From a virus, in IMG/VR virus record IMGVR_UViG_3300032293_001730, positions 29,894 to 93,893 of that record: DNA of 64,000 bases; one strand, written 5' to 3'. Below are positions 1 through 64,000 of this stretch, piece after piece. Numbering within the stretch: position 1 is the stretch's first letter; each line of letters starts with the position of its first letter. The translations under genes and the position numbers were made by a program. The notes beneath the pieces are model-generated. The model searched no databases. It had not been told where the DNA came from and saw nothing but the letters and a program-made list of their open reading frames with translations.

Positions 1-2
1 CG

Positions 3-3000
3 CTGCAAGGCCTCGGCTATTCGCCGTGGATTGAAAACCAGGGGGACTGGGTCGACTTCAGTGGTGATATTGCCACCAACGGATTCGGGCTTCCGTTCAC
101 AGGAGGCTACGCGATCAAAAGCGACGGCACGCTGTGGTCTCTCGGCGGCACGCCGACCGACACTTTGTTCCAGGGAGATGACATCGCAAAGCCGTATCAG
201 GTCGGCTCCGATTCAGACTGGGCGAGTTTCTCCGGCGAATTCATCCTCAAGACCGACGGGTCACTGTGGTCTTTTGGAGGAAAGGGAAGAGGGTCCGACT
301 TACAGTCCTTCTATGGCAGAGGAGATGCTATTTCTGGCGGATACGGAAATGATAATAGCTTCCGCGCAGTAATATCTTGTTCAATTCGGTCGATTGAACT
401 ATTCAGCTATCAGCCGCACTTTGCAAAGAAGCCTGCGGTTACAATCGAGTCGAGAAAAAGGGTCGGCTACAATGAATTTACGCCCGTTCCACTTGCGGGG
501 GGGAGCGGCGTTCAGTTGTCTGTCAACTGGAAGGGCCAGCTACGCGATATTCGCCTTGTGTCTGGCGGATCAGGCTACACGTCCGCGCCGACCGTCTCTG
601 CAATTCCCGAGGGCGATGACGTCGACGATGGTTTGAAAATGTGGGCCTTAATGAATCCCTCCGCAACGGCTAGGTTTGTTGTCCAGTCGGGCGGATCGGG
701 CTACACATACGCGACCGCGACCGATCCGATCACTGGGGCAACCGCAGACGCAGTTGTAGAAAACGGGGCGGTCACTTCCTGGACGATGACGTCTTCCGGC
801 TCCGCCTCGCGGAGAATTTCCACTTCCCCGTACTTTCCGAGCGTCCAGTCAACGACGGCAACGGTTCAGGGTGACGGCACTGGCGCAGCAGCCTCCTGCG
901 TGGCGGCACCGACGTCGATAGCCGGAATTAGGGCTGGAAACTCAATATTCTCAACCGGGAACATATACGCAAGCGCCGACAACCCTCAGTGCTGGACGAC
1001 GCCGCCTTTGATTTCCATCTCTGGCGGCGGAGGCTCTGGGGCGGAGGCCGTAGTCGACAACTTGTGGGGAACCATAAAGTCGATTGCGGTAACCAACGGC
1101 GGGAGCGGGTACAGCGGAGGCAGCTTGTACCCGCTTCGAGCCGTCGCGACCCCGGCCAGCGGCGACACTCTTTCCACGAAAGAGGACATCGGCGACGTAA
1201 AACTTTTAGGCGGCAGCGTCGTTCGGATTGATGGACCGCAAGCTCCTGTTTTTCTTGGCGGCCAGACGGCAAGTACAGGTGTCATGCAGCCGTTCAACAT
1301 TGAAATCGCAGACATGTCCGAGCAGGATGCAGCAGGGTTTCCAGCCAATATACCCTTTAGTGCGGAGTTGGTCGGACTTGGCGGGCTGACTGTCCCGCTA
1401 ACGTTGTCGTCTCAGGTGTATACCGACGGCGGTACCGTGGCTCGCAGAAAAATCTTCGCGTCGCTCGACAGCCCGGCGGGGGGCTTCGGCCGCCAGCCGC
1501 CGATGATTCGTACTTACTTCCGTGGACATAGAGAAGGTATTCCTACGGCTACAGAATTTGTTCAAAGAGTATTTGTGAATGATTGCAATGACTGTAGCTA
1601 TGGTTCGTCTGGTTTCACGGTCTGCGCCGGCAGTACCCCGACGGCACTTGTCGCAAGAGTCGGACTAAGCAACGGTTTTTTGCCTAACGCGTTTCTGCTT
1701 GCAAACTCGGCAAAAAAAGTTAAAGCAGCCGGACCGCTTGGCGCAGAAATTGAATATGTGAACATAAACGGCGAATGGCGTCAGGAGTCGTCTAAGAATG
1801 TATTGCTTGGCGAGTACCCTCATTCGGCTACCGTGCCAATCCCCCCGCCGTCTAACCCCCCCGTCGACATTGAGTGGAGCGACGCACCGCTTCGATTTTC
1901 TAATTCGTATCCGTGGTGGAATGCAGGCTACGCTTTTATCCCAGAAAGAACATCCGAATTCGCTAACATTTACTGCATCGACGGTCGGCCGGGGTCGGCC
2001 GGGGTCGGCAGTTTGGCTACAGGGACCGCAAGCCTTACTCAAGGAGCGGGCGGGCTTTGGGGATACCAGTCCGTATCGCTTGCGTCCGGAGGGTCTGGAT
2101 ACACAGAAGAGCCGACCGTATATTTTGCGATCAACTCTCGGCCGATACCCGAAAGAATTGGAAACAAAACATGGACCAGCGTCGGCAGCAGCGTCACGGT
2201 TGTCTGGCTGCGAAATCTGGCGTTCTTCAATTTTGCCAGCCCCCTGACGGTACAAGTCGGCGTGACGACATCCGGAGAGGCGTACTTTATACCGTCTGCT
2301 TATTTTAACGACGGCGGCCAGCCAATTCCTGTCGGGAGAGGGGTGAAAGTTACCTGCGAGACAACGCTTACAGACCATATTGATCAATCCAGGATTATCA
2401 TTGATTATCCGGACTCTCCACTTGGCGAGCAGCCGAGTGTCAATAGCTGGAGGGCAGGCTATTTTCCAAACTTTTTGAATCGCGAGAGTGGCCTTGCCGC
2501 AACCCTTGAAAGCCAGGATTTTCCAGCGGACGGAAAAGATGAACGGCAGTACAGAACAATCGCGTTCAATCAAGAGTTTTTCGGCGGTGGATACACAAAG
2601 GTGCCCGCCGTTCGTTTTTTAGAACTAGACCCCGACAATCCTATTTACGAGTTTACGGCCGAGCTTGTCGGGCCTGAATCTTTTTCGAGGGTATCCGGGA
2701 CTTTCCTTATTGACTCAAACGGTACTGCGTGGGACCCGTTTTCAAAAGAGCCAGGGGCGTACCCGACGATCACCGCAGTCAGCCGCACAAAATTCGTCGG
2801 GAGAGCCACAAAACGCACCGAGCCAGAATACGGCGGCTTCGCCAGCGGCCAATGGTGGGGCGGACCGATCGGGTTTGTGGGCGCCCTCGCAGGTGCCGCC
2901 GACTTTTCGGGAGAGCTTGAAGAGATCGAGTTGGCAGAAAGCAAAACTCATCGAGTTTCGATTTTTAGAACAGGCCTTGAAAATTCTGGTGTCGTTTCTT

Positions 3001-6000
3001 GCTCCGTTTCCGTCGCAGGCGGACTGGGCAATCAAGGGGCTGCCCACGGCAGCGGGACCGCGTACACCTACGAAGACGAGTTCACCTGCCCGGCAGGCAC
3101 GTCGGTTGTTCCGTTCTCCAGGTTTGATTTTGGCACAATAGTAGATAAGGGATACAGAACTAGAATTTCGACGGACACATTTATTCGCAGTTCAAGGGCG
3201 CCCGCTCAACTCAACTTCACGCTTCCGTCGCTGGCCGATGGCAGGCTCTCCCGGGCGGGGGACACATATTTCTTCGCGTTTAGCAATTGGGGCGTCGAAG
3301 CTGATTCTTTCTCTCCTCCCTCGATCACGGTCGATGGTGACGCCTCGTTTGAAATTTGCGAAAATGTCGTATCTTCGATGAGGAGAGTGCCTCGCGTTGT
3401 CGAGAATCGCGGACAAATCGTGTGGCTCGATGATGGGTCAGTCGGGTACTACATTAACGGCGTTGTCTTCGTCGATCCAGTCTTGTCTGGACTTCTTCCT
3501 CCACAAAACGCTTCACTCAACACCGGCAGAATAGGGCAGAAGCTCTACGGCCTTACTTCATTTGGCGTTGACACAAACGGCAATTGGTTGCCGGCAGGCT
3601 GCTCCAACAGGCTCCGCCGCAAGATCGACCTCGAAGTGAAGGTGGACTCGTTCGGCTCTGGGTACACGGAGCCGCCAGTCGTTGAGGTAAGTCAGCCCCC
3701 GGGCACGGCTATCGTCAAGACCAAGATCAACGGCAAGGCCAGGGGCGCGGCGATTGTTCGGCCCGGGGTCGGGTTTCATTCCCCTCCGGCTCTCACGGTG
3801 ACGCCAAACGACGATGAAGGCGACGGCGCCTCGCTGACGGCAGTTATTCAGGGGCCAGTCTACGACACGAAATTGACATCTGGCGGTTCTGGATACAGGT
3901 GTCCTCCGGAAGTGCTGTTTTCAACGAACGGCGTACCGGGAGTTGCCTCTGCATCGTGCTCCGGGTCAATCGGCTCCGTGACTGTTGCTGACGGGGGGAG
4001 CGGATTCCGGTCGCCGGCGGAGATTTCATTTTCAGGCCTGGGGAGCGGGGCGTCTGCGACCGCGCAAATAAAGGGATACGTCCAGTACGTCACGGTAAAC
4101 AACAGCGGCGCCGGGTACGCTTCGGAGCCGGCTGTGTCTTTCTCGGGCGGGGGCGGGTCCGGCGCGGCTGCGATTCCCGTGCTCTCGGCAGACGGCCAGG
4201 GGAAGTTCAAGGTCACGAGAGTCATCGTGACTTCCGGCGGCTCAGGCTATACGTCAGAGCCAAGCGTGTCATTCTCCGGAGGCGGCGGATCAGGAGCATC
4301 CGCCGCCGCCACGCTCGACGCTGCAATAACGTCAGTTCAACTAACGTCCGGAGGCTCGGGATACGCAACAGGGACTTCCGCCTCCGCCGGGAACGCAAAA
4401 CTTGGCGTCACGCTCTCGATGGCAGTCGACTCGATTGACATTCAGTACGGCGGCAGATACCGGCGGCAGCCTACGGTCTCGTTGCAGCCGTTTGGGCACA
4501 TTGAGTCGATCTCACTCACAAACGGAGGCAGCGGCTATTCGTCTTCGCCCCTGGTCGGCGTAGTCGCGCCGTGCGGAAAAGGTGCGAAAGCGGAGTGCAG
4601 GATTTCAGCATCCGTAGCCTCCATTTCCGTACTGAGCGGAGGGCAGGGGTATGTCAATCCGCCTCTGGTCGAGCTTGTCGGCGGCTACGACCCAGCAAAC
4701 GGCAGGCAAGCGAAGGCTCACGCCGTTGCCTCCGGCGGAGTCGTTTCCTCGATCGTCATAGACGACGAAGGCTCAGGGTATTTCCAGCCCCCAACGGTTT
4801 CTTTTGCGAAGTACACCGAAGCGATTCTGAAATGTACGGCCTCTGGCGGCGCTATTACGGGCGTCGATGTTCTCTCTGGCGGTTACGGATACGCAGCCGC
4901 CCCCGCCCTCTCCTTCTCCGGAGGCAACGGCGCGACGGCTACGGCAACCGTATCCGGCGGAAGAATTACTTCAGTTACAGTAACCTCAGGGGGCTCCGGG
5001 TATTCGGACGGGGCAAGGTGCCTGATTGCAAGCGGAATCGGCACGGGGGCTACTGCATCTGCAAGCATATCAGGAGAAGTTTCGTCGGTGACTGTCACGG
5101 ACTGCGGATACGATTTCGAGCCAGGAGAACCTGTTTTCGTCTTCTTTAGCGGCGGAGGCGGCGACGGCGCGGCGGCGACGGCATCCATTTCCACGGCAGG
5201 CTCAGGCGCGGCGGCAACTGCCAGGATCAACGGTTCGATCGTGGCCGTGAAGATCAACTCACAGGGCAGTGGATACCAAACGTCGCCTTCCGTTTCGGTC
5301 GACATGAGCAACAATTTCCTGGCAGAAGACCCTTCTGACCCAGATTTCTTGCCTTACATTCAACTGCGAATTGCGGGAAGAGTTTCCGAGGCAGAGATCG
5401 TCGAGCCGGGCTCAAGCTACGGCACGCGAGACGACCGTTTCAACATTTTCCAAAAGCCTTCCTGGGCAACCGCAGCGGCGGGCCCGCTCGGAGGAGCAAT
5501 CACGGCCGTCTCGTATTCCCAGGCGGGGCTGACAGGCGTTTACTCTGCCCCCCCGCAGATGAATTTTGAAAACACAATCGTGCCCTACTCCGAGACTTCT
5601 TGCCTGAAAGGCGCTTTTAGCGTCGACGTCGGCGAGCAAGGTTCAGGCCCGGCCCGTACAGGAACAGGAAGTATTTACACGGGGGGCGGGGGTGCGCTTC
5701 CTGATGATTTTCGTCCGTCCTCTAGTCTGTCAACTTACCGTCGGCTGGACAATTCTGGAGATAGCGGAATATCGTTTTCAATGCTTGGAAAGGTCGGCGC
5801 TTCTAGTAATTGCATTGAATTCGATTCAACATTGAGGCAATTTCGTCTTGATCGCCTTCGGAGAGGGCCGTGGGGTTTTGCAATGCCCGTGTACTCGCAG
5901 TCTTCTTTGCCGACAGTCCTCGTCGTAGACGCAAACGGGGAGGGCGCGGCCGCTCAGATGCAGTCGCCGAGTTCCCTTCCAATAACCTCCCAGGGAGATG

Positions 6001-6764
6001 ACTACACCCTTGACGCAACGCTCTACATGCGGGGCGGGAGGCCAGCCTCGTGGGACTCGCCACCGATCGGATCGGTCAGCATCAACCAGTCGACCGGGAA
6101 AATCACCGACACTATAACGTGGCAAACCATCGGCCAGGGAAACGGCGTTTTTGAAAATGGCGCTTACGCCGACGTCTACCTCGACGGAGGCGGCGGCAGC
6201 GAAGGGTCTCTCCTTCCGGTGGGTACCTTAACTGCCCGCAACCCGCCGCAACTGATTGGACTTAACCCTGCCGCATCTTTCTGGAGCAGGTCTTTTTCGT
6301 CCCCGCCGAGGGTGATTGTTGTCACAAGGGAAAAGCCTGCACACCGACAGAGAAGCGATGTTTCATTTTCGTATTTTCAAAGGCCAGAAAAGCCGCTATT
6401 TGCGAACCAGCTACTGGCGTTGAACCAGTCTCTTCCGCTGGTAAGCGCCGCCCCAGAGTCGATGACGTCAGAATCAACTTCGCCAGCGGTTATTTTCAGG
6501 GACGTCTTCTCAAGCTGGAAAGACCCGACGTCAAGCGTGCCATTCGGAGATGGATGGAACTTTTTTATGCACTACTGGGACGGTCAAGTTGACTTTGTTT
6601 GGATTGGCTATCCAAGCCAAGCCAGGGCCACGGATTTATCTTCCGCCCCCGCGTTTTCTTTCTCGCTCGGCGGGGAGGGAGGCGGGGCGTCCGCACACTC
6701 AGAATTTGTCGGCTGGACAGGCTACTTCAGCGATTTCCGCGCTGTTCGCATTCCCCCAACATGA
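3..6764 (+). CDS. Giant virion/adhesin-like protein, N-terminally truncated; RCC1-like repeats plus many GSGY beta-repeats
   Basis: The frame is open from position 3, so the 165 start is an artefact. AIKSDGTLWSLG and ILKTDGSLWSFG are RCC1-like. Many V-x-x-G-S-G-Y...P-x-V-x-F-S-G-G-G-G-S-G-A repeats, typical of aquatic phage structural proteins. Confidence 0.7.
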   Translation: MQGLGYSPWIENQGDWVDFSGDIATNGFGLPFTGGYAIKSDGTLWSLGGTPTDTLFQGDDIAKPYQVGSDSDWASFSGEFILKTDGSLWSFGGKGRGSDLQSFYGRGDAISGGYGNDNSFRAVISCSIRSIELFSYQPHFAKKPAVTIESRKRVGYNEFTPVPLAGGSGVQLSVNWKGQLRDIRLVSGGSGYTSAPTVSAIPEGDDVDDGLKMWALMNPSATARFVVQSGGSGYTYATATDPITGATADAVVENGAVTSWTMTSSGSASRRISTSPYFPSVQSTTATVQGDGTGAAASCVAAPTSIAGIRAGNSIFSTGNIYASADNPQCWTTPPLISISGGGGSGAEAVVDNLWGTIKSIAVTNGGSGYSGGSLYPLRAVATPASGDTLSTKEDIGDVKLLGGSVVRIDGPQAPVFLGGQTASTGVMQPFNIEIADMSEQDAAGFPANIPFSAELVGLGGLTVPLTLSSQVYTDGGTVARRKIFASLDSPAGGFGRQPPMIRTYFRGHREGIPTATEFVQRVFVNDCNDCSYGSSGFTVCAGSTPTALVARVGLSNGFLPNAFLLANSAKKVKAAGPLGAEIEYVNINGEWRQESSKNVLLGEYPHSATVPIPPPSNPPVDIEWSDAPLRFSNSYPWWNAGYAFIPERTSEFANIYCIDGRPGSAGVGSLATGTASLTQGAGGLWGYQSVSLASGGSGYTEEPTVYFAINSRPIPERIGNKTWTSVGSSVTVVWLRNLAFFNFASPLTVQVGVTTSGEAYFIPSAYFNDGGQPIPVGRGVKVTCETTLTDHIDQSRIIIDYPDSPLGEQPSVNSWRAGYFPNFLNRESGLAATLESQDFPADGKDERQYRTIAFNQEFFGGGYTKVPAVRFLELDPDNPIYEFTAELVGPESFSRVSGTFLIDSNGTAWDPFSKEPGAYPTITAVSRTKFVGRATKRTEPEYGGFASGQWWGGPIGFVGALAGAADFSGELEEIELAESKTHRVSIFRTGLENSGVVSCSVSVAGGLGNQGAAHGSGTAYTYEDEFTCPAGTSVVPFSRFDFGTIVDKGYRTRISTDTFIRSSRAPAQLNFTLPSLADGRLSRAGDTYFFAFSNWGVEADSFSPPSITVDGDASFEICENVVSSMRRVPRVVENRGQIVWLDDGSVGYYINGVVFVDPVLSGLLPPQNASLNTGRIGQKLYGLTSFGVDTNGNWLPAGCSNRLRRKIDLEVKVDSFGSGYTEPPVVEVSQPPGTAIVKTKINGKARGAAIVRPGVGFHSPPALTVTPNDDEGDGASLTAVIQGPVYDTKLTSGGSGYRCPPEVLFSTNGVPGVASASCSGSIGSVTVADGGSGFRSPAEISFSGLGSGASATAQIKGYVQYVTVNNSGAGYASEPAVSFSGGGGSGAAAIPVLSADGQGKFKVTRVIVTSGGSGYTSEPSVSFSGGGGSGASAAATLDAAITSVQLTSGGSGYATGTSASAGNAKLGVTLSMAVDSIDIQYGGRYRRQPTVSLQPFGHIESISLTNGGSGYSSSPLVGVVAPCGKGAKAECRISASVASISVLSGGQGYVNPPLVELVGGYDPANGRQAKAHAVASGGVVSSIVIDDEGSGYFQPPTVSFAKYTEAILKCTASGGAITGVDVLSGGYGYAAAPALSFSGGNGATATATVSGGRITSVTVTSGGSGYSDGARCLIASGIGTGATASASISGEVSSVTVTDCGYDFEPGEPVFVFFSGGGGDGAAATASISTAGSGAAATARINGSIVAVKINSQGSGYQTSPSVSVDMSNNFLAEDPSDPDFLPYIQLRIAGRVSEAEIVEPGSSYGTRDDRFNIFQKPSWATAAAGPLGGAITAVSYSQAGLTGVYSAPPQMNFENTIVPYSETSCLKGAFSVDVGEQGSGPARTGTGSIYTGGGGALPDDFRPSSSLSTYRRLDNSGDSGISFSMLGKVGASSNCIEFDSTLRQFRLDRLRRGPWGFAMPVYSQSSLPTVLVVDANGEGAAAQMQSPSSLPITSQGDDYTLDATLYMRGGRPASWDSPPIGSVSINQSTGKITDTITWQTIGQGNGVFENGAYADVYLDGGGGSEGSLLPVGTLTARNPPQLIGLNPAASFWSRSFSSPPRVIVVTREKPAHRQRSDVSFSYFQRPEKPLFANQLLALNQSLPLVSAAPESMTSESTSPAVIFRDVFSSWKDPTSSVPFGDGWNFFMHYWDGQVDFVWIGYPSQARATDLSSAPAFSFSLGGEGGGASAHSEFVGWTGYFSDFRAVRIPPT

Positions 6765-7144
6765 ACCCCTGCCTCCCCGGAACAGCCCTGAAGCAACTCC
6801 TGTCCTGGTTCAAGCTCCAGGACGAAGCCGGCTGCCAGTGTGCGTCCAGGGCCCGAATCATGGACGCTTGGGGGTGTGACGAGACAGAGAGGAGAATGGA
6901 CGAAGTGGTTGGCTGGCTGCGGGAGGCCGCCGCCGCCCGAGGACTGCCGTTCATCGATTTCGCCGCCAGAGCCGCCGTGAAACTTGCAATCTGGAGAGCG
7001 AGGAATGGATCATCACTTCCTGATCAACGGCCAGAGGTGGCTCTGGAGGTACTCGAAGCTCAAGGGCGGAGCGGAGGGCTGGACGGAGTACAGCAAGCAC
7101 AAGGTGCTGATCCACTCGAAGCTCCGCCGGCGAGCGAGACTTGA
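6761..7144 (+). CDS. Hypothetical phage protein (CxC motif)
   Basis: ATG overlaps the upstream stop (ATGA); MNPCLPGTALKQLL...GCQCASRARIMDAWG. Confidence 0.55.
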   Translation: MNPCLPGTALKQLLSWFKLQDEAGCQCASRARIMDAWGCDETERRMDEVVGWLREAAAARGLPFIDFAARAAVKLAIWRARNGSSLPDQRPEVALEVLEAQGRSGGLDGVQQAQGADPLEAPPASET

Positions 7145-7292
7145 ATGCGAACTCCACGAGGGATTGCACGCTGCCCTGGGCGACACGATCAGCGAGTCCT
7201 GTGTCGAGCGGACGGCTGCGGACTTGGCAAAAATCCTCTACTCGTTAGGCTATAGGCTGGATACGAGTACCCACGGAGGGCAACAGCCATGA
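7005..7292 (+). CDS. Small HExxH zinc-metallopeptidase-like protein
   Basis: LHEGLH motif; coupled to the next gene. Confidence 0.55.
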   Translation: MDHHFLINGQRWLWRYSKLKGGAEGWTEYSKHKVLIHSKLRRRARLECELHEGLHAALGDTISESCVERTAADLAKILYSLGYRLDTSTHGGQQP

Positions 7293-7795
7293 TCGACGAC
7301 AGGGAGGCAGTGGAGGAATTGGTCGAGGAGATGAAGAGCGACGACGTCGTGCCTCGACTCTTCGACTCGCTCGACAATCCGAAGGACATCGTCGGCAGCA
7401 ACAAGTTGCCGCTTCATCTCTGGCCGATGACGGCCACCGCGATGGGCTCGATCGCGATGCTCAACGGCGCAATCAAGTATGGCCGAAGCAACTGGCGGGT
7501 AGTTGGCATCAAGGCCTCGATCTACGTCGACGCCTGCCAGCGGCATCTCTCGCAGTGGTTCGAGGGACACGAGTGCGACGAGGAGGGGGTGCCTCACCTC
7601 GCTTCGGCGCTCGCCTGCCTCGCGATTGTCGTCGACGCCCGTGCTGCCGGGACGCTCAGGGACGATCGGCAGGTCGAGGGCGGATACCGAGAACTCGTTC
7701 AGCAACTCACGCCGCATGTTGCCAGGATCAGAGAACTGCATGCAGATCGTCCTCCGGCCAAGCAGTGGACGATCCAAGACTCTCCCCCGCCGTGA
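7289..7795 (+). CDS. dATP/dGTP diphosphohydrolase-domain protein (DUF5664-like)
   Basis: NPKD..G..KLPLHL, GAIKYGRSNWR, YVDACQRHL..W..G...D..GVPHLA. Confidence 0.8.
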   Translation: MIDDREAVEELVEEMKSDDVVPRLFDSLDNPKDIVGSNKLPLHLWPMTATAMGSIAMLNGAIKYGRSNWRVVGIKASIYVDACQRHLSQWFEGHECDEEGVPHLASALACLAIVVDARAAGTLRDDRQVEGGYRELVQQLTPHVARIRELHADRPPAKQWTIQDSPPP

Positions 7796-7844
7796 GAGGC
7801 GGCCACACGTCCTCGCCTACCCCGTGTGGCCGCCTCCGGCGGGC

Positions 7845-8720
7845 TTATCCTCGATGAATCGTCGGCAGGACGTGGCACGCGGGCGTGCTCAAGTCTGCAT
7901 ACCTGGGATCGAGGTATGCCTTCGTGATTTTTGGGCTTGAGTGATCGAGCAGGAGAGTTGGATTGCCTCCCCGTGCAGCGTAGTGACTCGCGGCACAGCG
8001 TCGGAGCTTGTGGAATTTTGCCTTCCTCCCGCTCCCCAGGCCCGCAGCCGTGACAATGTCGCCGAAACGCATCCAGATGTGCGTGTAGCAGCGATCCCAA
8101 CGCCAGATCAGGTCCGTCGGCTTCCGCCCCTCGCACAGCTTGCCCACGAGCAACGCCGTCTCGTCGGTGAGCGTGTAGAGCCGGTCCCGTTTGCCCCCCT
8201 TTCGGTTCTCGGCCCGGACGAGCAGCCGAGCCCCAGACCAGTCTTCCACACGGGCGGCGAAGATCGCGCCGCACCGTTCCGCCGACTCGTAGAGGACACA
8301 GATCAACGATCGCCAGAAAAGCCCGGCCGGCACGTCGCCGATTCGCCCAGGTGTCGCCCCGGCGATCGACACGAGGTGCTGTAGCTCCTCGACGGACCAG
8401 CACTGCGGAACTCGCTCCGGCAGTCGCGACGACGGCGGCACGCACGGGGAGACGTTCCTGATTCCACGGTCACGGGCAAAGCGACCCAGCGACACTAGCT
8501 GGCTTCGCTCCTTCTCGGCCGTGTAGGGGCTTCGTTGCTGAGCCCGCAGGTCGAGGAATCTCGACAGCACGAGATCGTCGAGATCGTCGACGGTGGCCTC
8601 GCGGGCTAGGTAGCGAGTGAATGTCCTGAGGGTGCAGCGATACAGGCGGGCGGTGTTTTCGCTTCGCCCACGCAGGCGAAGGGGGCGGAAGTGGTTCTCG
8701 AATAAATCGTTGAGTGTCAT
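7845..8720 (-). CDS. Tyrosine recombinase/integrase
   Basis: N-terminal SAM-like domain (SENTARLYRCTL); catalytic set R (SAERCGA), K (RKGGK), HKLRR, LLDHS, Y (TKAYLD). Confidence 0.9.
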   Translation of the reverse strand: MTLNDLFENHFRPLRLRGRSENTARLYRCTLRTFTRYLAREATVDDLDDLVLSRFLDLRAQQRSPYTAEKERSQLVSLGRFARDRGIRNVSPCVPPSSRLPERVPQCWSVEELQHLVSIAGATPGRIGDVPAGLFWRSLICVLYESAERCGAIFAARVEDWSGARLLVRAENRKGGKRDRLYTLTDETALLVGKLCEGRKPTDLIWRWDRCYTHIWMRFGDIVTAAGLGSGRKAKFHKLRRCAASHYAARGGNPTLLLDHSSPKITKAYLDPRYADLSTPACHVLPTIHRG

Positions 8721-8840
8721 GGCGTATCTCCAAATTACAGGGAAGGAGGATACGCATCCGTGCGAGGTAGTCATGCCTCCGTGGGGGGGCGCTCTCCTTC
8801 GAGAGAGGGCCCCCCGGGGTATGCCTTTTTGGACTAATCG

Positions 8841-9125
8841 CTACAGAGGGGGTCGTCTCCCTCGGTTGTCGCCCTTAATCGCGATCCGAATGTCCTCGCC
8901 CAGGGCGAGGGCTGCATATTCGATCGTGTTCAGCGGCGAATCTTCTCTTGAGCCATCGTGCGCGCAGAGCAGGTGATGGGGCAGGACGTCACGGATGATT
9001 TTCCGGACGGCCTCGTTGCCGACGACACGGCCCACGCGGCCCTCGATCAAGTCTGCGATCCGCTTGGCATCGTCATAGGCGTCGAGGCATTCAACTTCTC
9101 CGACTGCGTCCCAAAACGGCTTCAT
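8841..9125 (-). CDS. Hypothetical protein upstream of the integrase
   Basis: MKPFWDAVGE..., preceded on the - strand by AACCAGGAGAACCAGCATG, the same leader used in the cassette array. Confidence 0.6.
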   Translation of the reverse strand: MKPFWDAVGEVECLDAYDDAKRIADLIEGRVGRVVGNEAVRKIIRDVLPHHLLCAHDGSREDSPLNTIEYAALALGEDIRIAIKGDNRGRRPPL

Positions 9126-9215
9126 GCTGGTTCTCCTGGTTGGGGTCACTTTTCCGAGGGGGCGATCCCCACGGCCGGAGAAATAGTGGCACCCCCGCCA
9201 CTTGAATGCAAGTCC

Positions 9216-9244
9216 CCAGGGTTCTGGACGGTCCAGAACCCTGG
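9216..9244. repeat. Perfect 29-bp inverted repeat between divergent genes
   Basis: CCAGGGTTCTGGAC-G-GTCCAGAACCCTGG (14-bp arms), followed by TTTTTG. Confidence 0.9.
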
Positions 9245-9280
9245 TTTTTGGCCCGAAAGTACGGAAATGAGGAGACATTC

Positions 9281-9730
9281 ATGGCTGCGGACAGGATTGT
9301 GTCGGTTGTCGAGGCGGCGTCGGTGCGGGGGGTCTCCCGCGAGGCGATTATGAAGGCCATCAAGACGGGTCGCCTCTACGGCCACCTATTGTCCGGAAAG
9401 GGTTACTTACTCTCGGCGAGGCAGGTCGAAGGCAAGACGTTCGACAGGCCGGCGTTCGAGAAGCTCTGCCGTCAGTACATCAGCGTCCCGGAGGCCTGCA
9501 ACATCGTCTGGAAAACAGACGCTGCCGTGATGCGAGACCTCAGATCGGGAAAGATCAAGGGACTCAGAGTCAATCCGAAGTGCTGGGCCGTGCTCAAGTC
9601 TTCGGCCGAGGAAGAGTTTCGAGACTACGAGGAGAACGAGAAGCACCGCGTCGGCAGAAAGAGGACTGTCGGCGCCACTCGCTCGCCGCGAGACATCCGA
9701 AAAAAGTCCTTGAAACGGAAAGGCCGCTGA
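9281..9730 (+). CDS. DNA-binding protein with two tandem excisionase/MerR-like HTH domains
   Basis: VSVVEAASVRGVSREAIMKAIKTGRL and ISVPEACNIVWKTDAAVMRDLRSGKIKG; RBS GAGGAGA. Confidence 0.75.
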   Translation: MAADRIVSVVEAASVRGVSREAIMKAIKTGRLYGHLLSGKGYLLSARQVEGKTFDRPAFEKLCRQYISVPEACNIVWKTDAAVMRDLRSGKIKGLRVNPKCWAVLKSSAEEEFRDYEENEKHRVGRKRTVGATRSPRDIRKKSLKRKGR

Positions 9731-9753
9731 GTACAATCGGCACAGTGTTGCAA

Positions 9754-9963
9754 ATGATTATCCTGACCACCGTCGAGGCGGCCGAAGAACTCGGGACAAG
9801 CGCGTCAAGCATTTCTCGTGCTGCGAGGAAGGCCAACGTGGGAGTCCGACGAGAGGACGGTCGCCTCGTCGGTGTCAGCCGCAACGACATGAAGGCGATC
9901 AAGAAGCTCCTGCGGTACAAGGCCGGCAATCCCAACTTCGTCAAGGTGAAGAGGCATGCATAA
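9754..9963 (+). CDS. Small HTH DNA-binding protein
   Basis: LTTVEAAEELGTSASSISRAARK; TTGAAA..TACAAT promoter-like sequence at 9710-9737. Confidence 0.7.
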   Translation: MIILTTVEAAEELGTSASSISRAARKANVGVRREDGRLVGVSRNDMKAIKKLLRYKAGNPNFVKVKRHA

Positions 9964-10840
9964 AGTCTTCTACAGCGACGACTACTGCCGTGCATCGCAC
10001 GCGTTCGACACGACACGCAAAGCCGCCTGGATCGCCGATTCGCTTCGCAGCCGGCCGATTCCTGGCATTGAAGTTGTCGAGCCACGGCCGGCGATGCTCG
10101 TCGAGGTAGAGCAGGTCCACTCCCGAGACTACGTCGAGGCGATTCGCACGGGCGACCCGGACAGCGTCGCGTCGTCGAGCGGCCTACCGTGGTGCCCGGA
10201 CACGCTCACGGCCGTGCTCGCGAGCACGGGAGGCATGATCGACGCCGTTCGCGAGGCTGCGAAGTCCGGGCTCGCCGGTTCGTTGTCGAGCGGCATGCAC
10301 CACGCGAGGCGGGATTACGGCATGGGCTTCTGCACGTTCAACGGCCTTGCCATCGCCGCCCATGAGGCCGAGCTTTTGGGGTTCAATGACATCTTGATCC
10401 TCGATCTTGACGCGCACGGCGGTGGCGGAACCGCTTCTCTTATTTCTGGGAAAGTACGGATAAGCCAACTCGACCTCGTCGTCGACCCGTTCGACCTGGG
10501 TGAGGGCTCGATCGACCTGTCACGGCGGAGCCCGATCGACTACCTGACGGTGCTCGACTCGACGCTCCACGAGTTGTCGCCAGACATCGTGATCTACAAC
10601 GCCGGCATGGACGTCGCCGTGGGCGACTGCGGCCCGCTCGGCTTCGACTCGAACATCATCGCCGCCCGGGAGGCCACGGTTTTTTCGTGGGCTGCCGAGC
10701 GTTCGATTCCGATCTGCTACGCGATGGCCGGGGGATACACGGGCCCTGACCGATCTCGCGGCCTGCTCGTAGCTCACCACCGCTGCACCATCCGGGCGGC
10801 GGAGCAAATTTTCTCTCAGCGTCAAGGAGCGACGGTATGA
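9956..10840 (+). CDS. Histone deacetylase/AcuC-AphA family Zn-dependent deacetylase
   Basis: VHSRDYV, GMHHA, GFCTFNGLAIA, ILDLDAHGGGGT, YNAGMD, AGGY motifs. Confidence 0.9.
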   Translation: MHKVFYSDDYCRASHAFDTTRKAAWIADSLRSRPIPGIEVVEPRPAMLVEVEQVHSRDYVEAIRTGDPDSVASSSGLPWCPDTLTAVLASTGGMIDAVREAAKSGLAGSLSSGMHHARRDYGMGFCTFNGLAIAAHEAELLGFNDILILDLDAHGGGGTASLISGKVRISQLDLVVDPFDLGEGSIDLSRRSPIDYLTVLDSTLHELSPDIVIYNAGMDVAVGDCGPLGFDSNIIAAREATVFSWAAERSIPICYAMAGGYTGPDRSRGLLVAHHRCTIRAAEQIFSQRQGATV

Positions 10841-11061
10841 ACTGTGCGAATTGCGTCTTCTGGAACTCGAACCCCGTCATGCAGCCCCCGGTGCCGGGCA
10901 TGCCGCCGCAGATGCCTCTGCCCCAGGGCCTCGGTCAGTGCCGACGCAACGCTCCGTTTCCGCTTCCGATGCCGCCGATGGGCATGCAGCAAATGCCCCC
11001 GCTCCAGTGGCCGGTCACGACGGCCAACGACACCTGCGGCGAGTGCAAGGTGAAGGAATGA
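10837..11061 (+). CDS. Small Cys-rich, Pro/Met-rich protein
   Basis: CxxC.W...GQCRRNAP...WP.T..D.CGEC; coupled on both sides. Confidence 0.6.
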   Translation: MNCANCVFWNSNPVMQPPVPGMPPQMPLPQGLGQCRRNAPFPLPMPPMGMQQMPPLQWPVTTANDTCGECKVKE

Positions 11062-11453
11062 GCAACGTCAACCACCCTGCCCACTACAACTCGCACCCGA
11101 GCGGCGTTGAAGCGATCGAGATCGCCGAGCGGCTGTCGTTCAATCTCGGCAACGCCATCAAGTACCTGATGCGACGGAAGCACAAGGGCCGAGAACTTGA
11201 AGACCTGCAAAAGGCCCTCTGGTACACGAAGCGGGAGCACGAGCGGCTCTCGAAAAACACGAGAGAGGTCTGGGGCCTTCCGCCCGGAGACGTCTACGAG
11301 AAGGCAATCATGGTCGTCTCCGCCGAGGATTGTCCGGATATGGGCACCGCGATGGGGCTCATTGCGCTCGCGAGTTGGTCCGAGTCGGCAGCGAGGCTCG
11401 TGTTCCTCGCGGCGAGGTTGATCGAGGAAGAGATTCAGGAGCTATCGAAGTGA
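11058..11453 (+). CDS. DUF3310-domain protein
   Basis: VNHPAHY, EAIEI, FNLGNAIKYLMR...KG..EDLQKALWY. Confidence 0.85.
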   Translation: MSNVNHPAHYNSHPSGVEAIEIAERLSFNLGNAIKYLMRRKHKGRELEDLQKALWYTKREHERLSKNTREVWGLPPGDVYEKAIMVVSAEDCPDMGTAMGLIALASWSESAARLVFLAARLIEEEIQELSK

Positions 11454-11552
11454 TGCTCCTCACGTTCGCGGCCTTTGCGTCGGCCATTCTTTTGTTGTGT
11501 GCCGCCAAAAACGGCGAGACCTGACTGAAATTTTTAGGCACGGAGGCCACCG

Positions 11553-11663
11553 ATGAACGAAGACTTGAGTCGATTCGTCCCGACGATCATCACGATCTCG
11601 ATCATTGCAGTCTCGACGATCTCCTTTTTCGTCGGCCTCATCATCGGGGCGGCCGCCGGATGA
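11553..11663 (+). CDS. Small membrane peptide
   Basis: RBS GGAGG; MNEDLSRFVPTIITISIIAVSTISFFVGLIIGAAAG; stop overlaps the MTase start. Confidence 0.5.
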   Translation: MNEDLSRFVPTIITISIIAVSTISFFVGLIIGAAAG

Positions 11664-12394
11664 AGAACGTCATTCTCAGGGGCGACTGCCTGAAGGTCCT
11701 GCCGACTCTCCCGAGAGAGAGCGTCGACCTCGTCGTCGCGGACCCGCCATACAACATCGGCGTTGACTACGGCAACGGCAAGAAAGCCGATCGCCGCGAC
11801 GACTACTGGGGCTGGTGCGAGCGGTGGATCGGCTGGTGCTACCGAGCACTCAAGCCGACGGGATCGCTCTGGATCATCAGCGGCCAGGAGCACGGCGCGG
11901 AGATCGACATCGCGATCCAGCGTGCTGGGATGACGATGCGGAACCGGATCACTTGGCATGAGACATTCGGCGTCTATTGCCACGGGAAGTTCGGCCGCAC
12001 GAGCCGGCCGCTCTTCTACGCGACCAAGTCTCCGAAGGGCTTCACGTTCAATCGCGAGGCCGTCACGATCCCGTCCGCTCGACAGGCGAAGTACGGCGAC
12101 AGGCGTGCCGCCCCGGGCGGGAAAATCATGGGCGACGTGTGGCAGATCAATCGCGTCTGCGGCACGTTCAAGGAACGCGTCAAGGGTGTGCCCACGCAGC
12201 TTCCCGTGGAACTCGTGCAGCGAATCATCGGCGTGTCGAGCAATCCCGGCGACATCGTGCTCGACCCGTTTGCAGGCAGCGGAACGTCCCTCGTCGTCGC
12301 GAAGGCGATGGGGCGTGAGGCGATTGGGATCGAACTGAACCCCGACTATGCCGCCATCGCGAGTCGGCGTTTTGAAGGAGCGAAGACAGCATGA
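11660..12394 (+). CDS. DNA N6-adenine/N4-cytosine methyltransferase (beta class)
   Basis: DPPY precedes VLDPFAGSGTS; GIELN. Confidence 0.92.
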   Translation: MKNVILRGDCLKVLPTLPRESVDLVVADPPYNIGVDYGNGKKADRRDDYWGWCERWIGWCYRALKPTGSLWIISGQEHGAEIDIAIQRAGMTMRNRITWHETFGVYCHGKFGRTSRPLFYATKSPKGFTFNREAVTIPSARQAKYGDRRAAPGGKIMGDVWQINRVCGTFKERVKGVPTQLPVELVQRIIGVSSNPGDIVLDPFAGSGTSLVVAKAMGREAIGIELNPDYAAIASRRFEGAKTA

Positions 12395-12708
12395 GCGCGA
12401 GAATGTGGCCGTACCTGATCGAAGCCGTTGAGCAATGGGCATTGGATCGCAGGATTATCCCCAACTCGTCACCGCAGGCTCAGCTAATGAAAACGATGAG
12501 CGAACTCGGAGAACTTGCCGACGCCACGCTCAAGGACGACGACGAAGGAATCGTCGACGGACTCGGTGACGTTCTCGTGACGCTCGTCATCTACGCGAAG
12601 CTCCAGGGAGTCGATCTGGGGGCTTGCCTCGCTTCCGCATACGACGTCATCAAGGATCGTCGCGGAACGCTCACGCCGGAGGGCGTCTTCGTGAAGGAGG
12701 AGCCATGA
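12391..12708 (+). CDS. MazG-like nucleotide pyrophosphohydrolase
   Basis: QLMKTMSELGELA...IVDGLGDVLVTL...AYDVIKDRRG. Confidence 0.85.
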   Translation: MSARMWPYLIEAVEQWALDRRIIPNSSPQAQLMKTMSELGELADATLKDDDEGIVDGLGDVLVTLVIYAKLQGVDLGACLASAYDVIKDRRGTLTPEGVFVKEEP

Positions 12709-13043
12709 GGCCTCTCCTCTACATCGCGGCCCCGTACACTCGGCCCGAGCCGGTCCACAACCTGCACGGCGTCTGCCGTGTGGCGATGGAAATCTACGAG
12801 CGGACGGAGTGGTGCCCGTTTGTGCCGCACCTGTCGCTCGTATGGCAGGCGGTGACGCCACGAGACTACGACCACTGGATCAATTACGACCTGCATGTCA
12901 TGCGGCAATGTCAGGCGGTGGTCCGGCTTCCAGGCGAATCTCCCGGCGCGGACGGCGAGATCGAGGAAGCGAAGAGACTTGGGATCAGAATTGTGTCGCT
13001 TGAAGAACTGCCGCCCGAGGCCCTGGAGCACTGGCACCTATGA
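12705..13043 (+). CDS. DUF4406/nucleoside 2-deoxyribosyltransferase-like protein
   Basis: LYIAAPYT, ESPGADGEIEEAKRLGI. Confidence 0.7.
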   Translation: MRPLLYIAAPYTRPEPVHNLHGVCRVAMEIYERTEWCPFVPHLSLVWQAVTPRDYDHWINYDLHVMRQCQAVVRLPGESPGADGEIEEAKRLGIRIVSLEELPPEALEHWHL

Positions 13044-13249
13044 AACTTATTTCGGAAGCCGTTGGCACCATCGCGTTCATCGCGACCTTGTATCTCATCT
13101 TGGGATTCATCGTGATGACGGCGTGGAACTGGTCGATGCCGCCGCTTTTTTCGTTGCCTCGTGCGACGTGGCTCAACGGAGTGGGCCTCGCACTTTTGGC
13201 GGCGTCTTTTCGTCCGGCGAATCGCCCTATTGCAAAGCCGCAGCAATAG
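13040..13249 (+). CDS. Small two-TM membrane protein
   Basis: Hydrophobic ORF coupled to the upstream gene. Confidence 0.55.
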   Translation: MKLISEAVGTIAFIATLYLILGFIVMTAWNWSMPPLFSLPRATWLNGVGLALLAASFRPANRPIAKPQQ

Positions 13250-13258
13250 GTGTATGAT
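13230..13258 (+). promoter_or_regulatory. Sigma70-type promoter (divergent relative of the array promoter)
   Basis: TTGCAA-17 bp-TATGAT, overlapped by the inverted repeat CCTATTGC..GCAATAGG. Confidence 0.65.
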
Positions 13259-13284
13259 TGGGCTCCCCTTCAGGAGAAGCCCAC

Positions 13285-13653
13285 ATGCCCACCAAGATTC
13301 TGACCAAAGCTGACGAGATCGCGACCATCCGCGAGTTCGTCGTCAGCCTGCCCGAAGTGTCCTATCTGCGGTCGGCCCTGGAGCCGTTCGCAGAGGAGTT
13401 CGCGAGGGACATCTACTCGGACCTCGTGCCCCAGGTGCGTGACTCCTGGAACGCCAGGATCGAGGCCGATCGTGAGACGAAGGTCGCACGCGAAGAGCTT
13501 CGTGCTGTCCAGGCGGAGATCAAGAAGGCCCGCCAGGAGGCGGCCATCGAGGCGGCCCGCATCATCCGGCTCCGTGATGCTTTCCAGAGCATCAGGACGT
13601 CGGCCGGTGCTGGCGAACGTGCGATCAACGAGATTGTCGAGTCACTCAAGTAA
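13285..13653 (+). CDS. Hypothetical coiled-coil protein
   Basis: RBS CAGGAG; MPTKILTK... Confidence 0.65.
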   Translation: MPTKILTKADEIATIREFVVSLPEVSYLRSALEPFAEEFARDIYSDLVPQVRDSWNARIEADRETKVAREELRAVQAEIKKARQEAAIEAARIIRLRDAFQSIRTSAGAGERAINEIVESLK

Positions 13654-13671
13654 AGTCTGGAGACGATAACC

Positions 13672-14070
13672 ATGATCGAACTCAAGGAACCGTTTTTCAT
13701 CTCGTCGAGGCTTCTGCCTGCCGTGAAGGTCGGTGGAACGACGGTGAGCATCGAGTACGCCGGCACCCGGCTGCCGGACGGTCGCGTTCCATATCGGTAC
13801 TTCCTCGACTTCCCCGACGGGACGGAGCACGTCGGAGAGGACCTGAAGTCGGGAGCGTTCGGAGGGACGCTGCGGCAGGGAATGGAGTCCCTGCTTGCGT
13901 TCCTCGAAGCATGCGGAGAGTCGAGAAATCCACGCTACGGAGACCACGGCGAGAACGCGGACCTGTTCCCCGAGTTGATCGGAGACTGGGCGTATCAAAA
14001 CAGCGACGAGATCACGAGCGTCAGGCTCTGGATCGAGGAGACGGATGGGTGCTGCATTGAAACTCGTTAG
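13672..14070 (+). CDS. Hypothetical protein
   Basis: ORF follows AAGTCTGGAGAC (box B variant). Confidence 0.65.
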   Translation: MIELKEPFFISSRLLPAVKVGGTTVSIEYAGTRLPDGRVPYRYFLDFPDGTEHVGEDLKSGAFGGTLRQGMESLLAFLEACGESRNPRYGDHGENADLFPELIGDWAYQNSDEITSVRLWIEETDGCCIETR

Positions 14071-14423
14071 GGTCGCTTCAGGTTGGTACGAGACGCGGTG
14101 TGGGCGGTACTCCGTCCTCGTCGCGAACGGAGCCTGGAAGGCCGTCGAGAACGGAACACTTGCAAGCGAAGCCTTTCGCACGAAGCGAGAGGCGGTCGAA
14201 TCAATTGCACGGAGGCTGACGGAGGAACGGACAACAGCGTAGGAGGGAAGGCATGGTCACAGCCTTATTAGGTTAACGCTCCGCCGTGAGCGTCAGCGGC
14301 TTGTCAACACGGCCGCATCGGTCGCCCAGTCGGAAGGTGGCGAGTAACGTCCGACATAGTCCTTTGCATCTCCTGGCGGGGCCGGCACTGTGCCCAAGCG
14401 GTGCCGGCCCCGTTTTGCTTCGC

Positions 14424-14452
14424 TTGCCAATGCTGCGGGGTCGGTGTATACT
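14424..14452 (+). promoter_or_regulatory. Array promoter, type B (left palindrome arm degenerate)
   Basis: TTGCCA ATGCTGCGGGGTCGGTG TATACT. Confidence 0.75.
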
Positions 14453-14474
14453 TGAGCGACCACTGGAGGAAGCG

Positions 14475-15011
14475 ATGAAGACCACCATCCTGACACACGA
14501 CGCACTCGGCAACCCGATTCACACTTTCACCGTCACCTTCACCGAGGTATGCGGCGAGGGGCGGTCATGGTCCTGCCGCATTCGAGAAACGGATCGCACG
14601 ATCGTCGGGCAGTGGGCCCGTGCCGTGAACTGTCTCGCCAAAGACCCTTCGATCGGGCGGGTACGGTGCGACAGGCTTGGGCCAAGGATTTTTTGGCAAC
14701 CAGAAGAAGGGCCGAGGCTTGGGGCTCTGGGCACGATCGTCGTCCACCTTGATTCCGGAGAAACGGTCAAGATCAAAGCCGTGGCGACGTACAGCCGGCC
14801 GGCAATCTCCTGGAAGTACGAATACCTGCTCGATTCGGCGGGTCGCGTCCCGCATGTCGGGGCAAAGAAGTGGATCGGCCGAGTAGACGGAGAAGTCCGG
14901 TTCATCGTTCAGAAGGACGGCGGCACCTGGAAATCGTCCACTGCGGACTGGGTGGACCGCTCGAAGACGAAGGAAGAAGCGTTCTCGAAGTGCGAGGAGA
15001 AGCTGAAGTGA
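14475..15011 (+). CDS. Hypothetical protein
   Basis: RBS GGAGG just after the promoter. Confidence 0.6.
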   Translation: MKTTILTHDALGNPIHTFTVTFTEVCGEGRSWSCRIRETDRTIVGQWARAVNCLAKDPSIGRVRCDRLGPRIFWQPEEGPRLGALGTIVVHLDSGETVKIKAVATYSRPAISWKYEYLLDSAGRVPHVGAKKWIGRVDGEVRFIVQKDGGTWKSSTADWVDRSKTKEEAFSKCEEKLK

Positions 15012-15448
15012 AGTACATCTACCACGACGGCGGCCGCGAGGCTGCCGGATACTCGGGCAAGGCCTCGGACTGCGTGTGCCGGTCCATCGCCATCGCGTCG
15101 GGCATCGACTACCAGGAAATCTACGATCGTCTCGCGGACGGCAACGCCACGCAGCGTGGGGCGTCTCGTGGCCGCACGGCACGCAACGGCATCATCACGC
15201 AACGCCAGTGGTTCAAGGACTACATGGCGTGGCTCGGGTTCGAGTGGACGCCCACGATGAAGGTCGGCCGGGGCTGCACGGTCCACCTCCGGTCCGAGGA
15301 GCTTCCCCTCGGTCGACTCGTGGTGGCGGTGAGCAAGCACTACACGGCGGTGATCGACGGCACGATCTACGACACGCATGACTGCTCCCGTGGTGGGACG
15401 CGGTGTGTGTACGGGTACTGGACCTGGAAGGGAGAGGCTCATGTCTAA
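15008..15448 (+). CDS. Conserved-looking phage protein (DGGR..AG...DCV.RSIAIA...H)
   Basis: GTG overlaps the upstream stop; Cys...His pair could be a peptidase-like dyad (inference). Confidence 0.6.
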   Translation: MKYIYHDGGREAAGYSGKASDCVCRSIAIASGIDYQEIYDRLADGNATQRGASRGRTARNGIITQRQWFKDYMAWLGFEWTPTMKVGRGCTVHLRSEELPLGRLVVAVSKHYTAVIDGTIYDTHDCSRGGTRCVYGYWTWKGEAHV

Positions 15449-15875
15449 AGCTGACTACGAAATCGTTCTCGCGTTTCGCGACATCGTGTTCATCGTCGAC
15501 CTCGACCGAGGCGGGCGGAGCGTCACGAACGACGCCGAGGCTGTCTGGGCTGAGGTCCAGTCGCAGCGTCCAGGCGTTCGACTCGTCTACCGCGACTCTA
15601 TGGGGCGGTGGGACGAGATCATCGGCGGCTCGGAGTTCAAGCCATACCACGGCGACCGTCCGGCGATCGAGGTCTGCGAGTGCTGCGAGCGAGTGTTCAG
15701 GAAGTGGGACCGCTGCACGAACGGCCGGTGCCCGAGGTGCCACGACAGGCATTGCACGAGCGGCGGCGAGACGTGCCCAGGTCACGGCCGGCGTTGGCCT
15801 GAGGGCGTCGTCGGGGACGTCGAGCACGAGAGGAAGATCGAGGGTCTCAGGAAGAAATATGGGGTGACGGCATGA
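15441..15875 (+). CDS. Hypothetical protein with Cys-rich C-terminus
   Basis: SVTNDAE.V, YRDSMGRWD, CECC..C..C..C. Confidence 0.6.
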   Translation: MSKADYEIVLAFRDIVFIVDLDRGGRSVTNDAEAVWAEVQSQRPGVRLVYRDSMGRWDEIIGGSEFKPYHGDRPAIEVCECCERVFRKWDRCTNGRCPRCHDRHCTSGGETCPGHGRRWPEGVVGDVEHERKIEGLRKKYGVTA

Positions 15876-16291
15876 TCTACGCGAAGCACAAACGATTCGT
15901 TCTCTACGGCGGCTATCTCGGGAACAGCAAGCTCACGTTCCGATTCGATCCTCACGACGACAATTCCAGCGTCGAGAAGAAGATCGGGCAACGGTGGGTG
16001 CCTGTGTTCCCTCGCAAGTATCGCTTCTGCGAGGACCTCGCCGATGAGGCTCGCATTTGCGAGGCGAGGGCAAGGCGAATTCCGGAGGACCTGTTCCGGT
16101 GTGAGTGGCGGATGATCAGCGATCGGCTCGACGCTCCAGTCAAGGGCTCCGGCGCCGTCCACTACAAGCCGACGAGGTGTGGGTATTTCTGCGGAACTGA
16201 CAAGCACGTCACCTCCAACGAGCGGACGACGGACGTCCGCAAGGTGACGTGCGATGGCTGCAAGAAAGCTATACGGGAGGCTGTGAGATGA
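15872..16291 (+). CDS. Hypothetical protein
   Basis: Coupled ORF; C-terminal VTCDGC. Confidence 0.55.
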   Translation: MIYAKHKRFVLYGGYLGNSKLTFRFDPHDDNSSVEKKIGQRWVPVFPRKYRFCEDLADEARICEARARRIPEDLFRCEWRMISDRLDAPVKGSGAVHYKPTRCGYFCGTDKHVTSNERTTDVRKVTCDGCKKAIREAVR

Positions 16292-16566
16292 AAAAGATCG
16301 CCTGGATCACCTGGGGCCTGCCCCAACCGCAAAAGGTCGAGGTGGTCGGTCCTCTGAGGCCCGGCAACACGATCGTGAAGTTCAAGGGCGTGTCGCCGTC
16401 CGTACCGGACGAACACATCCACGAGACGGAAGCGGCCGCGTGGTCGAGACTCATCAGAGACGCAGAGAGAAACTTGGATCACGCAGTCGCGAGGCTGGAG
16501 TGGCTCCGCCAGGAGCGAGAAAACTGTTTGACCAATACACCGACAGCGGAGACAATGAACCCATGA
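16288..16566 (+). CDS. Hypothetical protein
   Basis: RBS GGAGG; coupled ORF. Confidence 0.55.
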   Translation: MKKIAWITWGLPQPQKVEVVGPLRPGNTIVKFKGVSPSVPDEHIHETEAAAWSRLIRDAERNLDHAVARLEWLRQERENCLTNTPTAETMNP

Positions 16567-16835
16567 TGAAGAAACCCAAATACGTTCTGGAGCCGAGCAG
16601 CGAGCGTCGCGTCGCGGCCCGCGAGGCCGCCCGTATCCTCGACTGTTCGATGGGGCACTTGCGAGCACTGGCCCGCAAAGAGGTCCTCAAGTCCTGGAAG
16701 ATCGGCCCGAGCACGGTGCTGTACAGCCTCGACGAGATCGTGGCCTACGGCACTGAAAAGGCCAAGGGCCGGAAGGCCGGCAAGGTTCGCGGCGCTCGGC
16801 CCCAGGGATTCTCGCCAGACCTATCCGGCGAATAA
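16563..16835 (+). CDS. Excisionase/MerR-like HTH protein
   Basis: AAREAARILDCSMGHLRALARKEVLKSWKIG. Confidence 0.75.
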   Translation: MMKKPKYVLEPSSERRVAAREAARILDCSMGHLRALARKEVLKSWKIGPSTVLYSLDEIVAYGTEKAKGRKAGKVRGARPQGFSPDLSGE

Positions 16836-16868
16836 AACTCCCGTCTTTCTCGGCCATTTGCGGCCCAC

Positions 16869-16897
16869 TTGCAATGCACCGAGACCGGTGGTATGAT
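16869..16897 (+). promoter_or_regulatory. Array promoter/operator, type A
   Basis: TTGCAA TG CACCG AGAC CGGTG G TATGAT. Confidence 0.85.
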
Positions 16898-16922
16898 GCT
16901 GGGGTCACGAGGAGACATCGAC

Positions 16923-17138
16923 ATGAAAACGGTTCGTCCAATCTCGTTCTTCCCGCCGTCGTCCGGCAAGGGCAAGTGGCACGCGGCCGCTGCGTGCAGC
17001 ACCCTCTCGGCGTGCGGCTCGGGGGCGACGGTCAACTCGCTCGGGTTTCAGCGGATTCAGGTCGAGGGCGGAGTCGATGCGAAGTGGGTTCATCCGATTT
17101 GTTGCCGTCGGTGTCTCAAGCAAGCCTGCGGGGAGTAA
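16923..17138 (+). CDS. Small Cys-rich hypothetical protein
   Basis: RBS GAGGAGA; WH..C..CG..CCRRC. Confidence 0.6.
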   Translation: MKTVRPISFFPPSSGKGKWHAAAACSTLSACGSGATVNSLGFQRIQVEGGVDAKWVHPICCRRCLKQACGE

Positions 17139-17142
17139 CACG

Positions 17143-17661
17143 ATGCCCTACAAATTCCTTCGAGTCACGAGCAACGACGGCCGGTGCGAGAAGTGCGGCA
17201 CGGCCTGCCCGAAGCGTCGGGTCGAGGTGCTGCCCGTCGACGCCGATGGCAACGCCTGCGGAGAGGTGCAACTCTGGGGCGTGAACTGCGCCGCCTTCGC
17301 CCGCTACGGCAGCAAGTCGCAGCGGCACCAGCAGGCCGTCGTCAACGAGGCCGTTACCGCCGAGGCTGGTCGCGCCTACTGGGAGAAGGCCCGCCTGGGG
17401 CGTGTCGCCGTCGCCGGTCAATCCTACGACTTCGGCGGGCCGGCGACTGTCGTAGTCTGCGGCAGCGGCGAGAACTCCTGCCCAGAGGGGCTTGCCAACC
17501 GCCTGTACCACCGCACCGGCCGAAACCTGATCGGCAGCTACTTCGCTCGCGGCCCCCAGGGCGAGGTTGTGCGTGTCGACGGCAGCGACGCGGCCGACGT
17601 GCAGTTCTTCGCGGATCGTGGGTATGTTCAGTGCTCGAACCCCGTGGAGGCTGCGACATGA
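17143..17661 (+). CDS. Hypothetical Zn-ribbon protein
   Basis: CEKCG...WGVNCA. Confidence 0.6.
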   Translation: MPYKFLRVTSNDGRCEKCGTACPKRRVEVLPVDADGNACGEVQLWGVNCAAFARYGSKSQRHQQAVVNEAVTAEAGRAYWEKARLGRVAVAGQSYDFGGPATVVVCGSGENSCPEGLANRLYHRTGRNLIGSYFARGPQGEVVRVDGSDAADVQFFADRGYVQCSNPVEAAT

Positions 17662-17879
17662 ACAAGCCCCAAAGGCTGTACGAGGTCACCACACCGGCTG
17701 GCAAAGTGCTGCCGCTCCGGCGAGGCCTCCAGTTCCGCCACAAGCGAATCATCGACGCCCAGTGCGTCGTCACCCGGGTGTGTCGCGGCATGGTGTACTA
17801 CAAGGTCCTCCCCAATAGCTCCAGCGACTGCTTCCCCGTCGACCAGTTCGACCGATGGGCCGAAATCCCCGTGGAATAG
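17658..17879 (+). CDS. Hypothetical protein
   Basis: Coupled ORF ending GTGGAATAG just before the next promoter. Confidence 0.55.
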   Translation: MNKPQRLYEVTTPAGKVLPLRRGLQFRHKRIIDAQCVVTRVCRGMVYYKVLPNSSSDCFPVDQFDRWAEIPVE

Positions 17880-17885
17880 CCCCCC

Positions 17886-17914
17886 TTGCAATGCACCGAC
17901 GTCGGTGCTATACT
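17886..17914 (+). promoter_or_regulatory. Array promoter/operator, type A
   Basis: TTGCAA TG CACCG ACGT CGGTG C TATACT (perfect 16-bp palindrome). Confidence 0.9.
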
Positions 17915-17937
17915 TGGGGCACCCCAGGAGAAATACC

Positions 17938-18873
17938 ATGACCGACCTCAGCATCCTCTCGCCCTCCGAAGTCGACACGATCTACCTGAAGCGGCTTGCC
18001 TCCTACGACCGTGCTGCGAACGCCCTCGGCTATGCGACCGACCGCGTCCTCCGCGAGTCGGGCGATCAAGTCGGCGTCCAGACCGGCCGCCGCGCATGGT
18101 CCTGGCACATCGTCCGCAAGGGCACGACCCTGCCGAGCTACCCGGTCTACGCCGACGTCCAGCCGCACCTCCTGACGGTCCAAGAGTGCGTCGACGGCCG
18201 TCTGGCGTCGGCTGAAAGCCTGGACGCCCTGGCCCAGGCCACGACCGTCTGCCGCGAGGCCCAGTCGGCCTGCCGCGAGGTCGAGGTCGAGTACGCTCGC
18301 CGACCCTGGAGTCGCTACTGGCTCGTCACGTCGAGCGACGGGCACATCCACCGCTCGTGCCATTGCTCGACGTGCAATAAGGGCCTCCGCCGCACGGGGT
18401 TCGCTCTGACGCCGTTCCTGAGCGGCAAGTCTGACGCCGATGCCGTTGCCGACCTGGGCCCGGCGCTGTGCAGCGTCTGCTTCCCGGACGCCCCGGTCGA
18501 GTCGAGGGAGCAGTCCCGCATCCCGGCCCGGCTCGCCCTGGCCCTCGCCGAGGAGGGCGTCGAGGCCTTCCAGAAGGCTCGCCAGGAGGCATCGGCCAAG
18601 CGGGCCGCTCGGTGCCCCGGCTCGGGCCAGCAAGGCATCCTGGACGGCCACCGGGCCTTCCACAAGTGCCCGGTCTGCGGCGAGTCTCAGCGGGCCACCG
18701 CAGGCGGCAAGTTTCGGCCCCACAAGCCGGCCCAGTTCTACATCGAGAACAACGACTACAAGGCCTGGAACGGCTCTGCCTGGGGCCCCCGCACGAAGGC
18801 CGCGATCTACGGGTCTTTCGACGAGGCCGAGGCGGTGGCGGCTCAGGTCAACGGCAAAGCGAGGAGGAAGTGA
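17938..18873 (+). CDS. Hypothetical Cys/His-rich phage protein
   Basis: GHIHRSCHCSTC, LCSVCFPDAPV, CPGSG..CPVCG; RBS CAGGAG. Confidence 0.7.
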   Translation: MTDLSILSPSEVDTIYLKRLASYDRAANALGYATDRVLRESGDQVGVQTGRRAWSWHIVRKGTTLPSYPVYADVQPHLLTVQECVDGRLASAESLDALAQATTVCREAQSACREVEVEYARRPWSRYWLVTSSDGHIHRSCHCSTCNKGLRRTGFALTPFLSGKSDADAVADLGPALCSVCFPDAPVESREQSRIPARLALALAEEGVEAFQKARQEASAKRAARCPGSGQQGILDGHRAFHKCPVCGESQRATAGGKFRPHKPAQFYIENNDYKAWNGSAWGPRTKAAIYGSFDEAEAVAAQVNGKARRK

Positions 18874-19118
18874 TGGAACTCGAAGAACCGCTCGATCCGA
18901 AGGAAGCCGCAGCCGCCATCCGGGGCATCGTGACGAACTGGAGGGCCTGCACTCAGGCCGCCGGGCTCGCCAAGAAGGCCGGGAGGGGCCGGGACGCCGT
19001 CGAGCCCCTGGCTGCCTCCCTGGCCGCGATCATCGAGGCTGCGGCGTGGCTGTCCCAGGGCGACGGCGAGGACCGGCTCGCCCTGGCCCGGGCGGTGGCC
19101 GAGGGGCTTGTGTCATAG
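18873..19118 (+). CDS. Hypothetical protein; stop supplied by box A
   Basis: Ends CTTGTGTCATAG (LVS*). Confidence 0.6.
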   Translation: MELEEPLDPKEAAAAIRGIVTNWRACTQAAGLAKKAGRGRDAVEPLAASLAAIIEAAAWLSQGDGEDRLALARAVAEGLVS

Positions 19119-19134
19119 GCCGAAAACGACCCCC

Positions 19135-19163
19135 TTGCAATGCACCGAGGCCGGTGCTATACT
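19135..19163 (+). promoter_or_regulatory. Array promoter/operator, type A
   Basis: TTGCAA TG CACCG AGGC CGGTG C TATACT. Confidence 0.9.
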
Positions 19164-19205
19164 TGAGGCAGACGGGACGAGAAACCACTAACCAGGAGAC
19201 GACCA

Positions 19206-19919
19206 GTGAGCACTTTCATCCGACAAGCGTTCGAGACCTACAAGCGACTCTTCGAGGCCCGTCAGGCCGCCGTCGCCGCCGGCCATTACATCCTCCAGGG
19301 ACCGTCCCTTGTCGGCTACCTGGGCGACGGCGTCACTGAGGCTGTGCCGACGTGCAGAGACCTCCAGAAACGGTACTTCGAGGCCCAGGCCTCGCTTCTC
19401 GAAGGCCTCGATGCCGTGATCAAGTCGAAGACCGGATTCGCCGGCTCATTCGCTGCCCTGGTCGACGCCCAGCGGCTGCACGGGTACGTTCCGACGATCC
19501 GCCCCGATGGCGACGACGAACTTGCCGTTCTGGCCGATGCCTACGACTTCGCCGTCGAGAGACAGGCCCTGCCGAGCGAGTGCTACCGGGGCGTCCAGGC
19601 CCAGGCTGCCAAGCCCCGCACGGTCCACCTCCTCGACGACCTGGGGGTCTACAAGGCGACCCTGAAGCGGAACTTCGCCGACAACGACCGGGGCGCCGAG
19701 TTCGACCGCGACCGGGAACTGCTCGCCCGCAGGACGCAGCGGTACACGCTCGAAGAGGCCGAGGTGCTGCTCGGGTGGTGCTCCACGTCGCACGACGACT
19801 GCGTCGACGAGAACCCAGAGGACTACAGCCCGATCGAGGTCTACACCGCCCGGCAGAAGCTCCTCCGGCGGGACGACGCCGTGGCTCGCCTGGAGGCCTT
19901 GAAGGCGGCCGTGCCATAG
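19206..19919 (+). CDS. Hypothetical protein
   Basis: AACCAGGAGA leader; ends GTGCCATAG. Confidence 0.7.
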   Translation: MSTFIRQAFETYKRLFEARQAAVAAGHYILQGPSLVGYLGDGVTEAVPTCRDLQKRYFEAQASLLEGLDAVIKSKTGFAGSFAALVDAQRLHGYVPTIRPDGDDELAVLADAYDFAVERQALPSECYRGVQAQAAKPRTVHLLDDLGVYKATLKRNFADNDRGAEFDRDRELLARRTQRYTLEEAEVLLGWCSTSHDDCVDENPEDYSPIEVYTARQKLLRRDDAVARLEALKAAVP

Positions 19920-19923
19920 CCCC

Positions 19924-19952
19924 TTGCAATGCACCGAGGCCGGTGCTATACT
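19924..19952 (+). promoter_or_regulatory. Array promoter/operator, type A (identical to the 19135 copy)
   Basis: TTGCAA TG CACCG AGGC CGGTG C TATACT. Confidence 0.9.
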
Positions 19953-19989
19953 GCCCCCAGTCGATCACCACCAGCCAGGAGCCAAACCG

Positions 19990-20871
19990 ATGAGCAGCTA
20001 CCCCCGAGCCAAGATCGCCAGCCCCGCCAAGATCGTCGTCGACCCCTGCTTCCGCTGCGGCGGCGGTGGCGTCGTCCCGCCCTGGGGCGAGTGTTTCCGC
20101 TGCGGTGGCAACGGCAAGGACCCGACTTACCGTAGCTGGGCCTATCCGTCCGACTGGACCGACGACCAGTGCAAGGCCCACGAGGCCGCTCGCGACGCCA
20201 GGAACGAGGCGGCCCGGGGCCGGGCCCACGCCAAGAAGCAGGCCGAGGCCACCCGCGTCTGGGAGGCCAACGTGGCGGCCCACCCGATCCTGGTCGAGGC
20301 CAAGGCGGCCCTCCAGGCGTACTCGGACGGCGAGCCCGAGCCCGTCCTCGAAGGCCTGTACGGCGAGGAGACGCACGACTCGATCCGGGCCCGCAACGAG
20401 TACGCCCGGCTCAACTCCCTGCCGCCGTTCGTGTACGACATCGTCTCGAAGGCCAGCCGGTTCCAGGTCAGCGAGAAGCAGGCGGCGGCCGTCGAGAAGG
20501 CCCTCGCCGACCGGGACTCGCGGCACGTCCGGGACGAGGCCCGCAAGGCGTCGTTCAAGGACATCCCCGCCGGCCGGGGCGAGGTCGAGGGCGTGATCGT
20601 GAGCGTCAAGAACACCTCGACTCAGGTGGGCTACCGCACGGTCTCGCAGACCAAGGTGCTCGTCCAGTGCGACGGCTACCGCCTGTACGGCACCGTGCCG
20701 TCGGCTGTCACCGCCATCGCCTACCGCGACGGCTACCCCGCCGATGCAGCCTCCAAGCTCCAGGGCCTCCGCATTCGCTTCACCGCTACGGTCCAGCCGA
20801 AGGAGGCCGGCTTCGGCTTCTTCAGCCGCCCGACCGGCGGCGAGGTGCTCGACGCGGCGGCCACCGCCTGA
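19990..20871 (+). CDS. Hypothetical protein with DnaJ-like Zn finger and beta-rich (OB-like) C-terminus
   Basis: CFRCGGGG..CFRCGGNG; ends TGA followed by ATTGTCCGGATAC. Confidence 0.65.
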   Translation: MSSYPRAKIASPAKIVVDPCFRCGGGGVVPPWGECFRCGGNGKDPTYRSWAYPSDWTDDQCKAHEAARDARNEAARGRAHAKKQAEATRVWEANVAAHPILVEAKAALQAYSDGEPEPVLEGLYGEETHDSIRARNEYARLNSLPPFVYDIVSKASRFQVSEKQAAAVEKALADRDSRHVRDEARKASFKDIPAGRGEVEGVIVSVKNTSTQVGYRTVSQTKVLVQCDGYRLYGTVPSAVTAIAYRDGYPADAASKLQGLRIRFTATVQPKEAGFGFFSRPTGGEVLDAAATA

Positions 20872-20907
20872 ATTGTCCGGATACACCAACCCCCAGGAGA
20901 CTTGCCC

Positions 20908-21393
20908 GTGAACGCCTCCCCAGTCACCACGTTCGCCAAGCTGGCCGAGTCCGCCGGCTGGCGGTTCGAGACAGCCTGGACCGACCGTGAGCCCAACCCT
21001 GAGGCCCTGGAGATCGCCGGCGCCCGCTACGCCACGCTCGTGTCTGCCGACGGGCTCGTGAAGGTGGGGCTCGTCGGCACGCGGCTCTACTACCACGGCG
21101 GGCGGGTCTGGTGGGGCGACCCCTGCTTCGACATCGAGCCCGACCGCGTCACGGTCGCCGGGATCGTCGTCGACCCGGGCCACCGTCGCCAGAGGCTCGG
21201 GACGGCGGCCGTGCGGTCGCTCGTGGACGTGGCCGACCAGGGCGGCTTCCGGCTGCTCCTGGAGGCCCAGCCGATCGGAACGGGCATCAGCCGGCGGAAG
21301 CTGGTGCAGTGGTACAAGGGCCTGGGGTTCGAGCCCGCCTACCCCGGTGAGGGCGAGACGATCTTGTGTCATAGGCCGAAAGCGGCCTGTTGA
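20908..21393 (+). CDS. GNAT-family acetyltransferase
   Basis: [14 protein letters not shown] (motif A); LVQWYKGLGF (motif B). Confidence 0.8.
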   Translation: MNASPVTTFAKLAESAGWRFETAWTDREPNPEALEIAGARYATLVSADGLVKVGLVGTRLYYHGGRVWWGDPCFDIEPDRVTVAGIVVDPGHRRQRLGTAAVRSLVDVADQGGFRLLLEAQPIGTGISRRKLVQWYKGLGFEPAYPGEGETILCHRPKAAC

Positions 21394-21418
21394 CAATGCA
21401 CCGACCCCGGTGTATACT
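21390..21418 (+). promoter_or_regulatory. Array promoter/operator, type B
   Basis: TTGACA ATG CACCG ACCC CGGTG TATACT. Confidence 0.9.
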
Positions 21419-21460
21419 TGGGGGACGACGGACGAAACACCACCTATCAGGAGACGAACC

Positions 21461-21886
21461 GTGAGCGACAATGCCACCTATTTCATCAAGCTGAAGAGCC
21501 TGTCGAATCAGGCGTGCGAGACGCAGACGATCACCAAGGCCAACGAGAGCACGCCCGTGTTCGTCGCTCGGGTTCAGGCCGTCGCCAGGGGCTGGGGGCG
21601 GGGCAACGGCAGCACCGCCGTTCAGGTCTCCGTCGAGACCTACGGCGGTGAATGCGTCGTCTCGGCTCACGCCTTCGCCATCCCCGCGACGCCGGTCGAG
21701 GTCGACGAGGACGAGCAGCCCGTCACGATCACCATCACGAAGGCTCAGGCCGCGATCGTCCTGGCGGGCCTCTCAAGGCGGTACATCGAGCTTGAGTGCC
21801 TCGGAGGCTGGGAGGCGAATGTCCTCGGCCAGGAGACAAAGGCCACCTACCAGTCGATCGACAAGCAGGTCTACGGCGACGCTTGA
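21461..21886 (+). CDS. Hypothetical protein
   Basis: CAGGAGA leader; ends TGA TTGTCCGGATAC. Confidence 0.65.
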   Translation: MSDNATYFIKLKSLSNQACETQTITKANESTPVFVARVQAVARGWGRGNGSTAVQVSVETYGGECVVSAHAFAIPATPVEVDEDEQPVTITITKAQAAIVLAGLSRRYIELECLGGWEANVLGQETKATYQSIDKQVYGDA

Positions 21887-21932
21887 TTGTCCGGATACGC
21901 AGAACCATCACCCTCAACCAGGAGACTTACCA

Positions 21933-22463
21933 GTGAACATCGACAAGCCGATCCGAATCGAAGCGGGCAAGTACGAGTATCGCGGCTTCACGATCGAGCG
22001 GGCCACGAACATTCGCGGCTGCCCCTGGATCGTGAAGGGGCGTGGGCTTGGGTGGCAGCCCTGCTTCAAGACAATCCTCCGTGCATGGCAAGAAATCCGC
22101 TACTGGGAGCACACGTTCGCCAATGGCGGGAGGCTCTCGCCGGCCACGCTCAAGGCCTTCGCCCCCGCGAAGACCATCAAGCTGCCCCCTGCGTTCTACC
22201 AGGACCACTCGGAGCGAGACTTGCCCACACCCGAAGACATCGGCAATGCCAAGAGTTACGTCCTGGTCCGGGCCGACGACCCCGCCCTGCCTGAGCTTCT
22301 CAACGACGCCGAGTTCTGCGCCGATCCCTGGGGGCCTGACGCCGAGTGGCTCGGCGGGCTCAAGGCCTCAGCCAGGGCGACGATCAGGGCCATCCGGGAC
22401 GTCACCGGCTGGGACGACGCAAGTGATACGGTCAAGCGGCTGCGGAAGCCGCAAAAGGCCTGA
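21933..22463 (+). CDS. Hypothetical protein
   Basis: AACCAGGAGA leader, GTG start. Confidence 0.65.
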   Translation: MNIDKPIRIEAGKYEYRGFTIERATNIRGCPWIVKGRGLGWQPCFKTILRAWQEIRYWEHTFANGGRLSPATLKAFAPAKTIKLPPAFYQDHSERDLPTPEDIGNAKSYVLVRADDPALPELLNDAEFCADPWGPDAEWLGGLKASARATIRAIRDVTGWDDASDTVKRLRKPQKA

Positions 22464-22474
22464 TTTCAGGCCCC

Positions 22475-22503
22475 TTGACAATGCACCGACTGCGGTGTAT
22501 ACT
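22475..22503 (+). promoter_or_regulatory. Array promoter/operator, type B
   Basis: TTGACA ATG CACCG ACTG CGGTG TATACT. Confidence 0.9.
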
Positions 22504-22520
22504 TGGGGCACACGGGAGAC

Positions 22521-22736
22521 ATGACCATGAGCAAGCAGTCGATCAAGTGGCACGACATCCGGTGGCTCCAGGGGCCGACGCACTACTACGCGAACATCGG
22601 CGGCACCCTTCACCAGATCAACCGCTCGACGGTCTCGGCCTGGGGGTTCCGGGCATCGGGATACGACCTCGTGGTCGCCGGCCGGACGGTGGGCAGCTTC
22701 CGCCGGCTCGCCGACGCGAAGGAGGCCTGCCGATGA
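22521..22736 (+). CDS. Small hypothetical protein
   Basis: RBS GGGAGA; F.RLADAK motif. Confidence 0.55.
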   Translation: MTMSKQSIKWHDIRWLQGPTHYYANIGGTLHQINRSTVSAWGFRASGYDLVVAGRTVGSFRRLADAKEACR

Positions 22737-22942
22737 CCACCGCAGCCATCAAGCGAGCCCTGGTAGCCATGACGAGCGGCGAGTGCCGCTGGATCGGCCG
22801 CGAGGACGTCCACGTCTACTGCCGCAGCCCGCTCAACCACGGGAGGACCTACCGCGTCGTCACGGCCGACCGGGACTACGAGGGGCAGCCGTGGATCGAG
22901 GCGGAGGCCGCCCTGGCCGTGATCAAGCAGCTTGTGTCATAG
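22733..22942 (+). CDS. Small hypothetical protein; stop supplied by box A
   Basis: Ends CTTGTGTCATAG (LVS*). Confidence 0.55.
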   Translation: MTTAAIKRALVAMTSGECRWIGREDVHVYCRSPLNHGRTYRVVTADRDYEGQPWIEAEAALAVIKQLVS

Positions 22943-22945
22943 GCC

Positions 22946-22974
22946 TTGCATAGCACCGACGTCGGTGCTATACT
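22946..22974 (+). promoter_or_regulatory. Array promoter/operator, type A
   Basis: TTGCAT AG CACCG ACGT CGGTG C TATACT. Confidence 0.88.
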
Positions 22975-23016
22975 GGGACAGTCGAGAACGAAACACCACT
23001 AACCAGGAGACGAGCC

Positions 23017-23355
23017 GTGAAAGACCCCCTCAAGAACATCATCAAGTCCGCCGGCTTCGAGGACGTGACCTGCGACGTCCCTGTGTCCTGCTACTCCCTG
23101 CCCCTGACGTTCCGGGCATTCCACGCCCTGCACGCCCTGGACCACGGGCTCATCGGCACGCCCGACTACCTGGGCATCGCCTACTTCTGGGCGCACGACT
23201 ACAAGTTCTATCTCCGCGAGGCGACGCAAAAGCAGCGGAAGATCGTCCACGATCTGTTCCTCAAGGCGGGGCTCGCCCTCGACGGGGTCAGTCCAGAGCA
23301 CGCCGCGATCGTCGAGAAGCACCTCGGCAAGCGGCTCAAGAAGGTCTACGGCTGA
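23017..23355 (+). CDS. Hypothetical protein
   Basis: AACCAGGAGA leader. Confidence 0.65.
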   Translation: MKDPLKNIIKSAGFEDVTCDVPVSCYSLPLTFRAFHALHALDHGLIGTPDYLGIAYFWAHDYKFYLREATQKQRKIVHDLFLKAGLALDGVSPEHAAIVEKHLGKRLKKVYG

Positions 23356-23385
23356 TACCATCCACCCCTAACCAGGAGACCACCC

Positions 23386-23652
23386 GTGAACAACAAGCTG
23401 CTACAAGACGAGCTTCGCACCTGCATCCGCCTTCTCCGCTGCTACGCGCGAGCCGAGCGAGATCGCGGAGACGCCCATCAGGCTGCCGGCATCGGCAGGC
23501 ATATCGACCGGATATGCGCCGTGTCGCTTCACGCCGGGGGGGTGAAGGAGATCGAGCCGGGCGTGTTCTCGACTGGTGGGCTCTTTGCCCGCCGCTACCT
23601 CGACCTGACGGACGGCACGAAGCAGCACTTGCGGGAACTGCTCGCGTCATAG
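23386..23652 (+). CDS. Hypothetical protein; stop supplied by a box A variant
   Basis: AACCAGGAGA leader; ends GCGTCATAG GCC. Confidence 0.6.
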   Translation: MNNKLLQDELRTCIRLLRCYARAERDRGDAHQAAGIGRHIDRICAVSLHAGGVKEIEPGVFSTGGLFARRYLDLTDGTKQHLRELLAS

Positions 23653-23705
23653 GCCGCGCCCGAAAACGTCAAGCGATCCACCACCACCAACCAGGAGACT
23701 TGCCC

Positions 23706-24029
23706 ATGAACACCCAAAAGACCATCACATTCGGCAAACGGCACAGCGTCGCGGTGACGTTCTACAAGGGATCGGACGGCCTCTGGCACGCCCACGGTGG
23801 GCTCCTGGTCGTCCCAAGAAAGAGCCTCAAGGCAGCCCGCGCGGCGGTCGCCAGTCGCCTCCAGAGCCTCAGCCGCCTCGGCCCGGGCTCGAAGGTGAAG
23901 CTCTGGGGCTCGACCTGGAGGGTCGTCGAGTGGCAGCCCGAGAACGGCAAGGGCGGGGCCTACTGGCTCCGGAACTCTAAGGGCGAGGACGCCGTGGCCG
24001 GGCCCGACGAAGTGGAGCGTGTGTCATAG
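23706..24029 (+). CDS. Hypothetical protein; stop supplied by box A
   Basis: AACCAGGAGA leader; ends GTGTCATAG (RVS*). Confidence 0.6.
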   Translation: MNTQKTITFGKRHSVAVTFYKGSDGLWHAHGGLLVVPRKSLKAARAAVASRLQSLSRLGPGSKVKLWGSTWRVVEWQPENGKGGAYWLRNSKGEDAVAGPDEVERVS

Positions 24030-24032
24030 GCC

Positions 24033-24061
24033 TTGCCAATGCACCGATCCCGGTGTATACT
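24033..24061 (+). promoter_or_regulatory. Array promoter/operator, type B
   Basis: TTGCCA ATG CACCG ATCC CGGTG TATACT. Confidence 0.88.
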
Positions 24062-24104
24062 GCACCCAGACGACGACGAAACACAACTAACCAGGAGACA
24101 TCGA

Positions 24105-24419
24105 ATGATCATCTACAGCGTCGACAAGCCGGGCACCCCGAAGGTTTCCAAGGGAGACCTGGAGTACACGAGTCAAAAGCACGTCGCGTTCCAGGGCCTC
24201 TGCCGCGTCGAGGCGGCCGCCGACGAGTTCTTCGGCGGCAGTCGCTCGAAGCCCTACGTCGGCCGCGTCCTGGAAAGCCCCACCTGGGGGAAGCTCCTGG
24301 CCGAGGCCAGGAAGGTCCAGCGGGCCACCCGGGACGAGCACCACGTCTTCCTGGAGGGCGCCCGCGTCCGGTACGTCGACGGCGGCGTCCAGGTGATCGA
24401 GCTTTTCTTTGGTTCCTGA
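24105..24419 (+). CDS. Hypothetical protein
   Basis: AACCAGGAGA leader; PTWGKL..EA...DEHHVFLEG. Confidence 0.65.
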   Translation: MIIYSVDKPGTPKVSKGDLEYTSQKHVAFQGLCRVEAAADEFFGGSRSKPYVGRVLESPTWGKLLAEARKVQRATRDEHHVFLEGARVRYVDGGVQVIELFFGS

Positions 24420-24423
24420 GGCC

Positions 24424-24452
24424 TTGCAATGCACCGGCATCGGTGCTATACT
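24424..24452 (+). promoter_or_regulatory. Array promoter/operator, type A
   Basis: TTGCAA TG CACCG GCAT CGGTG C TATACT. Confidence 0.9.
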
Positions 24453-24494
24453 TGGGACACGACGAACGAAACACCATTCACGAGGAGACGACCA

Positions 24495-25112
24495 GTGAGC
24501 ACCACCAACTACATCCCGAAGCCCGAGTCCGTCGAGCTTCACCTCGGCAGCGACCCCCATTTCACGAAGAAGTACGGCAAGGCCGTCAAGGCCCTGGGCG
24601 GACGGTACAGTGAATGCCGTGGCGACGCCCACCGTCGGTTCGTCACGCTGCCCTGGAACGATGAAGGCCGGTCGCTGGCAAACAAGCTGGTCGCCGAGTT
24701 CGGCACCGGCAGCCTCCTGTGCGGCAAGACGACGCTGATCGTGCGGGGCAGTGAGACGTTCCGGGGGAAGCACGTTCACGCCTGGGTTGTCGTCCACAAG
24801 GTCGCTCGCGGCTCCGTCGACCCGTGCGGGGTGCTGCTCGGCCTGTACGAGGCCGCTTTCCTCCTGGCCTTCCCTGAGGCCGCGTTCCCCGAGCCGCCCG
24901 TCGTCAAGGCCCCGAAGCCGCTCGCCGCCGACCTGTACCTCAACACGCCGGTGAAGTTCCACGCCGTCCTCGAAGCCCTGCAACAGTACATCGACAACGG
25001 CAACGACGCAGACCACCTCGCCGACGACGAGGAACTTCAGGCCAAGCTGGAGGCCGCAGAGGCTTTCCGCGACCAGCTTGACGGAGTCCTGGCGTCCCTC
25101 GCCAATGCCTGA
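24495..25112 (+). CDS. Hypothetical protein
   Basis: GAGGAGA leader; ends TGA TTGTCCGGATAC. Confidence 0.65.
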   Translation: MSTTNYIPKPESVELHLGSDPHFTKKYGKAVKALGGRYSECRGDAHRRFVTLPWNDEGRSLANKLVAEFGTGSLLCGKTTLIVRGSETFRGKHVHAWVVVHKVARGSVDPCGVLLGLYEAAFLLAFPEAAFPEPPVVKAPKPLAADLYLNTPVKFHAVLEALQQYIDNGNDADHLADDEELQAKLEAAEAFRDQLDGVLASLANA

Positions 25113-25158
25113 TTGTCCGGATACGCTTACCCCCCACCACCCAGCCGGGAGACGAACC

Positions 25159-25434
25159 GTGAGAGAGAACATCCTCAAGCTCACCGACAAGGAAATCGAG
25201 TTCATCAAGAACAGCCTCCGCCGCTCCTCGCAGCGAGGCGAAGACGAGGAGCGTGTCGCCGAGCAGGCCGGCAACGCCGAAGCTGCGGCCTTCTATCGCC
25301 AACTGGCTAAAGACGCGACGAGCCTGCTTCTCGTCATCGAGGTGCAGGTCGCCAAGCCTGACGAAGACAGCGACGAGTGCCCGGAGTGCGGCGAGGACTA
25401 CGGATACTGCCAGTGCGAAGACGAGGAGAACTGA
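25159..25434 (+). CDS. Hypothetical protein with C-terminal Zn-knuckle
   Basis: CPECGEDYGYCQC. Confidence 0.6.
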   Translation: MRENILKLTDKEIEFIKNSLRRSSQRGEDEERVAEQAGNAEAAAFYRQLAKDATSLLLVIEVQVAKPDEDSDECPECGEDYGYCQCEDEEN

Positions 25435-25534
25435 CCTTCCACCTAACCCAGCAAGCCCGCGACATCCTGAAGTACGCCCAGGCATCCACCCACGTCCAGA
25501 GACAATCGAAACTCGAAGCGAAGGAGGCGGTTAA

Positions 25535-25867
25535 GTGAACAAGCTCAAATTCGTTAAGCCGCTCAAGAGCGACCAAAGACACTACGTCCACGGCGAGAGA
25601 ATCGAGCGGTGGGGCTGGTATCGAGACAGCGAGTACCGTCAGGTCTTCGCGTATGTCATCACAGAAAGCTGCAAGGCCTATCGCTGGCCGGGCGGCAAAC
25701 TGGTGGCAGAGCATCGCGAGAAGCCGATGGCCGTGGATCACTACGCATACTCTCGGCAAGCGAGGTGGCCGACGGCCCCGTGGCTCCAGCGTTCGTACAC
25801 GAAACTTGCGTCGCTGTGCCGCAAGGATTTTGAGACTCGATCGAAAACCCAGGAGACCGTCCAGTGA
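25535..25867 (+). CDS. Hypothetical protein
   Basis: RBS AAGGAGG. Confidence 0.55.
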   Translation: MNKLKFVKPLKSDQRHYVHGERIERWGWYRDSEYRQVFAYVITESCKAYRWPGGKLVAEHREKPMAVDHYAYSRQARWPTAPWLQRSYTKLASLCRKDFETRSKTQETVQ

Positions 25868-26091
25868 GCATCCCCCTGAACCTCACCGCAAGCCAGCAGT
25901 CGCTCCTCGCGGAGCTTTGCTGCGTCATCGCGGACCTCGCCCGCACCAACGACGACTGGACGGCCGTGCCGCCCGTCGAGGCTGTGCGGACCTGCAACAA
26001 GCTGCTCGAAGTCGTCGAGACGTTCGACGCGAGCAGCCAGACCTTCGGCGTCCTCTACGACAAACTCCACCGCACGGGAGCCAATGCATGA
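25864..26091 (+). CDS. Hypothetical protein
   Basis: CCAGGAGA leader; coupled. Confidence 0.5.
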   Translation: MSIPLNLTASQQSLLAELCCVIADLARTNDDWTAVPPVEAVRTCNKLLEVVETFDASSQTFGVLYDKLHRTGANA

Positions 26092-26339
26092 CCACCTACA
26101 CCACCACCCGCTCCCGTTTCTCAGACCCCAGTCAGATCACGCCCGGCAGCATCGTGAGACTCGGCGGGGGGCTGTGCAAAGTGATCACGCCTCGCATCCT
26201 GGAGTGCTGCCACACGGGGCGATGGTTCGTCGACGCGCGAGCGTTTCGAGGAGGCGAGCACGCCGAGCCGGTGAGGGTCGAGTACGTCGGCTCTCAGTCA
26301 GACCCGGCCGTCAAGGCCATGATCGAGGAGAGCAAGTGA
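26088..26339 (+). CDS. Hypothetical protein
   Basis: Coupled ORF. Confidence 0.5.
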   Translation: MTTYTTTRSRFSDPSQITPGSIVRLGGGLCKVITPRILECCHTGRWFVDARAFRGGEHAEPVRVEYVGSQSDPAVKAMIEESK

Positions 26340-26509
26340 GCCGAATCATTCTCACCGCCGAAGCAGCGAAGATTCTCGGAGTCTCGACGTCGACCGTCCG
26401 CAGACTCGCGAAGAGAGGCGACATCAAGTCTTGGAGACTTGGAGTCGGGTCCTATGGGTTCAAACTCGAAGACGTCCTGGCACGCAAGGAGAAGACATGC
26501 AAAGACTGA
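26336..26509 (+). CDS. Excisionase/MerR-like HTH protein
   Basis: ILTAEAAKILGVSTSTVRRLAKRGDIKSWRLG. Confidence 0.8.
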   Translation: MSRIILTAEAAKILGVSTSTVRRLAKRGDIKSWRLGVGSYGFKLEDVLARKEKTCKD

Positions 26510-26619
26510 TCAACGCCCTCGTGCTCGTGCGGCTCGGGCAGGAACTCGGCGCCGACACGCCCCTCGCCCGAGCCATCGCCCAACTCGTCGAAGAGGCCCT
26601 AAAACTGGGCGTGTCATAG
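26497..26619 (+). CDS. Small peptide; stop supplied by box A
   Basis: RBS AAGGAG; LVLVRLGQELG; ends GGCGTGTCATAG (GVS*). Confidence 0.55.
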   Translation: MQRLINALVLVRLGQELGADTPLARAIAQLVEEALKLGVS

Positions 26620-26624
26620 CCCCC

Positions 26625-26652
26625 TTGCAATTCACCGACGTCGGTGTATAAT
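26625..26652 (+). promoter_or_regulatory. Array promoter/operator, A/B hybrid (16-bp spacer)
   Basis: TTGCAA TT CACCG ACGT CGGTG TATAAT. Confidence 0.85.
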
Positions 26653-26693
26653 GGGGGAGTAGAGCAACGATACCACCAACCAGGAGCAAACCC

Positions 26694-27074
26694 ATGTCCG
26701 CTTTCGTGTGCAGCAAAAACCATATCGCAGCCGTCGCCGCTTTCGGCTCGTCGAAGCACGCGTTCCTCGGTGGCGGCTACGCCAGCTTCGACAGCATCTA
26801 CAAGACGCTTGCCGATGCCAACGTCCGCAGCGTGTGCCACCGCTACGGCGAGTCCGCCGATGAGTACGACAGCCTCCTGCCCCCGCCCGACAGCCGCCGG
26901 GCGCCGAAGTGCTCCGCCATCGAGATCGTCAAGTTGTGCGACTGCCTCGACTACCAGTCCAGCGAGACCGACGACTGGCGTGAGTCGGAAGCCTGCAAGC
27001 TGCTCGGCCGCATTCGCAACGCGGCGATCAACGCACTGCCCGGCTACGACGAGGCAAAGTGGGCTATCGGCTGA
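26694..27074 (+). CDS. Conserved-looking phage hypothetical protein
   Basis: MSAFVCS..HI, NVRSV.HRY, CLDYQSSE..DW; ends TGA TTGTCTGGACAC. Confidence 0.7.
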   Translation: MSAFVCSKNHIAAVAAFGSSKHAFLGGGYASFDSIYKTLADANVRSVCHRYGESADEYDSLLPPPDSRRAPKCSAIEIVKLCDCLDYQSSETDDWRESEACKLLGRIRNAAINALPGYDEAKWAIG

Positions 27075-27119
27075 TTGTCTGGACACACACACCACCCTCA
27101 ACCATCAGGAGACCTACCC

Positions 27120-27509
27120 GTGAAGTTCACAGCCCAATTCGACAAGTACGTCTGCCCAGGCGACACGATCCGCCGCAACGTGACCGACACCGTGTCGCTC
27201 GTGGCCCGGCTGGAGTTCGACCAGGACACACGCCCTGAGGACTCCGACTGCTACGACGAGAAGGACATCGCCCGCTGGAAGGCGGACGAGTGGTTCTACG
27301 GCGGCGTGGTGCTCTCGATCGAGGTCAACGGCGAGAAGGTCCGCGATCACGTCGCCAGCCTCTGGGGCATCGACTGCAACTTCGGCCAGGACAATAGCTA
27401 CCTCGCCGAGGTCGCCAACGACCTGCTCGCAGAGTCGAAGGACGAGATTCGAGACTTCCTGGAGACGCTCGCGGCTCAGGCCTCGAACGCCGCCGTGCTC
27501 GTGGCTTGA
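27120..27509 (+). CDS. Hypothetical protein
   Basis: W...EWFYGGV...SLWGID; CAGGAGA leader. Confidence 0.65.
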   Translation: MKFTAQFDKYVCPGDTIRRNVTDTVSLVARLEFDQDTRPEDSDCYDEKDIARWKADEWFYGGVVLSIEVNGEKVRDHVASLWGIDCNFGQDNSYLAEVANDLLAESKDEIRDFLETLAAQASNAAVLVA

Positions 27510-27565
27510 CGACAAAGTACGGATTCGATTACCCTCCCCCACCCCCGACGAAAGGAACCCAGCCG

Positions 27566-27883
27566 ATGGCCCACGAAACACTTGAATTCGCCGAGTTCGC
27601 CCGCCGCTACTGCGAGCGACACGTCAACACGCCCGATGGGCTCGCAGAGATATTCCAGCAACAGGTCGAGCTTTTCCAGCCCGACGGCTGGCTGCTCCTG
27701 GAATGCCAGGACTTCTCGTCGAGCCGCCTCGGGCACTACGTCATCCTGCCCTACGGCGGACAGGCGACGCTCAAGACGATCCCAGACCGGCCGGTGAGCC
27801 CCCGGGGACTCGCGAGCGACATGAGCGTCGTCGTCGCGGTACTGCCGGCGGACAAGCTGCCTTCGCAAGGAGGTGACAAGTGA
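27566..27883 (+). CDS. Hypothetical protein
   Basis: RBS AAGGA. Confidence 0.55.
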   Translation: MAHETLEFAEFARRYCERHVNTPDGLAEIFQQQVELFQPDGWLLLECQDFSSSRLGHYVILPYGGQATLKTIPDRPVSPRGLASDMSVVVAVLPADKLPSQGGDK

Positions 27884-28227
27884 ACGCAATCAGAATCATT
27901 CACCCGCGATGGGAGGACGGCGCCCTCGTGTTCGACGACCCGGCCGTGGGGCTCGTTCGCGAGCCCTTCGTCGCGGGGGCTGACGTGGCGATCGGGCTCC
28001 TGGCGAAGAAAGTCAAAGGATGCAGCCGCGAGTTCTCGCTGCTCTTCTCCGACTCGCCGTTCCCGGGGCATCAGGCGTCGATGAAGTGGCAGAGCGAGGA
28101 GTACGGCGGCAACTGGTATTACTGCAAGCAACTTGGCATGAGCGGCTGGCTGTGTCCGGCGTTGCTCAAGTATTTCGATTCCGCACCGAAGAATCTGTAC
28201 CTCCAGGTCAAGCGAAAGGAGTCTTGA
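27880..28227 (+). CDS. DUF6717-like protein
   Basis: VFDD...GLVREPFVAGAD, FS..PFPG, GGNWY, GWLCPALLKYF. Confidence 0.7.
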   Translation: MNAIRIIHPRWEDGALVFDDPAVGLVREPFVAGADVAIGLLAKKVKGCSREFSLLFSDSPFPGHQASMKWQSEEYGGNWYYCKQLGMSGWLCPALLKYFDSAPKNLYLQVKRKES

Positions 28228-28562
28228 TGATCACGATCGAGAGACATGATGAGTATCGAGTCTCGGAGCGTGTGGTGCTTCGCCCAGGCGACGTGTTCCG
28301 CGCGACCGATGGCCCGTACTGGCGGTCAGGCAAGGACGAGATCAGCTTGAAAGCCCCAGGCCCGTATCGCTTCGTGTCGTTTGCGAAGCGAGGCGCCGTC
28401 GGCTGGATCGAAGCGTTCGACAAGTTTGGCAACTTCACGGTGCTTCACATCGAGGGCCGTCGCAAGAAGATCGACACCGCGATCGTGGCTCGTCCGTACC
28501 GTGTCATCGGAAAAAAGCGGCCTCAATTGCAACGGCTTGACAATAGGAAGAAGGGTCGCTAG
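28227..28562 (+). CDS. Hypothetical protein
   Basis: RBS AAGGAG; coupled. Confidence 0.55.
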   Translation: MITIERHDEYRVSERVVLRPGDVFRATDGPYWRSGKDEISLKAPGPYRFVSFAKRGAVGWIEAFDKFGNFTVLHIEGRRKKIDTAIVARPYRVIGKKRPQLQRLDNRKKGR

Positions 28563-28565
28563 AAT
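28537..28565 (+). promoter_or_regulatory. Sigma70-type promoter without the palindrome
   Basis: TTGACA-17 bp-TAGAAT, preceded by the box-A-like GTGTCATCGG at 28501. Confidence 0.7.
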
Positions 28566-28620
28566 CTTTGGCAGTCAGTCAATAGTCCGGAAACGATAAC
28601 CCATCAGGAGAAAGAAACCC

Positions 28621-29370
28621 ATGAGCGAAAACAACAGCAAGCTGTGCCTGCACGCCGGAGCGGAACTCGTCGACCGTGAGGCGGTCGACGCGGTGCTCAC
28701 GCCGCAGGCGACTGAGACCTGGACGCCGGTGGCCCACGGGCTCCTGGTCGACAGCGTCGAGAACTCCCTCGCCGGGAGCGGGCTCGCCGTCGTCGATCGG
28801 GCGTTCGCCCTCACCAAGGGCGGCGACCGACTGTTCGGGCTTCTCACGCTCGGCGGCGAGGATGGTGGTGGAGACTACGCGTTCACGATCGGCATCCGGA
28901 ACAGCCACGACAAGAAGTTCCCCGTCGGGCTGGCGGCCGGTAGCCGTGTTTTCGTCTGCGACAACCTCGCGTTTTCGAGCGAGGTGGTCATCAAGTCGAA
29001 GCACACGCGTTTCATCCACGATCGTCTGCCGCGTCTCGTGGCCGACGGCGTGGCGGGGCTCGTGCAGCACCGACATGTCCAGGCCCGTCGGATCGAGTGC
29101 TACAAGGAGTTGGAGGTCCGCAGTCAGGCTCACCTGCATGACGTGGTGCTCAAGGCTTACCGCGCCCAGGCGATCCCGGCTCAGGCCATCGCCAAGGTGA
29201 TCGAGGAGTTCGAGGCCCCCCGCCATCCGGAGTTCAACGACTGGACTGGCTGGAGCCTTTTCAACGCGTTCACCGAGACCCTGAAGGGGTTCGGCGAATT
29301 GCAGCGGCGGACGCAACGCCTGCATGGCGTGTTCGACGCGGAGGTCGGCCCGAAGCTCCTGGCGGTGTAG
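28621..29370 (+). CDS. DUF932/DUF945-family protein
   Basis: GIRNSHDK, RVFVCDNLAFS, KHT, WSLFNAFTE. Confidence 0.85.
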   Translation: MSENNSKLCLHAGAELVDREAVDAVLTPQATETWTPVAHGLLVDSVENSLAGSGLAVVDRAFALTKGGDRLFGLLTLGGEDGGGDYAFTIGIRNSHDKKFPVGLAAGSRVFVCDNLAFSSEVVIKSKHTRFIHDRLPRLVADGVAGLVQHRHVQARRIECYKELEVRSQAHLHDVVLKAYRAQAIPAQAIAKVIEEFEAPRHPEFNDWTGWSLFNAFTETLKGFGELQRRTQRLHGVFDAEVGPKLLAV

Positions 29371-29450
29371 TCTCAATGTCTGGATACGAGGCGGGGCGAA
29401 TCGTCGCCCCGCCTCGGCCAGAATTCCTCAAATCACGAAGGGACACGACA

Positions 29451-29801
29451 GTGAAGAAGAAAAAGAAAAAAAGCGAGTTCGCGTGGCCGTTCTCGAAGTG
29501 GCGGCAGGACTGGATCGCCGAGGGCGACCGGCTCATCGCCGAGGCCGAAGACTTGATCGGCGGCAGCCCAGGCGAGGCGAAGCCGATCAACGTCCGGCAG
29601 TGCGTGTACCTGCTCCGCGCCGCAAAGCTGTACGCACGATCGGCACGGTACTACCGCCAAGCCGGCCTGGGGCTCATGGCCCAGGCCTCGTGGCAGGACG
29701 CGGCAGACTGCTACCTGTCGCTCGGAAAAGAAGACGCCGTCGCCTTGTGTGAGGCGAAGGCGAAGGCGATCCCCACCTATTACGACGAGGAGGAAGTTTA
29801 A
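29451..29801 (+). CDS. Hypothetical helical protein
   Basis: GTG start; coupled to the next gene. Confidence 0.5.
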   Translation: MKKKKKKSEFAWPFSKWRQDWIAEGDRLIAEAEDLIGGSPGEAKPINVRQCVYLLRAAKLYARSARYYRQAGLGLMAQASWQDAADCYLSLGKEDAVALCEAKAKAIPTYYDEEEV

Positions 29802-30091
29802 TGTCTTTCGTTGCAAGCGTGTTTTTCAACAACGAGCGAGAGTTTGGAGTTGCGGTGAGCAAGGTCGAGGTCCTTGGAAAAACCGATCGAAACGTCGCCT
29901 TGTCGTTCGAGACCGGGCACATCTCCGTTCGTGGGTTGGACGAGGTCTGCGAGACGGCCGATGAGGCCTGCGACAAGGCGATCAAAGAGATCGAGTCGAG
30001 AAAGGCCAAGCTGATCGAATCGTATGATTCCCTCCTGGAGGACGTGGAAAAGAAGCGGCAGGCACTTGCCTCCGCTGTCGTCGTCGGTTAA
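29801..30091 (+). CDS. Hypothetical protein
   Basis: RBS GGAGG; TAATG coupling. Confidence 0.55.
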   Translation: MSFVASVFFNNEREFGVAVSKVEVLGKTDRNVALSFETGHISVRGLDEVCETADEACDKAIKEIESRKAKLIESYDSLLEDVEKKRQALASAVVVG

Positions 30092-30138
30092 TCTCCCTTC
30101 CCACAACACAAAGTACGGATACAGGTAGGCACAGAGAC

Positions 30139-31503
30139 ATGGACGTCCCCCCGTGGGGGCACCAACAGTCCGGATCGGACTGGCTGGTGTCTCGACAATT
30201 TGGCTATTTGGGCCACGAGGTCGGCTGCGGCAAGAGCCGCACGCTCCTCATGGCCGTCCGAGACAGGCGACTCGTCCTGCTCGTGTGCCCGATCGCCGTC
30301 GGCCCTGCCTGGATCAAGCAGGTCAAGCTGTTCGCCGGCGACCGCAACGTCGTCGTCGTCGTCGAGGGCTCGGCGACGAAGCGGGCGAAGGCCATCCGCG
30401 ACTCGCTTGCCACGGATGGCAAGCTGCTCGTCGTCGTCAACTACGACTCTGCCTACCGAGGCGAGGTCGGGAAGGCTCTGCAATCGACTCAGTGGGACGC
30501 CATCGTCTGCGACGAGTCTCACAGGATCAAGTCGCACACAGGCAAGGCGTCGAAGTTCCTGGCGAAACTCGCCAGGGCCAATCCGCAGTCTCTGCGGGTC
30601 TGCATGTCCGGAACGCCGACGCCCAACAATCCGCTCGACTGGTTCGCGCAGTTTCGGTTCCTCGACCCGTCGGTGCTCGGCGAGAACTACCACTCGTTCA
30701 AGAATCGCATTGCGATCACGCACCCCCGCTATCCGGGATGGATCACGGGCTTTAGAGACGAGGCTCTGGCCTCACTCAGGACGCGGATCGACGAGCACAT
30801 TCACCGGGTTAAAGCCGACGACGTGCTCACTCTGCCGGACGCGATTCACACCACGATCCCTGTCACGATCAACGCGACCGTCAGGAAGTTCTACAGCGAC
30901 ATGGAGGCCGATCAGATCGCCCGCCTTGAACGCGGCGAGGCGGTGACGGCCGCGAATGCGATGGTGGTCGTCGGCCGGCTCCAGGCCGCTGCCAGCGGTT
31001 TCGCCCGCGCTGATGGATCGGACGTGTTCGAGCGAATCGCCGGCGAGCCGGACAAGCGGCTTGCCCTTCGAGAGTTCCTCGCGGATTTCCCGCAGCGGGA
31101 GCCGCTCGTCGTGTTCGTGAAATTCATCGAGGACCTGCGGGAGGTCGCCGAGGAATGCAAGGCCGGCGGACGCACAGTGTCGCTGCTCTGCGGGGCGACG
31201 AAGCAACTCATTGACTGGCAGGAAGGCCTGACGGACGTGATCGTCGTCCAGCAACAGGCCGGCGGCGCCGGTGTGGACCTCACGCGGGCGAGCTACTGCG
31301 TGTACTACTCGCTGTCGCACAGCCTGGGTGACTTCGAGCAATCGCTCGGCCGGCTGCGTCGCCCAGGCCAGAAGAACTGCGTCCGCTACTACCACCTCGT
31401 CGCCGAGGGGACGGTCGACGAGGACATCTACGCAGCGTTGCAAGACAAGTCGGACATCGTGGAGTCGATTCTTTCAAACCTGACGAGGAGGGTGGCAGCA
31501 TGA
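30139..31503 (+). CDS. SNF2-like SF2 helicase
   Basis: GCGKS, DESH, SGTP, GVDLT, QSLGRLRRPGQ. Confidence 0.9.
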   Translation: MDVPPWGHQQSGSDWLVSRQFGYLGHEVGCGKSRTLLMAVRDRRLVLLVCPIAVGPAWIKQVKLFAGDRNVVVVVEGSATKRAKAIRDSLATDGKLLVVVNYDSAYRGEVGKALQSTQWDAIVCDESHRIKSHTGKASKFLAKLARANPQSLRVCMSGTPTPNNPLDWFAQFRFLDPSVLGENYHSFKNRIAITHPRYPGWITGFRDEALASLRTRIDEHIHRVKADDVLTLPDAIHTTIPVTINATVRKFYSDMEADQIARLERGEAVTAANAMVVVGRLQAAASGFARADGSDVFERIAGEPDKRLALREFLADFPQREPLVVFVKFIEDLREVAEECKAGGRTVSLLCGATKQLIDWQEGLTDVIVVQQQAGGAGVDLTRASYCVYYSLSHSLGDFEQSLGRLRRPGQKNCVRYYHLVAEGTVDEDIYAALQDKSDIVESILSNLTRRVAA

Positions 31504-32339
31504 TTACACATAGTCTGGATACAGGACTTCGTGTCGACTACGACATGGCGAACGAGGTCTATCACGCCGAGAAGAAACACAAGAGCCGTTCTCAGGTCCA
31601 CCGCTATCGCGGCGTGCTCGGCGGCCGGGCCCAGCGGTACGCCGAAGTCCTGGGCAAGAGCCTGTTCAGCGGCAACTCGGCCACGAGCTTCGGATCGCTC
31701 GTCGACGCGGCGTTCGAGGCAGTGGTTCGTGGAGTCGACTGGCGGTCTCGCTGTGTCGTGCCCCCGCCGGGTGTCCTCGCATCGGACGGCAGTCGTCGAG
31801 GCAACGCGTTCAAGGAGTGGCGTTCGAGCTTGCCCGTCGGGGCCGTCGAGTGCTCGGAGTCTGATTTCGGCAAGTGTGCGGACATGATCGCGAGCCTCTG
31901 GGAGCACAAGGCCGCCAAGGCCCTGATGGATCAGGTCGCACACTCGCAGATGAGTGTGTTCTGGGCCGACGCCAACGGGCACAGGCGGAAGGCTCGTGCC
32001 GACGGCGTGACGCGATCCGGCGCGTGGTTCGACCTGAAGACGACGAGCAGCGAGTGGCGGGAACTCAAGTGGTCCTTCCGCCGGTTCGGCTACGACTGGC
32101 AGGCGTCTTGGTACTCACAAGCGGCGGCAGCGGCCGGTGCTGATCCTTTCGTGTTCAAGTTCATCGTCGTGCAGAGCTTCGCTCCTTACGACGTGAAGGT
32201 CGTGTCTCTCAAGCCCGAGGCCATCGAGCGGGCTCGGATCGAGATCGACGAGACGCTCTTCGAGATGCATCGTCGCGAGCAGACCGGCGAGTACGTCGCC
32301 GAGTCGTATCACGAGGAAGAGGTGCTCGACCTCGACTGA
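31500..32339 (+). CDS. RecE/exonuclease VIII-like PD-(D/E)XK nuclease (DUF3799-like)
   Basis: YHA..S.S, FGSLVD, KARAD...DLKTT, YDWQASWY. Confidence 0.8.
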   Translation: MITHSLDTGLRVDYDMANEVYHAEKKHKSRSQVHRYRGVLGGRAQRYAEVLGKSLFSGNSATSFGSLVDAAFEAVVRGVDWRSRCVVPPPGVLASDGSRRGNAFKEWRSSLPVGAVECSESDFGKCADMIASLWEHKAAKALMDQVAHSQMSVFWADANGHRRKARADGVTRSGAWFDLKTTSSEWRELKWSFRRFGYDWQASWYSQAAAAAGADPFVFKFIVVQSFAPYDVKVVSLKPEAIERARIEIDETLFEMHRREQTGEYVAESYHEEEVLDLD

Positions 32340-32424
32340 AGTCTTTAGCGACCAGAACCCGTCCGCGTCGCGGCGGTGTGTCTGTTCGTTGGTTGGTGGT
32401 AGGTAAAGAAAGGAGTTGACATAA

Positions 32425-33192
32425 ATGTCAACAACTCTTGCGGTAGCTGGTTCGTTCCGTGCCCTCGCTCCTAACAGCGAGATCGCGGAGGTCATCCAGG
32501 CGAACCTCGGTGGCGGTTCGCTGCGTCGGTCGGACCTGACGTTCGTCAAGATTCCGACGGGTGGTAGCACCCGCTGGAACTGGTCGGTCGCGGGCAACGA
32601 GTTTTCGGAGAAGAGCATCACGGGCCTGTGTGTCGTGGCGACTCGGACGGAGTACAACCTCTGGCCGCAGTCGACCGCGACGCCCGGCAGTCTTCCGTAC
32701 CTTCGTTCGCTCGACGGTGTGGTCGGGCACAAGGTCGGAGACGATCACGGCGACCTGGACCTGAAGGTCCTCGAAGCCGCGAAGAATGCGGACGGCACCT
32801 ATCGGTGGAAGGACCTGCCGTACTGCCAGTGGCAGGACCGGACCCCTCCCCGTGCGAAGCCGTCTCGCGTGGTCGGCGTTCTCCGCGAGGAGGACGCAAG
32901 TCCTTTGTTCGTGCAGATTTCTCCGACGAGCCTCAAGCCCGTCGAGGACTTTCTGCGTGCTCTCGCTGCTCAGTTCGTCCCGCACTACCGTGCGATCGTC
33001 GAACTGACGCTCGAAAAGCGGAAGGGTGCTCGGGCCGACTACGCCGCGATCGTGTGCCGCCATGTCGGCACGATCGGACAGGATGAGGGTGAACGGGCCA
33101 AGGCCTTGTTCACAACGTCCCTCACGCCTGTGTTGACCGGAGGCATCTCGCAGATCGCCCCTCGGTCGGCCGACAACGCGGTGCCCTTCTAG
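32425..33192 (+). CDS. Putative ssDNA-binding/recombination protein
   Basis: Lies between the nuclease and the primase; VKIPTGG; C-terminal ..DNAVPF like an SSB tail. Confidence 0.5.
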   Translation: MSTTLAVAGSFRALAPNSEIAEVIQANLGGGSLRRSDLTFVKIPTGGSTRWNWSVAGNEFSEKSITGLCVVATRTEYNLWPQSTATPGSLPYLRSLDGVVGHKVGDDHGDLDLKVLEAAKNADGTYRWKDLPYCQWQDRTPPRAKPSRVVGVLREEDASPLFVQISPTSLKPVEDFLRALAAQFVPHYRAIVELTLEKRKGARADYAAIVCRHVGTIGQDEGERAKALFTTSLTPVLTGGISQIAPRSADNAVPF

Positions 33193-33206
33193 TTGATTGT
33201 CTGGAT

Positions 33207-33249
33207 ACGGGGGCCCCGGCTGTCGGGGCCCCCGTCTTTTTCTTTTTTC
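33207..33249 (+). terminator. Intrinsic terminator
   Basis: ACGGGGGCCCCG/CGGGGCCCCCGT 12-bp stem plus a long T tract. Confidence 0.85.
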
Positions 33250-33264
33250 ACGGAGGAATTCACA

Positions 33265-34878
33265 GTGCCCTACGATCCCAACGAAATCTTCGCGGCCGCC
33301 GCCGCTCTCGCCGCGCTCGGCATGAAGGTGGTCAAGCTCTACGGAGTCCGCGAGGACGGCTCCTGCACCTGCTCGAAGGGCCGTGCCTGCCCGAGCATCG
33401 GGAAGCACCCGGCCGGCGAAGGCTGGCAGCACCTCGCCACCGACAACGAGGAAGAGATCGCGACGTGGTTCGAGGACGTGAACGACAACATCCGATGGAA
33501 CATCGGCGTCCGCCTGGGGCGAGTCTCTGGCATCGTCGACGTCGAGGCCGATGACGAGCACGCCATCGAGGTGATGAAGCGGTTCGGGCTCGATCAGATC
33601 GACACCACGGCCTACAAGGGCTCGCGAGGGCCGCACTACTTGTTCCAGTACGACAGCGACCTGCCTGACGTCGGCGTCGTCAAGGTCGACGGCCTGGAGG
33701 TCCGGATCGGCGGCGGCGAGATGGCGTCGCAGTCAGTCTTCCCGAAGTCCTGGCATCGGACAGGCGTGCAGTACGACTGGCTGCCTGGGCGGTCTCCTGA
33801 AGACGTGAAGCCGGCAAGGCTGCCTGACGATTTCAAGGAGGCGGTGATCGCCAACTCGAAGGCGAAGGGCTCGGGGGTCATTCAACAGGCCCGCGACATC
33901 CTGGCCGGCGAAGAGAAGGTCGGGGAAGGCGGGCGACACGCGTTCCTGCTCGGGATCGCCTCGTGGCTCGCGCAGCAATGCCGAGACTTCTCGGACTCTG
34001 ACCGTGTCCGCCTGACGACGATCCTCAGGTCGGTGAATCAGTTCAAGTGTGCTGTCCCGAAGACAGACGAAGAGATTCGCAAGCTCGCGAACGATCAGTT
34101 CGACCACTACCGAAACCGTCACCTGGAGCGGAACGCACGTCGACCGCTGGAGCAATTCGGCCTGGAGTGGGACCCGGTCGCGAGAGAGTACGAGCCGGGC
34201 CAGTGGCATCTGGCGGTCGTCCACTCAGACCCGACGATGTACCGACTCATCATCCCACACCTGGAACGAGGCAAGGGGTATCGCCCGTATCAGATTCCCC
34301 TCGACAGCAATCAGCTTCTATCGCCGAAGGCGGTGGCGGCCGCAGTGCTGGCGGTGACAAAGAAAATGGACCTGCACGATCCCAACCCAGGCCGCTGGAG
34401 CAGCATCTGGAACGGCGAGCAGGTCGAGAACGAGGCCGGCGAGCGGAGACAGGTCCGGAGCCTCAGGGCGAAGCTGCTCGGCTCATGCTCTGACGAGCAT
34501 CCGAGCGAGGACGTGATGAGGTATGCCTACGTTGCCGGTCAGTTGCTCAACTACCTGCGCGGCTTCGAGAAGTTCACCGGCGACCAGGAAGACGATCTGC
34601 CCAACCCGAGCGGCGTCCCCAAGTGGCGTCGAGTCTCCAGGGGCGGCGTCTCCCGGGACGAGTTGTGGCTCAAGTGGGGCGAGACCTGGGACCGTGTCCG
34701 CCAGAAGAACAACTCGATCACCCCGAAGGACATCTCGGACCTGCGGTCGAGACTCCTGGAGGCGGTGGGCGAGAAGGAGTTCGCCTCCGAGAAGCTCACC
34801 GTCGCCGGGACTCTCGGTCGGTGGCGGATTTGGGGAGACGCCCACATCCGCGCCCTCGAACGCCTGTCCGGCATCTGA
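33265..34878 (+). CDS. Bifunctional DNA primase/polymerase (Prim-Pol) domain protein
   Basis: CTC..CPSIGKHP, NIGVRLG, DVEAD, RGPHYLF, PKSWH.TG..Y.W; PriCT-like EGGRHAFL. Confidence 0.85.
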   Translation: MPYDPNEIFAAAAALAALGMKVVKLYGVREDGSCTCSKGRACPSIGKHPAGEGWQHLATDNEEEIATWFEDVNDNIRWNIGVRLGRVSGIVDVEADDEHAIEVMKRFGLDQIDTTAYKGSRGPHYLFQYDSDLPDVGVVKVDGLEVRIGGGEMASQSVFPKSWHRTGVQYDWLPGRSPEDVKPARLPDDFKEAVIANSKAKGSGVIQQARDILAGEEKVGEGGRHAFLLGIASWLAQQCRDFSDSDRVRLTTILRSVNQFKCAVPKTDEEIRKLANDQFDHYRNRHLERNARRPLEQFGLEWDPVAREYEPGQWHLAVVHSDPTMYRLIIPHLERGKGYRPYQIPLDSNQLLSPKAVAAAVLAVTKKMDLHDPNPGRWSSIWNGEQVENEAGERRQVRSLRAKLLGSCSDEHPSEDVMRYAYVAGQLLNYLRGFEKFTGDQEDDLPNPSGVPKWRRVSRGGVSRDELWLKWGETWDRVRQKNNSITPKDISDLRSRLLEAVGEKEFASEKLTVAGTLGRWRIWGDAHIRALERLSGI

Positions 34879-35045
34879 TGGCAAAAACCGCGAACTCCAT
34901 ATAGGGACTCTTTTTCATCCAGACAGTTCCAAACAGAAGTTCAAAGTTCAAACAGTAGAGAATGTTGTCTCGAAGTCTTTTAAAGATAAGAGTTTAGGTC
35001 CTTATATAGAAAAGAACTTTTTTGTCCAAAAGGCTGGTTCAAGGA
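34879..35045. other. AT-rich intergenic segment, candidate replication origin
   Basis: Abrupt AT enrichment; three AGTTC(C)AAA repeats at 34925-34950; lies between primase and helicase. Confidence 0.5.
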
Positions 35046-35052
35046 GGGCGTG

Positions 35053-36717
35053 ATGGGAAGTCAGGAAAGATGCATAGGCGGGGCAGGTACGGGAAAGACG
35101 AGGCTCATCGAGGCCAAGCTCACACAGGCTCGCGAGGAGCTTGGCCTCGATACGGACGAGGTTGGCCTCTGCACGTTCACGCGGGCGGGGAGGCAGGAAC
35201 TATCGGAGCGGGTGGCGGCCTCGTGGGGCGTCGACGTTGAGGCCCTGACGAAGCACGGCTGGTTCCGGACGGCGCACTCGATCGCCTTCAAGCAGTCCGG
35301 GGTCGAGGAAGGAGCCCTGATCGAAGGCAAGGACGGAGCCGAGTGGACCGGCCACGCGATCGGGGCCCGCATCTCGATCTCCCAAGGTCGGGGGGGAGAC
35401 GTGGAGTACGAGGCGACCGAAGGCGATCGTGACGCCGCCATCAGCCTCCAGGCTTGGGAACTTGCCCGCCAGTCGCTCAGGCCACTCGCCAGCGTGATCG
35501 AGGAGCAGCGGAGGCTCGGGGACGATTCTGTCACACTGTCGACGGCCAGGGTATTCGTGGAGAAGTACGAGCGGGCGAAGGCTCGCGAGGGGCGTCTCGA
35601 CTTCACTGACGTCGTCAGTCGGTTTGGTGGAGTCAAAAATACCATCGAGGGGCCGGTGGATACGGACCCGATCGGTGAATTGCCGGAGAGACTCCGCGTG
35701 CTCGCGGTCGACGAGGCTCAGGACTCATCGGCGATCGTCGACCGAATCTGCCGCCGCCTTGCATCGTCGCCCAGCATGGAGAGAGTGTTCCTCGTCGGAG
35801 ACCCGTACCAAAGTGTGTTCGGCTTCGGCGGAAGCGACTATCGCCACTTCCTGTCGTGGGACGCAAACGAAGAAATCATGCCCCAGAGCTATCGCTGCCC
35901 GGCTAACGTGATGGCTCTCGGCGAGCGATGCCTACGGCAGATGAAGCGTGGCTACCGCGACAGGAAGATCAAGCCGGCGCCGCACAAGGGCACGATCCGC
36001 GAGGCGTCCGCAGCCGAGGAAGCCGTCGGCAGAATCGACCCCTCGCGGTCGACGCTCATCCTGGCTCGGTGTGCCTTCTCGCTCGCCGAGTACGAAGCCT
36101 CGCTCAAGGAACGGAAAATCCCCTTTTCGTGGATCGACAAAGTCCACGGCGAGTCGACATTGTCTGGATACAAGGCACTCTGGGACCTGGAGCACGGCCA
36201 GATCGTGAGCGGCGAGGACTGGGCGAATGCCATCGCGATGATCGCCGTCGCGAGCAAGTCGCTCGGCAAGCTCCTGCACCACGGCGAGAAGACGGCCTGG
36301 AAACAGGGAAAGCGGTCGAACGTGGACTTCGTGCTGCCGACGCCCGAGATCATGTCGATCGCCGGCTGCACCGAGACGCTCTCCCACCTGATCCTTGCCG
36401 GCAGGTGGCCGTCCGCCCTCGAAGACAAACACGGCGTGAAGGCTGCGGACTGGAGGGCTGCGGCCGTGGCCCATGGCGTGGACGTGGCGAGCAATCCACG
36501 GGTCAGGCTCTCGACGATTCACTCAGCAAAAGGGTGCGAGGCCGACGACGTCATCCTGAGCACGGTTTCCAGTCGAGCCGTGGAGAACGCGAGGCTGGCC
36601 TTGGATGAGAGGCATGACGAGGAGTGTCGCGTGAACTATGTGGCCGTCACACGGGCGAGGGAGAATCTCATTGTGGTGGGCGATGGACGCCAACATCGAC
36701 TGGAGATTCCCGTATGA
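35053..36717 (+). CDS. UvrD/Rep-like SF1 helicase
   Basis: GGAGTGKT, DEAQD, GDPYQS, QSYRCP, TIHSAKGCEAD, YVAVTRAR. Confidence 0.92.
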   Translation: MGSQERCIGGAGTGKTRLIEAKLTQAREELGLDTDEVGLCTFTRAGRQELSERVAASWGVDVEALTKHGWFRTAHSIAFKQSGVEEGALIEGKDGAEWTGHAIGARISISQGRGGDVEYEATEGDRDAAISLQAWELARQSLRPLASVIEEQRRLGDDSVTLSTARVFVEKYERAKAREGRLDFTDVVSRFGGVKNTIEGPVDTDPIGELPERLRVLAVDEAQDSSAIVDRICRRLASSPSMERVFLVGDPYQSVFGFGGSDYRHFLSWDANEEIMPQSYRCPANVMALGERCLRQMKRGYRDRKIKPAPHKGTIREASAAEEAVGRIDPSRSTLILARCAFSLAEYEASLKERKIPFSWIDKVHGESTLSGYKALWDLEHGQIVSGEDWANAIAMIAVASKSLGKLLHHGEKTAWKQGKRSNVDFVLPTPEIMSIAGCTETLSHLILAGRWPSALEDKHGVKAADWRAAAVAHGVDVASNPRVRLSTIHSAKGCEADDVILSTVSSRAVENARLALDERHDEECRVNYVAVTRARENLIVVGDGRQHRLEIPV

Positions 36718-37436
36718 ACGCTCTCTTGCTGTTTCTCGTTGCTGCCGGAACGATCGACCCCGGCACACCAGACCAGAAGTACCTGGACTACGGAAGCCAG
36801 TTCAAGTGTGTCGCTAGGATAAGTTGCCTCGACACCGAGACCATGATCCCCGCGTGGGCGTCCTGCGTGATCGTGGGGCCGAGGCACGTCGTGACTGCGG
36901 CGCACGTCGTCGACAAGGCCGAGGCCTGGGTCGTTCACGTCGGCGAAGAGAAGTACCCACTCTCAGAGGTGCTGGTCCACGAGAACTTCCGCAAGACCGG
37001 CATCGGGTGCTGCGACATCGCCGTAGGGCGTGTCATGGGCTCGAAAGAGTTCGACCTCGACTTCTATCCCAAGTTGTACGGAAACGACAACGAGGTCGGG
37101 AAGGTCGTGTCTATCTGCGGACACGGCATCACAGGAACTTTCCTGACCGGATGCGTGCTCGCAGACGGCCGGAAGCGGGCCGGCAGCAACGTCATCGACT
37201 ACATCGACACCAACAACCTGATGGTCTGCTCGGTCGGGAGCGGAGTGAAGACTGAGCTTGAGTACCTGATCTCTCCCGGCGACTCAGGAGGCGGCCTGTT
37301 CATCGGCAATGAGCTTGCCGGCATCAATTCGGTGGTCATGGCAAACGGGCGTTCGCCCATGTCGAAGCTCGGCGAAGAGTCTGGGCACACTAGGATCAGC
37401 AAGCACAGGGAGTGGATTCTTGAGCACACCAAGTAG
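36714..37436 (+). CDS. Trypsin-like (S1) serine protease with signal peptide
   Basis: TAAH, DIAV, GDSGG catalytic triad. Confidence 0.9.
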   Translation: MNALLLFLVAAGTIDPGTPDQKYLDYGSQFKCVARISCLDTETMIPAWASCVIVGPRHVVTAAHVVDKAEAWVVHVGEEKYPLSEVLVHENFRKTGIGCCDIAVGRVMGSKEFDLDFYPKLYGNDNEVGKVVSICGHGITGTFLTGCVLADGRKRAGSNVIDYIDTNNLMVCSVGSGVKTELEYLISPGDSGGGLFIGNELAGINSVVMANGRSPMSKLGEESGHTRISKHREWILEHTK

Positions 37437-37917
37437 CGGACTCCTGTTCGAGGTCGCTCCCGAGGAGCGGGACGGGCAGACAAAGAAGAAGCCGACAAAG
37501 AAGCCCCGGAAGGTCGCAGATGATCAGCACGTCTCGACGGCCTCCGAGTGGGTTCCGGACGACAGGCCGTTCCTGGCCTCGATCGACGGGCACTACGCGT
37601 GCGACCGGTGCGGCATGACTGTGCTCGACCTTGCCGACGTGCGAAAGGTCGACGGCAAGCCGCAGTGGCTCGTACAGTGCGGATGGGGATGCCTGAATCT
37701 CCAGTTTGTCGACCCAGTCCCTGGAATTCTGGAGAAGCTGGACGAGGAGGCCTCTCGCGAGGACGAGTTCCGGATTCGCGACGGCATCTTCGCCGGCAAG
37801 ACGTTCGACGAGATCGAGGCAGCCGGCTACCGCGCCTACATCGAGAATCTCGTGAAGGCATCGAAGCGGACGTTCATCGCCGAAGCAGCCGCGAGATGGC
37901 TCACAAAAAACCGTTGA
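37420..37917 (+). CDS. Hypothetical Zn-ribbon protein
   Basis: CDRCG...CGWGC; G.F.GKTF.E; start uncertain. Confidence 0.55.
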   Translation: MSTPSSGLLFEVAPEERDGQTKKKPTKKPRKVADDQHVSTASEWVPDDRPFLASIDGHYACDRCGMTVLDLADVRKVDGKPQWLVQCGWGCLNLQFVDPVPGILEKLDEEASREDEFRIRDGIFAGKTFDEIEAAGYRAYIENLVKASKRTFIAEAAARWLTKNR

Positions 37918-37941
37918 CAAGATTCATAGTCTGGATACCAT
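37914..37941 (+). promoter_or_regulatory. Promoter containing box B
   Basis: TTGACA-16 bp-TACCAT with TAGTCTGGATAC overlapping the spacer and -10. Confidence 0.55.
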
Positions 37942-37968
37942 AACCGCTCGCCAAGGATCGGCGTTCAG

Positions 37969-38010
37969 CCTGAGGGCTGGCACGACGGACCGCCAGCCCT
38001 CAGGTTTTTT
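37969..38010 (+). terminator. Intrinsic terminator-like hairpin
   Basis: CCTGAGGGCTGGC/GCCAGCCCTCAGG 13-bp stem plus T6. Confidence 0.75.
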
Positions 38011-38011
38011 C

Positions 38012-38494
38012 ATGCCCGAGATTCTCGACAACTGGACGGTCCAGCAAGCCTGGGAGCAGGTTCGAGGCGACGCTCTCCCCCCCAGGCCTGAAGAGATCAA
38101 GCAGGAGTCTCTCTGCGAGATAGACGTCGTCATTGCGTCGTACTTCGGCGACACGAGTCTCGAAGGGCGGCGTAAGGCTGCGGCAGCCGTTGCGTACATC
38201 TGGCCGAGGCTCATGGATGCTCCGCTCCCCAGCGGTCCAGAGACAGGCCAGCAAGAGTACATCTACGAGGAAGTCTCGAAGTCGCTGATCAAATACTGCG
38301 AGGACGACGAGGGCCTGCCTTTCGCCGACATTTGCGGCGCCCTGATGGCGTGGGACCTCTCCCTCATCGAGCCCGATCAGTGGTTCATCATCTGGGACGC
38401 CATGGGCACGTCGGAGTGCCACATGAAAAACCTGCTTTTGTGGGACTTCTACAAGCTGGCAGGATCGTATTCCCGTTTCTCTCGAATGGAGTGA
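38012..38494 (+). CDS. Hypothetical protein
   Basis: Acidic ORF with typical codon usage. Confidence 0.6.
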   Translation: MPEILDNWTVQQAWEQVRGDALPPRPEEIKQESLCEIDVVIASYFGDTSLEGRRKAAAAVAYIWPRLMDAPLPSGPETGQQEYIYEEVSKSLIKYCEDDEGLPFADICGALMAWDLSLIEPDQWFIIWDAMGTSECHMKNLLLWDFYKLAGSYSRFSRME

Positions 38495-38497
38495 TTC

Positions 38498-38965
38498 ATG
38501 CCCGCAGGCCCGCAGCAAATCATCGAAATTCTCCAGTCCTCTCTCTCACTGCACTGGGCGGCCGTCGAGGCCTACACGCTCCAGAGCCGGCACTACGCGA
38601 CCTACGGCTACGCGAAGCTGGCGGCGAAGTACGCCGCCGACGCCGAAGAGGAGCGTGGGCACGCCCAGGCGATCATCGACCGCCTGGAGTTTCACAACGT
38701 CGCAGCCGAGGCCCAGCATGACTCGGCCGAGTGGCCTCGACATGACTTCGTCGGCGCCCTCGAAGCCAACTACCAGTTGGAGTCGTCCGCAGCCGAAATC
38801 GAGCGGGGCGGCTTCTCGATGGCTATCGAGCTTGGTGATGCAGTGGCGGCGGACCTGTTCAAGGGCCTGCTCGCCGACAGCGAGGCCTCGCTCATCCAGA
38901 TCGAGGCCATTCGGCTGATGATCGAGGAGATCGGTCTCGACAACTACCTCGCGAATCAGGCGTGA
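38498..38965 (+). CDS. Bacterioferritin-like (ferritin-fold) protein
   Basis: GYAKLA...EEERGHAQAIIDRL, LE, D.VAADLF..LL.D, C-terminal IGLDNYLANQ. Confidence 0.8.
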   Translation: MPAGPQQIIEILQSSLSLHWAAVEAYTLQSRHYATYGYAKLAAKYAADAEEERGHAQAIIDRLEFHNVAAEAQHDSAEWPRHDFVGALEANYQLESSAAEIERGGFSMAIELGDAVAADLFKGLLADSEASLIQIEAIRLMIEEIGLDNYLANQA

Positions 38966-38969
38966 GCAC

Positions 38970-39233
38970 ATGGTAGCCCGCGACCCCATCGCCGATCTTC
39001 GTGAACTGAACCCCGAGGCCCTCACGGCCGACGGGTTCGACGGTGCGATCATCGGATACAGCGTGAGCACGATCCGGCCGCACATCGTGATCTACGACGT
39101 CGACAAGTGCATCGAGATTCTCGTGGATCGAGAAGGCATGAGTCGCGAGGACGCCGAGGAGTACCTGAGCTTCAATACTCTGTGCGCCTGGGTGGGTGAG
39201 AACACGCCGATGTACGTCAAGGTGACTGCGTAG
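38970..39233 (+). CDS. Conserved-looking aquatic phage hypothetical protein
   Basis: ADGFDGAIIG, YD..KCIEIL, GMS.EDAEEY..FN...AWVGE.TP. Confidence 0.7.
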   Translation: MVARDPIADLRELNPEALTADGFDGAIIGYSVSTIRPHIVIYDVDKCIEILVDREGMSREDAEEYLSFNTLCAWVGENTPMYVKVTA

Positions 39234-39366
39234 AAACACTTAGAAAAAATTGTCGCGTTTTCTTAGCATCAGCCCTCAGGCTGTTTTCCTAACTTCGCGA
39301 CGTAAATCGCCAGCATCGCCCGTTTGCTAGACGTGTAACTTTGGTTGCTTTTTTTCTTCTCGGGCG

Positions 39367-40620
39367 ATGCTGGCGAATCTAAAAAAAATTATGTCGCCGA
39401 CACAATCATTTCTTTCGTTCGCTGAAGATGATGCCTCTGAGCAAAAGGAGGCATACGCAAAGGTCGACTCGGCCGGATATGACGTCAACAAAAGTTGGTG
39501 CAATCCAAAAACTTACAGCGAGATAATTGGCGTCGACTTCGGCGGCGGGAAGATGGCCTGTCACAAGCTGTTTGCGGGCGAGGACATGAAGGGCGTTCCG
39601 ATCGCTAAGGCTCGGTTGACGCTATCGTCGATGCCTGCCGGTTCTCTCGTGATAGCTGAGCGCGCCCACCTAGCAACTCCGCAAACAGACAAGTCTTTGT
39701 CGCAGCCGTTCACGGCAGTCGAACTGCTTGCCCTGTACTCGGCTATGGAGTCGAAGGAAGTTACGCTTCTCTTGTTTCCGCACGCTCACACGAGAAAGGC
39801 TCGCGACTGGGCCGCAGCTAACGACAGGCAGTTGCGCGTCGCAAAAGGCAAGACAACAGACATCAATGACGCGAGGGGGCTTGCGTACTACGTCGCAAAC
39901 AACAACGGAGTTGCTCTCTCAAAGCCCCCGAAAGACTTCATCGGTAGCCTAAAGAGAAATTACGGCTCTCTGGTTAGGGCTCAGTCAAATCTAATCCTGA
40001 ACGCCGCAAGGGTGCATGGATACGAAGGGCAAGTATTTCCGCACGTCTCGGGAGTTGCATCTGAGATCGTCGCAAGGTTGCCGGAAAAAGAATTGTTTGT
40101 TGACCATAAGGTCGCATACTCAATCGCGTCGCTCGTGGTCGGTGTATTTGCTGGAGAGCCATGCAAGTACAGCTACAAAAAGAAAATCATCGGATGGAAG
40201 TCCTGGAAGAACAGCGTCCTTCTTTTTAGCTCCCTTCACCACGACGGCGGCGTAGCAAGGTCGAATCTTTTGTGGCACAGATTTAGACCTGCCTTTGCAA
40301 AGTACGCAAAAAGCAAGGGATTGCCTGTAAAGACTGGCATGAGCTACGACAAGTTTGGCGACTTGAGTCCATCTCAGGAAATGCTGCGTCGCGAGTATTG
40401 GGCGATTGTCCGGAAACAGGTACGAGACGCTTACAGGATCGCTGTCGAGCTTTCATCCGACTTTCGGTCCTATGAAATCCTTGAATCAAACGGGTCGGAG
40501 TCCACGCCCGAGACGGTTCGCAAGCTCTTGGCGTCGATGCCCCCCGAAGAGCGGCTCACTTTTCTCAAGGACGCATACGGCCGCGAGGCGGAGGCAAAGC
40601 AGTGTCAGTCCGTAGCCTAG
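39367..40620 (+). CDS. AT-richer protein with RuvC/IS110-like DEDD motifs
   Basis: IIGVDFGG, VIAE, GKTTDINDARGLA; composition differs from neighbours. Confidence 0.4.
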   Translation: MLANLKKIMSPTQSFLSFAEDDASEQKEAYAKVDSAGYDVNKSWCNPKTYSEIIGVDFGGGKMACHKLFAGEDMKGVPIAKARLTLSSMPAGSLVIAERAHLATPQTDKSLSQPFTAVELLALYSAMESKEVTLLLFPHAHTRKARDWAAANDRQLRVAKGKTTDINDARGLAYYVANNNGVALSKPPKDFIGSLKRNYGSLVRAQSNLILNAARVHGYEGQVFPHVSGVASEIVARLPEKELFVDHKVAYSIASLVVGVFAGEPCKYSYKKKIIGWKSWKNSVLLFSSLHHDGGVARSNLLWHRFRPAFAKYAKSKGLPVKTGMSYDKFGDLSPSQEMLRREYWAIVRKQVRDAYRIAVELSSDFRSYEILESNGSESTPETVRKLLASMPPEERLTFLKDAYGREAEAKQCQSVA

Positions 40621-41351
40621 CCAAAAAACACGTCCACTACACCGAGCGTCTCGACCCTCGCGAGGACCCGTTCAGCACCAATCGAGTCACGGGCCGATCG
40701 CTCAACTTCCCGATCATCGGGACGTGCAACCCCACAAAAATCTGCGCGGTGACCTGCTACTTTGCGAAGGGGCCGTCCACCTGGACGGCGAGCCTCAAGA
40801 AGCAACACCGCCTGATGAACTCGATCAAGGACGATCCGGCCGGCGTCGCCGCTAGGATCGTGAAGTCCGCCCGCAGGAGGAAGCTCACCTTCATCCGTTG
40901 GACAGGGGGCGGCGACCTGTTCGAGGAACTGCTCCCCTGCATCGACGCCGTGGCCGTTGCGATGCCCGACGTCCCGCAGTGGATCGTGAGCCGCATCCCG
41001 AAGCTCGCGGCCAGGATCACGCCCCGCAAGAACGTCTACCTGCACCTGTCGGTCGATCGCTCATCGTGGGATCGGCTCGATGAGTTTCGCTCGATCGTCC
41101 CGGACGGGCTCCAGTGGTTCTGGTCTTACCAGTGCGACAGGGGCGAGACGCCGCCGTCGCCTGACGTGGCTCCAGTGATCTTCCGGGACGGATACGACCC
41201 AATGGGTGGGCAATTGTACGGAAACGATTGCGCATTGAACGCTGCGGAGGACATCACCGGCGTCTGCGAGACATGCAGACGCTGCTTCGACGGAGGGGCC
41301 GTCGAAAGGGCGAAGGAATGCCGTGGATTGTCTATGAGACCAGAAACTTGA
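40602..41351 (+). CDS. Phage GP88-like Cys-rich (radical-SAM-like) protein
   Basis: SLNFP...TCNPTKICAVTCY.AKG, FIRWTGGGD, C..C.RCF. Confidence 0.7.
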   Translation: MSVRSLAKKHVHYTERLDPREDPFSTNRVTGRSLNFPIIGTCNPTKICAVTCYFAKGPSTWTASLKKQHRLMNSIKDDPAGVAARIVKSARRRKLTFIRWTGGGDLFEELLPCIDAVAVAMPDVPQWIVSRIPKLAARITPRKNVYLHLSVDRSSWDRLDEFRSIVPDGLQWFWSYQCDRGETPPSPDVAPVIFRDGYDPMGGQLYGNDCALNAAEDITGVCETCRRCFDGGAVERAKECRGLSMRPET

Positions 41352-41866
41352 TCAGTGGCTCCATCTACGTCGGCGTCAGCAAGGTCGGGAAGTCTCGCGA
41401 AGACTCCTACCTGGGGAGCGGCACGGCTCTGCTTGACGCCGTCGCAAAGTACGGACGCGAGCACTTCGTTCGCACGACGCTCTTCGAGTGTGAGACGGCC
41501 GATGAGGCTTATCTCATCGAGGCTGCCGTCGTCGATGAGGCGTGGGTTAAGCGTCCTGACACCTACAACCTCAAGACCGGCGGCATGGGTGGCATGGGAT
41601 TCTCGTCCCCGATGCCCGAGTCGGCGAAGGAGAAGATTCGCCAGTACAGGCTCGGCAAAAGACACACCGAGGAGACGAAAGCAAAGATCAGCGCCGCCGC
41701 GAGAAACCGCGAGGTGAGCGATGAGACTCGCAAGAAGATTTCGGAGTCAGTGAGCCGGTCCAACTCTACGAGGACGGTGACCCAGGAGACTCGGAATCTC
41801 CTGGCTCAAAAGCAACGCGAGGCCTGGGCGAGGGGTAGGAAGTCACACAAGGGAGATGGCCCTTGA
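41318..41866 (+). CDS. GIY-YIG homing endonuclease with NUMOD3-like repeats
   Basis: IVYETRNLISGSIYVG, YLGSG, KYGREHF, YNL..GG, HTEETKAKIS. Confidence 0.85.
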   Translation: MPWIVYETRNLISGSIYVGVSKVGKSREDSYLGSGTALLDAVAKYGREHFVRTTLFECETADEAYLIEAAVVDEAWVKRPDTYNLKTGGMGGMGFSSPMPESAKEKIRQYRLGKRHTEETKAKISAAARNREVSDETRKKISESVSRSNSTRTVTQETRNLLAQKQREAWARGRKSHKGDGP

Positions 41867-42155
41867 GTCTTCGATAACGAAGTCGATCGTGGCGTCCGCA
41901 AAAGCTCGCGGGTGGTGGACTTTCAAAATCCACGGCGGGCCGATGCAGACCAGCGGAATCCCAGACTTGCTCTGCGTGAAGCATGGCAAGTGCGTGTTCC
42001 TCGAAGTGAAGCAGCCCGGGAAGAAACCGACGGAACTTCAGAAGCATCGGATACACGAGATCAAGTCGATCGGCGGCGGTGTGGCAGAGGTCGTGACGAG
42101 CAGGCAGGAAGCAGAAAGGATTCTCGATGAGACAGATCACCCTTGCGTGGCATGA
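41856..42155 (+). CDS. VRR-NUC domain nuclease
   Basis: GIPDL...FLEVKQPGKKPTELQ. Confidence 0.85.
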   Translation: MALESSITKSIVASAKARGWWTFKIHGGPMQTSGIPDLLCVKHGKCVFLEVKQPGKKPTELQKHRIHEIKSIGGGVAEVVTSRQEAERILDETDHPCVA

Positions 42156-42582
42156 GGCGGCGATGGCCTCGGACGTGGGTCGCATGAGACACCTCGCCAG
42201 CATCAAGGCAGGGCTCCAGGACGCCCACGGCTTCACCGGCGACGGCTGGAGCGAGCACATCGAGGGCGCCTGCGGCGAGATGGCCGTCGCTAAGTCTCTC
42301 GACCGCTACTGGGACGGCAGCGTGAACTCTTTCAAGGCTGACGACCTGCCTGGGCTTCAGATTCGGACGCGAAGCCAGTCTCACTACGACCTGATCATCC
42401 GCAAGTCGGACAGCGACGACTCGATATTCGTACTCGTCACGGGCAGGTGCCCGCACTACGTCGTGCGTGGCTGGATCAGGGCCGGCGACGGGAAGAAGCC
42501 AGAGCACGAGAGAGACTACGCTGGGCGAGTCTCCGCGTGGTTCGTCCCCCAGTCTGCCCTTCGGCCGATGGAGGAACTCTAA
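42127..42582 (+). CDS. Hypothetical phage protein (possible PD-(D/E)XK fold)
   Basis: GACGEMAVAK, DDLPGLQIRT, GWI, WFVPQSAL. Confidence 0.55.
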   Translation: MRQITLAWHEAAMASDVGRMRHLASIKAGLQDAHGFTGDGWSEHIEGACGEMAVAKSLDRYWDGSVNSFKADDLPGLQIRTRSQSHYDLIIRKSDSDDSIFVLVTGRCPHYVVRGWIRAGDGKKPEHERDYAGRVSAWFVPQSALRPMEEL

Positions 42583-42815
42583 TGGGCAGTATCACGTCGA
42601 GGGGAAGCTGGCCCCCAGAACCGTCGCGGAGGCCGATCGTCAGGACAGAAAAGCGTCTCGTGATGCAAAACGGGAAGTGGGTCTCGGAACTCGTGACCGT
42701 GACCGACTACACGATCGATTGGCCGAGCCTGCGGTGCTCGGGCTCAAGCCGTTCGGCCGTCGATGACACTTCGTCGCTTCAGGACTCAGCAATCCGCGCA
42801 ATGGAGGGCGACTGA
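42582..42815 (+). CDS. Hypothetical protein
   Basis: RBS GGAGG; TAATG coupling. Confidence 0.5.
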   Translation: MGSITSRGSWPPEPSRRPIVRTEKRLVMQNGKWVSELVTVTDYTIDWPSLRCSGSSRSAVDDTSSLQDSAIRAMEGD

Positions 42816-42986
42816 TGGTCCGCATGGAATGGAAGGGCTCTGTCGAGCCAGCGAAGGCGGTGAAGGTGAAGCCAGGAAAGCAGCCAGCCGTGAAGGTAAA
42901 GGCAGCCGATCCTGCCGTTGTGAAGATCAACGCCGGTAAGAAAACTGGTTGACGCGTTGTACGGATATGCGTACCCTATGGGCCGC

Positions 42987-43391
42987 ATGGATGCTGTTGT
43001 TCTCACCGTTGGCACGCTGAGCGAGCAGGACGCGAAAGTCATCGTCTCGTCGATGACTCGCCCTGACTCCGATTTTCAGCGAGAGGTCTCCGCTCGCTGC
43101 ACGGCGACTCCGGTCGCGATTGTGCGAGACGGCGGAAGCCGCGTGGCCTCTTGGGCCGCCACTCACATCTGGCATGGCAAGCAAACGCTCGAAGGCTTCA
43201 CGGCCGAGCCGCTCCGCCGGCGGGGGCTCGCGAGGGTTGCAGCGTCGCTGCTCGTGGCGGACGGGCACATCGACACGAACGAGCCTGTGTGCGTCTTTGC
43301 ACCGTACTGCGTCGAAATTGCACGAAGCGTTGGATGCCGTGACGTTCGACTGTTCGAGCGTCGTGGCGAAGAGTGGGTCGAGAACTCGTAG
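42987..43391 (+). CDS. GNAT-like acetyltransferase
   Basis: LEGFTAEPLRRRGLARVAA (motif A); promoter-like TTGACG-17-TACCCT at 42949. Confidence 0.55.
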   Translation: MDAVVLTVGTLSEQDAKVIVSSMTRPDSDFQREVSARCTATPVAIVRDGGSRVASWAATHIWHGKQTLEGFTAEPLRRRGLARVAASLLVADGHIDTNEPVCVFAPYCVEIARSVGCRDVRLFERRGEEWVENS

Positions 43392-43405
43392 CTGGAGAAT
43401 TTCGC

Positions 43406-43804
43406 ATGAACGTCCTGTTCCTGCTTTTTGCGTTGACCGGTGAACCGACGTTGGCCGGTGAGCCGTGCTCGGTTCTGACACCCGGCGAGAGTCAGATCGT
43501 TGAGAAGACGAATCAAGCCCGTGCGACGGCGGGGCTTCCGCCGCTCGTGATCGACTGCCGGCTGATGGGCTCGGCCCGTCGTCACGCCAACCGCATGGCG
43601 AGGGCCATGTCCATGTACCACTCGACAGGCGTGACTGAAAACGTGGCGACTGGTCAGCCGTTCGCTGCGGACGCCGTGGTGGTGTGGCTCAAATCGCCTG
43701 GGCACCGAGCGAACATTCTCGGCCGCAGCTACCGGCGTGTCGGCGTGGCTGGCGTCGTCGGACCCGATGGCAAGACCTACTGGGTGCAGCAGTTCGCACC
43801 GTGA
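43406..43804 (+). CDS. CAP/SCP domain secreted protein
   Basis: TNQARA..GLPPL, H...M.H, ENVA, WLKSPGHRANIL, YWVQQF. Confidence 0.88.
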   Translation: MNVLFLLFALTGEPTLAGEPCSVLTPGESQIVEKTNQARATAGLPPLVIDCRLMGSARRHANRMARAMSMYHSTGVTENVATGQPFAADAVVVWLKSPGHRANILGRSYRRVGVAGVVGPDGKTYWVQQFAP

Positions 43805-43918
43805 CCGTCCCCTCCGGTGGTTCCGTTGCCCTCGGCTACTGGGTAGGTAGCCGGGGGTGACGGGCCATCGGGTTTCTCTGAGGAGTTCTCATGTTCTCTT
43901 GGCTAAGGAGGGTTTTCG

Positions 43919-44236
43919 GTGGGCGACGATCAGTTCAAGGAGTTGTGGGCGTCGAGCACGCCGACAGAGATCGCGAAGCTGTGCAACGTGTCACGAAGCT
44001 CGATCTACCAGCGGGCGAGAACGCTCAAGCTCCCGCCGCGAATGGAGATGGACCTTCCGGACGTCGAGAGACCAACAGACGACGAGATAAAAAAGATGAC
44101 TGCCCAGATCAGGGCAAAGTGGTCCGACGAGGAGGAAAGACTTCGACGCGTCGGCAACCGGCAAAACGGAAGAAGGTGGACGCCCCCCGTAATCGAGATC
44201 GGCGAGATTGAGGCCCCGACCTATTCGAGGATTTAG
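43919..44236 (+). CDS. HTH-like protein, paralog of 46894
   Basis: ELW..S...EIAKLCNVS...LKLPPR; WSDEEERLRRVG. Confidence 0.55.
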   Translation: MGDDQFKELWASSTPTEIAKLCNVSRSSIYQRARTLKLPPRMEMDLPDVERPTDDEIKKMTAQIRAKWSDEEERLRRVGNRQNGRRWTPPVIEIGEIEAPTYSRI

Positions 44237-44237
44237 C

Positions 44238-44819
44238 ATGATCGTCAGTTCAGAGCCGTGGTTGTCGAATGTGCCTCTCCCTGCGACGAGGGCCTTGGCC
44301 GTCGACGTCGGCGCGAACCGTGGCGACTGGTCGCGGGCGTTGTGCAACGAGTTCCAGAAAGTCGTGGCCGTCGAACCCGACGAGCGAGCCTACTCTCAAA
44401 TCGGCGAGATTCCGCGAGTCGAGGTCGCGCCGTATGCCGTCGGAGAGAAGACCGGCGTGGCGACTCTCTTCAAGCGGCCGTCTCCCGACCAGAACTCGCT
44501 CCTTGAGTCTCACCCGATCGGGGCCGCCGGCGGAGCCGAGGCTCCAGTCGTAGGCACTCAAGAGGTGGCCGTCGTATCGATGGACGACCTGCTTCCCGAG
44601 GGCGCGGACTTCGTCAAGATGGACATCGAGGGCGGCGAGGTTGCCTCGCTTCGTGGGTGCCTGAAACTCGACAACTGGGCCAGAACGATCTTCGTCGTCG
44701 AGTGCCACGATACGTTTGCAGAGGTTTCGCGGGAGCTTCAGAGACTCGGCAAGAGTGTCGAGCGGATTCCGCATCCGATGCCGGGCCATCCGGGCCACTG
44801 TTGGGCGGTGGGGACGTGA
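44238..44819 (+). CDS. FkbM-family methyltransferase
   Basis: VDVGANRG, AVEP, FVKMDIEGGE, VECH. Confidence 0.88.
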   Translation: MIVSSEPWLSNVPLPATRALAVDVGANRGDWSRALCNEFQKVVAVEPDERAYSQIGEIPRVEVAPYAVGEKTGVATLFKRPSPDQNSLLESHPIGAAGGAEAPVVGTQEVAVVSMDDLLPEGADFVKMDIEGGEVASLRGCLKLDNWARTIFVVECHDTFAEVSRELQRLGKSVERIPHPMPGHPGHCWAVGT

Positions 44820-45403
44820 AGCGAGCGGTTGTATCAATGGCCTTTGGGCCATATTGGCACCGGATCGCCGACGTGTCGTGGCCTACGCAGGAGCGGTACG
44901 CCGAATCCATTTCGGCAGACTTTGTAGTCGCCCGGCAGATTCCTCCTCACCATAACCACGCGGCGGCGTGGGCGAAGCTCACTATCATCGCCGATGCATT
45001 GTCTGAGTACGACGAGGTGCTCTGGCTCGACGCGGACGTGGTCGCGGTGGGGTTCGGCCGGTCTGCGTTCGATGAGGTGCCTGAAACATCGAGCATTGCT
45101 GCCGTACCGCTCCAGGACAAGCCCGGGTCGGCAACGAAGCACTTCAATACAGGCGTCATGGTTGTGAGGCGACTAGCTCTCTCGACGCTTGTTCAGGCGG
45201 CCCTCCAAGACGACCTTCGCGACCACAAGTGGTGGGAGCAGGCGGCGATCCATCGCGTCTGCGACGACATCTTTCCTCTTGCCGATTCGTGGAACGTCTG
45301 GACTGGGGTCGAGGGCAAAGTCAGCGACCCAATGTTCATGCACGCATGCGGCCTACACGACCCCGGCGAGCAACTCGCGAAAGTCACGGAGTGGGCGAAA
45401 TGA
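44816..45403 (+). CDS. Glycosyltransferase (GT-A, GT34/GT8-like)
   Basis: WAKL, WLDAD, FNTGVM, WEQAAI, WN. Confidence 0.75.
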   Translation: MKRAVVSMAFGPYWHRIADVSWPTQERYAESISADFVVARQIPPHHNHAAAWAKLTIIADALSEYDEVLWLDADVVAVGFGRSAFDEVPETSSIAAVPLQDKPGSATKHFNTGVMVVRRLALSTLVQAALQDDLRDHKWWEQAAIHRVCDDIFPLADSWNVWTGVEGKVSDPMFMHACGLHDPGEQLAKVTEWAK

Positions 45404-46044
45404 TTCTCGCCACCCAGAAGTACACACCCCGCGACCCCGCAAGGCAGAGCGAGTTGGACTCCTGCCTGGAGGCGAACCGGCAGTCTCCTCTGTTCTCGCA
45501 CATTCTTCTCCTGGACGGAGACGCAGAGCGATGGACGCTCGGAGGTCTATTTGACATTTGCCATCTGCGTTTCCCTGGCGAGTTGTGCGTCGTCGCCAAC
45601 AGCGACATCGTGTTTGACGAGTCATGCAGCAAAGCGAGCGAGCTTCTGCCGCCAGGGGGCATTCTGGCTTTGACGCGGTGGGAGAATCAGTGCTCCCCGA
45701 GGATGATCGGCCATCTCCACGAGGATCGCTTCTACAGCGGCTCGCAGGACTCGTGGTTCTTTCGTGCCGGCAGCGTGCCGAAAATCGAAGACGAAATCCC
45801 GATGGGGTACGTCGGCTGCGACAACGTACTGGTGGGGTGGGCGGTCAGGAACGGGGTCCGCATCGCGAACCCGGCCATGTCTCTGAGAACGTTTCACCGT
45901 CACGCAGACGAGAGCCGTCCGGAGCGGCCGACCGTGTTCGGATACTACGGATACCCGGAACTGACCGCTGAGAAGCTGTCTGATTTCATTCTGTGCAGTC
46001 AGGTTGAGCAGGCCTTCTTTCCACACTTATGCAAGTTCAAATAA
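45400..46044 (+). CDS. Glycosyltransferase-like protein
   Basis: R..EL..CL..N, ANSDI.FD, ALTRW, SQDSW.F, GCDN. Confidence 0.6.
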   Translation: MILATQKYTPRDPARQSELDSCLEANRQSPLFSHILLLDGDAERWTLGGLFDICHLRFPGELCVVANSDIVFDESCSKASELLPPGGILALTRWENQCSPRMIGHLHEDRFYSGSQDSWFFRAGSVPKIEDEIPMGYVGCDNVLVGWAVRNGVRIANPAMSLRTFHRHADESRPERPTVFGYYGYPELTAEKLSDFILCSQVEQAFFPHLCKFK

Positions 46045-46982
46045 GCCTCGCGGACATCCACCGGCACGACGTCGAAAGGCTCTTGCCGCCTGACGAGGAG
46101 TTCGCTGAAGAGTACGCCCACCGTGTCAAGCTCGGCCGGCAGGCCGCTGAGCATCGCACGGTGGCATTCGTCGCCATCTGCCGCAACGCGATGCCGTTCC
46201 TGCCGTTCACGCTTCAGCGTGTCGAGCAGTCCTCCAAGATGTTTCGCCACGCCTGGACATTCATTTACGAGAACGACTCATCGGACGAGACAAAGGATTT
46301 TCTCGCCCACTGGAAGGACTCGGGGCCTGATCGGTACTGCGAGATGCGGAGCCATGGAAGGCCACACCTGAACTTCACGAAGGCGACCGAGCGAACTCTT
46401 GCCCTCGCCGAGTATCGGAACCAGTGTCGCCTTTGGGTGGCCTCGAAGACGAACGCCGACTACGTCGTAGTCTTCGACACCGACCCCTGGGGCGGCTTCA
46501 GCGTCGACGGTATCGCGAACACGATCGGGCACCTCGAAGAATTTGGCGAGTACAGCAACGCGTCGGGCATGGCGAGCTACTCGTGGTGTGAGTGGGGGCC
46601 GCCCGTCTGGTCGCAGCCTACGCTTTGCCACTACGACGCATGGGCATGCCGATGGACGTGGTGGAAAGAACGCCAGGACATGCTCTGGTTTCATCTTTGG
46701 CACCCGCCAGTCGGATCGCCGCCCGTGAGGATGAACTCGGCCTTCGGCCAACTGGCCGTGTACCGCGCATCGGACTACATAGCCGGCCAATACGCGGGAG
46801 GTGATTGCGAGCACGTTCCATTTCACAAGTCTCTGGGAGGGGATTTTTACCTGAACCCGTCGAGCCGGGTCGTTTCCTTCTGGATACCCAAGGATGAATC
46901 CCAAGAAAGTGCAGGTAGCCGTTTGCACGGTGACCTTCACGCAAATGTGGCTGGCAGGGACGCCAACCAGGATCATCGCTGA
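46029..46982 (+). CDS. Glycosyltransferase (GT-A, CAP59-like)
   Basis: ENDSSDET, LAEYRN, FDTD, SAFGQLAVYR, DCEHVPFH. Confidence 0.7.
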   Translation: MQVQISLADIHRHDVERLLPPDEEFAEEYAHRVKLGRQAAEHRTVAFVAICRNAMPFLPFTLQRVEQSSKMFRHAWTFIYENDSSDETKDFLAHWKDSGPDRYCEMRSHGRPHLNFTKATERTLALAEYRNQCRLWVASKTNADYVVVFDTDPWGGFSVDGIANTIGHLEEFGEYSNASGMASYSWCEWGPPVWSQPTLCHYDAWACRWTWWKERQDMLWFHLWHPPVGSPPVRMNSAFGQLAVYRASDYIAGQYAGGDCEHVPFHKSLGGDFYLNPSSRVVSFWIPKDESQESAGSRLHGDLHANVAGRDANQDHR

Positions 46983-47286
46983 GACACTGAAAATCTCGGC
47001 GGATCGCGCTGACATCACTCGCCGAGAACTCAAGCTCCCCAGGCGTGAAAGCTGGCACGGCAGCAAGGCCGGGCACCGCAAGGCCTATCTGCCGTCCAAG
47101 GCCGAGATTCGCCAGAAATGCCTGGAGTTTCAGGCAGGATGGAGCGAAGAGGAGCGGAATCGCCGAAGGGTTGGCTGGAAGCCGCCCGATCCCGTCGAGG
47201 CTCGCGTGTTCCCCGAGGCCATCTTCGACGTTCAGGGCGACGTGACCGGTTTCTTAGAAGACCTCGCCGACTCTTCGGGTGGTTGA
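46894..47286 (+). CDS. HTH-like protein, paralog of 43919
   Basis: W..G....IAETLKIS...LKLPRR; WSEEERNRRRVG. Confidence 0.55.
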   Translation: MNPKKVQVAVCTVTFTQMWLAGTPTRIIAETLKISADRADITRRELKLPRRESWHGSKAGHRKAYLPSKAEIRQKCLEFQAGWSEEERNRRRVGWKPPDPVEARVFPEAIFDVQGDVTGFLEDLADSSGG

Positions 47287-47337
47287 CCCGAGGACGATAG
47301 TCTCGGGATAGGTAGGCGTTGCATGGAGGCACGCGAG

Positions 47338-47619
47338 ATGAGCGAGCAGAACTACGGCGACACCCTGTCGATCTGGGAAAAGATTCGCATTCTCCAGGAA
47401 TGGGCCCCCATCCTGACCTACGTCCAGGCGTTTCTCGCCACGGCTGACTCGCACGACAAGGCTGTGATCGTCGGCGACGCGTGCGAGTGGCTGGCGTCGA
47501 AGACGAAGGGAACGCAGGTCGACGACGAACTCGTTGCCCACCTGACCGCGATCCTGCGGTCTCCGCAGGGCGAGTCCTTCCTGCGGTGGCTCGTGGCGAA
47601 GGTCGAGGGTGACAAGTGA
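47338..47619 (+). CDS. Hypothetical protein
   Basis: LASKT..TQVDDELV. Confidence 0.6.
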   Translation: MSEQNYGDTLSIWEKIRILQEWAPILTYVQAFLATADSHDKAVIVGDACEWLASKTKGTQVDDELVAHLTAILRSPQGESFLRWLVAKVEGDK

Positions 47620-47870
47620 TTGACTATGAATTCATTTTTCGCGCCTGTGCCGTTGTGGCAGCGGTTGCTGTCGTGGCGGGCCCCCGTCTGGTGGCAGCAA
47701 TTAAAAAGGTCCGCCTGCCCTCCCCCGCCCCGGGAAAAGCAGTCGAAATGAGCGACGCCCACACGCTCCTGGAGATTGCCAGCCGCCTCAAGGTGGCCGG
47801 CAACAAGAAAGGCGTGGCTCTCTGCCAACAGTTGATCGACGTCATTCTCCAGCCGGAGGGGAAAGCGTGA
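47616..47870 (+). CDS. Membrane-anchored hypothetical protein
   Basis: N-terminal TM segment. Confidence 0.55.
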   Translation: MIDYEFIFRACAVVAAVAVVAGPRLVAAIKKVRLPSPAPGKAVEMSDAHTLLEIASRLKVAGNKKGVALCQQLIDVILQPEGKA

Positions 47871-48346
47871 CTTGGCGGAACCTGATCGTCGTTCTCTTGT
47901 TGGCGTTCGGGGTGTTCGGCGTGCCCTCTGCCCCAACGTTCAATCAAGTTCAGTCAATCTCGATTAGGGAGCCTTCGAGCGAGATGAAGAACGCCGTCCA
48001 GCCTGTTGTGAAGATCGTCAAGGACATGAGCCCGATCGACAGGCTCTGGCTCCAGAACGTGTACCTCAACTGCGCACGGGTTGTCGCCGCCGACGGGATT
48101 GTCGAAGAGCCGACGGTCACGACGACCGACTCCCTGCGAGCCGTCCACGTCGCCGTGCTCGGCTTCATCTGGAAGGGGATGGCGAACAACTCTCCTGGCA
48201 AGTATCGAGGCTTGTCTGAGGCCATCGACGGCGTGCTGTCGGGCGTTATTGGAGACGAGTCCCAACAGTTGACTGCGGAAAAGCGGCAGAAGGCGGTTGA
48301 CCTGTACGAAGCGATTGCATGGGCAGGGCTCGGAAAGGACGCGTAA
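47867..48346 (+). CDS. Secreted/membrane hypothetical protein
   Basis: N-terminal signal/TM segment. Confidence 0.6.
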   Translation: MTWRNLIVVLLLAFGVFGVPSAPTFNQVQSISIREPSSEMKNAVQPVVKIVKDMSPIDRLWLQNVYLNCARVVAADGIVEEPTVTTTDSLRAVHVAVLGFIWKGMANNSPGKYRGLSEAIDGVLSGVIGDESQQLTAEKRQKAVDLYEAIAWAGLGKDA

Positions 48347-49288
48347 ATGGCCGCTCCGTGGAGGCCGCAGGGGTATGTCCCAAACCCCAAGGCCACTGAA
48401 AAGTACGTCTCCAGCTTGAAGTGGCCCACGCTTGCCGAGGCCGGCTCCAAGCTCAAGGCCAACGACAACGCCGACGTCGTGCTCTGGCCGGCGATCATCC
48501 GCGTCAAGCCGACGTACTCTCGCGTCGCCCAAGCGATCGGGTCGTGCATTGGGCATGGTTTCGCTGGAGCGGTGGATGCTCTATCCAGTACAGAAATTGT
48601 CGTCCACGGCGAGCCTGAAGACTGGCCCGGCCGATGCCTGGAGGCCTCGATTTATGCGTTGAGCAGGGTCGAAAGCAGGGGCCTCACGCGAAACTACGGC
48701 GGTGACGGAAGCTACGGAGCCGCTGCGGCGGATGCCGTGACGAAGTGGGGATGCCTCCACTACGACGTCGACTACGGCGGCAAGGTCTTCAGCGAGTATT
48801 CGGGCACTCGCGAGAAGCAGTGGGGCGCCTCGGGGCTGCCCGACGAGCTTGAGCCGTTCGCGAAGAAGCGGCGAGTGAAGACGGCTACGCTCGTCGAGAA
48901 CTTCGAGCAACTCTGCAAAGCGATCTCGAACGGCTACCCTGTCGCCCAGGCCAGCGTCCAAGGCTTTGTGTTCAAGCGTGACGAGGCCGGCTTCTGTAAG
49001 GCCAACAACGCCGGATGGGCCCACTGCACATGCTTCATCGGAAAGCGAATGGGCAAGAGGCCCGGGGCGTTGTACTGGCAGTCCTGGGGGCCGAAGAGCA
49101 ACAACGGTCCGCACTACTCCGGCATTCCAGGGAAGCCCGAGATGCACCCGGCATTCGCTGGCTGCACGTTCTGGGTCGACGCGGACATCGTAAATAAGAT
49201 GCTCGGGCAACGTGATAGCTATGCGTTGTCTGGATACGATGGCTTCCCGGCTCGCAAGCTCCCATCCTGGACAGGGGGAATTTTGTGA
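48347..49288 (+). CDS. Papain-like (C1) cysteine peptidase
   Basis: QAIGSC, DGS, GYPV, WAHC, QSWG. Confidence 0.75.
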   Translation: MAAPWRPQGYVPNPKATEKYVSSLKWPTLAEAGSKLKANDNADVVLWPAIIRVKPTYSRVAQAIGSCIGHGFAGAVDALSSTEIVVHGEPEDWPGRCLEASIYALSRVESRGLTRNYGGDGSYGAAAADAVTKWGCLHYDVDYGGKVFSEYSGTREKQWGASGLPDELEPFAKKRRVKTATLVENFEQLCKAISNGYPVAQASVQGFVFKRDEAGFCKANNAGWAHCTCFIGKRMGKRPGALYWQSWGPKSNNGPHYSGIPGKPEMHPAFAGCTFWVDADIVNKMLGQRDSYALSGYDGFPARKLPSWTGGIL

Positions 49289-49563
49289 GGAAACTTTTTT
49301 TCCTGGTGGTGCTCGCTGGCTGCTCGCCAAACACGCCTCCGGACCGCATAGACCTCCTGTGTGAGTGCTTCTCCACGGCCGCGTTCGCGGCCTACAAGGC
49401 CAAGGTCGCCCCGAAGCCCCCGGAGCCGCACAAAGAGTGCTGCAAAGAGTGTGGCGGCACCGGACGAGTCAGGAGTGGCGACAACCTGTCGTGGGTTGCC
49501 TGCCCGTGCCCGGACACCTGCAAATGCAAGTGCAAGGACGGCCAATGCGCGACCAAGAAATGA
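49285..49563 (+). CDS. Cys-rich putative lipoprotein
   Basis: Lipobox VLAGC; CKECGGTG..GD...CPCP..CKC. Confidence 0.6.
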   Translation: MRKLFFLVVLAGCSPNTPPDRIDLLCECFSTAAFAAYKAKVAPKPPEPHKECCKECGGTGRVRSGDNLSWVACPCPDTCKCKCKDGQCATKK

Positions 49564-49931
49564 CTATCCGGGAACTCCAGGAATCCATCTGGAAGGACCT
49601 GCCCGTCATTCGTCGGAATCTCCTCGGGCGGGAGCGGGTCAACGACTTGATCGTCGTCTCGATTGAGCAGTCTCCGGTCGAGCTTTTCAGGCATATCACG
49701 ACGGCAAACAACTCTCAGGAAATCGTGCTCGCCGCCTGGGGACAGAGCGTCAAACGTGGATACTGCCTCTTGCACGAGTCGACCGACGAGAAGCAATTCG
49801 GCCCGATCTTCTGGCTCCTGATCGGCCCAATGCTCCAGATTCTCTTGTCACGGCTCTTGGACTGGTATTTCAGATCGCCGAAGAACGCCGTCCTCATGCG
49901 GGGATGGAAGAGGAACCTGACGAATGACTGA
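49560..49931 (+). CDS. Hypothetical membrane protein
   Basis: Coupled ORF; C-terminal hydrophobic helix. Confidence 0.55.
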   Translation: MTIRELQESIWKDLPVIRRNLLGRERVNDLIVVSIEQSPVELFRHITTANNSQEIVLAAWGQSVKRGYCLLHESTDEKQFGPIFWLLIGPMLQILLSRLLDWYFRSPKNAVLMRGWKRNLTND

Positions 49932-50229
49932 CGAGACAAGACAGACGATCATCGACGTGGCCCTCCGCGCTGCCGAGCGTTTTGGCCTGCCGGTCGTAAT
50001 CCTGGCGGCCATGCTTTGGATGGCCCGGGAGGCGGCTACTTCGGTTCACCACTCCGTAATCGTTCCAATGGTCGAAAGCCACACGCAGTTCCTGGAGGCG
50101 ACGTCCCAGACGCTCCATGAGCTTGGCAAGACACAGGACCAACAGGCGGAGACGCTACGCGAGATTGCCGTCAGCCAAAGAGACATTCACAACGAGTTGA
50201 TGAAGCAAAAGAAGGAGACAGTCAAATGA
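49924..50229 (+). CDS. Single-TM coiled-coil protein (holin-like, tentative)
   Basis: ERFGLPVVILAAMLW followed by a coiled coil. Confidence 0.4.
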   Translation: MTDETRQTIIDVALRAAERFGLPVVILAAMLWMAREAATSVHHSVIVPMVESHTQFLEATSQTLHELGKTQDQQAETLREIAVSQRDIHNELMKQKKETVK

Positions 50230-50504
50230 TTGCGAGCGTCACCGTCGGAACGACCCAGGTGCAGGTCCTCCCCCCGCCATCGGGTCGGCCGTGGGCCTTC
50301 GTGGCAATCGGCAACAACGGCCCGAGCAAGGCATACCTCAAGCTCGTTCCCGACGCCGATGCCGTCACGGCCTCGAACGGCGTCCCGCTCGCGGTGGACT
50401 CCGTACTGATCTGCGACCAGGACCTCCAGAAGGAGCTTTTCCGAGGGAGCATCACGGCGATTGTGTCGTCGGGAACCACCACCATCTCGGTCCAGGCTTT
50501 CTGA
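50226..50504 (+). CDS. Small beta-rich structural-like protein
   Basis: IGNNG...AYL...T..NGVPL. Confidence 0.55.
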   Translation: MIASVTVGTTQVQVLPPPSGRPWAFVAIGNNGPSKAYLKLVPDADAVTASNGVPLAVDSVLICDQDLQKELFRGSITAIVSSGTTTISVQAF

Positions 50505-53500
50505 TGCCGTTCTGGGCAAACGAAAATACGATTTCCTTTGGCGGGGCCGCCCGCATCCTTCGACCGCGAGCCACGACTGCCGCTGCGCCGCCGTGCGCCA
50601 CGCCATCGTCCTTGCTCCTTCGCTTCGACGGCAACTTCACCGACTCGTCGGCCAATGCGTTGACGGTGACTGCGAATGGTGAGGCGGGGATCAGCACCGC
50701 GACGAAGAAATGGGGAAGTGGCAGCGCCTCATTTGATGGTGACGGAGACTATCTGACCGTGCCTACTGGCGGCACGCTGGGCTTCGGGATGGCTGATTTC
50801 ACAGTCGAACTGTGGGCGTTTGTTCCTCCTGACACCAACAACAATGAGCATGTGCTGTTCTCGCAGGCAGCCCCAACGGATTTCGTGGGCATCGCAATCT
50901 CGATTTACCAAAACGATCTCATGTGGCTGGCGGAAGGCGAAGGATCTTGGACGTTTCAGCGGTATCCCAGCGGCGGGCACTTTCCCGCTGGTTCCGTGAA
51001 TCCGAACGAATGGAACCACCTTGCTGTCACGCGGCATAACGGCGTCCTGAGATTGTTTTGCAACGGTCAGGTGGTGGACACCTACAGCGGTGCTATCGTG
51101 CTGGCCGACACAAACGAACTCGTCAGCATCGGCGGGAGAAGCAACTTCGGCCAATCATTCAGCGGCTACATCGACGATGTCCGCGTCGTAAAAAATCTGG
51201 CCGTTTACCAGGGCCCGTTCATCCCGCCCGCCGCGCCGCTCTCGCCATGCGCCACGCCGGTGCCGGTGCAGGCTGCGGCCAGCCTGCTCCTCAACTTCGA
51301 CGGCAACTTTACAGACTCGTCGCCCAATGCGTTGACCGCAACGGCACAAGGCAACGCCGTTGTCAGTACGACGCAGAGCAAGTTTGGCGGATCGTCGCTG
51401 TATCTGGATGGCTCAAGTACGGTGACGATTCCGTATGACGGGACGTTCGACTTTGGCTACGGCGACTTTACGATTGAAGCGTGGGTTCGGCCGTCTTCAA
51501 CACAGCCCGATACTCCATACGGACTTGTCTGCGCTGGCGGATTCCCAAGCGGCTGGGCGACGTACACCGGCGGAGGCGACGGTCAAACATCGCTGAACAC
51601 AGGCTCGCCTTCTTGGGGCGGCAACTCGCTTGGGCCGTCGCCCGCCAACGACGCATGGTCGCACATCGCTTTCACCAAACAAGGCACGCTATGCAGGTGC
51701 TACGTCAACGGCGTGCTGAACGGAACGGCGACGATCAGCGGTGCCTTCAATGCGAACAGCGAGCCGCTCACCATTGGCAGTGACCGGACTGATGAAGGGT
51801 ACAAATTCATCGGCTACATAGACGAACTCCGCATCGTTGAAGGCTTGGCCGTTTACACCGGCCCGTTCATCCCGCCGACTGCGCCGCTGGAAGTAAACGC
51901 CACGCCGGTGCAGGCTGCGGCCAGCCTGCTCCTCAACTTCGACGGCAACTTCAATGACTCGTCGCCCAACGCGTTGGCGGTGACGGCGAACGGCGATGCG
52001 GCGATCAGCACGACCACGAAAAAGTATGGCAGTGGCAGCGTGGAGTTGAATGGACTTTTTTCCAACGGCACAACCTCCGGCGTCACGGCGGCAGACTCAG
52101 TGGCGTTCGGTTTCGGAACCGGAGACTTTACGCTGGAGGGCTGGTTCTACTCTGACAATCCGTCTGCGAGCAATCACACGCTTTTCTCGGTTGGCACATT
52201 CCAAAACGGCGTGCTGGTACGTCTCGGCGGCGGCGGCTTCAACGACCCGGTGTACGTCAACGGGACGGCCTATGGGTACGCAAGCGGCCACAACTTTCCG
52301 AGTTCTCAATGGACGCACGTTGCTGTAGTGCGAAACGCAGGCACGCTCAAGGTCTACGTCGCAGGGCAGGAGAAACTGTCCGAGAATGCGAGCGATGACA
52401 TTGGCAGTTCCCGGCCGCTGTTTATCGGAACTTCTGGACACGCGTTTGAGAGCCAGGAATATGGCCCTTCGGATGCTTGGGTTGGCTACATAGACGATGT
52501 CAGGATCGTGAAGGGCTTGGCCGTTTACACCGCCAACTTCACGCCGCCCGCTGGGCCGCTCACAGTGAACGCTACGCCCTACGTTCCGCAACCTCCGGCC
52601 GCGCCGACGGGCGTCAGCGCCACCAGCGGCAATGGTCAGTTGTCGATTGCTTGGACTGCGCCCTATAGCGACTCAGCGATTACGGGCTATGTTGTCGAAT
52701 ACACGCCAGCGGGCGGCTCGGCAACAACGGTTAGCACTGGCAGCAGCGCGACGGTGTATTTGCTTACGTTTCTCACGAACGGCACGGCATACACGGTGCG
52801 GGTTGCGGCAATTAGTGCCGTAGGCACCGGCCCGTACTCGTCGGCATCTGCACCGGCAACGCCCGCCGCACCATCGTTCACGGCCACCGCCGTGATGCTG
52901 ACCTCAGGCACCTCATACACGGTGCCTGCTGGCGCGACGAGCATGAAAGCGTGGGCGGTGGGCAGTGGAACTTCCGGTGCCGGTGGCACGGCTTTCAAAA
53001 CATGGTCGGTGTCTGGCGGGCAGTCAGTGACCTATGCGGTCGGCAACAAATCCACCACCAATTTCGGCAACGACTCTAGCGTCACGTTCGGTGGCGCGAC
53101 GATTACGGGTCGCGGTGCTGGCAAGAACGCGAACGGCACGAACAAGAACGCCTTCGGCAGCGGCGGCGGCGAGTTCACGGGCGGCGACGGCGGCGTTGCT
53201 GGAGGTATCAACCAGTATCTCGGCGGCGGCGACACCCGATTCGGTGCTGTTGGAAACAATAACGCCGCCGCCACTGCCGCCACGATCTCCACGAAACCGC
53301 GATTTGCCGCCGCCGATGTTTCCGGGTTGTTCGCAGCACTCCAGTTGGCAGGAGAGAACACTACGCTATCTTCCGGCAATCCGCAGGCGTTCGGCTCTGG
53401 CGGTTTCACCGGCAAATATGACACGACCGCGCAGGCTGTTTCACCCGGTCGCGGCGGAGGAGGAGGCTACGGAACAGCGTCCAGCGGCACCCCGTTCACC

Positions 53501-53542
53501 GATAATCGCGTAGGCGGCGCAGTCGTTTTGTATTTCTCGTAG
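50504..53542 (+). CDS. Fibre/adhesin: three LamG (concanavalin A-like) domains, FN3 and a Gly-rich C-terminus
   Basis: Three SLLL.FDGNF.DSS.N...DFT.E.W...W.H.A...GYIDD.R repeats; PAAPTGVSA..GNGQ...WTAP...ITGY FN3. Confidence 0.85.
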   Translation: MPFWANENTISFGGAARILRPRATTAAAPPCATPSSLLLRFDGNFTDSSANALTVTANGEAGISTATKKWGSGSASFDGDGDYLTVPTGGTLGFGMADFTVELWAFVPPDTNNNEHVLFSQAAPTDFVGIAISIYQNDLMWLAEGEGSWTFQRYPSGGHFPAGSVNPNEWNHLAVTRHNGVLRLFCNGQVVDTYSGAIVLADTNELVSIGGRSNFGQSFSGYIDDVRVVKNLAVYQGPFIPPAAPLSPCATPVPVQAAASLLLNFDGNFTDSSPNALTATAQGNAVVSTTQSKFGGSSLYLDGSSTVTIPYDGTFDFGYGDFTIEAWVRPSSTQPDTPYGLVCAGGFPSGWATYTGGGDGQTSLNTGSPSWGGNSLGPSPANDAWSHIAFTKQGTLCRCYVNGVLNGTATISGAFNANSEPLTIGSDRTDEGYKFIGYIDELRIVEGLAVYTGPFIPPTAPLEVNATPVQAAASLLLNFDGNFNDSSPNALAVTANGDAAISTTTKKYGSGSVELNGLFSNGTTSGVTAADSVAFGFGTGDFTLEGWFYSDNPSASNHTLFSVGTFQNGVLVRLGGGGFNDPVYVNGTAYGYASGHNFPSSQWTHVAVVRNAGTLKVYVAGQEKLSENASDDIGSSRPLFIGTSGHAFESQEYGPSDAWVGYIDDVRIVKGLAVYTANFTPPAGPLTVNATPYVPQPPAAPTGVSATSGNGQLSIAWTAPYSDSAITGYVVEYTPAGGSATTVSTGSSATVYLLTFLTNGTAYTVRVAAISAVGTGPYSSASAPATPAAPSFTATAVMLTSGTSYTVPAGATSMKAWAVGSGTSGAGGTAFKTWSVSGGQSVTYAVGNKSTTNFGNDSSVTFGGATITGRGAGKNANGTNKNAFGSGGGEFTGGDGGVAGGINQYLGGGDTRFGAVGNNNAAATAATISTKPRFAAADVSGLFAALQLAGENTTLSSGNPQAFGSGGFTGKYDTTAQAVSPGRGGGGGYGTASSGTPFTDNRVGGAVVLYFS

Positions 53543-53551
53543 GGGACTACC

Positions 53552-54031
53552 ATGCCGAAAGTTCTTCGCACACCAAGCGGTCGCGGTATCTATCTGATTC
53601 CCCGCAGCGGATCGCACTCCATTGCCGCCGCCGTCATGCAGTCATTCCACCCGGAGATCGCAATCGACGCGAGCGCACACCCGGCAGCGAGTTACCCAGA
53701 CGCAGGGGGCGACGGCCCGCTGTGTGTGATCGTGCGAAACCCGGTTGAGCGTTTCCGGTCGATGGTTGCCCACGCACAAAGCACTGTTGAGGAGCAACTC
53801 GCCGCGCCACGATACGGCTGCGAGTTCTGTTTCGGCCAGACATACGATGCGTATTTCCGCTTTGAAGATCAGTTGCAGGCGTGCGCCGACTGGCTGGGCA
53901 TCACCGTTCCGCTGCCGCACCTTGACGGCACGGACGAGGCCGACAAGCCGACGCTCACGCCAGAGCAGGATGCGGCGGTCAGGCTGATCTACGCTGCGGA
54001 CATTGCGTTGTGGGAATCGTTGCAGAACTGA
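53552..54031 (+). CDS. Sulfotransferase-family protein
   Basis: IPRSGSHSI (5'-PSB), VRNPVERFRS (3'-PB), FRFED. Confidence 0.65.
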   Translation: MPKVLRTPSGRGIYLIPRSGSHSIAAAVMQSFHPEIAIDASAHPAASYPDAGGDGPLCVIVRNPVERFRSMVAHAQSTVEEQLAAPRYGCEFCFGQTYDAYFRFEDQLQACADWLGITVPLPHLDGTDEADKPTLTPEQDAAVRLIYAADIALWESLQN

Positions 54032-54048
54032 CGGAGATATAAGCAGCA

Positions 54049-54366
54049 ATGCCAACATACGAGCAACTGCCGGGATCGCTGAGCCTTGCGTTTCGCGCCG
54101 GAGACGACGTCGCTACAGTCGTTGATTTTTCGATTCCGCTGACTGGATACTCTGTTTTGGCGACGCTGCATAGCGTCGTCACCGACCAGCAAATCATGTC
54201 GTTCACGACTGTTATCACAGACGCGAATGCCGGGCAGGTGAGCGTTTCGCTTACTGATTCCCAGACGGCTGCTCTCGCGGTCGGTACCTACCGCTGGCGA
54301 ATGGTCGCTACGCAGGGCACCGTGACCCGCACCTACATCCAGGGGCTCGTGGAGGTGACGGCGTGA
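54049..54366 (+). CDS. Structural/baseplate-like beta protein
   Basis: GDD...DF...LTGY...AGQVSVSLTD.QT..L..G.Y.W. Confidence 0.55.
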   Translation: MPTYEQLPGSLSLAFRAGDDVATVVDFSIPLTGYSVLATLHSVVTDQQIMSFTTVITDANAGQVSVSLTDSQTAALAVGTYRWRMVATQGTVTRTYIQGLVEVTA

Positions 54367-54719
54367 GCACTATCTCGGCGACCGTCGTGCAGACGGGCGT
54401 TTCTTTTTCAGTTAGCGGCAGCACCGTGCTGGCGACAGTATCTCAGTCCCCGGTTTCCGTGTCGGCTGGCGGCAGCAACGTGCTGTCGACAGTATCGCAG
54501 TCCCCTGTCTCCGTTTCGGCTGGCGGCAGCAACGTGCTGGCGACAATATCGCAATCTCCTGTGCTTGTGTCGGCCAGCGGCCAGAGCGACTCCTCGACTC
54601 TTGAAGATGCACCCGACGTGGAGTTTTCGTCTGTGAGCGTCGGCGACGTCGTCAGATATTCCAGCGGCAAGTGGAGAAACTACCCCGAGCGAAGTCTCGT
54701 TGATGGAGGAAACTGGTAA
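54363..54719 (+). CDS. Short structural protein with 18-aa tandem repeats
   Basis: [16 protein letters not shown] x3; C-terminal DGGNW. Confidence 0.6.
54417..54578 (+). repeat. 3 x 54-bp tandem repeat
   Basis: Units start at 54417, 54471 and 54525 (GGCAGCA.CGTGCTG.CGACA.TATC.CA.TC.CC...). Confidence 0.85.
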
Positions 54720-56119
54720 TGGCAAACACGATTCGCATCAAGCGTCGCGCGACGGGCGGAGGGGCAGGTGCCCCGACAACGCTCCAGAATGCGGAACTGG
54801 CGTTCAACGAGCAGTCGAACATCCTCTACTACGGCACGGGCACGGGCGGAGCCGGCGGCTCGGCGACTCAGGTCATCGCGATCGGGGGCGACGGGGCGTT
54901 TGCCACGAAGACTTATGTCGACACAGCGATCTCCAGCGCCGACCTGTCGAGTTACGCCAAACTGGGGGCGAGCAATACGTTCGCGGCCGGGTTTACTAAC
55001 ACGTTCAGCGGCACGCTGAACATCGCGAGCGCTTTTCAGATTGCCGGAACCGCCGTGACTTCGTCCGCCGCTGAACTCAATCTAGTGGACGGCTCGTCTC
55101 CGGCCAGCGTCGTAAACGGTAAGGCTGTGATCTACGGCGCGGCTGGTGAGGTGGCGGCCTCGTCGATCTCGACAACCGGGAACGCTAGTGTCAGTGGCAA
55201 TCTCACGGTAACCGGCAACCTGACGATTAACGGCACGACGACAACGATTAACACGAACACGCTATCGGTCGACGACAAGGAAATTGAACTTGGCGCAGCC
55301 ACCGGCGTGGTGGGCACCGCCGGCAGCGTCTCGGCGGGCTCTGCGGTTGTTACAAGTTTAGCCAGTACAGCAAATATAATCCCCGGCTCTACCGCTAGTT
55401 TTCTTGCTGGCAACGGCACTGTCACTATGCCATTGGGCACAACCGTCGCCAGCGTCGACAGCGCTACGCAGATAACTCTAAGCGCAGCATGTACCGGCAG
55501 CGGAACGGCGGGTGGGGCTATTCTTGCATTCGGCGGCGCCAGCGACACAACTGCTTCTGGCGGGGGCATTCGGCTCAAGGGCACGACCGATAAGACGCTG
55601 ACGTGGGTCAACTCGACGAGCGCGTGGACGAGCAGCGAGGACTTCAATCTCGTCACTGGCAAGGTGTACGAGATCAACGGCGTGTCGGTGCTCTCCGCCA
55701 CGGCTCTCGGTTCGGGCGTCGTGAGTTCGAGCCTGACGAGCGTCGGGACGATTGGCACTGGAACATGGCAGGGTACGGCCGTCGCTGTGGCCTACGGCGG
55801 CACGGGCGCGACCGACGCTGCGGGTGCGAGGACGAACCTTGGGCTTGCGATCGGCACGAATGTGCAGGCCTACGATGCGGAACTTGCTGCCATTGCCGGA
55901 CTCACGAGCGCTGCCGACCGACTGCCGTACTTCACGGGCTCAGGCGCGGCGGCGCTCGCCACGTTCACGTCTTTCGGCCGCAGTCTTGTTGACGACGCTG
56001 ATGCCGCTGCTGCGCGCACGACGCTGGGCCTCGGCACGATCGCGACCCAGAACGCCAACAACGTCACGATCACCGGCGGCACGATCGACAACGTAGTGCT
56101 CGACGGCGGCACGTTCTAA
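54719..56119 (+). CDS. Tail fibre-like protein
   Basis: [12 protein letters not shown]...ELA.NE; [17 protein letters not shown]; C-terminal DGGTF. Confidence 0.75.
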
Positions 56120-56128
56120 GGCGGCACC

Positions 56129-57751
56129 ATGCCTGACACTATCCTGGTCAAGAAGTCCGGCACAGCCAGTGCTGTGCCGGCTTCGTTAAGTTTTGGCGAA
56201 TTAGCGCTGAATTACGCAGACGGCCGGCTGTTCTATAAGAACGCGGCTGGCAGCATTGTCAGCCTCACGGCGAACTCGGGGCTCAACGCCAAGTTCGACT
56301 CGCTTACGTTTAATGGCTCGACGACGACGTTTAATCTCTTGAGCGGCGGCGTGGCTGTCACTCCGGCCAACGCCAACTGCCTATTGATATCTTTGAACGG
56401 CGTGATTCAAGAGCCGGGCGTGAGCTTTACGCTCTCCGGCTCGCAGATCACGTTCAGCGTCGCCCCGGCCAGCACTGACGTCTTCTTTGGCGTGCATCTC
56501 ACGGGCGGGGCTATCAGCGGTGGTGGCTCAGGTGGCGGCGACGCAGCGACCAACACGCCCGCCCAGATCACGAGCAACCAGAATAACTACGCCCTACCGA
56601 CAGCCGACATCGTCCGGCTCTCATCTGACGCCACGCGGACGATCACGGGCTTTCAGGCTGATGCTGGCGCCGTTGTGACGCTCTACAACGTCGGCTCTTT
56701 TGATATCAGGATCGACCACGAAGACACAGCCAGCACGGCGGCAAATCGCGTGACGAGCGCGACTGGCGCTGACGTTGTAATCTCGCCCAACGATTCGATC
56801 ACGCTCGCGTATGACAGCGTGAGTTCTCGCTGGCGGACGGCAGGGTCTGTAAAAGCCGCCGTCGGGCAGGTCGCTATTTACGAGTTTACGCGAACAAGCG
56901 CGCCGTCGGACGCGACTGGCTCTTCAGGTTCTTACACATGGAGCATTCCCGCCGCCGCGAGATATGTCGATATTTACGCCGTCGGGCCCGGGGGCGGTGG
57001 CGGCAGTGGTCGTCGTGGCGCCGCTGGTTCAGCCCGTTTTGGCGGCGGTGGTGGCGCGTCAGGCAGCGTTTTCATGCTCACGCGCGCGGCGGCGGATTTT
57101 CCGCAACGATCACTTAGCCTCACTATTGGTGCGGGCGGTGCGGGTGGTGCGGCGAGAACCACGAATGACACAGACGGCAACACCGGGGGGTTTGGCAACG
57201 ACACACTGATTCAATCAGGCTCGATGCTTTTATATGCTCAGCGGGGCAACGGCGGCGGAGCCGGGTCGGCGGCGGCGGGCACCGGCGGCACGCCGGGCAG
57301 CGCATCGATGTTTCCGGGCGTAAGCGGATCGAGTTCGTCGATTACCGGAACGCCTACCGGCTCAAACGGCACCAACTGGACTGCTGGCGGCGGCGGCGCG
57401 GGCGGCGGTATATCTGCCGCAAACGTGTCTTACGACGGAGCAATTGGTCGCGCAAACGGAGCGACGCAGTACGGCGTTCTTACGAACACGCTTGGCGGTA
57501 CAGCGCCCGGCGGAAACGGGCAGTCTGTTTCCGCCGTGTTTACAGCGGGCGTCAACGGATTTCTGGGCACAGTTGGCGGCAGCGGCGGTGGCGGCGCGGC
57601 CGGGAACGCGTCAACAGCGGGCGGCTCGGGCGGCAACGGCGCAAGTTATGGTGGCGCGGGTGGTGGTGGAGGCGCGTCCGTAAACGGTTTTAACTCAGGC
57701 ACAGGTGGCAACGGCGGCGACGGGTACGTTCGCATCACAGTCTGGTTCTAG
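56129..57751 (+). CDS. Tail fibre-like Gly-rich protein
   Basis: ILVKKSGTA..VP..L..GELALNYADGRLFYK; FNGSTTTF.L...LNGVIQEPG; GGNGGDGYVRI. Confidence 0.75.
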   Translation: MPDTILVKKSGTASAVPASLSFGELALNYADGRLFYKNAAGSIVSLTANSGLNAKFDSLTFNGSTTTFNLLSGGVAVTPANANCLLISLNGVIQEPGVSFTLSGSQITFSVAPASTDVFFGVHLTGGAISGGGSGGGDAATNTPAQITSNQNNYALPTADIVRLSSDATRTITGFQADAGAVVTLYNVGSFDIRIDHEDTASTAANRVTSATGADVVISPNDSITLAYDSVSSRWRTAGSVKAAVGQVAIYEFTRTSAPSDATGSSGSYTWSIPAAARYVDIYAVGPGGGGGSGRRGAAGSARFGGGGGASGSVFMLTRAAADFPQRSLSLTIGAGGAGGAARTTNDTDGNTGGFGNDTLIQSGSMLLYAQRGNGGGAGSAAAGTGGTPGSASMFPGVSGSSSSITGTPTGSNGTNWTAGGGGAGGGISAANVSYDGAIGRANGATQYGVLTNTLGGTAPGGNGQSVSAVFTAGVNGFLGTVGGSGGGGAAGNASTAGGSGGNGASYGGAGGGGGASVNGFNSGTGGNGGDGYVRITVWF

Positions 57752-57765
57752 TGGAATAGATATCA

Positions 57766-58176
57766 ATGGGCGAGAACGCAACTTCCTACGCGCTAGTCAG
57801 GCCCGACGGCAAGGTCGAGACGTTTCTGCGTTTAGACATGCCCGCAAACTGGGAGCCTGAAATCGGCTACTCAATCGTGCCTGATGACGAGTTGCCAGAA
57901 GGCTGGGAAAAGTATGAAGAGCCCGTGCCCGTTCCGACGACCATCAGCCCCCGGCAAATCCGCATTTGGCTAATCACGCACGGCATCCCGCTCTCCGTTG
58001 TCGAGCAGGCTATCGCCGGTATCCCCGACGAGACGCAGCGGCAGATTGTGCAAGTCGAGTGGGAGTACGCGCCCTACGTCGAACGCACACACCCGTGGCT
58101 TGAAGCGCTGGGCGCGGCCCTGGGAATGGACGCGGCGGCGATAGATCAGGCGTTTCGCGAAGCGTCGGTGATCTGA
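57766..58176 (+). CDS. Tail fibre assembly-like protein
   Basis: PVP.TISPRQIR, EWEYA...R.HP, ID.AF..A. Confidence 0.6.
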   Translation: MGENATSYALVRPDGKVETFLRLDMPANWEPEIGYSIVPDDELPEGWEKYEEPVPVPTTISPRQIRIWLITHGIPLSVVEQAIAGIPDETQRQIVQVEWEYAPYVERTHPWLEALGAALGMDAAAIDQAFREASVI

Positions 58177-61100
58177 TGGGCCGGAATAATCAGCGCGCGC
58201 TCACAAACCAGTCATTCAACCCAGCCGCCATCGGATCGATATATCTCTGGCTCGACGGCACTGACTCCAGCACGATCACGTTAACGAGTAACGCAGTCTC
58301 TGAGTGGCGAGACAAGTCAGATAATGCTCGTCACGTTACGCAAGCCACGGCGAGCCAGCGGCCTGTCATGGGTTTCTTAAACGGCCGCCCGGCAGTGCAG
58401 TTCACTGCTGCGAACAGCCAGACATTATCTCGCGCCGGGTCGTTTTTAGACGGCAACCCAGCGTTCACGACATTTGTCGTATTTCAGAAACTGTCTTCGC
58501 TGAACGTCACGCCGTTTGGTTGGGGCTCGCAAAACACGGGCGGTTTGTTTCTCTTGTTTCCGTCGCAGGTCGGCGGGTCTGCGTCGTCTTACTCATTCGG
58601 CGGCGCCACGACGTATCCGTTCGTTCTTAATAACGCCGACCCCGACTCGTTTCACCCATTAAACAAAACGTGGTTTGATTGCTTTGTAAAGCCCGCAGGG
58701 CCAGTGACGAATGCAAGGGCGTTTCGCAGCGGGCAGTTTTTTCCGTCCGCAGGCGCATCGACGGCGACGCCAAACATTTCAGGGCCGCTTGTCATCGGGC
58801 AGACGCCGGGTGTGCCCGCGCAAGTGTTTGACGGCCTGATTGGCGAAATACTCATCTACAACAAAGCGCTTACCGACACGGAGCGACAAGAAGTCGAGCA
58901 GTACATATCTAAAAAGTGGCGGATCACGCTCGCCAACTACAAACTCGCCACAAGCGTTGCCGCGCCCGCTGTTTCGTCGCCATTAGATATCTCTAACTGC
59001 GCCCTCTGGCTCGACGGCAGCGATACGTCGACGCTGTACACGACTGACGCTGGGCCGGTCACGGCAGTCACGGCGCCGACGGACATCAGCGGCTGCGTGG
59101 GGTGGTGGGACGCGAGTGACGCGACGACGCTATTTGCAGCGAATACAGGCACGACGCCCGCCACGACGACTGTTGGCCGCTGGGCAAATAAGGGCACGCT
59201 AGGCGCCACGGCTGACCTATTGCAGGCTACGGCAGCATCCCGGCCTACCACTGGCGCAGCGACGCGCAATGGACGAAACGTCATTCGATTCGACGGGACA
59301 GACGACTGGATGCAGCGTTCGTTTACGCTCGGCTTTCCGACGACGGCATTTATCGTATTCTCGTTCAACAACCCCTTTACGGCGACGCAAACGCTGCTTG
59401 ACGGAGTAGGCACCGGCAACACGCTGCGGCTTGCCACGACGGCGCAGACGGCGTTTCTGGCTTGCACCGGCGGTGTCTTGCCGCAGTTCACGCTTAACGG
59501 CTGGGGTGACATTCAGCCGTGGCAGGTCGCGTCCCTACTTGTTAACGGCGCAAGTAGCCTCGCTAGACGAGACGGCACCGTTACGGCTAATGGTTCTGGC
59601 ACGCTTGGCACGGTAACGGCACCAAGCGGCATCACGCTGGCTTCGTGGGGTGCGTCTGGTTCGCAATACGCTGACGTCAGCATTGCGGAGGTGATTGTAT
59701 TTAACAGCGCCCTCCCCGCCGCCGATCGCGCGCGTGTTGAAAAATATCTTGCCATCAAGTGGGCAATTAATCGCGTCCATGACACGCCGGGCGCGGGAGA
59801 CTTCGTCGGTTACTGGGGAGACAAGTCTGGCAACAGCCGACACTTTACGACGACAACGACTACCCGCCCGGCATTGGCTGCAACCGGTCGCGCTGGTGTA
59901 GTGTTCAACGCCTCGCCACTTTACAACACGGCTGCAAACCTGACGGTAACGGCTCAAACTACAGTCGTTGTTACGTCGCTCGACAATACTGTCACTAACA
60001 CTCGCATCTTCAGTCAGGTGCCGTCCAGCGGCGCAGACTTTTCAGTGGGTGGACATTACATACCGTTGCTGCGCACAAGCAGTTCGCTTGCAATATCATC
60101 GTGGGTAGACGGGACAAACCGTGCCAGCGTGTCTGTTGCCAACGCAGTCGGCGCCGTGATGGCGTCGGTTCATACCGGCACGTCTATCGTGAACTACGTC
60201 AACGGCGTGCGCTCCTCGGCATACACACCGACAGCCGCACTGAACCTCGCGGTTGCCACCATGTCGTTGATGGGCGACCAATCCGGCGCTGCGACAACAA
60301 CCGGCCGCGTCTCCGCCGTGCTCGTGTACAACCGGGCGCTCTCGGCTGCGGAGATTGCGTCGCTCACCTCGCACCTGTCGGCGACCTACGGAATCGGCGT
60401 GCTGGCGCCCGTCTCAGGCCACCCGGAAGTCCAAGACTGGATCAACCGCGTCTATCGTAACGGCGGCTCAGTGTCGCAGTACACGGCCGACCAAGTCACG
60501 TCGTTCGCTAGAGAGATCGACTCGGCTGGACTGCGTTCGCTGCTATACCGCGTGAATCTGTTTTGCGGCAATGATATCAATGCCGCCTTTGTGCCGCTCT
60601 ATCGTGGGCCCGTTGCGCTCGACACTAGATTTGGCAACGAGATCGACGTCACAACTGGTTCTGGCGTGGCGTTCACTTATTCAGAAGGCACAGGCTTGCA
60701 GGGCGACCCGGTGTCGAATGGCGGCGGGGCGCGGCGGTATCTCAACACTGGCGTAATACTGGGCGCTGTGCCGCAGTTAGTGGGCAATCACCACATCAGC
60801 GCATACACGAACAGACTGCCGTCGATTGGAGACGCCACTGTCGGCACACCGATCGGCGTATACGAAAGCGCTAGTCGTGGCATGACGCTGTACATAACGC
60901 AAGAAGTTTATAACGTCGGGGCCTTCGCGAACTCACTGCTCAATTTTGCCAACTCAACAGCGCCGAAAGCGCTACCTACGGATCGCGGGCATTACATCGC
61001 CAATCACATCTCGCCGATCCTGAACATTTATGAGGCGGGCACCAAGATCGGCGAACGTAACCTTACAGGCTTTTTGATTACGACGCCGACTGTTTTTCCA

Positions 61101-61280
61101 GTGTGCGTGTTTGCTGAGGGTCGACCTAGTCCCAGCGTGCCGCTCTTTAACTACACAAACCCGATGCAGGGCTATTCAATCGGCGCAGGGCTAACGGCGG
61201 CGCAGGCATTGGCGTTTTCGCAGATTATGGAGCTTTTCCAACAACGGCTTAGTCGCGGTAGACTGGTTGTTAGCGCGTAA
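58176..61280 (+). CDS. Multi-LamG-like virion protein
   Basis: Repeated LWLD.SD..T, W.DKS.N.RH and I.E...YN.AL...E...VE.Y...KW. Confidence 0.7.
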   Translation: MGRNNQRALTNQSFNPAAIGSIYLWLDGTDSSTITLTSNAVSEWRDKSDNARHVTQATASQRPVMGFLNGRPAVQFTAANSQTLSRAGSFLDGNPAFTTFVVFQKLSSLNVTPFGWGSQNTGGLFLLFPSQVGGSASSYSFGGATTYPFVLNNADPDSFHPLNKTWFDCFVKPAGPVTNARAFRSGQFFPSAGASTATPNISGPLVIGQTPGVPAQVFDGLIGEILIYNKALTDTERQEVEQYISKKWRITLANYKLATSVAAPAVSSPLDISNCALWLDGSDTSTLYTTDAGPVTAVTAPTDISGCVGWWDASDATTLFAANTGTTPATTTVGRWANKGTLGATADLLQATAASRPTTGAATRNGRNVIRFDGTDDWMQRSFTLGFPTTAFIVFSFNNPFTATQTLLDGVGTGNTLRLATTAQTAFLACTGGVLPQFTLNGWGDIQPWQVASLLVNGASSLARRDGTVTANGSGTLGTVTAPSGITLASWGASGSQYADVSIAEVIVFNSALPAADRARVEKYLAIKWAINRVHDTPGAGDFVGYWGDKSGNSRHFTTTTTTRPALAATGRAGVVFNASPLYNTAANLTVTAQTTVVVTSLDNTVTNTRIFSQVPSSGADFSVGGHYIPLLRTSSSLAISSWVDGTNRASVSVANAVGAVMASVHTGTSIVNYVNGVRSSAYTPTAALNLAVATMSLMGDQSGAATTTGRVSAVLVYNRALSAAEIASLTSHLSATYGIGVLAPVSGHPEVQDWINRVYRNGGSVSQYTADQVTSFAREIDSAGLRSLLYRVNLFCGNDINAAFVPLYRGPVALDTRFGNEIDVTTGSGVAFTYSEGTGLQGDPVSNGGGARRYLNTGVILGAVPQLVGNHHISAYTNRLPSIGDATVGTPIGVYESASRGMTLYITQEVYNVGAFANSLLNFANSTAPKALPTDRGHYIANHISPILNIYEAGTKIGERNLTGFLITTPTVFPVCVFAEGRPSPSVPLFNYTNPMQGYSIGAGLTAAQALAFSQIMELFQQRLSRGRLVVSA

Positions 61281-61311
61281 AAGCGCAGCTTCTAAAGGTT
61301 AAAATAACAAT

Positions 61312-62055
61312 ATGACACGATCACGCATCCAAACGAACGGCATCGCAGACAACGCCGTAACGTCGGCCAAAATTGCGGCCAGCCCGGCGTTCACTGGCAA
61401 CGCGTCTTTTGTCGGCACCACTGCGCCTGTCGTGAGCCTACAAATAAATTCCGCAGTCGATTCCGGTGTACTGGCGCTTCGCGGGCGTACAAATGACGGC
61501 GCCGCGCTTTTGTATTTTCAAAACAACGCCGGGTCGCTCAATAACTGCTATATCGTTGGCTTCAACAACCAAATGGAGTTATACGGCGCAAATTACGTCG
61601 GGCCGCTTGTTATTGGGGCGACTGGGTTGCTTACTAGCCAGCCCACCTACGACAACACTGCCGCAGGCTCCGCTGTTGTCGTAACGTCGAGCGGCCAAAT
61701 CCGACGCACGTCATCGTCGCTCAAGTACAAGCAAGACATCGAGAATCTGGACTACACGATCGTTGTCAATGCCGTCGACAACCTGCGCCCTGTGTGGTAT
61801 CGCACGAAAACCCCCAGCGGCGACGACAAGACAACGTGGTCGCATGTCGGTTTGATCGCCGAAGAGGTCGCGGAGGTCGAGCCGAGGCTTGTGCGGTACA
61901 GGACCGTCGAGGTCACGGAAGCTGACGGCGTCCGGACGGAGACTGCCTTGGAAACGCCGGAACCGGAGGACGTCGACTACGGGCGGCTGGCCGTGCTCTT
62001 GCTGGCAGAGGTCAAGGCTTTGCGGGCGAGGGTGGCTGCTTTGGAGCAGGCGTGA
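61312..62055 (+). CDS. Tail fibre with C-terminal peptidase S74 intramolecular chaperone
   Basis: SSLKYKQDI, LRPVWY, GLIAEEV, VDYGRL..LL..VK.L..RVAALE. Confidence 0.85.
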   Translation: MTRSRIQTNGIADNAVTSAKIAASPAFTGNASFVGTTAPVVSLQINSAVDSGVLALRGRTNDGAALLYFQNNAGSLNNCYIVGFNNQMELYGANYVGPLVIGATGLLTSQPTYDNTAAGSAVVVTSSGQIRRTSSSLKYKQDIENLDYTIVVNAVDNLRPVWYRTKTPSGDDKTTWSHVGLIAEEVAEVEPRLVRYRTVEVTEADGVRTETALETPEPEDVDYGRLAVLLLAEVKALRARVAALEQA

Positions 62056-62269
62056 GTGACGCTCTTCACCTTATGTTGGGAACTGCCGAGAAATGCTCGG
62101 TAGTTCACGACGCTCTTGCACCAGCATACGGTCGCGCAACCGGCCACTTTCGCGATTCGCGAATCACGAAAGCCGTAGAAAAACGCACCAGAATTCCTTA
62201 CAGAATAGCGGCCACGAAACCGGCCGAGATGGCATTGCGCGGCGTGACCGGGCCGGTAGAATTTGAGCC

Positions 62270-62512
62270 ATGATCGCCACGCTACGATTTGACCTGTCCG
62301 ATCCCGATTACGCCATCGCTGCGGAAGTATTTGACGAAGCCGCCAACTTGATTGAGCGCCTTCGGAACGAAGTCGCTAGACAGCGGCTCACCGGCGCGGA
62401 ACGTGAGGCGATTGAGTTGGCGGCAGGCGACTACCTCTACCACCAAGACGCTGGAGGCCGAGCGCAGTGGATTCGGACAACGCTGCTAGGACTACTGGAG
62501 CGGCTAGGCTGA
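62270..62512 (+). CDS. Small hypothetical protein
   Basis: LT.AEREAI...TLLGLLER; the stop lies within the attC-like site. Confidence 0.5.
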   Translation: MIATLRFDLSDPDYAIAAEVFDEAANLIERLRNEVARQRLTGAEREAIELAAGDYLYHQDAGGRAQWIRTTLLGLLERLG

Positions 62513-62560
62513 GAACGCTTGCGATCAGCGGCGCAGTCCGCTGCATCGCGTGGTTCTGGC
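62510..62560 (-). other. Integron attC-like recombination site (solitary)
   Basis: - strand: GCCAGAAC CACGC GATGCAGC GGAC TGC GCC GCTGATC GCAAGC GTTCTCA, i.e. AAC/GTT cores, 5- and 6-bp spacers and two extrahelical bases. Confidence 0.7.
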
Positions 62561-62579
62561 TTGCGAAAGGAGTGACAAA

Positions 62580-62894
62580 ATGACAACAGAAGGCATCGGC
62601 GGATTCATCCTTGTGTGCGCCGCTGCGGCGCTGATTACTGGCGTTCTGATTGGCTACGCCATTTTTGGCCGCTCGCCACAGCGCGCGCATCTGACTGACG
62701 GCTACGACGACGCCCTTATTCACCCCGAGACAACGCCTGAAGTGAAGTGGGTCAAGATGACCAAGCCGACCAGAGATACGCTGCTGGAAATCTACGCGGA
62801 GAACATGGACGAGTGCAGTCGGTACATGCAGGAGTGCGACCGCGTGACGATTGGCGAGTCGGCAATCATGTGGCTGATGGAGCGGAAGAAATGA
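62580..62894 (+). CDS. Membrane-anchored hypothetical protein
   Basis: RBS AAGGAG; N-terminal TM segment. Confidence 0.55.
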   Translation: MTTEGIGGFILVCAAAALITGVLIGYAIFGRSPQRAHLTDGYDDALIHPETTPEVKWVKMTKPTRDTLLEIYAENMDECSRYMQECDRVTIGESAIMWLMERKK

Positions 62895-63166
62895 CACGCC
62901 GAGAACTTCTGGCAACGCTGACGCTCGGCATTGCGGCCCACCCGCGTTCCGTCATTGGCCCGCAAGTGGGCGACACGATATGGGTTTGGGTGCCGCCGTC
63001 AAAAAGGTTGTGGATGGACGGAGCGTGGGTTGAAATGAGGGTGTGCGAGCGTTTCTGTAACCCGATTGGCAGGGACGGAATGCCACAGCAAGCCTTTTGG
63101 ATACCGCACCCAGTTGGCGTGCTGGATGGTAAGTTTCAAATTCAGTGGAGGTGGACAAGGCCATGA
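62891..63166 (+). CDS. Hypothetical protein
   Basis: MTRRELL (twin-Arg-like); coupled. Confidence 0.5.
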   Translation: MTRRELLATLTLGIAAHPRSVIGPQVGDTIWVWVPPSKRLWMDGAWVEMRVCERFCNPIGRDGMPQQAFWIPHPVGVLDGKFQIQWRWTRP

Positions 63167-63396
63167 GCGATTCAAAAAAAGCGTGGATGAGTGTCGAAGA
63201 CGGACTTCCCAAACACGGTCAGTGGGTAATCGCACGCACTGAGCGACGGCCGCTTGGATGCGACGACGATGAGTCGGGATGGCACATTTGCGTCTTTGAC
63301 AAAGACGACAAGTCGTTCACGCGGGCTGATTTGTTGATGATTGATGCGACGGAATGGCATGCGCTCCCGTCTCCGCCAAGGAGGAAAGACAAGTGA
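63163..63396 (+). CDS. DUF551-like small protein
   Basis: WMSVEDGLP...TEWHALPSPP. Confidence 0.65.
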   Translation: MSDSKKAWMSVEDGLPKHGQWVIARTERRPLGCDDDESGWHICVFDKDDKSFTRADLLMIDATEWHALPSPPRRKDK

Positions 63397-63716
63397 GCGG
63401 AAAGGGGCTGGAGCCGTTTGCGTGGGCTGTGATCGCGCCGGATTGCCAGTACGTGTCCCTGTTTCGCGAATCGGCAGAGGCCGCCGCTGCGCAAGAGGGC
63501 GGTACGGTCGTTCCTATATATCGACATCCAACGCTCACCGACGAGGAGCCTGTACTCACCGACTTAGAGCGTGCTGTGATTGAGCGGAGTTCTGCCTTGC
63601 ACTTAGCAAAAGCCGATGTGGCTACGGCGAATAAACAATACTCACTCGCCATGTATCACAAAGAGGACGCGAAAACTCTGGACGGCTTGCTGAAACGAGT
63701 GTCGCTGCGATCTTAA
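63393..63716 (+). CDS. Hypothetical protein
   Basis: EPFAWAV, VVPIYRHPTLTDEE, TLDGLLKR. Confidence 0.55.
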   Translation: MSGKGLEPFAWAVIAPDCQYVSLFRESAEAAAAQEGGTVVPIYRHPTLTDEEPVLTDLERAVIERSSALHLAKADVATANKQYSLAMYHKEDAKTLDGLLKRVSLRS

Positions 63717-63733
63717 TCGGAGAGGTAGTTTAG

Positions 63734-63991
63734 GTGGTGCAGAACATGAGCAGGAACGCTCAAGGCCCGCGTTCGACTCGCGGCCTCTCCATTTCAAGGT
63801 CCGATAGGAAGCGGTTGGCCCGATTGGATCGTGACATCGGGTGGTTTGATCGTGCGATGGCTTGCGTCCTTGTGCAGATTGAGGAAAAGCGGATGGTGCG
63901 GCTGCAATCAGAGCGTGCAAAACTGGACGCTCGCCGGAAAGCACTGAGGCTGGCGATGAAGGCGAAGAAGAAGGCCAGACTGCGCTACTGA
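63734..63991 (+). CDS. Basic hypothetical protein
   Basis: RBS GAGG; Arg/Lys-rich. Confidence 0.45.
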   Translation: MVQNMSRNAQGPRSTRGLSISRSDRKRLARLDRDIGWFDRAMACVLVQIEEKRMVRLQSERAKLDARRKALRLAMKAKKKARLRY

Positions 63992-64000
63992 GCGAAGGGA

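Follow-up and report, generated by a model that had tools for sequence, protein, structure and literature searches.

Integrons are treated as bacterial gene-capture devices. Their integrase IntI is a relative of Xer whose specific insertion contacts extrahelical bases, and in the standard layout the strand whose 3′ end faces intI is the bottom, recombinogenic one. In T4-type phages, PeSL cassettes were reportedly described by Arbiol et al. in 2010 as promoter-plus-terminator units swapped by homologous recombination. In the case of attC(aadA7), the bottom strand carries AAC on its 5′ arm and the extrahelical bases G16 and T23 on the opposite arm (Nivina 2016, PMC5027507). Natural attC sites measure 57-70 bp for the small sites of mobile integrons and 133 bp for VCR2 (PMC5027507). 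Phages also carry such sites: 17 integrase-free clusters (CALINs) were found among 10,705 cultured/GenBank phages, some phage attC sites are substrates of bacterial IntI in trans and are recombined by IntI1, and the two virulent-phage arrays singled out in that study have the usual gene orientation (Qi et al. 2023, Front Microbiol, PMC9892861).

The DNA analysed here is a stretch of 64,000 nt, hereafter called the window. It makes up the right-hand 64 kb of an IMG/VR virus record that spans 93,893 bp and has an estimated completeness of 96%. A sequence-only reading had proposed that it carries a solitary attC-like site, oriented opposite to the phage genes, through which a host integron integrase could swap genes or integrate the phage. 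We consider it probable that this 50-base hairpin is indeed an integron-type attC recombination site, used with an integrase supplied in trans. Like the CALINs of Qi et al. 2023, it is a phage-borne attC without IntI. In contrast to them, it belongs to a family whose sites face the opposite way to their genes and stand, in relatives, in arrays of at least a dozen, although the window site itself is single and thus below the two-site CALIN definition. PeSL elements and the attC family are both repeated intergenic elements where phages exchange small accessory genes; the present site differs by the lack of a promoter, by being a structured, predicted recombinase substrate and by family breakpoints that fall on one trinucleotide.

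An attC-type site between two small phage genes

The site, its parts and its neighbours are as follows.

58176-61280 and 61312-62055: tail-fibre genes, upstream of the two small genes that precede the site
62270..62512, + strand: upstream gene, 80 aa, second of the two small genes; its TGA stop (62510-62512) forms the first three bases of the site
62510..62559, + strand: whole attC-type site, matched by the covariance model R1 (46.5 bits), DNA fold -14.0 kcal/mol against -13.3 on the - strand; + is the bottom-like (recombinogenic) strand
62510..62516, + strand: 5′ R box TGAGAAC (R′ in bottom-strand terms), with AAC at 62514-62516
A62515 to C62516, + strand: predicted cleavage between these two bases, the A/C position being taken from Nivina 2016
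62517..62522, + strand: 5′ central spacer GCTTGC, 6 nt; varies in sequence across the family, partly paired in the window copy
62523..62531, + strand: 5′ arm of the L box, GAT-CAGCGG (GATCAGCGG); same letters as in Planctomycetota integron sites
62532..62537, + strand: terminal loop CGCAGT (CGCAG 62532-36, T 62537), the variable terminal structure at its minimum, in which T62537 is the counterpart of the second extrahelical base (position 23)
62538..62547, + strand: 3′ arm of the L box, CCGCTG-C-ATC (CCGCTG 62538-43, C 62544, ATC 62545-47); extrahelical C62544 is position 16 from the 3′ end
62548..62552, + strand: 3′ central spacer GCGTG, 5 nt, read from the sequence
62553..62559, + strand: 3′ R box GTTCTGG (R″), with GTT at 62553-55
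62580..62894, + strand: downstream gene, 104 aa with a hydrophobic N-terminus, RBS AAAGGAG at 62566-62572; first gene of a putative cassette beginning at C62516

On the + strand the site reads TGAGAAC-GCTTGC-GATCAGCGG-CGCAG-T-CCGCTG-C-ATC-GCGTG-GTTCTGG, the exact reverse complement of the - strand read previously, CCAGAAC-CACGC-GAT(G)CAGCGG-(A)CTGCG-CCGCTGATC-GCAAGC-GTTCTCA. It forms an inverted repeat with R box AGAAC/GTTCT and L box GATCAGCGG/CCGCTG(C)ATC, has the bases at positions 16 (C62544) and 23 (T62537) opposite the AAC arm, and its central spacers of 6 and 5 nt match attC lengths. The attC-like architecture proposed at the outset was thus recovered. The succession of R box, 6/5-nt spacer, 3 bp, base 16, 6 bp, base 23 and small terminal structure is that of the attC(aadA7) bottom strand, hence the + strand is the bottom-like one. 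Unlike in attC(aadA7), base 16 is C and not G, the L-box letters differ and the terminal stem is missing. This absence explains the length of the site: at 47-50 nt it falls below the 57-70 bp range of small mobile-integron sites.

Of the two extra bases claimed initially, C62544 is a true bulge, the only one of the window site. T62537 (the A of the - strand reading) is instead a loop-edge base of the 6-nt loop in this short copy; long members of the family have a genuine bulge at this position. The predicted fold also pairs most of the central spacer, leaving one bulge and one T/T mismatch. The cores TGAGAAC and GTTCTGG depart from RYYYAAC/GTTRRRY, as had been noticed, which is a further difference from attC(aadA7); the outer R box is YRRR-AAC. 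Arrays of Luteolibacter (L150/L151) share this deviation, xxCAG-AAC/GTT-CTGxx, with boxes GGCAG-AAC/GTT-CTGCC and GACAG-AAC/GTT-CTGTC. The consensus is accordingly not universal, and since xxAG-AAC/GTT-CTxx occurs in these arrays the non-canonical core does not disqualify the phage site.

As DNA, the exact 50-mer folds with -14.0 kcal/mol on the + strand and -13.3 on the - strand (z=-2.3 and -2.6), which is modestly unusual; in wider context the values are unremarkable (z=-0.5 for 91 nt, z=-0.8 for 71 nt). Folding was therefore dropped as the main criterion, and it is homology that lifts the site above chance.

The site lies exactly between the two small genes and contains the upstream stop, both as read before. 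It lies in a 67-nt gap, the sole real one in a series of small genes whose ends elsewhere overlap by ATGA/GTGA. Four small genes linked by such overlaps follow it (62580-62894, 62891-63166, 63163-63396 and 63393-63716, the third a DUF551 gene), then, after a 17-nt gap, another small ORF (63734-63991). Related arrays often contain DUF551 genes as cassettes; in the window the downstream genes have no sites between them. Relatives of the 104-aa protein were searched among viral contigs and none was found. Elsewhere, the window carries three tandem repeats of ~650 bp, 64-81% identical (50590-52578), inside a 1083-aa ORF (50291-53542) whose neighbours are structural genes.

Viral and bacterial copies of the site and the polarity of their genes

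The family came to light when the 80-aa protein was used as a query against viral contigs. Unrelated contigs encode homologues of the 46 residues at its C-terminus, and on three of these contigs (L001, L002, L006) the homologous gene is followed by the same element. This module, the last ~46 residues of the protein, is 80-87% identical (window 62370-62509; L001:3001-3138, L002:3001-3138, L006:2-106), the N-terminal parts differ, and a tail ...LLERLG or ...LLERTK before the stop ends many array cassette proteins; common tails with differing N-termini indicate that exchange also takes place inside genes, at the module's edge. In L006 (100-190), 27 nt separate the stop of the homologous gene from the site, whose TGA is again in the same frame; this spacing may represent an insertion or the trace of an older junction. 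Stop-codon readthrough, or a SECIS-like hairpin after the TGA, was considered and rejected: L001 alone keeps the frame open as far as the next ORF, whereas in L002 a stop interrupts it.

The three contigs share the boxes GAGAAC, GATCAG, CTGCATC and GTTCT, with 6-nt and 5-nt spacers of varying sequence and, in L002, a compensatory change CAGGAG/CTCCTG. Some copies have a centre of 6 nt, others one of ~50 nt. The pattern GAAC-N6-GATCAG-N(6-36)-CTGCATC-N5-GTT occurs in 115 IMG/VR stretches, and allowing a longer centre yielded 186 copies in the collected loci. Neither the 4-kb region nor the 55-nt element had a match among GenBank phages (50,697 records). About a third of the sites (L032, L053, L027 and others; e.g. 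L053:2656-2737) have the ~50-nt centre, which forms an extended stem. These long copies of ~90 nt hold the RBS and start codon of the next gene in their loop, and their 3′ arm is translated as an N-terminal ..S-A-A-S-x-G-S.. sequence.

In bacterial genomes the same pattern picks out Planctomycetota and Verrucomicrobiota; the site type is present in 46 of the 151 Planctomycetota genomes sampled. The Planctomycetota MAG MFD02579.bin.2.73 carries several intI genes above the TIGR02249 cut-off, with arrays at three of them (loci L234-L236). These three arrays start 0.5-0.9 kb from intI, always on the strand whose 3′ end faces it, and their sites read gtctAAC-N6-GATCAGCGG-CCCGCG...CGCGGG-T-CCGCTG-C-ATC-N5-GTTagac. 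Sites of sedentary chromosomal integrons of Planctomycetota/Verrucomicrobiota thus have the phage's L box, GATCAGCGG/CCGCTG-C-ATC, together with the same AAC/GTT, 6/5-nt spacers and bulge positions 16 and 23, and the AGAAC/GTTCT core of the phage site recurs in Luteolibacter. The phage copy differs from them in several respects: it measures 50 nt against 58-61 nt, because its stem does not continue past the second bulge; the outer box reads YRRR, against RYYY in Planctomycetota; it is solitary, with no intI nearby; and its genes lie on the bottom strand, against the top strand in these integrons.

To compare the copies, a covariance model (R1) was built from 38 bacterial sites only, with covarying stems, several of them in arrays adjoining intI genes. 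Because the pattern used to pick these training sites fits the phage site too, the R1 score of 46.5 bits (E=1.8e-10) at 62510-62559 on the + strand measures likeness and not fully independent discovery. The match is strand-asymmetric, the - strand scoring 8.9 bits. The covariance-model check suggested by the sequence-only reading thus returned a hit, with a model of our own. The next best match in the window reached 14.2 bits and the remaining 30 kb of the 94-kb genome gave none. The site is consequently solitary in 93,893 bp, as claimed, and fits the single-attC class; a CALIN would have at least two attC close together without integrase. On 1.0 Mb of viral loci R1 found 249 matches, in same-strand arrays with 300-400 bp spacing (a stricter detector gave 12 sites in L032 and 10 in L074); among them the window score is mid-range, with all conserved positions intact. 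AAC/GTT is invariant in the 38 bacterial and 138 phage copies. In the phage copies, 99.8% of helix 2 (L box plus the stem past it) is paired, 13 pairs being changed on both sides.

The polarity of the genes is inverted between the two groups. Cassette ORFs in the three Planctomycetota integrons lie on the strand opposite to AAC-N6-GATCAG...CTG(C)ATC-N5-GTT, and at bacterial sites ORFs end on the opposite strand in 52 of 82 cases, versus 22 on the pattern strand. In phages, an ORF of at least 60 codons ends at the site on the pattern strand in 156 of 173 cases. Phage cassettes are thus back to front, their genes being encoded on the bottom-like strand, contrary to those of bacterial cassettes. 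The bottom strand of the three Planctomycetota integrons corresponds to the coding strand in the phage, so that the orientation opposite to the genes was rightly seen. The homology of the site, its geometry and its strand are established by these comparisons.

Cassette signature and breakpoints in the viral family

We then compared, along the phage arrays, the outer box after the GTT of each site with the box before the AAC of the next. These are complementary at 4.40 of 5 positions, 63 of 107 perfectly; boxes in situ reach 2.73, and random partners 2.66 with a maximum of 3.06 (2000 permutations). In bacterial arrays, too, the outer boxes are complementary to those of the next site. Units that each passed through a circular form closed across the R box would be expected to leave such a pattern, and the family accordingly has the mark of gene cassettes, complementary outer half-boxes whose in-situ neighbours are not complementary. 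For the window copy, the bases after GTT (CTGGC) and their in-situ counterpart (CTGAG) are complementary at 2 of 5 positions. Unpaired outer halves are expected if the two stem from different cassettes. A search for partner boxes (GCCAG-AAC downstream, GTT-CTCAG upstream) returned chance-level matches only, hence no cassette can be delimited at this copy.

Comparing relatives for breakpoints, as had been advised, located several recent ones on the coding-strand 5′-AAC-3′. In L053 and L083, which hold an identical cassette between differing neighbours on both sides, the gene keeps its upstream hairpin (similarity 0.95) but not its downstream one (0.16); identity ends exactly after the AAC of the next site, and likewise in L045/L053. 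Among the internal ends of inter-locus matches of at least 97% identity, 10 of 23 fall within -6..+7 of the C of AAC, and one, at +88, falls roughly at the position expected for the 3′ GTT in a long copy. The sample is small (three clean junctions from three contigs, 23 match ends in total); linkage tests with 30-nt flanks were uninformative, those with 150-nt flanks and identical cassettes informative. The position of the breakpoints points to a crossover at the 5′-AAC-3′ of the coding strand, as for IntI on the bottom strand. Cassette-type mobility with AAC breakpoints is thereby established for the copies of the family in other phages. The gene swapping by an integrase in trans that had been put forward fits this cassette signature, the AAC breakpoints and the related arrays; phage integration, the other half of that proposal, found no support. 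Sharing of cassettes between phages and bacteria was looked for with 123 phage inter-site ORFs, and no tblastn match was found in ~0.7 Mb of bacterial loci.

In older pairs (L023/L047, L021/L066) the hairpins are chimeric, with joints between both spacers, indicating that ordinary homologous exchange inside the hairpin also occurs. Such joints would suit an element that only looks like attC, either a PeSL-like linker for homologous recombination or template switching, or an RNA hairpin for processing, stabilisation or weak termination. The hairpin is indeed intergenic and on the mRNA strand, and the early genes of the same phage are shuffled at promoter-operator repeats. We nevertheless give this explanation the smallest chance of those considered, since it leaves unexplained the outer-box complementarity to the next site, the AAC breakpoints, the conserved bulge positions and spacer lengths, and the near-identity to bacterial sites transcribed on the opposite strand. 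Moreover, scanning for terminators and promoters gave no match at the site, the hairpin is not followed by a U-run, and an Rfam scan of 61-64 kb at E<=10 gave noise only.

A PeSL-like system is present elsewhere in the same phage genome (window ~14-27 kb). There, between 14418 and 26660, a dozen near-consensus promoter units have the palindrome CACCG-N4-CGGTG in their spacer, and a conserved leader and an RBS come after each.

The integrase and the role of the lone copy

The absence of a recognisable IntI, first stated for the window, extends to the whole phage genome, which gave no TIGR02249 match; the same holds for 42 site-bearing viral records (32-204 kb, eleven at least 90% complete). A complete integron, in which an IntI with its specific insertion, attI and Pc stand next to the array, is accordingly not found here. 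Hairpin ends of the IS200/IS605 type were also rejected as an explanation, no Y1 transposase being found in 27 site-bearing viral records. The phage encodes one tyrosine recombinase:

7845..8774, - strand: sole tyrosine recombinase, Xer-like, 309 aa; PF00589, with weak XerA/XerD matches; 54 kb from the site

The family of this enzyme (window 7845-8774, - strand; L242-L250) has ~290-350 aa, an N-terminal ..PLKLRGRSENT.. and a C-terminal LP motif. Its action on the sites in place of an integron integrase would agree with the presence of PF00589 recombinases of this one family in 14 of 27 site-bearing viral records, the window phage included, and with the kinship of IntI and Xer. We regard it as very improbable, however. 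All three bacterial IntI aligned have the ~45-aa IntI-specific insertion, which the phage enzyme lacks, and the family of this enzyme is absent from four of the 12 records that are at least 90% complete, among them a 204-kb genome with terminal repeats. It never adjoins the arrays either (~8 kb away in G018/G022, none within ~10 kb in six others, 54 kb in the window phage), and the same site type adjoins true intI genes in bacteria. A recombinase without the insertion, in a phage without its own IntI, suggests that the acting enzyme probably comes from the host or from another phage. An IntI of the host or of a co-resident phage acting in trans is the most economical reading.

A prophage search in 401 Planctomycetota genomes, with the phage recombinase as query, found only two homologues of ~30% identity, too little for host assignment. 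A separate search with an IntI alignment identified 14 IMG/VR contigs with an IntI 48-59% identical to the Planctomycetota enzyme, and scanning the best 17 loci of this search with R1 showed R1-type sites nearby in three. On one 53-kb viral contig (L262:7995-10857), the IntI is 56% identical to the Planctomycetota enzyme and three such sites lie past the 3′ end of intI on the opposite strand, unlike the classical divergent intI-attI layout.

In the mechanism that we favour, an attC site recombined in trans, the + strand, single-stranded or as a cruciform, would fold into the bottom-strand form. An integron integrase, supplied by the chromosomal integron of a Planctomycetota-/Verrucomicrobiota-like host or by an IntI-carrying co-resident phage, would bind the folded + strand and cut between A62515 and C62516. 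Everything downstream of the cut, namely the hairpin core and the following genes, would be swapped for cassettes of other phages or for cassettes in free circular form. Genomic sites other than att sites can also receive attC cassettes through IntI1 (bioRxiv 10.1101/2022.09.11.507474), and such an event would account for a site standing alone. The window site presumably came in at the front of the downstream gene block, possibly through an insertion of this kind.

The lone copy could instead be a fossil, a true attC by descent that was left when the downstream block was acquired, is no longer recombined and serves at most as an intergenic mRNA hairpin. It is the sole copy in 94 kb, the window holds no second cassette boundary, the downstream genes are chained by ATGA/GTGA overlaps without any site, and the hairpin has a minimal terminal structure and a partly paired spacer. 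Yet its 46.5 bits are as high as those of copies in active-looking arrays, every conserved position is intact, and small attC terminal structures are those that extrude most readily from double-stranded DNA (review PMC8946536). We therefore consider a fossil unlikely; the copy may still be used by an enzyme acting in trans.

Clusters of attC in phages have already been published (PMC9892861), but only a handful of them, in cultured phages. The lone site of the window leads to a reversed family with hundreds of copies in uncultured phages; a literature search found no paper on a reversed, Planctomycetota/Verrucomicrobiota-type phage attC family. The copies of this family bear the marks that an integrase leaves on cassettes, yet their genes run the opposite way: each gene comes after its hairpin, the bottom strand codes, and start codons often lie inside the hairpin loop. 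We put forward, tentatively but as a quite possible scenario, that phages of Planctomycetota-/Verrucomicrobiota-like hosts keep their own 'reversed' cassette pool, shared among unrelated phages of 32-204 kb via borrowed integrases, with the lone site as a docking point. In an extreme case, the whole phage genome would be a giant cassette able to enter the integron of the host. If this is true, phages would trade accessory genes through the integron integrases of their hosts or of other phages, a second, phage-only cassette pool would exist, and strand choice in integron recombination could be coupled to transcription of the bottom strand.
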